A stretch of DNA of 63,819 bases, filler included, from Octopus bimaculoides (lineage: Eukaryota): assembly GCF_001194135.2 (NCBI RefSeq). It is 6 parts of 3 records of this genome, joined end to end, with 100 filler letters (N's around TTAATTAATTAA, not from the genome) between each part and the next. Parts side by side here need not be neighbours in the genome. Positions count along the whole stretch, not along the records: positions 30,862 to 53,661 come from NC_068993.1; 5 more parts are not named here. The stretch is one strand, 5' to 3'. A program made the translations under genes and the position numbers. Below are positions 1 to 63,819 of this stretch, piece by piece. Each line of letters opens with the position of its first letter. Positions within the stretch are counted from its first letter, which is position 1. The notes beneath the pieces are model-generated. The model was not told where the DNA came from. It ran no database searches and was given only the letters and a program-made list of their open reading frames with translations.

Positions 1-819
1 ATATATATATATATATATATATACATATGCATACATGTATATATACATACACACACATACACACAAACACACACACATATATATGTGCATATATACACAT
101 ACATATTATAAAGATATTATATACACGTCAGGCCTACTTACATGTATTTCAGATATATTCATAGCACTGTTCACTGAACTACAGTACTTGAGAAATTGAT
201 GGTTGGCAGTACCAGAAGAAAAAATATTGGAAACAATTTTCATACTCCATTTGTATGTTTGTTGAATGTTTATTTTTTTATATATATTTTTATAGTAAAT
301 TTAGAGTAATACTTATAAATTTGAAATATATTATTAAAAAAAAATATTATATTTTTATCTCCAGAAATATATAATATATATTTAGATCAAGTCATATGCT
401 ATAAATTTCATATGATGAAACAAAATTTAGCCAAGGGATATAACTCAAATAGGCCAAAGCATGAAGCGAGGTGAATTAAGTTGGATAATATATATAGCAA
501 AGACTAATATCTTCCTCTTAGTTGGAGAAGTAACAAAAAAACAGTAGAATTCATTTGTCAATCATAAAGTAAAAAAGGAAATTTATTCATTTACATTTAC
601 ATCTGTTTTTCCATGTCAGCATGAGTTAGATTAATGCATGATTGAAACATTGTTTTGGTGCTGGAGGCCTTTCTTATCCTTAACCCTTATCTGTTTCTCA
701 AGTAGAAAATTGTTTATTTCAAGCTTCCTTGAAGGTGCTACAAAGCCATTTACCAGTTTCTTGAATGGAAAATTGATAAAAGCGTCATTGTTTGTAGTTT
801 GCAATATCTGAAGAATATG

Positions 820-1272
820 AGCTGAAGAGTCGGCAGAATTGTCGACATGCTCATCAGAATGCTTAGCAACATTCTGTCCATCTTTGCTTTCTGAGTTCAA
901 ATACTGCCAAGATCAACTTTGCCTTTTCTCTTTTCTGGTCCCTAGAATTAAATACCAGCTGAGCAGTTGCCTGTGGTTGATGTAATCGGCTTACACCCCC
1001 GCCACTGAAATTGCTGGCTTGGTGCCAAAATCTGAAACCAATATTTGGAGAATATAAAGTTGCAAGCTGGCAGAACCGTTAGTGCACAGGGCAAAATTCT
1101 TAGCAGTATTTTGTCTGTCTTTATGTTCTGAGTTCAAATTCTACCAAAGTTAACTTGACCTTTCATCCTTTAAGGGTCGATAAATTAGTATCAGTTGAGC
1201 CATGGGGATCTTGATGTAATCGACTCCCCCCACCCGTGAAATTGCTGGCCTTGTGTCAAAATTTAAAACTGA
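820..1272 (+). mobile_element. Two tandem family A SINEs (820-1040, 1064-1272)
   Basis: Each shows the head, GAGTTCAAAT and the GAAATTGCTGGC...GCCAAAAT tail. Confidence 0.75.
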
Positions 1273-1304
1273 TATTTAGAAATTATGTATACAATCACAC
1301 ACAT

Positions 1305-1474
1305 ATACAATGGGATTCCACACAGTTTCCATTTACCAAATTTACTTACAAGGCTTTGATTGTCCTGAGGATATATATAGTAGAAGACTTTTGCCCAAAG
1401 TGTCATACAGTAGGACTGAAACCAAAACCATGTGGTTGGGAAGGGAAATTTTGAAACACTGAGTCATACCTGCA
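1305..1474 (-). mobile_element. Family B SINE, 5' half
   Basis: TAGTAGAAGAC..TGCCCAA...GGACTGAAACC...CCATGTGGTTGGGAAG. Confidence 0.65.
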
Positions 1475-1535
1475 TCTAGTAAAAGAATATTTTCCATGTT
1501 TAAGGGAAAACTTGATCTCCGTTTGCAAGGCTGGA

Positions 1536-1764
1536 GCATGGTGACAATGACAGACATGTTTCAGTCATATTCAAACTCATCAGCAATGCATAGACAGCAT
1601 GTATCTGCTTATGTACGTTTTTATATGTAGATAAAAGGTTTAATAATGGGGCATGGTGACAGTGACAGACATGTTTCAGTCATATTCAAACTCATCAGCA
1701 GTACATAGACAGCATGTATCTGCTTATGTGCGTTTTTATATGTAGATAAAAGGCTTAATAATGG
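1536..1764. repeat. Tandem duplication, 2 x 115 bp
   Basis: GCATGGTGACA... occurs at 1536 and 1651 with few differences. Confidence 0.9.
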
Positions 1765-3071
1765 TTTCAGTCAAATAGTAATTTTGCTTAACAAAAACGA
1801 AATTGAGCTCAAGAAAACAACTTAAAAACCCCAATGGTATGGATAGTAAGAGACCAAGTAAATAGGGATGTACCGAACGCCATAAACAACACTGTCTGCT
1901 TGCTGATGGTTCTGTTGAAAAATTAAACCTTTTCAGTCCAGAATTTATTCTTTTTGACATAAAAGAAATATATATGTGTATGTGTGTGCATGTGTGTTTG
2001 TGTATGCATGTATGTATTCATGTATATGTATGTATAGCAATTATATCATGGAAAAGCCTTCCTAAACTATATAACTAAAATGACCATCAAATTTGCTCTA
2101 GATTTATGAAATAATTCAAACAGATCTGTTTGTTAATAAATGGCTAGAAGGGAACTTCTGCAATCTAATTGCATGTGTTTCAACACATTGACATCAATCA
2201 ACAGGAAGTTTATGTTGAAAAAGAGTTCATAACTCCAACTAAAAACATTTGTCTCCCCTTACACACACTTCCTGTTTTGACACCACACTTACTGCTTAAC
2301 ACAAACTTTTAACCCTTTTTTTAAACCTAGCACAACTCAATTCTCATGCATCCTTATTTTTCCAACCATTATATACATGAACTACCATTGAACTTCAAAA
2401 GCTCGAAGACAATATAATGTATTGGTATAGTTATTTTTTTATACATTATTTTTTTTATATATTATTTTCTTCATTTNNNNNNNNNNNNNNNNNNNNNNNN
2501 NNNNNNNNNNNNNNNNNNNNNNNNNNNNNNNNNNNNNNNNNNNNNNNNNNNNNNNNNNNNNNNNNNNNNNNNNNNNNNNNNNNNNNNNNNNNNNNNNNNN
2601 NNNNNNNNNNNNNNNNNNNNNNNNNNNNNNNNNNNNNNNNNNNNNNNNNNNNNNNNNNNNNNNNNNNNNNNNNNNNNNNNNNNNNNNNNNNNNNNNNNNN
2701 NNNNNNNNNNNNNNNNNNNNNNNNNNNNNNNNNNNNNNNNNNNNNNNNNNNNNNNNNNNNNNNNNNNNNNNNNNNNNNNNNNNNNNNNNNNNNNNNNNNN
2801 NNNNNNNNNNNNNNNNNNNNNNNNNNNNNNNNNNNNNNNNNNNNNNNNNNNNNNNNNNNNNNNNNNNNNNNNNNNNNNNNNNNNNNNNNNNNNNNNNNNN
2901 NNNNNNNNNNNNNNNNNNNNNNNNNNNNNNNNNNNNNNNNNNNNNNNNNNNNNNNNNNNNNNNNNNNNNNNNNNNNNNNNNNNNNNNNNNNNNNNNNNNN
3001 NNNNNNNNNNNNNNNNNNNNNNNNCACGTCCTCACTTTGTTGTTTTTTTGTTTTTTTGTTATTGTTTTTTT

Positions 3072-3106
<35 letters not shown>

Positions 3107-3384
3107 AGAGAGAGCAATAGAGAATTCACATTCTTAATGGATAATATATAATATTCATAATTTACTAAATATGTGTAATTCTTCATTTTACTTCTTTTTT
3201 TTTTTTTGTTTTTTGCATTTCTTTTAATATACTATGGAATATTTTACGAAATTTTTTGATAGGAACTTTGGATTTACTAATCAAAAAGGAATACAGATAT
3301 AATCATATGGTTTACATGGATTCTAATATTTCTCAATGGTTGATCTAGTTAGCCAAGTTTAGGTTATCACAGAGGGTTTAAACA

Positions 3385-3784
3385 GCATCTGTCTGTGTGG
3401 TAAGTAGCTTGCTTACCAACGACATGGTTCCGGGTTCAGTCCGATTGCATGACACCTTGAGCAAGTCTCTTCTACTATAGCTTCAGGCTGACTAAAGCCT
3501 TGTGAGTAGATTCGATAGATGGAAGCTGAAAGAAGTCTGTCACATATATATATATATATATGTGTGTGCATGTATGTATATGTTTGTGTGTCTGTTTGTT
3601 TCCCTCCAACATCGCTTAACAGCCACTGATGCAGCATTTACATCCCTGTAACCTAGCAGTTCAACAAATGTGACTGATAGAATAGGTGCTGGGCTTACAA
3701 AGATTCACGTCCTGCATTCGATTTGCTCGACTAAAGGCGGTGCTCCAGCATGGCCGCAGTCAAATTACTGAAACAAATAAAAGA
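3385..3784 (+). mobile_element. tRNA-derived SINE family B (~400 bp, internal TA/TG microsatellite)
   Basis: Head CTGTGTGGTAAG...GGTTCAGTCC, CORE-like ACCTTGAGCAAGT and 3' end GGCGGTGCTCCAGCATGGCCGCAGTC. Homologous to 20961-21385. Confidence 0.8.
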
Positions 3785-3860
3785 ATACACACATATATAT
3801 ATAACTATATATATACATATATAGTAGATATAGTAGATATGTAGATATATATATACATAC

Positions 3861-3896
<36 letters not shown>

Positions 3897-4344
3897 GCGT
3901 ATACACATCCATACATTCATACATACATATATACATACGTACATGCATGTACCTATTTTTCTCCTGTTTTACCTAACTCATTTACTTATAGCCATTTATT
4001 TATATGTATAATTTTGCATTTGCTGTTGTTCGTTTTTTTTCCCTTCTTCTTCATCACATTCCTTCTAATTTCTTCTTTTCTTCCTTCTTTTTTTTTTTCT
4101 ACACCAAGATAGGGATGGCTTCCAAAATAGCATTGCAAAACTAAAAAAAAAATATTACATATTAAAGAATTTCTAAAAAGTTCATTTCTTCGAAAGGAAA
4201 TATGGCATAGGCTTACAAGTGAAGCAGCTAAATTTGAAGGCAAATGTTACAACATGGTTAATTTTGTACATCATAGCCTGGGGGAAGACTTATATCAGTG
4301 CTGCACCTATACTGCTATGATAATGCAGATAATTTTAGTTGGGT

Positions 4345-4345
4345 G

Positions 4346-4381
<36 letters not shown>

Positions 4382-4417
4382 CAGCTGTGAGCACGTGAAT
4401 AAAAATGTCTGTGAATG

Positions 4418-4460
<43 letters not shown>

Positions 4461-4470
4461 NNNNNNNNNN

Positions 4471-4511
<41 letters not shown>

Positions 4512-4674
4512 CTGTGCGTGGTTTGTGTGCATGAGTATATGCCTACATATATGTATGTATATATGTATGCATATATTTATATTTATCTATCTATCTATAT
4601 ATATATATATTATATATATTATATATATATAAGTAGGTAGATAGATATACATATACATACAGATATATGTGTGC

Positions 4675-4714
<40 letters not shown>

Positions 4715-4791
4715 TTATTTATATATATACACATACACACATGCATATAAATATACATATACATATATATAAATAGATAGACAGATATATG

Positions 4792-4876
<85 letters not shown>

Positions 4877-4927
4877 GTATATATATATATATGTATATAT
4901 ATATGCTTATATATATACATATGTATA

Positions 4928-4959
<32 letters not shown>

Positions 4960-5075
4960 CATACACATATATATATATATATACACACACACACATATAT
5001 ATATTTGTATACACACACACACGCACGCACATGCATATATATACATATATATACATATATAGAAACACACACACT
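4345..5075. repeat. (TA)n/(TG)n microsatellite field
   Basis: Direct reading; source of the YIYI ORFs. Confidence 0.95.
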
Positions 5076-5508
5076 CATGAAAATATTTTTACTTAAAATC
5101 TAGATATAAGATATTTTAAGATATTTTCAAGTATCAACATTCTGAATAATTTTTTGTCTCACCCTTTGAAATTCTTCAAAAATCCTTTTACTCTCAAAGT
5201 ATTTTCTTTCCATAGAAGCATTTTATTTTATTCCATTTTATTTTATTATTTCTCTTTTTTCACCATTAATGTATAATACTCATTTCATACGTTGTCCTTA
5301 AAATATCTTTTAATGACTAATTCTGGAACTTGACTTCTCTTTGTGAAGAATTTTTACAGCTCTTCTGGTTGTAGCTAAAACAGTCATTCCATTTCGGTTT
5401 CTTTTTTTACATTCTTGTATTCTTTGACACATTTTAGCTCTGTCTTTGATAAAGGTTCCAAGTGTGTAGTTGACTTGACACCCATACATGGTTACCCAGT
5501 ACATATAC

Positions 5509-5548
<40 letters not shown>

Positions 5549-5550
<2 letters not shown>

Positions 5551-5990
5551 TCATCATCATCATCGTCGTCGTCGTTTAACGTCCGCTTTCCATGCTAGCA
5601 TGGGTTGGACGATTTGACTGAGGACTGGCGAATCAGATGGCTGCACAAGGCTGCAATCTGATCTGGCAGAGTTTCTACAGCTGGATGCCCTTCCTAACGC
5701 CAACCACTCCAAGCGTGGTTGGTACTATATATATATGTATGTATATGTCATATGACTTTAATGTTCATTTGTATCATTGCGGCCGTCATCATCATCATTA
5801 TGGTCTTCCTCCTCATAATCATCATCCTTTAAAATCCGTTTCCCATATTGGCATTAGGTTGGATGGTTTGACAGACTCTGGCTATCCACAGGGTCATGTT
5901 GAACTCCAGGGTCAGCTTTGGCATGTAATCTATGGTTAGATGCCCTTCCTAATGCCAATCATCTTACAGTGAGAACTGGGTGCTGTTTTG
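5549..5990 (-). mobile_element. Two family E fragments (5549-5722, 5815-5990)
   Basis: CATCATCGTCGTTTAACGTCCGCTTTCCATGCTAGCATGGG...GATGCCCTTCCTAA. Confidence 0.7.
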
Positions 5991-7129
5991 TTTTTTGTTT
6001 TTGTACCACCGGTATTAGTGAGGTCACTGAGTAAGTTGTAAGACAGAAAAGGACAAAAGAAACAGCCCCAGTGACCAAGCAGAGAGGATGTGTATTAGGG
6101 AAGGGTAGATGGCTTCATATCAGGTGCTGAGGGGCTAAAATGTGATATATAGAGAAACACATGTGGGGAACAGAATTTTCTTTTGCAGAGCTAATTTGGT
6201 TTAAGTCTAAGATATTTTTAAACATAAATACTTGGGGATAGATGGCATCTTTTATTTGGTACCCTAACAGTTCTCTCAAAATATATCGTTGCTATTATGT
6301 GAAAGTGACGGGAGTCCAAAACATTGCTTTTTCAGAAAATAGAAAAATAGTTTTACCATTCCATTTCTTTTTACATTAGTAACAGTTTCAGCTCAACAAT
6401 AATACTTTGTTGGGTGCACAAAATCGTGACTCCATGCATGTATAATGTTTTCAGTCAAAAATATTTTTGCAAAACTGTCATATGTGGGACTTGTTACACT
6501 TTAGAGAAATGCTAAACCGTTGTACTACACGTTGACAATTTTCTTATCTTGGCATCTGAAGCAGCTGAAGATACAATAGTTTGACCAAAAGAACTGGCTA
6601 TTGCAAGCAAAATTAAATATTGAAAAAATGCATTTGGCCAAATTTGGACATACAACAGTTTAACACAATAGCAACGATACGTGTGTGCATACATACAGAG
6701 TGTGATAACAAAAGAGATCAAAATGGTTGGCGATGGAGAGTGGAGGTAATTTTTTAAATGGCAAAATCTGTCTCGTATAATGATGAGTGGGTGCTGTGTT
6801 GTGGAAAGAGTGTGCATTTGTGTCTTAGAAAGCGATGAATGAATTAATAGATGGGCTGCTGATAAAGTGTGCATGTAAACATGCAGTTGTGCATAAGTAA
6901 ATAGATTATTTGGCAAGCATAGAGAGAGAGAGAGAGAAAAAGAGAATAACCATTGCACATCGCTATGTAAAGTTCTGTGTTTGTATGCACAGAGAGATAA
7001 GAAGAGGCAGGATGTATTCTATTATGTATGTGTACACATTTGATATTTTAATATATAGGACCATGATTTCATTTCATAGTGTACGTATGTATGTGTGTAC
7101 ATATATATATGTGTGTATATATATGTGTG

Positions 7130-7203
<74 letters not shown>

Positions 7204-8129
7204 AAATTATAAAATATGTATGTATGTATATTGTGAGTGTTTATTTAGCTTAGGACATATTCATGTGCATAGGCTTTGAGAGCGATAGTGTAATGTTCAT
7301 ATATACGTGAACATTTGAATGCTTAAAGTCAGGCATGTGTGGTATACACGTAAGAATGGTTACATGATTGATTATGCTAATGACATACATGTGTAAGTAT
7401 GTATATATATATATGTATATACATACGTACATACATATATATATATATACATATATGTATATGTATATATCACTCTTTGTATGTCTTTCTACATATATTT
7501 GTATGTGTATGTATATATATGTATATCATCATCATCATCGTCATTGTTTAACGTCCGCTTTCAATGCTGATATGATATATAAATACATATATATATATAT
7601 ATATAAAGGGTTGGATGAATCACTGGATAGCTGGATGGATCGATGGATGAATGTATATGCTTGCATTATACATTTACATATACTAGTATATATATATACA
7701 TGTGAGCACAAAAATGGATTTAAAATCAATGATAATTGTATGGTTGTGTACAGATATTCATGTACGTATACACACATACATACATGTATTGATGTATGTA
7801 TGTGTATATGCATGTTTGTAAATATGTATATATATGTGTGTATTTGTGTGCAAAGTTATGTGTCATCATGTGTGGTTATTTTCATGCGTACACTTCCATA
7901 AATATTCATAGTTTAGGCATCACTAGGTTGATAAATAGAGAGTGATAGTATGATATTCATATATACATAATATATCAAGACAAGGCATGTGGATCACTGG
8001 TCACAGGTCTGATCATCGAGTTAGCCATTGTTGTATCTCCAGGATTGCTTGTAGTTAGAGAGTTAGGTTCATATAAAACCCAACCATGTATAGCTGTACA
8101 TCAAAAGTAGTGCGTATGTGTGTGTGGAT

Positions 8130-8540
8130 CTCATGTCAATGGTATGTCAAAGGTACCATAGAAGCTCGATTGATGCCAGTACCACCTGAATGGCTTCCGT
8201 GCCGGTGGAAAATAAAAAGCACCATTCAAGTGTGGTTGTTGCCAGTGCCACCTGACTGGCACCCATGCCAGTGGCACACAAAAAGCACCATTTGAGCGTG
8301 GTCATTGCCAATGTCACCTGACCAGTCCACCCCCCACCCCATCCCCCGTGCCGATGGCACGTAAAAAGCACCCACTACACTCTCGGAGTGGTTAGTGTTA
8401 GGAAGGGCATTCAGTTGTAGAAACCTTGCCAGATCAGATTGGAGCCTGGTGCAGCCTCCTGGCTTGCCAGTCCTCATTCAAACTGTCCAACCCATGCCAG
8501 CATGGAAAGCGGACGTTAAACGATGATGATGATGATGATG
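8130..8540 (+). mobile_element. Repeat family E ending in (GAT)n, with internal ~60-bp tandem subrepeats (LINE-tail/SINE-like)
   Basis: The 3' end GCATGGAAAGCGGACGTTAAACGATGATGAT is the reverse complement of 5549-5600. Fragments occur at 7525-7570, 8680-8720 and 12525-12570. Confidence 0.7.
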
Positions 8541-8889
8541 TTTTCTGTCTTGAACCCTAGGACTCACCAGACCAGTTACTTGGTTTCTATAGCTTATAAT
8601 TGACGGCATTGACATCGTCATCATCATCATTACCATCTTCATTATCATCGTTCTTGTTGTCATCGTCGTCATCGTCATCATCATTTTAACATCCACTTTT
8701 CTTTGCTTGCATGGGTCAGACAGAGTTTATTGAGAAAGATCTGTCTTTGACCCATGGAAGGTAATGTTTCCCCATGGTCAGACATGTTATGCAGAATATT
8801 AGAAAAGATTGACATTTTGTTACAACAATCACAGAATGTTGAGACAAGGAGACATAAACATAGGCACACACATACATACACACACACAG

Positions 8890-8934
<45 letters not shown>

Positions 8935-9718
8935 CACACAAATATATACACATTTATATGACAATGACAGGCTTCTATCATTTTCTGTCAAACAAATTCA
9001 TTCACAAGATTCGAAGCTATATTAGAAAATGTTCTTGCGACAGTCTTATTCCTAAAAAAAGATATTTGCTTCATTAGAAAATTGTTGAAAGTTTCTGATG
9101 ATATCAAGATATTGTATGACTCGTTGCCATTGTTGAATTAATCTTTATGTTAAAGAAAAGACTTCCATTAATTTTGTAAGCAGTCAAAGAAGAGGCAGAT
9201 GTTGTTCAACCCCCTTACTTTAGCTACATAATTGTATGTACAATAATTTCCTTGGTGACAGTTTAATCACACTCAGAATAAAATAACATAATTTCAGAGA
9301 GTAACAATCAATAAATCTCTGAACTTTTAACTCTCACATCAATCAAAAGGTGAAGATATTAACCAGCATGATAGAAATGGTAAGGAAGACCTTTGTTGCT
9401 TGTTCTTAAAATATGGCTGTCAGTTTATAGAAGTCACTAGACAGAATCGTTTAATCCTTTTAAAACCAGCCTATCTGAGACCAAGACCACCTCTATTAAA
9501 GTGCTCTGATAGAAAATTCAAATCTTTGACTGAAACTTGTTATTACAGGAAAGATGGTATTAGATTTCAATAGGCAAACATTTGTCTGTGTTGTCTTAAG
9601 TTAAAACTTATTTCACTAAAGTTAGCACCAGCCTTGATTATTTTTTGGAAGTTAAAACATAAATGTAGGATATAATAAATCTCTGAACGAGGTATAAACA
9701 GTAGCAGCACGACAACGG

Positions 9719-10095
9719 GAAGTATATTTGCCACTTAAATGCGGCTAACCCCTAAAGGTGAATGCTACTGTAGCTTGTAGCCCCAGGAGGACACTTCCTC
9801 CAGCTGGCTATTGACACACTTTCTGTGTCCTGTCGGTATTTGCAAAGGGAAGTCATCCTTCCCATCGTCGATCTGACGTGATACGCACGGACCCGCGAAG
9901 GGTAATTACCTAGAAACCCGGGTCCGTGCGTATCATGTCAGATCGACAATGGGAAGGATGACTTCCCTTTGCAAATACCGACAGGACACAGAAAGTGTGT
10001 CAATAGCCAGCTGGAGGAGATGTTCTCCTGGGGCTACAAGCTACAGTAGCATTCGCCCTTAGGGGTTAGCCGCATTTAAGTGACAAATATACTTC
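9719..10095. repeat. Near-perfect 377-bp palindrome (foldback/MITE-like)
   Basis: Arms 9719-9895 and 9919-10095 are reverse complements with only scattered mismatches, around a 23-nt loop. Confidence 0.9.
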
Positions 10096-12344
10096 ACATA
10101 AATGTAGTATATTCTGTTGTAAATTCTTGTTAGAAATATGAACACAAATGGGTATAAAACACTGCAGTTTTCTCTTCTGCGGACTTCTTCCGCTAACCTA
10201 GCACCACCCCTGCCAAAGATTGACATGTTCCTTGCTTTTAAAGCTGCAGTCAAAGTAACTGAGATTTGTCTCTGCAGAATCATTTTGAGATATAAAATTT
10301 GGCTCTACTCTCTATATCATTATGTGAATAACTTGCCATGTTTTATAGAATAGTGCTACTTAAAATGTACTTTGGTATCAATAACTATAACGGGATGCTA
10401 TGTTTAGTGACTATAACACAGAAGAGTGTGTAACTGGTTACAATACAAACCGATGTATTTAAACAGCATTTAGCAATATATATTTTTTAACTCTTTCCTT
10501 TTTCCCTATCTCTCTCCTTCTTTCTCTCTCTCACTCTCTCCTGTCTTTCTCTCTTTCTATTTTCTCCCCCTCCATCCTTGGCTGTTTTCTCTGCAGTTCA
10601 CTAACATAGCAGATATGGCTTATGATTTCGAGCTAAAGCAACAATATAACAACATTTATGTATAAATTACATCACAGTGTTAGGAAAATTGGAGAACAGT
10701 GAGTGGTAACAGAAATAACTGACACCAGTTTCTTGCACGTCGCAATAGTAACTGAATACCAGTGGCAGCCATCTGGAACAACTACTCTCCTTATTTGTTA
10801 TAATTAGAAGAATATTTTTCACTGCTTTGCTGCACATTGGCGTTCTATTCAACACCCGATAATGCTTATGGCTACTCAAAGCCCTTGATCAACTGACTTG
10901 AAACATTTCCCTTTGTTATTCATTGTATCGTTTAATGTCAGAAAAGCCAACACATAGAGATTTATCACACAAAAGTCTAGTAAAACTTGTGCTTAGTTTG
11001 TGGTGCTATAAAAGAGCAATTCTACTTGCATTGGTGGAGAAGGAGGAGAAGAGAACGAAAGTTTGGCAATTGTTGATTTGATAAAAATTCTATTTTTGAT
11101 TATTTCCTCTATATTTATTTTGTTTGATTTCGTCAGCCCCCTTTTATTCCAGGCAATTCTGCATTTTTTACGGGAGGCTTTTGAAATAGTTAAAATGATT
11201 AAGTCTCGGCAACAGAAATAAATCTTTTGTTTGGCACCGAAATCTGTACAAAATGTAAATCTACCTTTACTGTGAGATCTAAATATCTTTTTTTTTCTTT
11301 TTAGAGAACAATCTAATGACATGACTATATTTTTCCAAGTACATGTTTTGTACTCTTTGGTCCTTTTAATCTAACATTTCATTTCATATCAACTTTTTTT
11401 TTTTTTTCCTTGTTTTTTTTTCCTTTTTCCTTTTCATTTTTCTCTTCAAGAATTTTTGATATTTTGTAGTTTTGAAGATTTTTGAAATTTTGCTTCAGTA
11501 ACTTCTTTAATACAAAAGGGTTAGAAATGACATTCCTGAACCATAAATTAGACATCGTGTACTCTGATTGTTAAAAACAAAGTTCATCTCAGCATCACTC
11601 TCTCAACACATGACTGGCTTATTCAGTAAAATTTTGGTAATTTGACAGGAAGTTAATCAGCTACCATTATTCATTAGTTCACTGCTAATTGCCTGTAACA
11701 ACTCTTTCAAATATGGCAAATATAATTCTCTCTCTCTCTTCTTTCTTTCTTTGTTTCTCTCTTGTTCGTTCTCTCTCTTCCTCTTTGTCTCTCTCTTTCT
11801 TTCTCTCTCAGTTCTTTCTCTCGCTTTTCCAATCAATTTCTTTCTCCTCCTCCTCCTCTCTCTCTCTCTCTACCTACCTCATTTAAACATTTCATATGTG
11901 TCTACAATGAAAGAGGACACACCAGTCACTTTTCTTCTTCTACTACATCATAAATCTGTCTTGTCTAACATGTACATCTATAGATATGACACTGTTAATG
12001 CAAAACTTGTCTAAGTGAAGTTTTCATTGATAAAAAAGATGACACACATATATTCATTTACTAATTAAGAATAGCTCTCAGTATTATTGATACTACAGTA
12101 GTCTTCCAAAGATATGTTGCAATCCTATAATAAGTATTAATTAATTAATTAATGAATTAATTAATTAATTATTTCAAAGCATGATTGGAAATGATAGAAC
12201 TGTTATAACAGGTTTCCAGTAGACAAATCACTGGTTCGTTGTATTTCTAACAGTGAGTGTGATAAGAGAGTGTCTGTAATTCACTGCAGAACAAACATCA
12301 CAAGGAACTTCATTAAAAATGAACACCAGTTTTTTTCAGTTTTT

Positions 12345-12520
12345 TTTACAGGTGTTTGTTATATTTTTTTCCAGAGTTCAAATTCTGCCATGGTTGATTT
12401 GTGCTTTTCATCCTTTTGGGTTTCATAAAATAAGTACCAGTTGAATACTGGAGTTCGATGTAATTGATTAGCTCCCCCCCCCCTGAAATTGCTGGCCTTG
12501 TGCCAAAATTTGAAATCAAA
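12345..12520 (+). mobile_element. Family A SINE, 3' part
   Basis: GAGTTCAAATTCTGCC...TTTCATCCTTTTGGG...GAAATTGCTGGCCTTGTGCCAAAATTTGAAA. Confidence 0.75.
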
Positions 12521-12589
12521 ATATATCGTCATCATTTTATGTCCACATTCCATGCTGGTATGGGTTGGACGTTAGTAGAAGATAAAATG

Positions 12590-12900
12590 CACACACTCAC
12601 ATACACACATACACATACACAGACATACATATGCAGATACACACATATATGCACACACACATACATGTACACACAGACACACACACACATACACACACAA
12701 TACACACACATGCACACACATACACACACATACAAACACCATACACACACATGTACACACAGACACACACACTATACACACACTATACACACACAGATAC
12801 ACACACATACACACATGCATACACACACAGACACACACACATACACACATGCATACACATACATGCATACACATACACGCACACATACATACATCCATAT

Positions 12901-12937
<37 letters not shown>

Positions 12938-12945
12938 CACACAAT
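12590..12945. repeat. Imperfect (CA)n/(TACA)n tract
   Basis: Direct reading; source of the H/T and C/V ORFs. Confidence 0.95.
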
Positions 12946-13147
12946 CCTATATACATGATGGATTCCCCTCAGTTTTAATTAAGCAAATTCTACTAATGTG
13001 GCATCGGTCAGTCTTAGACTATGGTATGGACACTTACCCACTAAGCTTCTGTCCAGGGCCTTTATGGGCCTTAATCTCGCCCTGCACACTGGTATTCTGT
13101 TTCCACTTCCTGCATCTTCTCTTGCTACTCCAATAACTACTCAGCTG

Positions 13148-13271
13148 ACCGCCGAGGTCGACTTTGCCTCTCATCCTTTCAGGGTCGATAAATTAAGTAC
13201 CAGTTGCATACTGGGGTCGATTTAATCGACTGCCCCCCCCCCTCTCCCCCCAAATTTTGTACTTTGTGCCT
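13148..13271 (+). mobile_element. Family A SINE, 3' part, ending at a gap
   Basis: CCGCCGAGGTCGACTTTGCC...GGTCGATAAATTAAGTACCAG. Confidence 0.75.
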
Positions 13272-14184
13272 NNNNNNNNNNNNNNNNNNNNNNNNNNNNN
13301 NNNNNNNNNNNNNNNNNNNNNNNNNNNNNNNNNNNNNNNNNNNNNNNNNNNNNNNNNNNNNNNNNNNNNNNNNNNNNNNNNNNNNNNNNNNNNNNNNNNN
13401 NNNNNNNNNNNNNNNNNNNNNNNNNNNNNNNNNNNNNNNNNNNNNNNNNNNNNNNNNNNNNNNNNNNNNNNNNNNNNNNNNNNNNNNNNNNNNNNNNNNN
13501 NNNNNNNNNNNNNNNNNNNNNNNNNNNNNNNNNNNNNNNNNNNNNNNNNNNNNNNNNNNNNNNNNNNNNNNNNNNNNNNNNNNNNNNNNNNNNNNNNNNN
13601 NNNNNNNNNNNNNNNNNNNNNNNNNNNNNNNNNNNNNNNNNNNNNNNNNNNNNNNNNNNNNNNNNNNNNNNNNNNNNNNNNNNNNNNNNNNNNNNNNNNN
13701 NNNNNNNNNNNNNNNNNNNNNNNNNNNNNNNNNNNNNNNNNNNNNNNNNNNNNNNNNNNNNNNNNNNNNNNNNNNNNNNNNNNNNNNNNNNNNNNNNNNN
13801 NNNNNNNNNNNNNNNNNNNNNNNNNNNNNNNNNNNNNNNNNNNNNNNNNNNNNNNNNNNNNNNNNNNNNNNNNNNNNNNNNNNNNNNNNNNNNNNNNNNN
13901 NNNNNNNNNNNNNNNNNNNNNNNNNNNNNNNNNNNNNNNNNNNNNNNNNNNNNNNNNNNNNNNNNNNNNNNNNNNNNNNNNNNNNNNNNNNNNNNNNNNN
14001 NNNNNNNNNNNNNNNNNNNNNNNNNNNNNNNNNNNNNNNNNNNNNNNNNNNNNNNNNNNNNNNNNNNNNNNNNNNNNNNNNNNNNNNNNNNNNNNNNNNN
14101 NNNNNNNNNNNNNNNNNNNNNNNNNNNNNNNNNNNNNNNNNNNNNNNNNNNNNNNNNNNNNNNNNNNNNNNNNNNNNNNNNNNN

Positions 14185-25877: not shown

Positions 25878-26542
25878 NNNNNNNNNNNNNNNNNNNNNNN
25901 NNNNNNNNNNNNNNNNNNNNNNNNNNNNNNNNNNNNNNNNNNNNNNNNNNNNNNNNNNNNNNNNNNNNNNNNNNNNNNNNNNNNNNNNNNNNNNNNNNNN
26001 NNNNNNNNNNNNNNNNNNNNNNNNNNNNNNNNNNNNNNNNNNNNNNNNNNNNNNNNNNNNNNNNNNNNNNNNNNNNNNNNNNNNNNNNNNNNNNNNNNNN
26101 NNNNNNNNNNNNNNNNNNNNNNNNNNNNNNNNNNNNNNNNNNNNNNNNNNNNNNNNNNNNNNNNNNNNNNNNNNNNNNNNNNNNNNNNNNNNNNNNNNNN
26201 NNNNNNNNNNNNNNNNNNNNNNNNNNNNNNNNNNNNNNNNNNNNNNNNNNNNNNNNNNNNNNNNNNNNNNNNNNNNNNNNNNNNNNNNNNNNNNNNNNNN
26301 NNNNNNNNNNNNNNNNNNNNNNNNNNNNNNNNNNNNNNNNNNNNNNNNNNNNNNNNNNNNNNNNNNNNNNNNNNNNNNNNNNNNNNNNNNNNNNNNNNNN
26401 NNNNNNNNNNNNNNNNNNNNNNNNNNNNNNNNNNNNNNNNNNNNNNNNNNNNNNNNNNNNNNNNNNNNNNNNNNNNNNNNNNNNNNNNNNNNNNNNNNNN
26501 NNNNNNNNNNNNNNNNNNNNNNNNNNNNNNNNNNNNNNNNNN

Positions 26543-26587
<45 letters not shown>

Positions 26588-28246
26588 CATACTCGTAGAA
26601 ACACACGTGGACACATACACCACACACACATAAGCATATTTTGTTATGTGCATCAGAAATAATATTAGTTTAAAATATCAATGTATGTGTCATTTAACTT
26701 AAAGCAAACACATCACGAAAACCCCAATTAATTATGGTATCTATCCTGAAATAGTAACTTTCATAAACTAAAGAAACACAGAACAATGTATCAGAGTCAG
26801 AAAAAATCGTTAACCTGCGATGGTGGTATTGCTAAATGCGTATTTCTTCCCCTCTGGATTTCATCATCCAAATAGTAAAATGATATCTACCATCACTGAT
26901 ATAATAAAACGCTCGGTGAAAAAACACTGGTGTTGCAATTAACCAGCCGAGTGCATTTAAAAAGGCTATGCACAATAGAGCCAGTTTGAATTTAAAATAG
27001 CAATCTGCGTATCATACTTTAAGCAAATGGTATCTCATATAGACATTAAAAACCAAAAAAACAAAAGCAAAAAAAAACAAAAACAAAACCCCAAAAAAGA
27101 AAACAGAAACACATCTCTAATAGAGGAAAGCGTATAGCAGCAGTTCTGGTAGTCAAATGCCATTTCTACCATGTTTATTTGTTTGTGGATAAATCTCTCT
27201 CTCTCCCTCTCTCTCTCTTTCTGTTAGTGCGTGTATTATCCATATCACGTCCTCACTTTGTTGTTTTTTTGTTTTTTTGTTATTGTTTTTTTGAACTATA
27301 TATATATATATATACATATATATATCCTCACACCTGTACTCCGCTTGCCTGTGTATCTTCACCACACACACTATTACGTATGCAAACACCTACACACCGT
27401 ATTGCTCAGTACCTACAACATATATCACTATGCAAGCATCCACAAACATTCACACGCACAGGCATACGCACTCAGACACTCCTTGCCACTCCAAACACAC
27501 CTCTCAGCCCCTAATTCAGGTGACCCTTATCCCACTTCGCATCTCCATGTACAAACAATACGTACGTCCTCTGTAGTGTCACGTACACACGCACACATTT
27601 GATAGCCTCACACACATTATACACAGCATCACACACATACTATTCACAGTTTCTCACACTCCCACACATATACACACATCCACATCCACACACACACACA
27701 CGCACGCAAACACACACGCGCACATATTCAGACAAATACATGGAACACACAACACTCCTCACAGCGCACGTACTTCTTTACTTATACAGATGCACACACA
27801 GGCTCCCATGCACACAAAGAGGCTCATATAATATTACGCTCGCCGATATATACATACACACGTGCTAACTCCACTCCAACCACATACTCTCATACACATT
27901 ATTCTCACACTCACGCTGGTGCAATGCATTTCACCCGGGCCACTGTTATCTCCCCTTCCAACAGTTTCTCTCTTCCAGTCATTTCAAAAGGAAAAACCGT
28001 TATTTCCGACACATTTGTTTTCTCTCTCCATTTTTTTGTTACTATTTCATTTTGATAAACATTAAAGTCTACTTTGAAATTTGTTATGACAATATGTTGT
28101 TATGTCTGATATTTTATGTACTTTAGACAAATATCCTCAACTTACAGTGCCGTAAAGTTTCTTTAAAATGTAGAGAGGTAACAGCAATCTTTTTTTATTG
28201 TGTAGTACATAAGGAATTGTCCATGAAGATAGGAGTGGCAAATCAG

Positions 28247-28324
<78 letters not shown>

Positions 28325-28782
28325 NNNNNNNNNNNNNNNNNNNNNNNNNNNNNNNNNNNNNNNNNNNNNNNNNNNNNNNNNNNNNNNNNNNNNNNNNNNN
28401 NNNNNNNNNNNNNNNNNNNNNNNNNNNNNNNNNNNNNNNNNNNNNNNNNNNNNNNNNNNNNNNNNNNNNNNNNNNNNNNNNNNNNNNNNNNNNNNNNNNN
28501 NNNNNNNNNNNNNNNNNNNNNNNNNNNNNNNNNNNNNNNNNNNNNNNNNNNNNNNNNNNNNNNNNNNNNNNNNNNNNNNNNNNNNNNNNNNNNNNNNNNN
28601 NNNNNNNNNNNNNNNNNNNNNNNNNNNNNNNNNNNNNNNNNNNNNNNNNNTATATATATATACCACCGTCTTTACTCTGTCGCTTTTCAAGCCTTTTTTT
28701 AAAGAGGCCGTTGAATTTCCTCACACACGCACACACGTAGATATACACACATATACATTTATTCAATACTCATCTGCAAAAA

Positions 28783-28950
28783 GGTGGCGAGATGGGAGAA
28801 ACATTAGCGCACCGGGCAAAATGCTTAGCGGTATTTCGCCTGTATTTACGTTCAGAGTTCAAATTCCACCTGTGTAGACTTTGCCTTTCGAGGTCGTTAA
28901 ATTAAGTACCAGTTGCATACTGGTGTCGACCTAATCGACTGGACCCCTCC
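28783..28950 (+). mobile_element. Family A SINE
   Basis: GGTGGCGAG...GGGCAAAATGCTTAGCGGTATTTCG...GAGTTCAAATTCCAC...AATTAAGTACCAGTTGCATACTGG. Confidence 0.78.
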
Positions 28951-30262
28951 GTAATTGTTTTTGAATAAATTTATTTAAATATATACCAAACTAGTTTCAA
29001 AAATATCTTTTGATTATTAATGGTAAAAAATTAAAATTATTAATCAGAAAAACATGTTTAAAATACAAGTTTTAGTAATATGAAATATTAGTTAAATGTT
29101 CATAACATTCAATACTATAAATATCATCTTCTTTAAATGCACAAAATCCAATAGTGTTACGCTGTTACAAGAGAAATTCCCTGTATAGGACGGAAAGAGA
29201 ATCACAAAAACTGTCAGCAAATCCCTTCTTTTACTATCTTCATTTCTCCCATGTTTATCTTTCTCTTAACCTCAGTATGACCGAAACTTTGATTATCCAC
29301 ATTTCTTATCGATCACTACTAACACTATTGAATTTTGCGCATTTAATCAAGATGATCCACATTTTTTTAATATTATTGAATGTTATGAACATTTAAATAA
29401 TATTTCATATTACTGAAACTTGTAAACATTGAAACGTTTAAACATGTCTTTCTCATTCATAATTTAAAATTTTTACCATTCATAAACAAAAAATATTGTT
29501 GAAATTGGTTTGGTATGTATGTAAATAAATTTATTCAAAAACAATTACAAGTTTTTCAAATTAAGCTGGATTTTCAACAACAAATTTGCCTACATTTTTT
29601 CCGGCGTTGAAATACAATTCCTCTTTTGTTATATATATGTGTGCGTGTGTGCGTGCGCGCGCGCGTGTGTGTGTGTGTGTGTGTTTGGGACCAATGCGTA
29701 TGTACATGTTTTCATGTGTATTGATACTAAAGCAGAGCGAAGTGTGGATGAGAGGGAATCCGGAAGGATGGTTTCAGAGTGATGCGATGTAATTCCACTA
29801 TAATTAATCGATAGATTTATTTTCTCTCATCCGACTATCTCCTGATACGATATTTGACTGCTTATATATTAATCGGAAACATATGGGACACATTTCTACT
29901 TAACAAGTTGGACGCGACGCTAACAGAATAATGCTAAGCTGATTACTTTCACTTTAATTATTAATGATAATAAATTTCTTTCATTTGATGTTAAGATCAG
30001 ATTTCTAAACTTCACTATCTACTGTACTGCTTGAGAATGCCTGGTGGAGTGGAAATGTTAGCTGAGTAAATGATGACGTAAATAAACCTTTGTATCTGTA
30101 GATCGAATAGAATGACTGACGTGTAAGATATTCCTACTACATTCAAGTCAACTAGGCCGCTACGCCCGTGTTGCAAATTTCACAAAAGAGACATTTTTGT
30201 TTCTTATAATTGCTGGATTTCAAAGAACGGGATGTGCTCGTGGCATTTGCTTTCCCTCCGAT

Positions 30263-30480
30263 TCCTTTTTACTTATTTCAGCCACCAGACTATGACCATT
30301 CTAGGGCACCGCCTTGAAGAATTTTTAGTTGAATGAATGGACCTCCATTTTTTTAAAGTCTGATACTTATACTATCGGTTTCTTTTGCTGGGTTGCTTCA
30401 TCACAGGTACGTATAACCGCCAACACCAGTTGTCAAGCGGTTGATGGGGATAAACATAGACATAAAGGCACACACACACA
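30263..30480 (-). mobile_element. Family B SINE, 3' half (interrupted by the mariner MITE)
   Basis: GCACCGCCTTGAAG...TGTCAAGCGG...GGGATAAACATAGAC. Confidence 0.65.
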
Positions 30481-30504
30481 CACAAACACACAGACACACA
30501 CACA

Positions 30505-30723
30505 GACGTGGGGTGCTGAAAAGTTTCTAGTCTTAAGGGTATCGCGAAAGCCCTGGTCGGAGACCAAAACTTCCGAGTTCTTTCATAGGGCTTAAAACAT
30601 TGGAGGATCGCTGCAATAGATACGCGAATCTGAGAGGTGTTTATATTAAATAAAATCACGATTAACTGATCCTCCTGTATTTTCTTTTGTCTAAAGCCAG
30701 GAAATTTTTACGACCTCATCGTA
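30505..30723 (+). mobile_element. Mariner-derived MITE (~220 bp)
   Basis: Degenerate TIRs ACGTGGGGTGCTGAAAAGTTTCTAG / CCAGGAAATTTTTACGACCTCATCGTA. The interior encodes LEDRCNRYANLRGVYIK*, resembling the mariner transposase C-terminus. Confidence 0.7.
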
Positions 30724-30861
30724 CACACACACACACACAAACACAAACACACACACACACANNNNNNNNNNNNNNNNNNNNNNNNNNNNNNNNNNNNNNN
30801 NNNNNTTAATTAATTAANNNNNNNNNNNNNNNNNNNNNNNNNNNNNNNNNNNNNNNNNNNN

Positions 30862-31105
30862 AACGTTGTAAAGTTTTGTTAGCAGTTCATGGCTCTCTGG
30901 GAAGGCATTCAACCAGAAGTTAGGAATTTTATCCTTTCCTGGAGACTTCCATTTGCTTGACCTCCTGAGAGCAGATCTTATATCTTCTACCTTAACCCCC
31001 TCCCACTTTTTCTCCTCTAAGGAGTCTAGGTCTGTAGATATTCTATCAATCCAAGGGGCCTTTTCATTGTGTGTTTTATCTTTTGCCCAGATTTTATTCT
31101 AATTC
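30862..31105 (-). mobile_element. R4/Dong-like RT N-terminal fragment, cut by a gap
   Basis: Translates as NKIWAKDKTHNEKAPWIDRI...SKWKSPGKDKIPNFWLNAF...HELL. Confidence 0.75.
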
Positions 31106-31106
31106 C

Positions 31107-31107
<1 letters not shown>

Positions 31108-31196
<89 letters not shown>
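31108..31196. repeat. (ATT)n microsatellite
   Basis: Direct reading. Confidence 0.95.
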
Positions 31197-31197
<1 letters not shown>

Positions 31198-31733
31198 CTT
31201 ATATATTCTCGCGTCCTTTATCTAAGCTTTTTCGTCACACATCCTGTGATCTTTTCAGCGATTCTTTGTCCAACATGTTTCCTGTTGCTCAGTTCTGTTG
31301 TAGTACTAAACAAAACACATCCGAAATTTTTCAGCAAATACGAACATATGGTCAAATTTCTTTTGCCGAACCGGGGTACACCACCTTCTTTGGATTGACA
31401 GCTGTCTCACAGATTTTGGACCCTCTCTCCGTTGAATTATTCGACAACAACTACTTTTTACAGTCGAAGGGTACGTAACCCAAGTCTTTTTCTTTTCTTG
31501 TTCTTTTTCCATTTTTATTCACCTTCCCACATTTTACATCACACTTCTTCCTGTTTTTCTTCTCGTGAGTTCTCATGTACCTGTGAACTGATTCCCAAAG
31601 AGAACAGCCCAAGACTTAGAGCCTTGAGATTGTTTTGAGATACAAGGCGTGTTATAAAGCCCTGCCAAGACACGCGTTTCTACGGCAAGAAACTATTAGT
31701 AGCTCGTGTGTTTATATTATGTACATTAAATGA

Positions 31734-31771
<38 letters not shown>

Positions 31772-32259
31772 TGTGTGTGTGTGTGTGCGCGCGAGCTTGT
31801 ATGTTTATGCATGTATACCTACACGCATATGTCTATGAATATGTATGAAAATATAACTCGTACAAATTTTTAATAGGAAAATATACTGACGAGGCGAAAA
31901 TATTTAACAAATGACTGGAAAATAATTCCGAAGGTGAGAGTAATAAAATCAAAAGATACTATTAAAACAGATCAATATTCCTCAAGAATATCGAATTCAT
32001 CTTAATATTATTAAAGTTGATTCAGAAATGATGAGTTAACACAATTAGTAAAATGGTGGAGACATTCTGCCGCGTTTCTGAGCTGAATTTCTTTCAGGGA
32101 CGACATTGCTTTTCACTATTCCAAGAACGATAAAACAAATATCTGCGAAATACTGGAATTGATTTATACGACTGTGATTTTATTCAAACACCTTGAGTCT
32201 ATGGTAGAAATGGAAATGATTTAAAATTTTTCTCAAATAAGAAAAAGATTTAGACTCAC

Positions 32260-33124
32260 CTAGCATTTTGACGACAGCTTTTCTGGCCTGACTCTGCCTG
32301 TCACCTGGGAAGCATGTTGGATAGCCTTTTCTATTAGCAGAACGATCCGAAAGAGATCTCTGCAGTGTTGACCTCCGAATAGCCAGAGCAATACAAACAT
32401 ACATAACGCTAATAATGGTCATTGGTAGAATGAAAAACAAAAACGCTGAAATACCAAAAAGTGGACTGGAATGGTCAATTTGTTTCAGCGTACATTGAGC
32501 CGATTCTTTAATGGATTTATTTTTCTCATCTTTTACGTAGACAATACCAAATTGAACTGTTAGCGGTATTGCGAGTAATCCAGAGAGAAACCAAATCGCC
32601 ACCAATATTTTAGTAACGCGAGTTAAATTTGATATAGACGGCGCCTTTGTCGGGTGACAAAATGCCATGTATCTTTCAATTGTGAACGCTGTTATCGTCA
32701 GAACAGATGCGCATGTTGTTGTTTCAGATGCCATGTTTCGGAGGTAGCAAAACACCTCCCCGAAAATCCAAGGGTAAGCTGACCAAAATGTATAAATCTC
32801 GAAAGGAAGGCCGAGAATGAGAACAAGTAAATCGGCAACCGCCAAATTGAACAAGTAAATATTTGTTGTAGTTCGCATATATTTTGCTTTAGCAATAACA
32901 ATACAAGTACACACATTCCCTATAATTCCAGTGAAAAATATTATACTGTAGACAATGGTCATGGGAATAACCTTAGTTAATTCCTCTCGTTTCGGACCAA
33001 GTTTTATGTGATTAAGATCAGGCTGCAGAGAATCCTCCCAGGAAATATGCATTCCTTGTAACAGTTTATCAATTAGAACGGAATCATTTAATTTCGCTAT
33101 TAATTGTTTGAAATCATTATCCAT
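32260..33124 (-). CDS. First coding exon (N-terminus, TM1-TM5, ICL3) of a class A neuropeptide GPCR, PRXamide group (capa/pyrokinin/neuromedin-U receptor-like)
   Basis: The translation shows LGPKR before TM1, GN in TM1, NLAVAD in TM2, YPWIFG..FC in ECL1, ASVLTITAFTIERY in TM3, the TM4 Trp, FFILP in TM5 and RKAVVKML at the start of TM6. The start context is caccATGG. The exon ends ATG CTA G|GTGAGT (phase 1 donor, intron starts at 32259), so the last 26 aa of the track ORF 32180..33124 are intronic read-through. Confidence 0.93.
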
Positions 33125-33207
33125 GGTGATATATGTAGTTTAGTTCCTTAATTATTTACGGTACAATTTATAAGAGTTAAGAAACTTATTGCGGTTAACT
33201 CTGCGAC

Positions 33208-33276
<69 letters not shown>

Positions 33277-33300
33277 CCTACCTATCTATCTATCTATCTA
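33208..33300. repeat. (TATC)n microsatellite ~85 bp upstream of the GPCR ATG
   Basis: Direct reading. Confidence 0.95.
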
Positions 33301-33844
33301 CATGTGCATGCGTATGTGTTTATTTACAAGGTTTCTGAGTTCATTTGATTTTTTTCCAATAAGAGGCTTCCATTCCGTTACTCGTTTCACATGGTGCTAC
33401 GATATCTGAAAATAATTGAAGAAAAAAGATAATATTAATGAAATCATGACAGTACAAACATATATTTAACTGACGACACACACCCTTCACATATTCCTGT
33501 ACTTTGAATTCGTTTTAACTCATATATATCACTACTGTATTAGCAAAAAAAAAAAGAACTTTGTCCCCTTCCTATTCCTGTTAATTAGATTTGAACACAA
33601 AACTAAGAGTCATTGAATTACCCATAAAATTTTAGACATGTATTGCGAGGAAAAAATGTTTTTTTTAAAAAATGGTTGCTGCGTTAATAAAGTGAATTGT
33701 TTTAATACATGAATCTAAGTTGCCTCCCCTTGTATCACTCATAAATTCTTCTAGTGGTTTTATTCATAGCTTAATGTCTATAGTAAATCTGCGTCAGATT
33801 ATATAGAATTTCATCGAGGTTACGTTTCTTTGTTCAAATATAAC

Positions 33845-34779
33845 TGTAGGGAGCTCGCATGGCCCTGTCTGAGATTTGAAACCAAATCTACCCACTTGTT
33901 GCTTGTCAAAACAAGCGGGAAATCCTCTCCACACCAGATGAACGATGAGGAAACATTTGAACCGCAAGGACCTGTGCTGGTCAAAGAAATGTCAGTCCTT
34001 TGTTTAGGGTTTGACCTACATTACTGACCATAGTCTATGTAACAGAGATCATTTCCTATCTCTTCCTCTTTTGTGTCAGCCAGATCAAGGAGCAACACCC
34101 TCTTTTGCATCTGCAATGACCAAGAGCAGCACTTACCTTCGCCCTTCGCTCGGCATACGAAGAGAATCTTTCGGCCGCAAGAAAGACGATGCCACCTTTA
34201 TTTTTTCTTCCTTTCTAGTCAGCACCGTTCATTCCTTACTCTTTCACTCTCTACTGACAGCAACTTCTACACTGTCAGCTACTAACCAGCGAGCCAACCA
34301 TTTTGTCACTATCACTAAAATTACTACTGGCTCTCTAACTACCTGTCGGGGAAACGAATAAATACATGTAAATAATATTTCTTCCTTCTTGGTGTCGATT
34401 CTTCGATGTTTACTATTTACTCCGACACGAGATCCTTCAAGCGCTACATTTGGTAGTGGGTTACATCATATCGACCTGATATGGCATGTCACTTCAGCCG
34501 CAACAATTGCTTGGACATGGCTGACGCAAAAGAGGATGTTGCTCCTTGGTCTGGCTGACACAAGAGAGAAAGAGATAGGAAATGCTCTTTATTATATAGA
34601 CTATGGTCAGTAATATAGGTCAAACGCTAAACAAAGAACTGACCTTTTTTTGACCAGCACAGGTCCTTGGCGGTCAAGTGTTTCCTCATCAATCCACCTG
34701 GTGTGGGGTGGATTTTGACAAGCAGCAAGCGGATAGATTTAGATTCAAACCTTAGGCAGCGCCAAGCGAGGTCCCTACA
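33845..34779. mobile_element. Non-autonomous element with ~275-bp inverted arms, TGTAG...CTACA termini and TAAC TSD (Ginger-like ends; left part LTR-like)
   Basis: Arm 33845-~34124 is the reverse complement of ~34510-34779 (56/67 identical over the outer 67 bp by hand count). TAAC occurs at 33841-33844 and 34780-34783. Confidence 0.8.
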
Positions 34780-35802
34780 TAACTAAACATATTTCTCTCC
34801 CGTCTCAGCGAAGTGTTCATGACATCATCTCGGATAAATATGGATAAATTGACACGTTACCATCGGGAAAAGCTGAACTACGCATAAAATGTGTGTGTAT
34901 GTACGTTTGTGTGTGCGTGTGCGTGCGTGTGTGTCGTGTGTGTGTATGCAGCAAATATAGCCAAGTTGTATGAAGATCATGACAAAAGCTTATACAGACA
35001 GAAGAACATATTTAAAGATGCCATGTTATCATTTGAAATAATCTTACGCATGATATAATGACCACAAGGCTAGAGTTGTTTGGATTAATGACAATGTTTA
35101 GTTGCTATTTCATTGTTATGAATTGCTAGCAAGGATACTGCGTTTCGTTTTGCAACAACTACAGGTCTACAAGTAAATTTTGTGTCTTACTTTGTGTTTA
35201 CAGTGCAATTTTCTCACCTTTTTTATAGTTTGTCTACATTTTTTATAGAATTTAGAGCTGGCACTACAAATAACGAACTTCATAAACGAATATATTTATG
35301 CAAAGAATGTGATCAAAGATATAAAAATAGGTAATGGGTGGACTGTATATACATGCTTCAAGTGTTATTACTCTTTCATCAACATCACATCCAACACGTC
35401 AACTATCCACGAACACATTGCTTAAATACTCACTAAGTTTAGCGGTGTAACACAATTGGATAGACCAATTTCCATATTAGGCAAATTTTTGGCAACTGGC
35501 ACGTACATATTAAATGAATAAAGATAGTGGCATAATTCTAGATGTAAGTTGCCTGGGTGATAATACTGGTTGCGTTATGATTCCTATGGTTTCGTAGGCG
35601 TCTATAAAATAAGAAATTTATATAATAGAATTTATATTATAAGAACTTATTAATATCTTGTATGGTTATATTCAGATAGAATTTATACTGATAGATATTC
35701 TGCAAACATCATGATTATATTATAAACTTGTACTGGTTTACGTTGACAGTTAGTGATTATTTTCATTTCAAAAGTACACTTAATTTGCCTCGTAGTGTTC
35801 AC

Positions 35803-35862
<60 letters not shown>

Positions 35863-36441
35863 NNNNNNNNNNNNNNNNNNNNNNNNNNNNNNNNNNNNNN
35901 NNNNNNNNNNNNNNNNNNNNNNNNNNNNNNNNNNNNNNNNNNNNNNNNNNNNNNNNNNNNNNNNNNNNNNNNNNNNNNNNNNNNNNNNNNNNNNNNNNNN
36001 NNNNNNNNNNNNNNNNNNNNNNNNNNNNNNNNNNNNNNNNNNNNNNNNNNNNNNNNNNNNNNNNNNNNNNNNNNNNNNNNNNNNNNNNNNNNNNNNNNNN
36101 NNNNNNNNNNNNNNNNNNNNNNNNNNNNNNNNNNNNNNNNNNNNNNNNNNNNNNNNNNNNNNNNNNNNNNNNNNNNNNNNNNNNNNNNNNNNNNNNNNNN
36201 NNNNNNNNNNNNNNNNNNNNNNNNNNNNNNNNNNNNNNNNNNNNNNNNNNNNNNNNNNNNNNNNNNNNNNNNNNNNNNNNNNNNNNNNNNNNNNNNNNNN
36301 NNNNNNNNNNNNNNNNNNNNNNNNNNNNNNNNNNNNNNNNNNNNNNNNNNNNNNNNNNNNNNNNNNNNNNNNNNNNNNNNNNNNNNNNNNNNNNNNNNNN
36401 NNNNNNNNNNNNNNNNNNNNNNNNNNNNNNNNNNNNNNNNN

Positions 36442-36477
<36 letters not shown>

Positions 36478-36854
36478 TTCTTTCGCACGTTAAGAAGTTA
36501 TACAGTTAATGCTACAATGTGAAATTCTATTCCTTGTTTCAAGGCCCACGAGTTTCTATGAAATTTGTTCACAGGCTCATGGGAGGCCGTAAAACTTATA
36601 AAATACAAAAATACGGAAATACACATGTGGTTTAATGTAGCTCGACATCAATCGAAGTTCATGATACGAATACATCTCTATGACAGGTAGTTATCGTCTC
36701 TTCCATTGTGAGTCTGACTGTTTGTAGATGTTTATAATTGAAAATCGAACCGAATATAGCAAATGAGATACAACTTGAATATTTTTCTTTTACATTAGGA
36801 ATATTAAGTTGTATTTTAAAATAGCTGAATTATGGCGTATTATTCCTGCAGAAA

Positions 36855-37052
36855 AGTATTGGCCAGCAATTTCAGAGCAGAGGCTAAGTCAATTACATCG
36901 ACTCCAGTGCTGAACTGGTACTTCTTTTATCAACCTCGAAAGGAAGAACGGCAAAGTCGATTTTGGCGGCATTTGAACTCAGAAGGTAAAGACGGACGGA
37001 ATAACGCTAACCTTTTTGCCCGGCGTGCTAACGATTCTGCTAGCTCGCCCCT
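36855..37052 (-). mobile_element. Family A SINE
   Basis: GGCAAAGTCGA...ATTTGAACTCAGA...GGCGTGCTAACGATTCTGCTAGCTCGCC. Confidence 0.75.
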
Positions 37053-40000
37053 TAAAATGCTATAAAATATTGAAAATCACTAGAGAGAATTTCATACTCT
37101 AAAAGAAAGATGTTTTATTCATTATAGCCTCTACCTTCACCTGTCACTGTTGTCTCTTAGATATATACACACATTCTCCTAATCCTATCTCATACGGATT
37201 GATATTGGCATATACATACTGGTTAATATGAGATTGTGAAATGCTATTCACTCAGAGATTTTATCAACTTGATATAATGCAGTATATTAAAAAAGAATAG
37301 TATTTTATGGCATAATTATTTGGAGTAAGAAGTGCAGCGCCCATGATCTTTGTAGGTATTGAGACTGGAGTGATAAAGGATGAATGAAAGGAATTCTTAT
37401 CTCATGCTACTGGAGGCAACAGTGCAGCAAGATATAAGGCTATCCTCTATTCAGGGATCCGATTTGAATCCTCTAAGAGAAAGACATTCAAGAGTCAGAG
37501 GTTGGTTCGTTTTGTTTTTAGATATTGAAACAAACTGCTTGCTGGACTGTTGGCTTCTGTAGGTTCCTAATAACGATCTATTCACGAAAGCACAGATAAA
37601 CTGACATCGCATTTTTGGACGCATAACATTGAAGGCTGCCACACTTCTAAAATGGTTCTAACTTAAACTTGTTCATTAGATTTCATTTTCTCATTTTTTT
37701 TCAGCTGATTTGAATTCACATGAGATTCAAAACACGCTTTGCTTGAAAATTCATGAAAATGAAAATTAAAAAAAAATACGTAATAACAAGTGATAAAATT
37801 AACAGGCAGGCAAAAACACAGTAACATTTAATTTTCTTTTCAATTTCAATATTCATATTAAAAATTTTTAGAAATCAAAACAAAACATAATACTCTCGCT
37901 TCTCTATCTCTTCCAATACACTTTATCTCGTTCTCTTTCTGTTTTAGGCAAAAGCATATGCATACAGTCACCATATAAGAATACAGCAAATATTAAGTTT
38001 TAAATCAATTTAAAGTTTCAGACAAATAGTATGAATGATTAGCACTAACAAGCTATCTCAAAATAACACTTTGATTGCTGCAGGCTGTTATATGAGGTCG
38101 TAAAGTGTATGTATTTGTATAGGCTTAGGAGAGTAAATAACAAAATAATGACGCCTATGTTGTAAACGCCCAAGAAACAGTTGAAAATTACGGAGACATG
38201 ATTTTTCGTTCTCTCGAAAGCAAGCTGTTCTTTAATAGCTGTTGAGATCTGACTGATAGCAAAAAACATCTTTATATTAAAATCTTCCAATCGAGTTGTC
38301 TTTTTCTATATAAGAAATGAGGGACCACAATCCATACTACAGTCTTTCTCAAGAGTGTCGGGTGTGACTTCATGCATCTTTGGTTGCTATTTTTAGCAGG
38401 TCAACCAGCGCTGGAGACGCGTCATTACCGATCAAACATAAATGTGATGAACGTCTCTATCTTAGAAACAACTCAGCTTTCCCAGAACGATATTATCGAA
38501 TGTTGCTTTCTTTTCAAGACGATATAATGTTATTTGAAAGCGATGTGACTTCCATTTGTAGCACGCTAAAAGAGCATGTGGAAGCCCCTTCATGGCCTCA
38601 TGTTACTAAGCAAAAAGAGTCACCTATAGGAAATTGTGTGTACATGTATGTAGACACAAAAAGAACTGGTAAAAAATAGTGGCCGCACACAGTGAATATA
38701 TCAGATTGACACTTAGTAAACGTTTTAGATGGAAAAATAGATATGACGTTTCGAGCATGGCTCTTCGATGGATAGAAGAAAAATCTTGAGAAGAGGGAAA
38801 GGAAGAAAGAATAGATAATACAGAGAAAACCACATGTGTTGTTATATAGCTGTGTATGTGTGTTTATACGTATCGGTTTCTGTGTCCTTGTGTGTTATCA
38901 TTAAACGTACAAATTGCTCGTGTGAATAAATCTTCTATGCATGCCTGCAAGTGTGAGTGCATGTTCGCATGTATGTATTCATATGCGTCTACATATCATA
39001 TATATTAATATATAAATGTATAAATACTTGTACGTGTACATATGCTTATCTAGAGGTAATATTTATCTCCACTTATACGTGGCTGTTCTATTAGAACACA
39101 CTTTACTGCAATAGTTGCCATGACAGAAACTTTTACATTGGCATTTTGCTTTCTTGGTTATATCGCTTGCGAGGAGATAAATCTTTACTGTCTCCAGTGG
39201 CAAGACCCCCAGGTCACGTGATTTCGGCCTGATTTGGTCTTATCAATGATGGGCACTCGACCGCTAGAGATAGCAGCGATTCATTTCCCACCAGCGATAT
39301 ACAGATTGACAGTGACAGAACAGGCACTGGTGTTGCGATTAGCTAGTTAGCTTGTAATATATATATATATTAGCGACAGAGGCAGTGTTAATATCGCGAG
39401 GTAATATATTTATCTCCACTTAACATTGGCTATACTATTAGAACAAACTTTACTGCGGTTGTTGCCATGAGAGAAACTATCACATACATGTAGATAACTA
39501 TACATACATATATGTGTGTATACGAAGACATATACATGGATGAATGTGTGCACATATGTGTGTGTGTGTGTGTGTATCTGCCACTTTGTGCGCAGGTATG
39601 TATGTTTAAACATGTATAGTTGTTGTTTAGTTGTTAAATGAAAGATACTTTACCTTTTAGTTTTTTATCTTAAATTTTTAATTACAACAACTCCTCAAGA
39701 GCTAGATGATATTAAAAATGTCACGTGACTCTACTGAGGTCTGAAAGACGATTGAAAATCTTCATATATAAAAGAATAGTAGTAGCAGTAATTTATGAAA
39801 ACTTTCATCAGTCACGTGAGTAGGCACTTTACATTGTTCTTGCCAACCACCAGGTAAATGTAAAGTTTCGTTTCAAAACTAATTTTTTTTTCAGGAATAA
39901 CAATAAAAATTAGATGATTTTTTCAATTTAATTCAACTTTTCGTCTAAAATTAAAAATCAGATGAAAAAATGAAAAAATAAATACAATTATGTTGTTTTA

Positions 40001-40532
40001 GTTCACTACATAATGTTTGATCTGTTAGTCTGCTTAAACTATTTAATACAAAGCATCTAAATAGCTCATAAAACCTTTTCCTAAAAATATAAAATGCCAA
40101 ATGATTCAAGGTTCATATCAGTGGCGTTTCCTACATCATCATTTTAAATGTTTTAAAAAAGAAAATGAACTGAAATATTAACTTAGAAACGAAGGTTTTC
40201 AATTAATGGCTGTTTGCTAAGAATTCTGCAGACTACAAACTCATCTGGTTTGTTAAAGATAGAAAGCCTGTTGCTTCCGACAATGAAGTTTAAAGGTTTC
40301 TAAGCGGAATTCCGCTTTCCGTATAGCGACATTGTATTCTGAATATCAGTCAGCTTTTGGAAAAAAAAAGGAACATCTAAGGCCAAAAACTGAAGAGCAG
40401 AGAAAGAAAAAATATTTAGCTGCATTAATTTTTCTTTATTCTGTTTAAATACGCACACATACATCGGGGGTAAACCCTTGCTCTTAAACTAGGGAAAACA
40501 ATTTTGATAATTAAAATCTCATTGAAGCAGTA

Positions 40533-41330
40533 TACACAGGGTGGGTGGAAAGTAACTAGGCATTAGAAATTGCTTATAAAATTTTTAGATCACTGAAGTC
40601 CTGACGAAAACAGTTTTAAACAGACAACACTAATGGGGATTTCTTGTTTATTGTCTTATTTCTTATTTCTTATTTTCCAGATTTCCGATTGCTTGACTGT
40701 TCAGATACGAGCTAAGATAGCAGCACGCTATGAAGTGTGGAATTCCACTGTTTTAGTTCAGAGATGGTGGGGTGCGTGGAAAGGTAAGCATGCAACACTA
40801 CGTCCAGAGACAATAAAAAGTTGTTATGCAAAGCTGATGACCACGGGCTCTGTGGACAATGCAAGAAGTGGCCGTCCAACCACATCCCGATCAGTGGAGA
40901 ATGTGGCAACAATACAGGAAATATTGAATCGCAGCCCGCAGAAATCAATACCTCAAGCAGCTCGTAAAAGTGGACTAACAAGACACACAATACGTACGGT
41001 ATTGCATAAAGAATTGAATTTTCGTCCGTGGAAACCCCATTACGAGCAGGAGCTAAAATCTGAAAACTGTGACCGCAGAAGTTCAGATCTCATGCCATGT
41101 AATTTTTACCTGTGGGGTTACACAGTAGAGGAGATATACCAAACAAAGCCTCGCACACTGGAGGACTTGGACATACAGATTCAGGAGGTTCTTACTGATG
41201 TCCCAGACGACGACCTTCAGAAGGCTATTCATTCCATACTTGCCTATTTGAGGAAACTGGTTCACGCTACTGATGTTTACATTGAAATATGGAGATTTGC
41301 TTTCATTTTCTCATGCAATAAAGAATAATA
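40533..41330 (+). mobile_element. Tc1/mariner-superfamily (rosa/DD41D-like) element with internally deleted transposase
   Basis: The left end reads CACAGGGTG. The ORF has an N-terminal HTH region (STVLVQRWW...TIK...TGSV...RSGRP...SPQKS) fused directly to SSDLMPCNFYLWG (cf. SPDLTPCDFFLWG). No right TIR was found. Confidence 0.85.
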
Positions 41331-41478
41331 TGTAATTATGTAATTATTTACGTTATTTACAATTGACGGATATTTGTCCTCATCCTGTTTGTTGTTAACA
41401 CCCTCCAGCCTTCATCAGATGTCTTGGGTACAATTCGAACCTGGATTTTCATTCCTAAGGTATTTTTCGATGTTATTA

Positions 41479-41514
<36 letters not shown>

Positions 41515-42200
41515 TCACTGCCTGGAATTGAATTCGGAATCTTGGGATTAGTAGCCCGCGCTCTTAACCACTACACCATATGCCCGTGGGCAACAATGAA
41601 GTGAATTTTAGGGCTTATAGATCTAATATTCTCCTATCCTTCCTTAATACCTTTTCCTATATGCTGTTTATATCTGCACTCAGTCTGCTTAGGAGGTTGT
41701 TGTGTCTTAGCATATGTGCTGCTTCTTTTAATTTTCATATTTTCCAGTGGTGTTCTCGTTCTGTCTATTATTTTAACTTCATCCCACAGGGGGAGATGGT
41801 CTCCATTTTTCCATACATGATCAGCTATACCCGATTTATCAATATCTCCCCGTGTCACAGCTTTGTGAGGTTCCTCTACTCTTATTTTGAGGGGGCGACA
41901 TGTTTCGCCTTTGTATAACCTACCACAGCTGCATGGGATGGAGTACACGCAGTTCTTCGTCATATTCTCTTCTATTGGTGGTTTTACTCGAAGGAGATAT
42001 TTGCGAGGTGTTGTATTACTTTTGAATACTGTTCTGATGTCATATGGGCCGCATATCTTTTGTATATTTCCGGAGAGGCCTTTCACATAGGGTAGACAGA
42101 CTGAGGACAGTTTATTAGTTTCATCCTCTCTTTTCTTCCTAATTGGCGTGGAGAGTATGTTTTAATAGAGCATGTTATCAGTGATCGTAGGTTAAAGCCT
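41330..42200 (-). mobile_element. Penelope-like element: thumb/GIY-YIG end plus 3' module (tRNA-like head, (TAA)n, hammerhead remnant)
   Basis: CLPYVKGLSGNIQK...VYSIPCSCGRLYKGET...IADHVW...EAAHML. The native stop is at 41615-41617, the tRNA-like segment at ~41513-41585 and CTGATGA at 41412-41418. Confidence 0.85.
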
Positions 42201-42729
42201 TTGGACAGGAATGGCTAGGGACATATTCCGTTGCGATGTTGCAGGCTCTTGGAAATGTAGAGACATTGAGCAGTTCCTGGTGACACTTCCGTGTCTTCTG
42301 AGTTTATTTCAAACCAGCCACACCCTTCGGTAGGATTACCAGGCCAGGAAGTTATCCATGGTAGTTCTCGGTCTGAAAGTCCTCCAAAACCGACCAGCTA
42401 GTTCGCCCTTGTCGACGCCCAGAGTTTCTCAAGAACGTCATCGCTCTTATTTCCATTAGATCTCAGTATATTGGTAAGGTAGGCAGTGAGTATCTGAAGA
42501 CATTTCAAATGCAAGGTGCCCTATCTTTTCGTTTTCTTTACCCAGGAATGAAGATCTCTCAAAGTAATGAGCTACGGAAAGAGGTGTCTTAAAAACGGGA
42601 CCACAACGGTTTAATATCCAGGAAAATCTGTAGGTAGCGTGGTTCCAACGCGTGTGTGGGTATCAGCAGTCACGGTAAGCTAAGCCTGCCTTACAGAGCG
42701 TGACGGCTATATTAATAATTCTTCCAAAT

Positions 42730-42989
42730 TTTTTGCACAAAACCAGCAAAGTTCGAAGGAGCGGGTAAGTCGATTTCATGAACTCCAGTAACTAACACGT
42801 ATTTTATTTCAATTGATTCGGTAAAGATGAAAGACAGAGTGGAATTCGGTGGCATTTAAACACAGAACGTAAAGGAAGATGAAATGCCGCAAAGCATCTT
42901 GTCTGGCCTGCTAACAATTCTACCAGTCTGCTACCTTATAATAGTAGTAATAGTAGTAACAGTAGAAGCGGTAGTATTAGTATTAGTAT

Positions 42990-43088
<99 letters not shown>

Positions 43089-43320
43089 TAATAATAATTT
43101 TTTCAAATTTTGCTACAAGGCGCAGCAATTTCGAGGTGGGGTGGGATAAACAGAATATATCGATCCCAGTGTTCGGCTGGTACTTATCTTATCTACCCCG
43201 AAAGGATGAAAAGCAAAGTCAGCCGCGGCGGAATTTGAACTCAGAATGTAAAGACGGAGGAAATGTCCTTAAGCATTTTGTCCGGTATACTAACGATTCT
43301 TCAACCAGCCTGCTACCTTA
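42730..43320 (-). mobile_element. Two family A SINEs (42730-42930, 43100-43320) separated by (TAG)n(TAA)n
   Basis: Same motifs in reverse complement. The microsatellite abuts the 3' end of the right-hand copy. Confidence 0.72.
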
Positions 43321-43325
43321 GTAAT

Positions 43326-43445
43326 AACAATGATGATGACGATGACGACGGCGACGTTGATGATGATGACAATGTTGATGATGAGGATGATGATAAAAAT
43401 GATGATGATGATGACGACGACTACAACGATGATGATGGTGATGAT
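43326..43445. repeat. Imperfect (GAT/GAC)n tract
   Basis: Direct reading. Confidence 0.9.
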
Positions 43446-43964
43446 CAGTTGAATGAAAAATGTTACCTAGACAAATTCATGAGAAAACAAAAGGCAGAAA
43501 GCGAAAGCATTGGAGATCATGAAATTGAGACAGTTTTGATACTGGTACACGCGACACATTGTCTCTATTAAAATGTATGGCACACCATAAGTGAAATATT
43601 TGTTCAAAGCAGAATGGTATTTGAGGCTGTGATTACATTAGACTTTCCATGTCATCGATAAATTTCATGCTGAGAATGTTCAATTAAATACATTCATGTC
43701 TTATGGTTAATCTCATCGGAACCATTGATTAATATATTTTAATGACGACTACTGGTTAACATTACATAAAACGTAAAAGGAATGGAAACACAATACCGCA
43801 AATTACTTAAAATCGTAAAACATAACTTTGGTTTTAAGATATTATTATTAGTTATTATTAATAAAATAAATAACAACAACAAGTGTACAAGTGACCATTA
43901 AGTAAAAGTCGATAAATGGTTAATCTAAAATTTTATTTCTAATTTATAATTATAATTGAGGGCA

Positions 43965-44210
43965 ACAAAACCTCCGATCTGTGGCAGAAAGTGTCGTTCG
44001 TGCCATATCAAAGTAGAAGATATCAGTCATATCAGCAGCAGCTGTTCAAAAGAATTGCTAGACCTTCGTATGAAACATTGCATTTTCGCAAAAAACTGTC
44101 TGCATTGCTATCTGCTGGATGACCATATTAAAAACACCAGATACAGGTTACAAGAAAAAACATGAGGTATTGATCAAAACTGTCAAAATGTCGTTTATGC
44201 AATGACACAA
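43965..44210 (+). mobile_element. R4-like CCHC zinc-knuckle fragment
   Basis: RKCRSCHIKVEDISHISSSC resembles the CCHC knuckle of the R4-like copy at 59585-61237. Confidence 0.5.
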
Positions 44211-44297
44211 ATCTTATGGGTTTTTGTAGAGCAAAGGAGAGGAGACGAGATACCATGATTGCACTGCCGCCAACTTCATACTACATCAACACCAAAG

Positions 44298-44330
<33 letters not shown>

Positions 44331-44469
44331 TCATCGTCGTCGTCGTTGTCATCATCATCGTCGTGGTCGTCGTCGTTAATGGCAGCGTTCAACCACAACA
44401 GCTATGACTGCAACGACAGCTGCAGAGACGCATACAGCGATGCCAGTAAACATCCAATAGCAATATAAA

Positions 44470-44850
44470 CTATAACAATACTATTCTATATTTTTGAGAT
44501 AAGGAATTATGTACATTATTTACAATGGACGGATGGGTGTCCTCACCTTGTTTCGGCTGATGTACTCTTCTGCCTTCATCACGTGTTCAAGTGGAATTTC
44601 GAACCCAACCCTTTATTTGACTAACGGGGTACACGTTGATATTATTTCCTAAGTCCCTGCCTGGGATTGAACTCAGAATCCGCGACTTAGTAGCCCGTGG
44701 TCTTATCCACTACGATATATTCCTGTAGGCAATTATAGGTTGGATTTTTGGGGCTATAAATCGAATATTGTATCTGTTCTTAATACCGGTTCCCATATTA
44801 CATTAATATCTGCACTAGGTCTACTTAGAATGTATTAGTAACACTCACTG
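44470..44850 (-). mobile_element. Second, diverged copy of the same Penelope-like 3' end
   Basis: The last ORF codons align with 41615-41700. A tRNA-like segment at ~44651-44722 has the same CTACTAA loop, and GTGATGA-AGGC...GCC-GAAAC lies at 44550-44582. Confidence 0.75.
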
Positions 44851-44909
44851 AGTATGGGTTCGGGGCATCCGTATATAGCAAGCCGACCTTAAACTGGACA
44901 ATACCTCAG

Positions 44910-45175
44910 ATTAACCATTAACTTTAGCAACACACTTTATTTCACGTTGCTCCAGTTCACTCAGCTGTTGAAATGAGTTGTGACGTCACTGGTGCGAAGC
45001 TGTATCGGCCTTTAGCTTTCCCTTGGTTAACATTAGTAGCATGGAGAGGGAAGTTTTGGATGTATGGTCGACTGCTGGTCCTCCATAAACAACTTTGCCC
45101 GGACTTGTGCGTCGGAGGGTAACTTTCTAGGGGCAATCTCATAGTCATTCATGACTGGAGAAGGTCTTTACACTT
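44910..45175 (+). mobile_element. 5'-truncated SINE-like repeat with CORE/V-like domain
   Basis: TTTCACGTTGCTCCAGTTCACTCAGCTGTTGAAATGAGT resembles conserved SINE cores (from memory). Confidence 0.45.
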
Positions 45176-45439
45176 TACCCTTTTAGATAGATATACATAC
45201 ACACGCACGAACGCTCACACACACACACACACACACATAATTGTCACTAAATGCAACTAAAGGTGTCAGGACACCTACATTGCTAGATATAAGAGTTAAA
45301 ATGCTCCAATGCTGTAGGGAAAACACATAATTGTATAGGGAGAATTCACAATATATATATANNNNNNNNNNGGACACCTACATTGCTAGATATAAGAGTT
45401 AAAATGCTCCAATGCTGTAGGGAAAACACATAATTGTAT

Positions 45440-45840
45440 AGGGAGAATTCACAAAAAAAAAACAAAAGACGAAGACAGGTTGTGTAGATAACAAACAGAT
45501 GTATTAGTTTCACGTTCGGGAAGTGAAAAAGTCCTTAACATTTCGAGCCTACGCTCTTCCACAGAAAGGAACACAGAAAGAAACAAAGAAAGAAAATAAA
45601 GAATGTGTAGTGGCTAGCGATCTATCATGGCGAATGCTGGACAGAGGGGTCACACAAGAGAGCTAGAAAGAAGGGGAGATAATAAAGTCTAGTGATCCCA
45701 AAACGAAGGTGCGTGTGCGTGTGTATAAGCATGTAAGTCCGTGTGGAAGAGAGTTGGTGATCTTGACGTGTGCGTGTGTGTATGTATAGGTGTATGGAAA
45801 ATTGGTGTCGGGCTAGGAAGTGGTCAGTGCTAGTGTGTGC
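45440..45840 (-). mobile_element. Probable Penelope-like terminal repeat with variant hammerhead-like motif
   Basis: CTGTGGA-A-GAGC GTAG GCTC-GAAA at 45541-45564. The downstream ~90 nt is homologous to 56741-56840. Confidence 0.55.
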
Positions 45841-46915
45841 GTGGTGGTGTGATGTGATGTGGTATTGTATAGTATGGTGGTGTATGGTGTAGTGGTGTGT
45901 AGTATGGTGTGATGGTGTAATGGTGTGTAGTATGGTGTCATGGTGTATAGTATGATGTGATGATGTGTGTGGGGGAGGCGAGAGTAAAGAAAGCAAGGGT
46001 GAGGTGTGGGTTAGGCTGAGGGTGGGGTAGAGGTGGGGAATGTGGGTAGGATGAGGGTGGGGGTAGAGGTGGGGGTATGTGAGAGTGGGTTAAGGGATGA
46101 TATGTGGGTGTGCTGCGATGAATAGGGAAGGTGGGGGTTGGATTGTGTGGGGTGGGGTTACGAGAGAGGGGTGACGATGAAGAGANNNNNNNNNNNNNNN
46201 NNNNNNNNNNNNNNNNNNNNNNNNNNNNNNNNNNNNNNNNNNNNNNNNNNNNNNNNNNNNNNNNNNNNNNNNNNNNNNNNNNNNNNNNNNNNNNNNNNNN
46301 NNNNNNNNNNNNNNNNNNNNNNNNNNNNNNNNNNNNNNNNNNNNNNNNNNNNNNNNNNNNNNNNNNNNNNNNNNNNNNNNNNNNNNNNNNNNNNNNNNNN
46401 NNNNNNNNNNNNNNNNNNNNNNNNNNNNNNNNNNNNNNNNNNNNNNNNNNNNNNNNNNNNNNNNNNNNNNNNNNNNNNNNNNNNNNNNNNNNNNNNNNNN
46501 NNNNNNNNNNNNNNNNNNNNNNNNNNNNNNNNNNNNNNNNNNNNNNNNNNNNNNNNNNNNNNNNNNNNNNNNNNNNNNNNNNNNNNNNNNNNNNNNNNNN
46601 NNNNNNNNNNNNNNNNNNNNNNNNNNNNNNNNNNNNNNNNNNNNNNNNNNNNNNNNNNNNNNNNNNNNNNNNNNNNNNNNNNNNNNNNNNNNNNNNNNNN
46701 NNNNNNNNNNNNNNNNNNNNNNNNNNNNNNNNNNNNNNNNNNNNNNNNNNNNNNNNNNNNNNNNNNNNNNNNNNNNNNNNNNNNNNNNNNNNNNNNNNNN
46801 NNNNNNNNNNNNNNNNNNNNNNNNNNNNNNNNNNNNNNNNNNNNNNNNNNNNNNNNNNNNNNNNNNNNNNNNNNNNNNNNNNNNNNNNNNNNNNNNNNNN
46901 NNNNNATATATATGT

Positions 46916-47260
46916 GGAGGTGCAATGGCCCAGTGGTTAGGACAGCGGACTCGCGGTCATAGGATCGCGGTTTCGATTCCCAGACCGGGCGTTGTGTGTG
47001 TTTATTGAGCGAAAACACCTAAAGTTCCACGAGGCTCCGGCAGGGGATGGTGGCGAACCCTGCTGTACTCTTCCACCACAACTTTCTATCATTCTTGTTT
47101 CTGTTGTACCTGTAATTCAAAGGGTCAGCCTTGTCACACTGTGTCACGCTGAATATCCCCGAGAACTACGTTAAGGGTACACGTGTCTGTGGTGTGCTCA
47201 GCCACTTGCACGTTAAATTCACGAGCAGGCTGTTACGTTGATCAGATCAACTGGAACCCT
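46916..47260 (+). mobile_element. tRNA-derived SINE family D
   Basis: A box TGGCCCAGTGG and B box GGTTTCGATTCC. The body is highly similar to 14185-14440. Confidence 0.85.
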
Positions 47261-48109
47261 ATGTATTCACCATAGAAATTTATAGATGATTTATAGATGC
47301 TTTAACGAATCGCTGTGTATACAAAAGTTTATTTACAAAACAAAAGATTTTCATCCCATATTATTTCAGTTAAATTTATAATTGTTTCAAGATGGTGGTT
47401 AATGATGTTTGCCAAGCAAAATAGTGTACAAATTATATGTGCTGTCCGTTTTTCTAATTTTTTTCTTTATTATTTGCACAAAGTTTTCTAAATTTTTCTT
47501 AACATGTTTGATGCACCAGTTCATTGTAGATATTGTTTGTGTTTACTCCTAATGGTTTTGGAATCCGAGGATGAAATTCAATGAGGGAACGGCTACTAAT
47601 AATCAATCGATGTCATTTTCAGACAATATTCAGTTCTAATTTTGTTAATTATAATTGGCTTTTGAGAACCATTTGAATCGTTTCGATATCCCCGTTGCTC
47701 TTGTTTTAAATTTGTTGTTTTCTGAATAATTATTTATTCTCTGCGATAATATTGCATTAAGTGTTTGTAGGCTATACACAGACAGCTATCAACATGTCAT
47801 TTTCAGATTTTGTTCAATGTTCATTGTTTATTCAATTTTCCTCATCACTGATCTATTTATACGTTGTTTCCACTACTTATGTTAAGTATTTTAACCAAAT
47901 GTTTGGTGTTTTACCACTTGTTGGTGCCTTGTAGTTGTTCAAATATCCTAATCTCTAAGCTCCAAGCTGATTTACACGATTACTCAGATGCTGAATTCAC
48001 ACTGTTGTCCATTGTGGTCCATTAACTTTTTTATTTCCCGAGCGCCCTAGGAATCATACGGTCAGTTACTGAGATCACAACATTTCCCCTGAGCAGAGTT
48101 CATGTCTAA

Positions 48110-48300
48110 TAGCTTTGAGGGAAGGAGACGAGTCGATTACATCGAACCAGTACTTGACTGATGCTTCATTTTATCGACTCTAAAAGGATGAAAAGCATAG
48201 TCGACCACAGTGGGATTTGAACTCAGAGCGTAAAGAGCTGGAAGAAATGCCACTAAGTATTTCGTCAGATGAGTTAACGAATCTGCCAGTTCCCCACCTT
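48110..48300 (-). mobile_element. Family A SINE
   Basis: GTCGATTACATCGA...AAAAGGATGAAAAGCATAGTCGACC...ATTTGAACTCAGAGCG...TCTGCCAGTTCCCCACC. Confidence 0.72.
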
Positions 48301-49232
48301 ATCATCCATTGTAGTTCATGGTAATAATTCTTTTGGTGACCATACGCTTCTATAGAATTCTTCTTCAGCTGTTGCTACACTGATTTCTATTTTATTTTAT
48401 TATTATTTCTTGAAAATTGTTTTGGGCGGGAACTGAGCATTTTCTTTTGATTAAAGAATCATTTTCATCTTCAAAGAATTTGCTCTAAGAATCTTTATAT
48501 GATGAAAGCCGTTTTGTAAGTTAAACAGGAACTATTTTTCAGTAGTTATTCTATTTCGCCTCATTTTTTTTTGCTATCTTATATTTCTGTAGTAACTGTC
48601 TCTTTCCATATTTTGCTTTCAGCTCTATCTTTTCTGTATTGATTTCATTAAGGATTGAAAGATATATTTTTATTTTTGTACTTTTACTGTACCTTTGTCT
48701 TCCAGGCTATTTGTTTCGGTTTTTGATGTTCCAGTTTGAAAAGATCTGAAATATTCACATTTATTTATAACTAGTGTGGGAGATACTGAGCTTCAAAACT
48801 ATTTTTGTCAGGCTACTTATCATAAACTCTTAACAGTGTGAATGAAAAATTGAAATACAAACAGAAATTCTATAACTTTTATCAGAGATTAATAAAACCT
48901 GTTTATGACTGTATTTGATTAAAGATCTAAAACCTAATTTTTGACGAGTCTGTGTTCCATGAAATATCTACATACAATAATGAAGCTTTATAAAAGGACA
49001 AGATATAAAGATAAAGTGCAATACATATATAGCAAGTAGATATGCAATACAAATATAATAAATACATATCGAATACATGAGCAGTAAGTACATATACGAT
49101 ACAATTACAACAAATACATATACAAGTTCATATACAATACATTTAAGAATACATATGCATTACATTTACAACAAAATGCATTAACAATGAATATATAAGT
49201 ACATATAATTACATGTACAAGTACGACACATA

Positions 49233-49446
49233 TTCTTTTCAATTCTAGGCACAAGGCCCAAAATTCTGGGGGAGTGGGCCAGTCGATTAGATCGACCCCA
49301 GTACGCAACTGATACTTAATTTATCGACCCCAAAAGGATGAAAGGCAAAATCGACCTCGGCGGAATTTGAACTCAGAACGTAAAGACAGGCGAAATATCG
49401 CTAAGCATTTCGCTCGGCGTGCTAACGTTTCTGCCAACTCGCCGCC
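49233..49446 (-). mobile_element. tRNA-derived SINE family A, best-preserved copy (~215 bp)
   Basis: The head GGCGGCGAGTTGGCAGAAACGTTAGC...GAGTTCAAATTCCGCC has A/B-box-like motifs. The centre is GCCTTTCATCCTTTTGGGGTCGATAAATTAAGTA (resembles Meta/MESC-type SINE cores, from memory), and the tail is CCTTGTGCC. More than 15 copies occur in the window. Confidence 0.85.
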
Positions 49447-50834
49447 TAAGTACAAAAATTATTAAAAAAGAAAAGTACATAGTAGGATTATAATTATATG
49501 GTTTATTTTCTCTTTGAATTCTGAAGATTCTTCACCAGTGGTTAATCAATCGTTTAAAATCTATGAAACCTTAATTATAAATATCATAGGTTAGTTGAAT
49601 AAACATCAAAATATAGTAACTATACAATAGCCAATGATAACCGTACAAAATTCTCAAAATATAACAACCAAAACCAAACAACACATTCAACCAGGTGCAA
49701 TTTCAATAAACCCTCATCTTATTCATTAAATGACAACCGTCTAGCGTCTAGCTAGTGTAAAGCGTAATACTAACCACCGATACAACAATCCAATCTTCGA
49801 CATCGCGTATATGTTTAACAGCCACTTAGTTAAAAAATCTGCTACCATCAATACATATAACCCTGCCACAACTTAAATAGAAAAAAACAATATTACATTA
49901 TCTGGCTGTGTGGCACTTAAAGTGTAGAAATATGCCCCGTAATATTAATCAGAGCACCCTTATAAAACCCATACAAATATCAGTTATTTATCTTAGATTA
50001 TTTTGAAATTTGCTTCTCTGAAACAACCATACCTGGTCACAACTCTGAACAGGCTCCTATATGTAAATATAAATCTTCAAAACATTCTCTATTGCAAAGA
50101 CTAACATCTTCTCCGGATAATATAACACTGTGTGACACAATTTTAATTTTTCTTGTCTTTGGTCCGTAATTTTTTCTTGTCTTTGCTTCTATCCACAAAT
50201 CAAAGGAAATGACTACTATACCTTTCAAAATCTGCTTTTGTGACTTGGAGATGAATGTTTTGAAACGGATCTATTTTCCAGTACATTTCAGACATTCAAC
50301 GCCGAGTTGCCGAAGCAGAAATATCGTATAGTAAATATTGTGCTCAACACCACAAAATTTGCTTGTCATTTGTTTGATCTTAACCACTTGAGCATGTCTC
50401 TTAGTGGCTGACAATATGTGCATCTCTGATTATGAGCAGATCATAACTCTACAACATGTTTTGTGCATATTAACATCAAGCACACACAATTATGTTGTTA
50501 TTTTTTTACTTTCATGTTCATGCTTAAGATATTTCCAAGTAATTTATCTTAACCCGGAACCATGTGGTCGGGAAGCAAACTTCTTATCACACAGCCATGT
50601 CAGCACCAAAATGTTCATATACTTTAGATTTTCGTATATTATTTTACACTTTCCCGCTAAATATTTGTATATATATGTATGGAAAGGTAAGTGTGTATAT
50701 ATGTATGTATGTATGTATGAATGTACGTGTATACATATGAGTGTATGTATATATATAAATTTTCCCCTCTCTCTCTCTGTATATGTATGTGTGCGTGTGC
50801 GCGCGCATTTTATAAAGAGGTTTTATCATTAAAT

Positions 50835-51230
50835 GTTGGGTAATGACTGAATGAGTACGATCACGAATACAAGCGGCTGAAATGGGATTCTTCTGAAGCA
50901 TCTGTGGTGTAATATTACTAGACGGTACCAAGCTTTAACGTGAAGTCTCTCCTGGTCGAGCCTACTTCTCCGCATTGAAAGGTCATAACTCCGGTACGAC
51001 GGACATGTGAGTAGTACACCACAAGAATGAATTGCAAGATGGATTCTTCAAGCTGAGCCAAACGGCAGGAGAACAAGGGGGCAGACAAAGAAGCAAGGTG
51101 GTAGGATTATATTTATATTCACAGTTGGGCACCACTGGGAATTCAGCCGGGAAGTCTAATGACGGTTGCTTCAGGTAGAACACTATGGTGGAGGAACTTT
51201 AGGATTTTACCCCACGTTTCTATTAATAGC
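50835..51230 (+). mobile_element. RTE-clade LINE 3' fragment
   Basis: Translates as WVMTE*VRSRIQAAEMGFF*SICGV and LLLRIERS*LRYDGHVS...ARWILQAEPNGRRTRG. Confidence 0.8.
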
Positions 51231-53109
51231 AACACAACCACCATCAACAGCAATAATATACAATTTGAAGAAGATAGGTGAATTAATTTAAAGTAGAAAA
51301 GTATAATATGGGAGAATAAAAGAATTAGAGAAAGGAAGAGTGACGAAACGAAATAGAAATAGAATAGAATAAGCGTCGCACCAAAATTATTAAGATAAAA
51401 CTTACTTGGGAATGGATGCGTCTTTACTCTCCCCTTCTCCCCCTTTCGCTTTTTCTCTCTCATCCTTTCTCTAATCCTTTTCCTCTCCCCTTCACCGTTC
51501 TTTAACTGTCCCTCTCTCTTCCATACGCTTCCTCCTTTACTCTCTCGTTACTCACGCGTGACCATCGGCCATCTTTCTTTTCCTAACTTGAATTTCTTTC
51601 TTTTCTTCTGATCAGCTACAAGAGAACAGACGCACCCTTGTTTGTCTCTTGTCAAAGTTTGTTTCTCCAATGTTCGCTACCTCACCTTGTCATGGCTTAA
51701 CAGCCCTGTCCTGTTTTTGTTATCAACTTTGACCCTCCGCAAATCCCAATTTTATTTAATTTGCTTTGCGGGAGCAACTGTTTTTACGAAGGCACATCTT
51801 GTCGTAAATGCTCGAAATGTGGAGTAGATAAAACCGCTGACAACTGATGAAGGGTCGTTCTTTATGTTGCTTGTCTTGTTTTCCATTTGTTTCTTTCGTT
51901 GTTCGCAAAAACGATCGTATTCCACGTTTTCGTATTTCATATTGTTTACGTTCTATGATGTCAGGTCCTGTATCGATATATATATATATATATGTGTATA
52001 TAAATATATATATGTATGTACATATATGTATGTATATATGCATATATATATTATAACAATTTAATTTGTGTTCGTGGGAAGAACCATTTTAACGATGCGT
52101 ACTGCCTTAATTTTTCGAAACGCCGGAGTTTTAATGGTGGCAGCTGATGAAGGGGATGTTTCTATATGGCCTGCTTGTTTGTTGCACCTTGTTTACCATT
52201 TTTGTCCTTGTTGTTTTGCCACGTCATGTACCCAGTTATGTATCTATATGTACATGTGGATGAACGTATATACATACATGTACATATATATCCTTATACT
52301 CATATATTGTTTGTATCACGACAGAACGCACGCGTTACCTTTATACAGNNNNNNNNNNNNNNNNNNNNNNNNNNNNNNNNNNNNNNNNNNNNNNNNNNNN
52401 NNNNNNNNNNNNNNNNNNNNNNNNNNNNNNNNNNNNNNNNNNNNNNNNNNNNNNNNNNNNNNNNNNNNNNNNNNNNNNNNNNNNNNNNNNNNNNNNNNNN
52501 NNNNNNNNNNNNNNNNNNNNNNNNNNNNNNNNNNNNNNNNNNNNNNNNNNNNNNNNNNNNNNNNNNNNNNNNNNNNNNNNNNNNNNNNNNNNNNNNNNNN
52601 NNNNNNNNNNNNNNNNNNNNNNNNNNNNNNNNNNNNNNNNNNNNNNNNNNNNNNNNNNNNNNNNNNNNNNNNNNNNNNNNNNNNNNNNNNNNNNNNNNNN
52701 NNNNNNNNNNNNNNNNNNNNNNNNNNNNNNNNNNNNNNNNNNNNNNNNNNNNNNNNNNNNNNNNNNNNNNNNNNNNNNNNNNNNNNNNNNNNNNNNNNNN
52801 AATATATATATGTATGTACATATATGTATGTATATATGCATATATATATTATAACAATTTAATTTGTGTTCGTGGGAAGAACCATTTTAACGATGCGTAC
52901 TGCCTTAATTTTTCGAAACGCCGGAGTTTTAATGGTGGCAGCTGATGAAGGGGATGTTTCTATATGGCCTGCTTGTTTGTTGCACCTTGTTTACCATTTT
53001 TGTCCTTGTTGTTTTGCCACGTCATGTACCCAGTTATGTATCTATATGTACATGTAGATGAACGTATATACATACATGTACATATATATGCTTATACTCA
53101 TATATTGTT

Positions 53110-53146
<37 letters not shown>

Positions 53147-54019
53147 AAGTATGTATGTATGTATGTATGTATGTATGTGTGTGTCTATAAACGTATATAG
53201 AGATGCATATCCGTATCTGCATATGTTCTTATTAGAAATGTATCTGTGTGTATGTGTATATGCATATATGTATATATACACAAGCACATACACACGCAGA
53301 TCCACTTCCCACACAAACATACACATACACATGTATGTATTCCTACGATAGCTGGAGGTCTGTTTCTAACTGCAGCTGTATGAATTTTGCAAATATACAT
53401 CCGTATGTATGTAAGTGCTCTTGTACACATAGATATAGGTATCGCAGTACCAGTCGACGTAGGTGTGCGTGGGTGATCGTAATTATGTGCGCGCGTGTTG
53501 GTGAGCGTTTTGTTATCAATATACATGCGTATTTATATATGCAGGCACCTTTGACTGTACGTATTAAGGACCATCTGGGCTCTTATATATGTGTGCGTAT
53601 GTATCTATATGTGTGGACTTCTTACATTTTTACTCTTATATATATATATATATATATATATNNNNNNNNNNNNNNNNNNNNNNNNNNNNNNNNNNNNNNN
53701 NNNNNTTAATTAATTAANNNNNNNNNNNNNNNNNNNNNNNNNNNNNNNNNNNNNNNNNNNNTCAAGTAAAAACATAAATTCGGTTAATTAATCAATCAAC
53801 AGAAGGATCTATTAAGCACGCAAACCTCAATTTCGATTGGTACAACTTGCCGAACTATTTGAAACACACGTAAGCGAAATAAACATCACTGAAAATGTTT
53901 TCACCCTTTGTTTCTTTATTCTGTGTGTGTGTGAAAGTGTGTATGTATGTATGTATGTATTATGCATGTATGCATGTATGTATGTATGTATGTATGTATG
54001 TATGTATGTATGTATGTAT

Positions 54020-54140
54020 GCCCTTATTCAGTTTTATTTCAAAATTTCTTGTCAATAGAGAAAGAATCGGTTTCTAACGTAGATCCAAGGCTCCTTCATT
54101 GGAATTTCAACATCAACCGTGTATTTTCGTATATATGTAT
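54020..54140 (-). mobile_element. 3' terminal segment of the R4-like family between (TATG)n tracts
   Basis: Reverse-complement similarity to 58550-58652 and 62460-62568. Confidence 0.7.
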
Positions 54141-54149
54141 GTATGTTCC

Positions 54150-54487
54150 AGTTGTTTAAGGTGGTATCGATATGTGACCCAGTAAAGTTGGACTCATGAG
54201 TCATCTTTGTAGTCATAAAGCAAGACCGATGATTGACTACCAGGCCGCTGGTGATGATGCTACACTCCATACTAATCATGTCTGTCGGGCATGTGGAAGG
54301 GAGTGTGATTCAGCAGGAGGACTTAAACGACACGCAAAGGTACATGGAGCCCAATTACAACAACAGCCAGCTATTGCCAGTAAAGGTTTTGGATACCAAC
54401 TCTGTGCAAGACATTGTAGATCTTTGGCTGGGCTAAAAAGTCACATTCGATCACAGCACCGTTAAGCTAAGCTTCGTGCAATGGCCA
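54150..54487 (+). mobile_element. Probable RTE-type LINE C-terminus with two to three C2H2-like fingers
   Basis: SKVGLMSHLCSH, CRACGRECDSAGGLKRHAKVH and YQLCARHCRSLAGLKSHIRSQH*. The C..C.R.C.S..GL.SH pattern is typical of RTE ORF ends, and no TGEKP linkers are present. Confidence 0.6.
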
Positions 54488-56077
54488 NNNNNNNNNNNNN
54501 NNNNNNNNNNNNNNNNNNNNNNNNNNNNNNNNNNNNNNNNNNNNNNNNNNNNNNNNNNNNNNNNNNNNNNNNNNNNNNNNNNNNNNNNNNNNNNNNNNNN
54601 NNNNNNNNNNNNNNNNNNNNNNNNNNNNNNNNNNNNNNNNNNNNNNNNNNNNNNNNNNNNNNNNNNNNNNNNNNNNNNNNNNNNNNNNNNNNNNNNNNNN
54701 NNNNNNNNNNNNNNNNNNNNNNNNNNNNNNNNNNNNNNNNNNNNNNNNNNNNNNNNNNNNNNNNNNNNNNNNNNNNNNNNNNNNNNNNNNNNNNNNNNNN
54801 NNNNNNNNNNNNNNNNNNNNNNNNNNNNNNNNNNNNNNNNNNNNNNNNNNNNNNNNNNNNNNNNNNNNNNNNNNNNNNNNNNNNNNNNNNNNNNNNNNNN
54901 NNNNNNNNNNNNNNNNNNNNNNNNNNNNNNNNNNNNNNNNNNNNNNNNNNNNNNNNNNNNNNNNNNNNNNNNNNNNNNNNNNNNNNNNNNNNNNNNNNNN
55001 NNNNNNNNNNNNNNNNNNNNNNNNNNNNNNNNNNNNNNNNNNNNNNNNNNNNNNNNNNNNNNNNNNNNNNNNNNNNNNNNNNNNNNNNNNNNNNNNNNNN
55101 NNNNNNNNNNNNNNNNNNNNNNNNNNNNNNNNNNNNNNNNNNNNNNNNNNNNNNNNNNNNNNNNNNNNNNNNNNNNNNNNNNNNNNNNNNNNNNNNNNNN
55201 NNNNNNNNNNNNNNCATAGACCAAGGGTTTTCTACCATAGTTCTGGATCCGTCAAAGAGTTATAAATGAAATTCGATAGACGAAAACAACGGAAACAATA
55301 TGGAAGCCCGTCGAAAAAACCGTTCCTAATTTGAAATAGTTGGTTTAATTTGTCATCTTGTATAGCAACGCCAACTAGCGGAGGTGGTTTTGTTGCAAAC
55401 ATTTGTTCTCGATCTTCGGTTTACGAATAAATCACCCCCTCCCACTCACCAGTCTTCAAGACTCTGAAAACGGTCATAGATGCTGCCTTTTCTCAGCTGA
55501 TTAAAAAATAAAGAATTTAGAATCAAAGAAATGATACTTTACAAAAGAAAAATAATAATAGCTTATAAGAACGCAATTCTTCTGGCTAGATTCGATACCT
55601 TGTTACTCTCTACATTGTAACAGTAATCAACGATGAAGTAAATCTAAAAAAGAAACGAAACGAAAGTAAACAAAACGAAATCAAGAGCATTAAGATAATA
55701 TTACATTCTTTCATAAGTGTCAGGCTATATTGTATATACTTGCAGCACAGTAATAAATCATTCTAATTTCCTTGTATCGTATTATGTCATACTGTGTCAT
55801 TCTGTTATCATGTCATATGATATATTTTTAAGTTATCATGGTTTGGGTTTGTGGTCGTCGAAGATAAATGTAAGGAAAGATAAACTGTAAAACTTTCAAT
55901 CCTCTTAACACAAATACCAGAGTAATCGATGTAGGGTGCCCTGACTTATCTCTTCTAGTTTTGCATTGTTGGTGTATATATATAACCGTATCTTCTCTTC
56001 GTGTGCATGGAAAATAGTTATGTGATAATGTTACATATTGCAGATTTTCAAATGCAATCGTTTATCTTTTTTTTTTT

Positions 56078-56376
56078 TTTACTTGCTTCACTCATTATGC
56101 TGCGGCCACGCTGGAGCACCACCTTGAAGATTTTCAGTCGAACGAATCGATCCGGGTACCAGATTTTTTTTTTTTTTCATTAAGTCTAGTGCTTATTCTA
56201 TAGGCCTCTTTGGCCCTAACCGCTACGCTACGCGGACGTAAACACAACCAACACCGGTTGTCAAACACCCTGAAGCTATAGTAGAAGACACTTGCTCAAG
56301 ATGGTATGCAGTGGGACTGAACCCGGAACCGTATGGTTGGGAAGCAAACTTCTAACCAACGAACCATGCCTGTGCC
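56078..56376 (-). mobile_element. Family B SINE with internal deletion
   Basis: TGCGGCCACGCTGGAGCACC...TAGTAGAAGACACTTGCTCAAG...GGGACTGAACCCGGAACC. Confidence 0.72.
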
Positions 56377-56718
56377 TGAATATATATATATATATGCACA
56401 GAGAAAAAAACAGGGAGAGAACGACAGATAAATATATAGGTNNNNNNNNNNNNNNNNNNNNNNNNNNNNNNNNNNNNNNNNNNNNNNNNNNNNNNNNNNN
56501 NNNNNNNNNNNNNNNNNNNNNNNNNNNNNNNNNNNNNNNNNNNNNNNNNNNNNNNNNNNNNNNNNNNNNNNNNNNNNNNNNNNNNNNNNNNNNNNNNNNN
56601 NNNNNNNNNNNNNNNNNNNNNNNNNNNNNNNNNNNNNNNNNNNNNNNNNNNNNNNNNNNNNNNNNNNNNNNNNNNNNNNNNNNNNNNNNNNNNNNNNNNN
56701 NNNNNNNNNNNNNNNNNN

Positions 56719-56845
56719 GCTGAAGAGCGTAGGCTCGAAACATAAAAGACATTTACATTTTTCCCGAGGGTCAAACTAATACACTTACTTGTTGTTCATA
56801 CACCTGTCTTTGCCTTTTGTTTTTCTATAAGTTTCAACTATATAC
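56719..56845 (+). mobile_element. Second copy of the same terminal repeat, cut by a gap
   Basis: GCTGA-A-GAGCGTAGGCTC-GAAAC followed by AAACTAATAC...CCTGTCTT...TTTTGTTTT. Confidence 0.5.
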
Positions 56846-56856
56846 ATGTATGTGTG

Positions 56857-56902
<46 letters not shown>

Positions 56903-57727
56903 ATATCAAGTAACAAGTCCTCGGCATCCCCACCACCACCACCACCACCGTCTCTAAACGAGATATAACTACAAGATATGATAAACACAAAGTTACGTGT
57001 CTCAGCATCACTTTCAGCTCCCCCTGTTGACATTTCTGTGCGACAGCGATTGCTAGTCGACAACCGATGTTTAGATATCTCCAGTATGACATTATGTAAA
57101 GACAAGCCATGCACAAAAAGAACAGTATCACTTATCTGCATCTCTACTTACAGGTTTGCTACTGTGAAGAGCAGAAAGGCCAGGGAAGTAAGTGTAAATA
57201 TGTTGTAGGTAAATCGGAGAAGTGGCGGGGAGTCGCAACTGAAAGAAGAGAAAGCATATTAGTCTATTTTGAATGACTGACATTCATCTAATTACTTAGA
57301 GAAGAATTTTATGTTTCTGTACCAATTGCCATTTTAAGCGTCTTAAGAGTTCACATCGCCGACATATACACCACCAGCGGCACCCGTCTCAATCGTATTT
57401 TCAGAAAAGAGATAGAGAATAATATGCGTAATAAAACAGGTAAAATGAAACGTTTGACTATGCACAGTTGAGTGCAGGATGTTTAATTAATAGAAATTAT
57501 AACCGAAATAAGAGGAAAAGTCATAAGCATGTTTATTTTTATATATAATGACAGACAAGGGAGAGAACTGTGAAACGTAAATTGATTGCGAATTAAATGG
57601 TAGTATAAAATGGCGGAGTGGGTCTGATCTTTAGAAGCAGCGACGACAACTTCGAGCATGTTTCTCTCTTATTAGACTTCCTCAGTAAAACATACGCTAA
57701 TATGTAACGATTTGACAATAGTACGTG

Positions 57728-57765
<38 letters not shown>

Positions 57766-58774
57766 TCATAAGGACACATCAAAGTATCTACCCGCTAGAA
57801 ATAAGAGTCAAAATTCTTATTTAGACCACCAAAAAGTTTACACTGAAAATAATAGATTCAACGGTATACTAGCAGATCGGAAAATAATCTCTCACATACC
57901 AATATAGCATAAAGCTATATATTTAATGGTACGGTTATATATGTGGACAGGTTTCTGGTTTGATACAAAGATCTTACCTTCCTCAGCACACCTTAACTTT
58001 TTATAACACTACCCGAATCCTCCCCGTTGAAATCTGCTGGTGTCCTTAATCGCTTTATAGCGATACACTTTAATGCGTCCTTATGATTAATATAATTTTA
58101 ATTCCTTAGCTGTATAACGCTATTTTTCAGACCTGCAACCACCTATATTAATGTACCAGGCTTACAATAAATAAATACCTTGCTTGTTTAACTGGACTTT
58201 CGAAGGTGATGCCCCAACAATGCCGCATTCGATTGATTGAGACATATATGTGTGTCTGTGTGTGTGTTTCTCTGTGTGTGTGTGTGTGTGTGTGCGTGCA
58301 TATATGNNNNNNNNNNNNNNNNNNNNNNNNNNNNNNNNNNNNNNNNNNNNTTAATTAATTAANNNNNNNNNNNNNNNNNNNNNNNNNNNNNNNNNNNNNN
58401 NNNNNNCTATGCATGAAAATACATTCATAAAGCATACAAATCTGCACATACATACATGCATACATACATACATACATACATACATACATACACACACACA
58501 CATACATACATACATACATACATACATACATACATACATACATACATACAAAAATACTCTGTTGTTGATGTTGAAATTCCAATGAGGGAACCTTGGGTCT
58601 AAGTTAGAAAACGGTTCTTTCTCTATTGGCAAGAAATCTTGAAATAAACTGAACAATGACATACATATAGAGGACGGTAGTCTCTCGTTGTCTGAGAAAG
58701 ACAGCTGTGCAATTTCTTGCTTAACAACCCGCACAAATGATTTGTTTATTGTAATCAAATGATTATGCAGTACA

Positions 58775-58970
58775 TTAGTTCACTCCCTCCATGAAATCAA
58801 CGCTGTCTGAAAAGGTGCTCGGTGCGCCACGTGTCAGGTGTCGAAGTGATCGCAGTGTGACGTGAGATGAGGTGTTTTGCCCAAGAACACAACACGCTAA
58901 CCCGGTCCAGGAATTGAAACCACGATCTCGCGATCGGGAATGCAGCACACAACCACTAGGCCATGTGCCC

Positions 58971-58971
<1 letters not shown>
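58775..58971 (-). mobile_element. tRNA-derived SINE related to family D (head also at 61892-61947)
   Basis: The reverse complement GGGCACATGGCCTAGTGG...GGTTTCAATTCC...TTGGGCAAAACACCT has A and B boxes. Confidence 0.75.
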
Positions 58972-59002
<31 letters not shown>

Positions 59003-59584
59003 CTCTATCCAGATTACAAGTTNNNNNNNNNNAGACAGACAGACAGACAGATAGATAGAAGAGAGAGTCTGTGAGAGAGATATAGACAGATATATAGTTA
59101 ACAAAAGAGAAAACTAATTTGCGTGTACTTCAATCGAATACTCGTAGGTACATGAAGGCATATAGAGACACTTGGTCGCTCAACAAGCTAGAAATACTAG
59201 ACACGTCTCCATACATACACACATACACACATACACACATACACACGCACTCTCATATTCCTGTCTTAAAATTTTCAAAAACAAAATGGAAGGATATACT
59301 GAATAATGTAGTCTTAGATATAAAAAGCTTAAAAAAGAAAAAAATGAGTCACTGCCAAAATGTCTTTGATCACACTTTTACTTCATCAATGAGAACAATA
59401 ACAAACACACAAACCCATCTTTTATTTGTTGTCATTCTGTGACACTGTATTCTAGAAATCCCAACGTGTAATCATTTTATCGACTTCAACCTCAATTTAT
59501 AGATTAGTTTACCATGAGTTAAGTCTCATTTACGGAGTAAACTTCACTTCTGGAGGAAGAATACAATTAGGTAGTTGTTCCAAT

Positions 59585-61191
59585 GTACACCGGTTTACAT
59601 GTTGACACAGACGCTTAAAGAATATTACAGCCGAATAAAGAAAATTTGGACCTCAGAAGTCTCTGCATTCAAAAGAGCAGTGGCCCACAATGTGCTTGCA
59701 GTGCTAGTACTCATACCAACATTTGGGCTGCTTGATTGGACGTTTGATGAGATCCGAGTCATTGATGTGAAAACCCGAAAATTATTAATAAGCACGCATA
59801 ATTTCCACATAAACAGTGATGTAAACCCGCCTCTGTCTAAACCGTAAACAAGGCGGCAGAGGCTTAACGTCGATCCAAAATGCCTTTGAATGTCGCATCA
59901 TATCCCTTCGGTAACATCTTTAACCACCAAGCGTCGAAGTACATCCCTTGACCAAGTTTGCATATATGAAGCTGATAGCATCATAAGACTTGGAAGGCAG
60001 CTACTTGAGCAACACTCTTTGTCTGATAACCTAGAATACATGCTCAAAGGAGTCACACAACTCTACCGCAATGTATCATCAGATGAAAGAATGAGCCTAT
60101 ATGAGCAGAATACTATGCATGGACATGTTAGTAGAAAGCTCAGTGATGATAGTAACATCGATCATCAAAGCAGTTTATCATGGACCAATAGCCGGANNNN
60201 NNNNNNTCTGATAACCTAGAATACATGCTCAAAGGAGTCACACAACTCTACCGCAATGTATCCTCAGATGAAAGAATGAGCCTATATGAGCAGAATACTA
60301 TGCATGGACATGTTAGTAGAAAGCTCAGTGATGATAGTAACATCGATCATCAAAGCAGTTTATCATGGACCAATAGCCGGATTACTACCTTCCACTTTGA
60401 ACGGTATGTGTTTGCAATCCAGGAACAGGAAATATCAATCAAGTACCTGATGCACAAAAGGGATAGAGATGCGGGAAAAGCCGTAAAATGTGACAACCGA
60501 TGCAAACTTTGTGGAGTTCACACTGAAGATATCACCCACATCATAAGCAGTTGTCCGAAAAAGTCATCACGGTATTATCTGCCAATGAGACATGACATTG
60601 TAGCTAGGGCACTCTATAAGGAAATCCGTCGGAAGGATAATCCCGAGGACAAAAAAATAAAAACCCACAATATGGTAGACGATGTAGCCACTTATAATGA
60701 AAAAGAATATTGGTGGAATGCGCCAGTGAAGACCTAAATGAAATGTAAGCACAACAGACCTGATATAATGATTCGGGATAGTGAAGAGAAACGGTGCACA
60801 GTTGTGGGAATTAGCTGCCCAGTGGATGTTAACATAAAGCTGCAGATCTGTGAAAAAGAGAACACCTATGCTGAAGTATTGAGAAATCTACAGTTATTCT
60901 ATCCAGATTACAAGTTCAGGTTTATACCTGTAATTATTGAGGTCCTGGGATATGTAACACACTGCCTAAATACCAATCTTGAGAAATTAGGCTTCTCAAA
61001 ACCAGAAAGGAGAAAGCTAATTCGAAGGCTACAGATCCGTTCCATTACTGGAACTGTAAAAATCTGTAAAACTTCCCAGAAGTTTATCATTTAAGTGTAT
61101 ATGAGCATGTCTAGTTAAGTAACTCTATGCATGAAAATACATTCATAAAGCATACAAATCTACACATACATACATGCATACATACATACAT

Positions 61192-61222
<31 letters not shown>

Positions 61223-61237
61223 TACATACATACATAC
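59585..61237 (+). mobile_element. R4/Dong-like non-LTR retrotransposon, 3' portion (thumb, CCHC, restriction-like endonuclease, 3' UTR)
   Basis: Motifs IDVKTRKLL...NFHINSDV, FAIQEQEI, CKLCGVHTEDITHIISSC, MRHDIVA, HNRPDIMI and FIPVII. Several stops and frameshifts are present. The 3' UTR contains (TACA)n. Confidence 0.9.
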
Positions 61238-61945
61238 NNNNNNNNNNNNNNNNNNNNNNNNNNNNNNNNNNNNNNNNNNNNNNNNNNNNNNNNNNNNNNN
61301 NNNNNNNNNNNNNNNNNNNNNNNNNNNNNNNNNNNNNNNNNNNNNNNNNNNNNNNNNNNNNNNNNNNNNNNNNNNNNNNNNNNNNNNNNNNNNNNNNNNN
61401 NNNNNNNNNNNNNNNNNNNNNNNNNNNNNNNNNNNNNNNNNNNNNNNNNNNNNNNNNNNNNNNNNNNNNNNNNNNNNNNNNNNNNNNNNNNNNNNNNNNN
61501 NNNNNNNNNNNNNNNNNNNNNNNNNNNNNNNNNNNNNNNNNNNNNNNNNNNNNNNNNNNNNNNNNNNNNNNNNNNNNNNNNNNNNNNNNNNNNNNNNNNN
61601 NNNNNNNNNNNNNNNNNNNNNNNNNNNNNNNNNNNNNNNNNNNNNNNNNNNNNNNNNNNNNNNNNNNNNNNNNNNNNNNNNNNNNNNNNNNNNNNNNNNN
61701 NNNNNNNNNNNNNNNNNNNNNNNNNNNNNNNNNNNNNNNNNNNNNNNNNNNNNNNNNNNNNNNNNNNNNNNNNNNNNNNNNNNNNNNNNNNNNNNNNNNN
61801 NNNNNNNNNNNNNNNNNNNNNNNNNNNNNNNNNNNNNNNNNNNNNNNNNNNNNNNNNNNNNNNNNNNNNNNNNNNNNNNNNNNNNNNNNNNAAACCACGA
61901 TCTCGCGATCGGGAATGCAGCACACAACCACTAGGCCATGTGCCC

Positions 61946-61977
<32 letters not shown>

Positions 61978-62568
61978 CTCTATCCAGATTACAAGTTCAG
62001 GTTTATACCTGTAATTATTGGGACACTGGTATATGTAACACTGCCTAAATACCAATCTTGAGAAATTAGGCTTCACTAAACTAGAAAGGAATTTCCAAAG
62101 ACTTCAGAACCAATCCATCACTGGAACTGTCATTCAAATATATATGAGCTTGTCTACATATGCAACTATATGATTGAGAATATGTACATAAAGCAAAACA
62201 TACAAATCTCCACATATATATGTGTGTATGTGTGTGTGTGAGAGAGAGAGAGTATAAAATATACACACGCATATAAATATACATACATACATACATACAT
62301 ACATACAAACAAACAAACAAACATACATACATACATACATACATACATACATACATACATACATACAAACAAACATACATACATACATACATACATACAT
62401 ACAAACAAACATACATACATACATACATACATACATACATACATACATACATACATACAAAAATACCCTGCTGTTGATGTTGAAATTCCAGTGAAGTAGC
62501 CTTGAATCTAGGTTAGAAACCGGCTCTTTTTCTATTGGTAAAAAAATCACGAAATAAAACTGAACAAC
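61978..62568 (+). mobile_element. Second, diverged 3' fragment of the same R4-like family
   Basis: Starts at the YPDYKFRFIPVII codons and carries the same 3' UTR terminus (GTTGATGTTGAAATTCCA...GAAATAAAACTGAACAA). Confidence 0.8.
62270..62458. repeat. (TACA)n tract inside the R4-like 3' UTR
   Basis: Direct reading. Confidence 0.95.
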
Positions 62569-62767
62569 NNNNNNNNNNNNNNNNNNNNNNNNNNNNNNNN
62601 NNNNNNNNNNNNTTAATTAATTAANNNNNNNNNNNNNNNNNNNNNNNNNNNNNNNNNNNNNNNNNNNNTCGTTTGTTTGTTTACGTTTGTCGTAATTTGA
62701 ATTTAACATATGAGAGCGTCTCATAAAGCGAGATTTATATATCTTAATTTGCAGAGGAATTTGTAGT

Positions 62768-62843
62768 GGGTAGTTTAGCTTAATCGGTCAAAGCACCGTG
62801 ACATGTCATCACGGGGATGTGAGTTCGAGTCCACAGCTAGCCA
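62768..62843 (+). pseudogene. tRNA-like sequence (degenerate tRNA or SINE head)
   Basis: TAGCTTAATCGG (A box), CCGTGA-CATGTCA-TCACGG arm, GAGTTCGAGTC (B box) and GGGTAG/GCTAGCC acceptor with mismatches. Confidence 0.55.
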
Positions 62844-63819
62844 CCGACACTTTTCTCTGCAAAATAGGGGTAGATTATCCTGTTCAGGCTATATTATTAG
62901 CATTATTCTGCGATTGAGAATTTTAAAAAAAATATATATATATATATGCATACATATCTGTGTTATTAAATAGATATATATGTGCATGCGTATCTGTGTT
63001 ATTAAATAAACATAAAACTTTGATTTCTTTCGGAAAGAATGCTTTTATATAAATAAATATTCAAATGGAAAATTCGACTGAAGTTTGTTTTTATTCTTTT
63101 ACCAAGAAGTTTGTTGTTGTTCTTGCTGCTTCTGCTCTGCCTAACGCACATCTCAGCTGTGCGGGGACTAGAATGACAAAGAATGTGTCCATGTGCCTTC
63201 TGCGTCTCGTAAAATCGATTGAAACATGTTGAGGTAGGTTTGCACTCTGACTTCTTAGAACTCTTACCTGACCCTCCTTCGCGGGGAATTACTTCGACTG
63301 CTTATAAGACATGTCGAATGAACCGCTTGGGGCAAAGTCATTGGGACCTCATCTGCTAAATAGAAAAAAAAAACCCTGAGGGGTATGTGGGGGCTGGAGA
63401 GTTGTCTGGTTTGTGCAAAGGTGTCATCTGTTAGGATTAGCGATTTTTCGTTTCAGCCTGAGGAGGACTGTTTGGGTGGGAACCTGCAGTGTCCTCTCGA
63501 ATGAATTAATTGAAAGGTGGATGAAAGTTGCATAAATGCCCAAGATCTGTGAGTCAGAGAAAGAGAACTGGAGAGAGCACTTGCTGTTGGTGTCCAAGGA
63601 TATCTTGAACAATAGAGTTCCTAGATTATCCTAGAGATCCTCCTGCATAGGAGGACTACATCATTATTATTACCCCACCTTTTTTTTACCTTTTGTATAC
63701 TATGCATGTTTCCCTTCCTCTTCATCGTGTACCTTGCAATACTTGCTATTTTATTTATTTATTTATTTTATCATTTCATCATATGTAAACCCCCACAATT
63801 CGTCGTCGTCGTCGTCGTC

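What the first reader, a model, noticed from the sequence alone, without database searches (positions are those of the whole stretch)
33841..34783. Inverted-repeat element apparently built from a gypsy-type LTR, integrated with a 4-bp TSD just upstream of the GPCR
Seen: the unit starts TGTAG (33845), ends CTACA (34779) and is flanked by TAAC on both sides. Its first ~280 bp recur inverted as its last ~270 bp (84% over the outer 67 bp). A second CTACA at 34444-34448 is preceded by AATAAA (34357-34362) and followed by TT-TGGTAGTGGG. So 33845-34448 reads like a whole ~600-bp LTR (TGTAG...CTACA) plus a primer-binding site, which pairs over 10 nt with the tRNAi-Met 3' end if three G.U pairs are allowed. 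Known: gypsy LTR elements and Ginger DNA transposons have related integrases, TG...CA ends and ~4-bp TSDs, and Ginger TIRs reach a few hundred bp. Inference: an LTR plus an inverted copy of its own U3 end was integrated as one unit. This could be a non-autonomous TIR element derived from an LTR, a possible gypsy-to-Ginger intermediate. The inverted arm points towards the GPCR ATG ~1.4 kb away, and a read-through transcript would fold into ~270 bp of dsRNA.
Basis: partly seen in the sequence, partly recalled or inferred. Interest (0 to 1): 0.75.

Follow-up and report, generated by a model that had tools for sequence, protein, structure and literature searches.

The report
Rearranged octopus LTR inserted as inverted repeat
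Upstream of an octopus neuropeptide-receptor gene lies an old, neutrally decaying 935-bp insertion: one end of an LTR retrotransposon joined to an inverted copy of its own first 280 bp, probably a one-off faulty cDNA pasted in by integrase and not shown to be a new kind of mobile element.

Summary
The piece is Octopus bimaculoides. At 33845-34779 there is a TGTAG...CTACA unit whose first 280 bp recur inverted as its last 270 bp (82.6%). TAAC flanks it on both sides.

Only one other family copy could be reached, in O. vulgaris. It shows that 33845-~34448 is an LTR. Two direct copies there both start at TGTAG, flank 1.7 kb of non-coding DNA, and a purine tract precedes the second. Homology to the window runs past the LTR through about 60 nt of leader and stops at the junction with the inverted arm.

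The same insertion, with the same flanks, is present in O. sinensis, O. vulgaris and a third, more distant octopod, so it is ancient. It diverges as fast as its flanks, and the arms show no concerted evolution.

The best reading is a faulty cDNA with two U3 ends, inserted once by integrase. This is inferred from one locus.

The "second CTACA" is fused by a 13-bp deletion specific to O. bimaculoides. The tRNAi-Met primer-site claim is weak. TAAC fits neither Ginger1 nor Ginger2 targets.

The "gypsy-to-Ginger intermediate" reading is unsupported. Interest is modest.

The parts
33841..33844 (.). Left target-site duplication, TAAC
   Evidence: Identical in O. sinensis and O. vulgaris. Mutated to TAAA on this side in the third octopod.
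33845..34124 (+). Left arm: LTR positions 1-280 (U3 with a TATA-like motif plus the presumed start of R), starting TGTAG
   Evidence: for the inverted match; both LTRs of L004 start at the same TGTAG.
34036..34042 (+). Decayed TATA-like motif (TATGTAA here; TATATAA in the right arm and in both L004 LTRs)
   Evidence: Alignments A2 and A4. The promoter role is inferred only.
34065..34132 (+). Two 34-bp tandem sub-repeats inside the LTR (three to four copies in the L004 LTRs)
   Evidence: D3; D3.
34125..34448 (+). Rest of the LTR (R-U5), with no counterpart in the right arm. The exact 3' end is uncertain.
   Evidence: Collinear with the L004 5' LTR. No intact 3' LTR was available to fix the end.
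34357..34362 (+). AATAAA poly(A) signal of the LTR
   Evidence: Conserved in O. sinensis and O. vulgaris; GATAAA in L004.
34444..34448 (+). CTACA created by a 13-bp deletion specific to O. bimaculoides; the ancestral text is GTTACA(C/T)CTACACGCTAGA
34449..34509 (+). Primer-binding-site-like TGGTAGTGGG (34451) and about 45 nt of retrotransposon leader, ending ACAATTG
   Evidence: Homologous to the sequence after the L004 5' LTR up to ACAATTG, then unrelated. The primer tRNA was not identified (one search found no tRNA genes).
34509..34510 (.). Junction between the leader and inverted LTR position ~280, with no clear microhomology
   Evidence: Read. The junction is shared by all four species.
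34510..34779 (-). Right arm: inverted copy of LTR positions 1-280, with an 11-bp deletion specific to O. bimaculoides, ending CTACA
34780..34783 (.). Right target-site duplication, TAAC
   Evidence: Conserved in all four species.
32180..33124 (-). Context: first coding exon of a pyrokinin-1 / neuromedin-U receptor-like GPCR, with its ATG 721 bp from the element. The ORF end at 32180 probably runs into the intron.
   Evidence: ORF. (99% to the O. sinensis pyrokinin-1 receptor-like protein, Pfam 7tm_1).

Best explanation
The unit is an ancient, single insertion of a rearranged LTR-retrotransposon DNA copy.

Its left part is the normal left end of the element's double-stranded cDNA: a full LTR (U3-R-U5), the primer-binding region and about 45 nt of leader. 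This is joined head-to-head to a second copy of the first 280 bp of the LTR. The molecule therefore carried the same U3 terminus (TGTAGG...) at both ends.

LTR termini are short inverted repeats (TGTAGG...CCTACA), so the element's integrase could process and join two U3 ends as it does a U3/U5 pair. That would give the 4-bp TAAC duplication.

The rearranged molecule arose in one of three ways (inferred, not distinguished):
- end-joining of two incomplete cDNAs;
- a strand switch onto the displaced strand during plus-strand displacement synthesis;
- concerted integration of two separate U3 ends followed by joining of the free ends.

Since insertion the unit has decayed neutrally. It now has no demonstrated function. 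A transcript that read through it would fold into an imperfect hairpin of about 270 bp.
For: Shown:
1. LTR identity. In O. vulgaris locus L004 the sequence occurs twice in direct orientation (9775-~10450 and 12150-12618). Both copies start at TGTAG. They lie around 1.7 kb with no Pfam domain. AGCAGGGGAGTAG sits directly before the second copy.
2. Homology between the window and L004 runs through the LTR and about 60 nt beyond it, and ends at ACAATTG (34509), which is the arm junction.
3. TAAC flanks both ends and is conserved across species; the chance of such a match is about 0.005.
4. The inverted symmetry ends exactly at the LTR terminus, and the flanks are direct rather than inverted. This argues against a genomic fold-back duplication.
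5. The arm substitutions fit one origin. There are 10 pre-split changes on each arm. Kimura two-parameter (K2P) distances fit an additive tree in which the arms were only about 0.03 apart at the deepest species split.
6. The same insertion is present in four octopod assemblies.

Inferred: the way the two-U3 molecule formed, and the role of integrase.
Against: - It is a single locus. No second example of a two-U3 insertion from this family could be sought.
- The LTR 3' end, the primer tRNA and the autonomous gag-pol partner are all undefined, because the only paired copy has a truncated 3' LTR.
- No empty site was found. Every octopod reachable carries the insertion.
- The third species has a different inner structure, so the ancestral inner layout is not fully certain.
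- Two young insertions of the same family would also have had near-identical arms.
Confidence: 0.6

Rival explanations
1. Two independent events. An LTR element inserted in the plus orientation and a second copy of the same family inserted nearby in the inverted orientation. A later deletion joined the leader of the first to position ~280 of the second. On this view the two TAAC flanks belong to different insertions and match by chance.
For: Nested and adjacent LTR insertions followed by deletions are common in repeat-rich genomes. Both outer boundaries are natural LTR termini under this model too. The junction shows no clear microhomology, as in an end-joined deletion. Arm similarity to each other (86%) is no higher than to the L004 LTRs (84-85%).
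Against: A 4-bp flank match has probability of about 0.005-0.006. The one other insertion seen has TGAG on its left flank, so there is no sign of a TAAC preference. No further family LTR lies within 7.6 kb beyond the right end of the unit or within about 30 kb on its other side in the gap-free O. sinensis locus. The arms were about 3% apart at the earliest visible node.
Confidence: 0.15
2. The 935-bp unit is one copy of a non-autonomous TIR element family (a Ginger-like MITE, or an LTR-derived TIR element) that transposed as a unit. It would have been mobilised by a Ginger transposase or by a gypsy integrase.
For: TGTNR ends, arms of about 270-280 bp and a 4-bp duplication are within the Ginger description. 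Copy number could not be examined, so this is not excluded.
Against: The left part is collinear with LTR + primer region + leader of a paired-LTR element, and that copy has no inverted arm. TAAC in AAATA|TAAC|TAAAC fits neither CCGG/CCGT nor RTATAY. Protein-route searches found no other copy, though those searches see only annotated ORFs.
Confidence: 0.1
3. The ancestral insert was a full palindrome, like the form in the third octopod: a snap-back dimer of a cDNA end. The normal LTR middle in O. bimaculoides, O. sinensis and O. vulgaris would then have been restored later by gene conversion from another LTR.
For: In contig L005, LTR 281-~535 is replaced by an inverted copy of LTR ~535-617 + primer region + leader, giving a palindrome centred near L005 571. 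The two mirrored inner copies are about as diverged as the arms. One site groups the orthologous copy with O. bimaculoides against the mirror copy.
Against: Three sites, including both bases of the junction TTTTG against CTTGG, are shared-derived in the two L005 copies. That points to a duplication within that lineage. This model needs three events. The alternative needs two: break repair primed from the opposite arm, which predicts exactly the segment lost and the segment duplicated.
Confidence: 0.1

Closest known systems
Non-autonomous LTR retrotransposons (LARD/TRIM-like) and their truncated or solo-LTR remnants
   Same: TGTAG start, a direct LTR pair with a purine tract before the 3' LTR in the sister copy L004, an internal region without protein domains, AATAAA in the LTR, a 4-bp duplication.
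   Different: Here the right end is not a U5 end of a direct 3' LTR. It is an inverted copy of the U3 end, joined directly to the leader, and the whole unit is still flanked by one duplication.
Ginger1 and Ginger2/TDD DNA transposons (Bao, Kapitonov and Jurka 2010, PMC2836005)
   Same: TGTNR termini, TIRs of tens to about 270 bp, 4-bp duplications. That paper itself speculates that Ginger TIRs came from two oppositely oriented LTRs.
   Different: The target TAAC fits neither CCGG/CCGT nor RTATAY. There is no transposase and no autonomous partner. The body is LTR + leader of a retrotransposon. No evidence of repeated mobilisation.
Aberrant retroviral or retrotransposon cDNA forms and integrations (my own knowledge, not checked in papers here)
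   Same: An integrase acting on a non-canonical DNA with usable CA ends; rearranged cDNA made during or after reverse transcription.
   Different: I found no described case of a two-U3 inverted insertion fixed in a genome. Two literature searches gave no precedent, but they were shallow.
DIRS-type retrotransposons (inverted terminal repeats)
   Same: Inverted long terminal repeats on a retroelement-derived sequence.
   Different: DIRS elements use a tyrosine recombinase and make no target duplication. Here there is a 4-bp duplication, TG...CA ends, and a sister copy with direct LTRs.
Palindrome growth by break repair within inverted repeats (for the form in the third species)
   Same: The spacer on one side of a break is lost and the other side is copied in inverted orientation, turning a spaced inverted repeat into a near-palindrome.
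   Different: This concerns only the later history in one lineage, not the origin of the unit.

Membership tests
LTR retrotransposon (long terminal repeat) | The sequence occurs as two direct repeats flanking an internal region | tested here: met
   L004: 9775-~10450 and 12150-12618, 86.8% identical over the first ~275 bp (LTR pair K2P 0.141), with 1.7 kb between them. Only one such copy was found.
LTR retrotransposon (long terminal repeat) | TG...CA termini with short terminal inverted repeats | tested here: inconclusive
   The 5' end TGTAG is fixed by four independent boundaries. The 3' end is inferred only: three TTACA/CTACA candidates and no intact 3' LTR.
LTR retrotransposon (long terminal repeat) | Polypurine tract directly before the 3' LTR | tested here: met
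   L004 12137-12149 AGCAGGGGAGTAG, followed by TGTAG.
LTR retrotransposon (long terminal repeat) | Primer-binding site complementary to a tRNA 3' end next to the 5' LTR | tested here: inconclusive
   TGGTAGTGGG matches the tRNAi-Met 3' end (recalled from memory) in only 6 exact nucleotides. It lies 9-10 nt after the CTACA in the undeleted form. It reads TAATAG in L004 and TAGTTG/TAGTGG in L005. No tRNA genes were found in the loci for comparison.
LTR retrotransposon (long terminal repeat) | 4-6 bp target-site duplication | tested here: met
   TAAC/TAAC around the window unit. Not testable at L004, where the 3' LTR is truncated by a LINE.
Gypsy (Ty3) superfamily specifically | Linked gag-pol with the domain order RT-RNaseH-integrase | not testable with these tools
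   No autonomous copy could be retrieved. The L004 internal ORFs have no Pfam match.
Ginger1 / Ginger2 DNA transposons | TGTNR ends, TIRs of 40-270 bp, 4-bp duplication | tested here: met
   These features are shared with gypsy LTR ends, so they do not discriminate.
Ginger1 / Ginger2 DNA transposons | Target specificity: CCGG/CCGT (Ginger1) or RTATAY (Ginger2) | tested here: not met
   The reconstructed target is AAATA-TAAC-TAAAC, against the specificities given in PMC2836005.
Ginger1 / Ginger2 DNA transposons | Multiple copies sharing both TIRs, and an autonomous copy encoding the integrase-like transposase | not testable with these tools
Protein-route searches found only L004, which lacks the inverted arm.
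DIRS-like retrotransposons | Inverted terminal repeats without a target-site duplication; tyrosine recombinase | tested here: not met
   A 4-bp duplication is present, and the sister copy has direct repeats.

The most novel reading that the evidence does not exclude
The 935-bp unit is, or once was, a mobile element in its own right: an LTR-derived element with two U3 ends as terminal inverted repeats, moved repeatedly as DNA by a retrotransposon integrase. That would be a living example of the LTR-to-Ginger transition that Bao et al. only hypothesised. A weaker version is that two-U3 cDNAs are a regular by-product of this family, so that many such inverted insertions exist.
Probability: 0.07. 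Interest if true: 0.8.

Novelty: new variant of a known kind. Interest (0 to 1): 0.33.

Why it matters
If the single-unit reading is right, this is a fixed natural record that a retrotransposon integrase can insert a DNA carrying the same LTR end twice. That is the elementary step needed for an LTR to become the terminal inverted repeat of a cut-and-paste element.

As it stands it is one neutral, decayed insertion. It shows no sign of later mobility or of selection, so it illustrates a possibility and does not establish a pathway.

Two practical points follow.
- Genome annotators should note that the "hypothetical proteins" called in the O. vulgaris sister copy are ORFs in non-coding retrotransposon DNA.
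- A long inverted repeat 0.7 kb upstream of a neuropeptide-receptor gene is a candidate source of hairpin RNA, which small-RNA data could test.

Tried and rejected
- Copy search through proteins. The element ORF 34011-34361 gave one hit, P0126. The L004 internal 230-aa ORF gave only itself. An exhaustive profile search gave only P0126. Annotated proteins therefore cannot reveal copy number.
- DNA scans of JGI metagenomes with two conserved LTR words gave 0 hits and then 2 hits. The 2 hits are unrelated contigs sharing only the 21-mer, a chance match.
I did not pursue it further. There are therefore no RNA-seq, small-RNA or depth data.
- Empty site. The orthologous loci of O. sinensis, O. vulgaris and a third octopod (Logan contigs of SRR11869391 and its sister runs SRR11869384 and SRR11869385) all carry the insertion. 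The next GPCR relative is 64% identical in protein, too far for non-coding alignment. The species behind SRR11869391 could not be identified.
- Selection on the hairpin: rejected. Cross-species identity of the element is 92.4%, against 90.8-92.2% for flanking non-coding DNA. Concerted-type sites (4) do not exceed cross-type noise (4).
- Gene conversion as the reason the arms look young: rejected. The third lineage simply evolves about three times faster (27-28 private changes per arm against 7-9).
- Rfam found no family in the piece. ARAGORN found no tRNA in four loci. Pfam found nothing in the element or in the L004 ORFs.
- Literature searches for a precedent of inverted-LTR insertions gave nothing usable.
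Full report
**What the piece is.** The GPCR exon at 32180-33124 (minus strand) is 99% identical to the O. sinensis "pyrokinin-1 receptor-like" protein. The 935-bp unit is 100% identical in the chromosome-level Octopus bimaculoides assembly (L002; GCA_001194135.2, chromosome CM046613.1). The window is therefore O. bimaculoides. The unit lies 721 bp upstream of the receptor's ATG.

**Checking the observation.**
- TGTAG lies at 33845 and CTACA at 34775-34779. TAAC flanks both sides.
- Arms 33845-34124 and 34510-34779 are 82.6% identical in inverted orientation, E = 4e-80.
- AATAAA lies at 34357, a further CTACA at 34444, and TGGTAGTGGG at 34451.
- The symmetry stops at the TGTAG/CTACA ends, and the flanks repeat directly, not invertedly.
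- A 4-bp flank match is expected by chance about 0.5% of the time.

Two corrections apply. CTACA occurs four times in the unit. The CTACA at 34444 is a fusion product: O. sinensis, O. vulgaris, the third octopod and the sister copy all carry 13 more bases there (GTTACA(C/T)CTACACGCTAGA-TTTGGTAG). O. bimaculoides has therefore lost them. O. bimaculoides also lost 11 bp in the right arm.

**Is the left part an LTR?** Translating the ORF 34011-34361 and searching the protein collection gave a single hit, an O. vulgaris "hypothetical protein" on another chromosome. Its locus, L004, holds the decisive anatomy.
- The sequence occurs twice in direct orientation, at 9775-~10450 and at 12150-12618. The two copies are 86.8% identical.
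- Both copies begin exactly at TGTAG.
- They are separated by 1.7 kb that has long ORFs but no Pfam domain.
- A purine tract, AGCAGGGGAGTAG, abuts the second copy.
- A LINE fragment truncates the second copy. Its remainder is not in the 20-kb locus.

This is a non-autonomous LTR retrotransposon. Homology between L004 and the window runs through the whole LTR and about 60 nt further, ending at ACAATTG (window 34503-34509). After that, L004 continues into its internal region and the window turns into the inverted arm.

The window unit is therefore 5' LTR + primer region + about 45 nt of leader, joined to an inverted LTR 1-280. The LTR carries a TATA-like motif at about position 190 (TATATAA in three of the four old copies) and AATAAA at about position 513. 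The arms therefore hold U3 and the presumed first few tens of nucleotides of R. This assignment is read from the sequence and was not tested.

**The primer site.** The TGG lies 9-10 nt after the likeliest LTR end in the undeleted form. Only six nucleotides match the tRNAi-Met 3' end, which I recalled from memory. The word reads TAATAG in L004 and TAGTTG/TAGTGG in the third species. No tRNA genes were found in the fetched loci for comparison. The primer tRNA is unresolved.

**Age and mode of evolution.**
- The same insertion sits between the same flanks in O. sinensis (L001 7611-8568), in O. vulgaris (L003 7619-8576) and in Logan contigs of an unidentified, more distant octopod (L005; SRR11869391). 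That third species is 88% identical in the coding exon and about 75% in non-coding DNA.
- TAAC is intact on both sides in the three named species. It has one substitution on one side in the third species.
- Between O. bimaculoides and O. sinensis the element is 92.4% identical. Flanking non-coding DNA is 90.8-92.2% and the exon 96.2%. I see no selection on the element.
- Using each arm as outgroup for the other, ten substitutions fell on each arm before the O. bimaculoides/O. sinensis split and 15-17 after it.
- Against the third species, "concerted" site patterns (4) do not exceed noise (4 cross patterns). That lineage has about three times more private changes.
- Kimura two-parameter (K2P) distances between the arms are 0.153, 0.210 and 0.401 in the three lineages. 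Between orthologous arms they are 0.075-0.080 and 0.24-0.25.
- These distances fit an additive tree in which the arms were only about 0.03 apart at the deepest split. The arms were therefore nearly identical when the structure formed, shortly before these octopods diverged.
- The L004 pair (0.141 in the O. vulgaris lineage, against 0.210 for the arms there) is somewhat younger.

**How it most likely arose.** Four facts bear on this.
- The outer end of the right arm is exactly the LTR terminus.
- The flanks are a direct 4-bp repeat. A genomic fold-back duplication would have given an inverted flank.
- The left part is the normal left end of the element's DNA.
- No further LTR of the family lies within 7.6 kb beyond the right end of the unit, or within about 30 kb on its other side, in the gap-free O. 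sinensis locus.

The simplest account is that a DNA molecule carrying the U3 terminus at both ends was inserted once by the element's integrase. LTR ends are themselves inverted (TGTAGG...CCTACA), so integrase could treat two U3 ends like a U3/U5 pair.

How the molecule formed is inferred. The possibilities are head-to-head joining of two incomplete cDNAs, a switch to the displaced strand during plus-strand displacement synthesis, or two-donor concerted integration followed by joining of the free ends. The junction shows no clear microhomology, which mildly favours end-joining. The left part extends beyond the primer site, so it is not simply plus-strand strong-stop DNA. I give this explanation 0.6.

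**Rivals.**
- Two separate insertions plus a deletion need a 0.5% coincidence in the flanks. The one other insertion seen has TGAG on its left flank, so no TAAC preference is evident. I give this 0.15.
- A mobile TIR family (a Ginger-like MITE or an LTR-derived TIR element) cannot be excluded, because copy number could not be examined. However, the body is collinear with a paired-LTR element. TAAC in AAATA|TAAC|TAAAC also fits neither the CCGG/CCGT targets of Ginger1 nor the RTATAY target of Ginger2 (PMC2836005). I give this 0.1.
- A third possibility concerns only the inner layout. In the third octopod, LTR 281-~535 is missing. In its place stands an inverted copy of LTR ~535-617 + primer region + leader. 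The whole unit is then a near-palindrome centred near L005 571.
  - This is what repair of a break in the spacer would give, if the broken left arm primed on the right arm of the same strand. The spacer left of the break is lost and the spacer right of it is copied backwards.
  - Three shared-derived sites in the two mirrored copies, including the junction bases TTTTG against CTTGG, point to an event within that lineage. One site points the other way.
  - That the palindrome is ancestral keeps about 0.1.

**Function.** The minus-strand RNA of the unit folds at -495.6 kcal/mol (z = -31) into an imperfect hairpin of about 270 bp. That is a property of any such repeat. A transcript started from the right arm's own LTR promoter would contain only the R part of the arm, a few tens of nucleotides, so a long duplex needs read-through from outside. 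Rfam has no match. With neutral divergence, I treat the unit as inert DNA until small-RNA data say otherwise.

**Comparison with known kinds.** The sequence works like, and on four tested features belongs to, a non-autonomous LTR retrotransposon family. "Gypsy" is plausible from the TGTNR end and the 4-bp duplication, but it is untested because no gag-pol is linked. The unit resembles Ginger elements in shape only. The one discriminating feature I could test, target specificity, is not met. DIRS-like elements are excluded by the duplication and by the direct-LTR sister copy. I found no described precedent for a fixed two-U3 insertion, though my literature searches were shallow.

**Verdict.** The evolutionary claim of a gypsy-to-Ginger intermediate, the tRNAi-Met primer site and the regulatory role are not supported. 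This is a new variant of a known kind, an aberrant LTR-retrotransposon insertion, of modest interest. The decisive test is a genome-wide search for the junction, which these tools could not run.

Noticed in passing
L005 141-947 (Logan contig of SRR11869391; orthologous to window 33845-34779): In this more distant octopod the same insertion is a near-complete palindrome. LTR 281-~535 is lost, and an inverted copy of LTR ~535-617 + primer region + leader stands in its place, centred near L005 571. This fits break repair primed from the opposite arm of the inverted repeat.
   Followed up: partly
window 34444-34448 and about 34715 (right arm): O. bimaculoides has two private deletions inside the unit. 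The other is 11 bp (TTTCCTGCTTG) in the right arm.
   Followed up: yes
L001 about 8589-8820, next to the element's GPCR-side end (window 33841): A SINE specific to O. sinensis and O. vulgaris (it starts AGGCGGCGAGCTGGCAGAAACGTTAGC) is inserted a few bp from the element's boundary, with a target duplication of about 17 bp (TATAT.TGTACAAAGAAA). A second species-specific insert of about 390 bp (L001 8890-9277) resembles window 46914-47260.
   Followed up: partly
window 36885-37053, 43153-43300, 48131-48303, 49230-49447: A short interspersed repeat of about 170-220 bp recurs at least four times in the piece and five times in the 39-kb O. sinensis locus, at 75-90% identity. It is probably the abundant octopus SINE.
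   Followed up: no
L004 10001-10327, 10703-11200, 11263-11955: Three O. vulgaris 'hypothetical predicted proteins' are ORFs inside the LTR and the G-poor internal region of a non-coding LTR element. They have no Pfam domain and no homologues other than themselves, so they are likely annotation artefacts.
   Followed up: partly
L004 9637-9775 and 12619-13300: The L004 LTR element sits in a LINE fragment (reverse-transcriptase C-terminal region, ...HVMCMDEDSCIKK...). A second LINE copy of the same family, 76% identical, cuts its 3' LTR at 12618.
   Followed up: partly
window 33208-33300; 31069-31478: An (ATCT)23 microsatellite between the GPCR ATG and the element is shared with O. sinensis but absent from the third octopod. 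Long poly-Leu/poly-Ile 'ORFs' downstream of exon 1 are trinucleotide repeats, not genes.
   Followed up: no
window 35863-36441, 45362-45371, 46186-46905, 52349-52800: There are assembly gaps (runs of N) inside the piece. The first lies 1.1 kb from the element, flanked by (CA)n and (TA)n.
   Followed up: no
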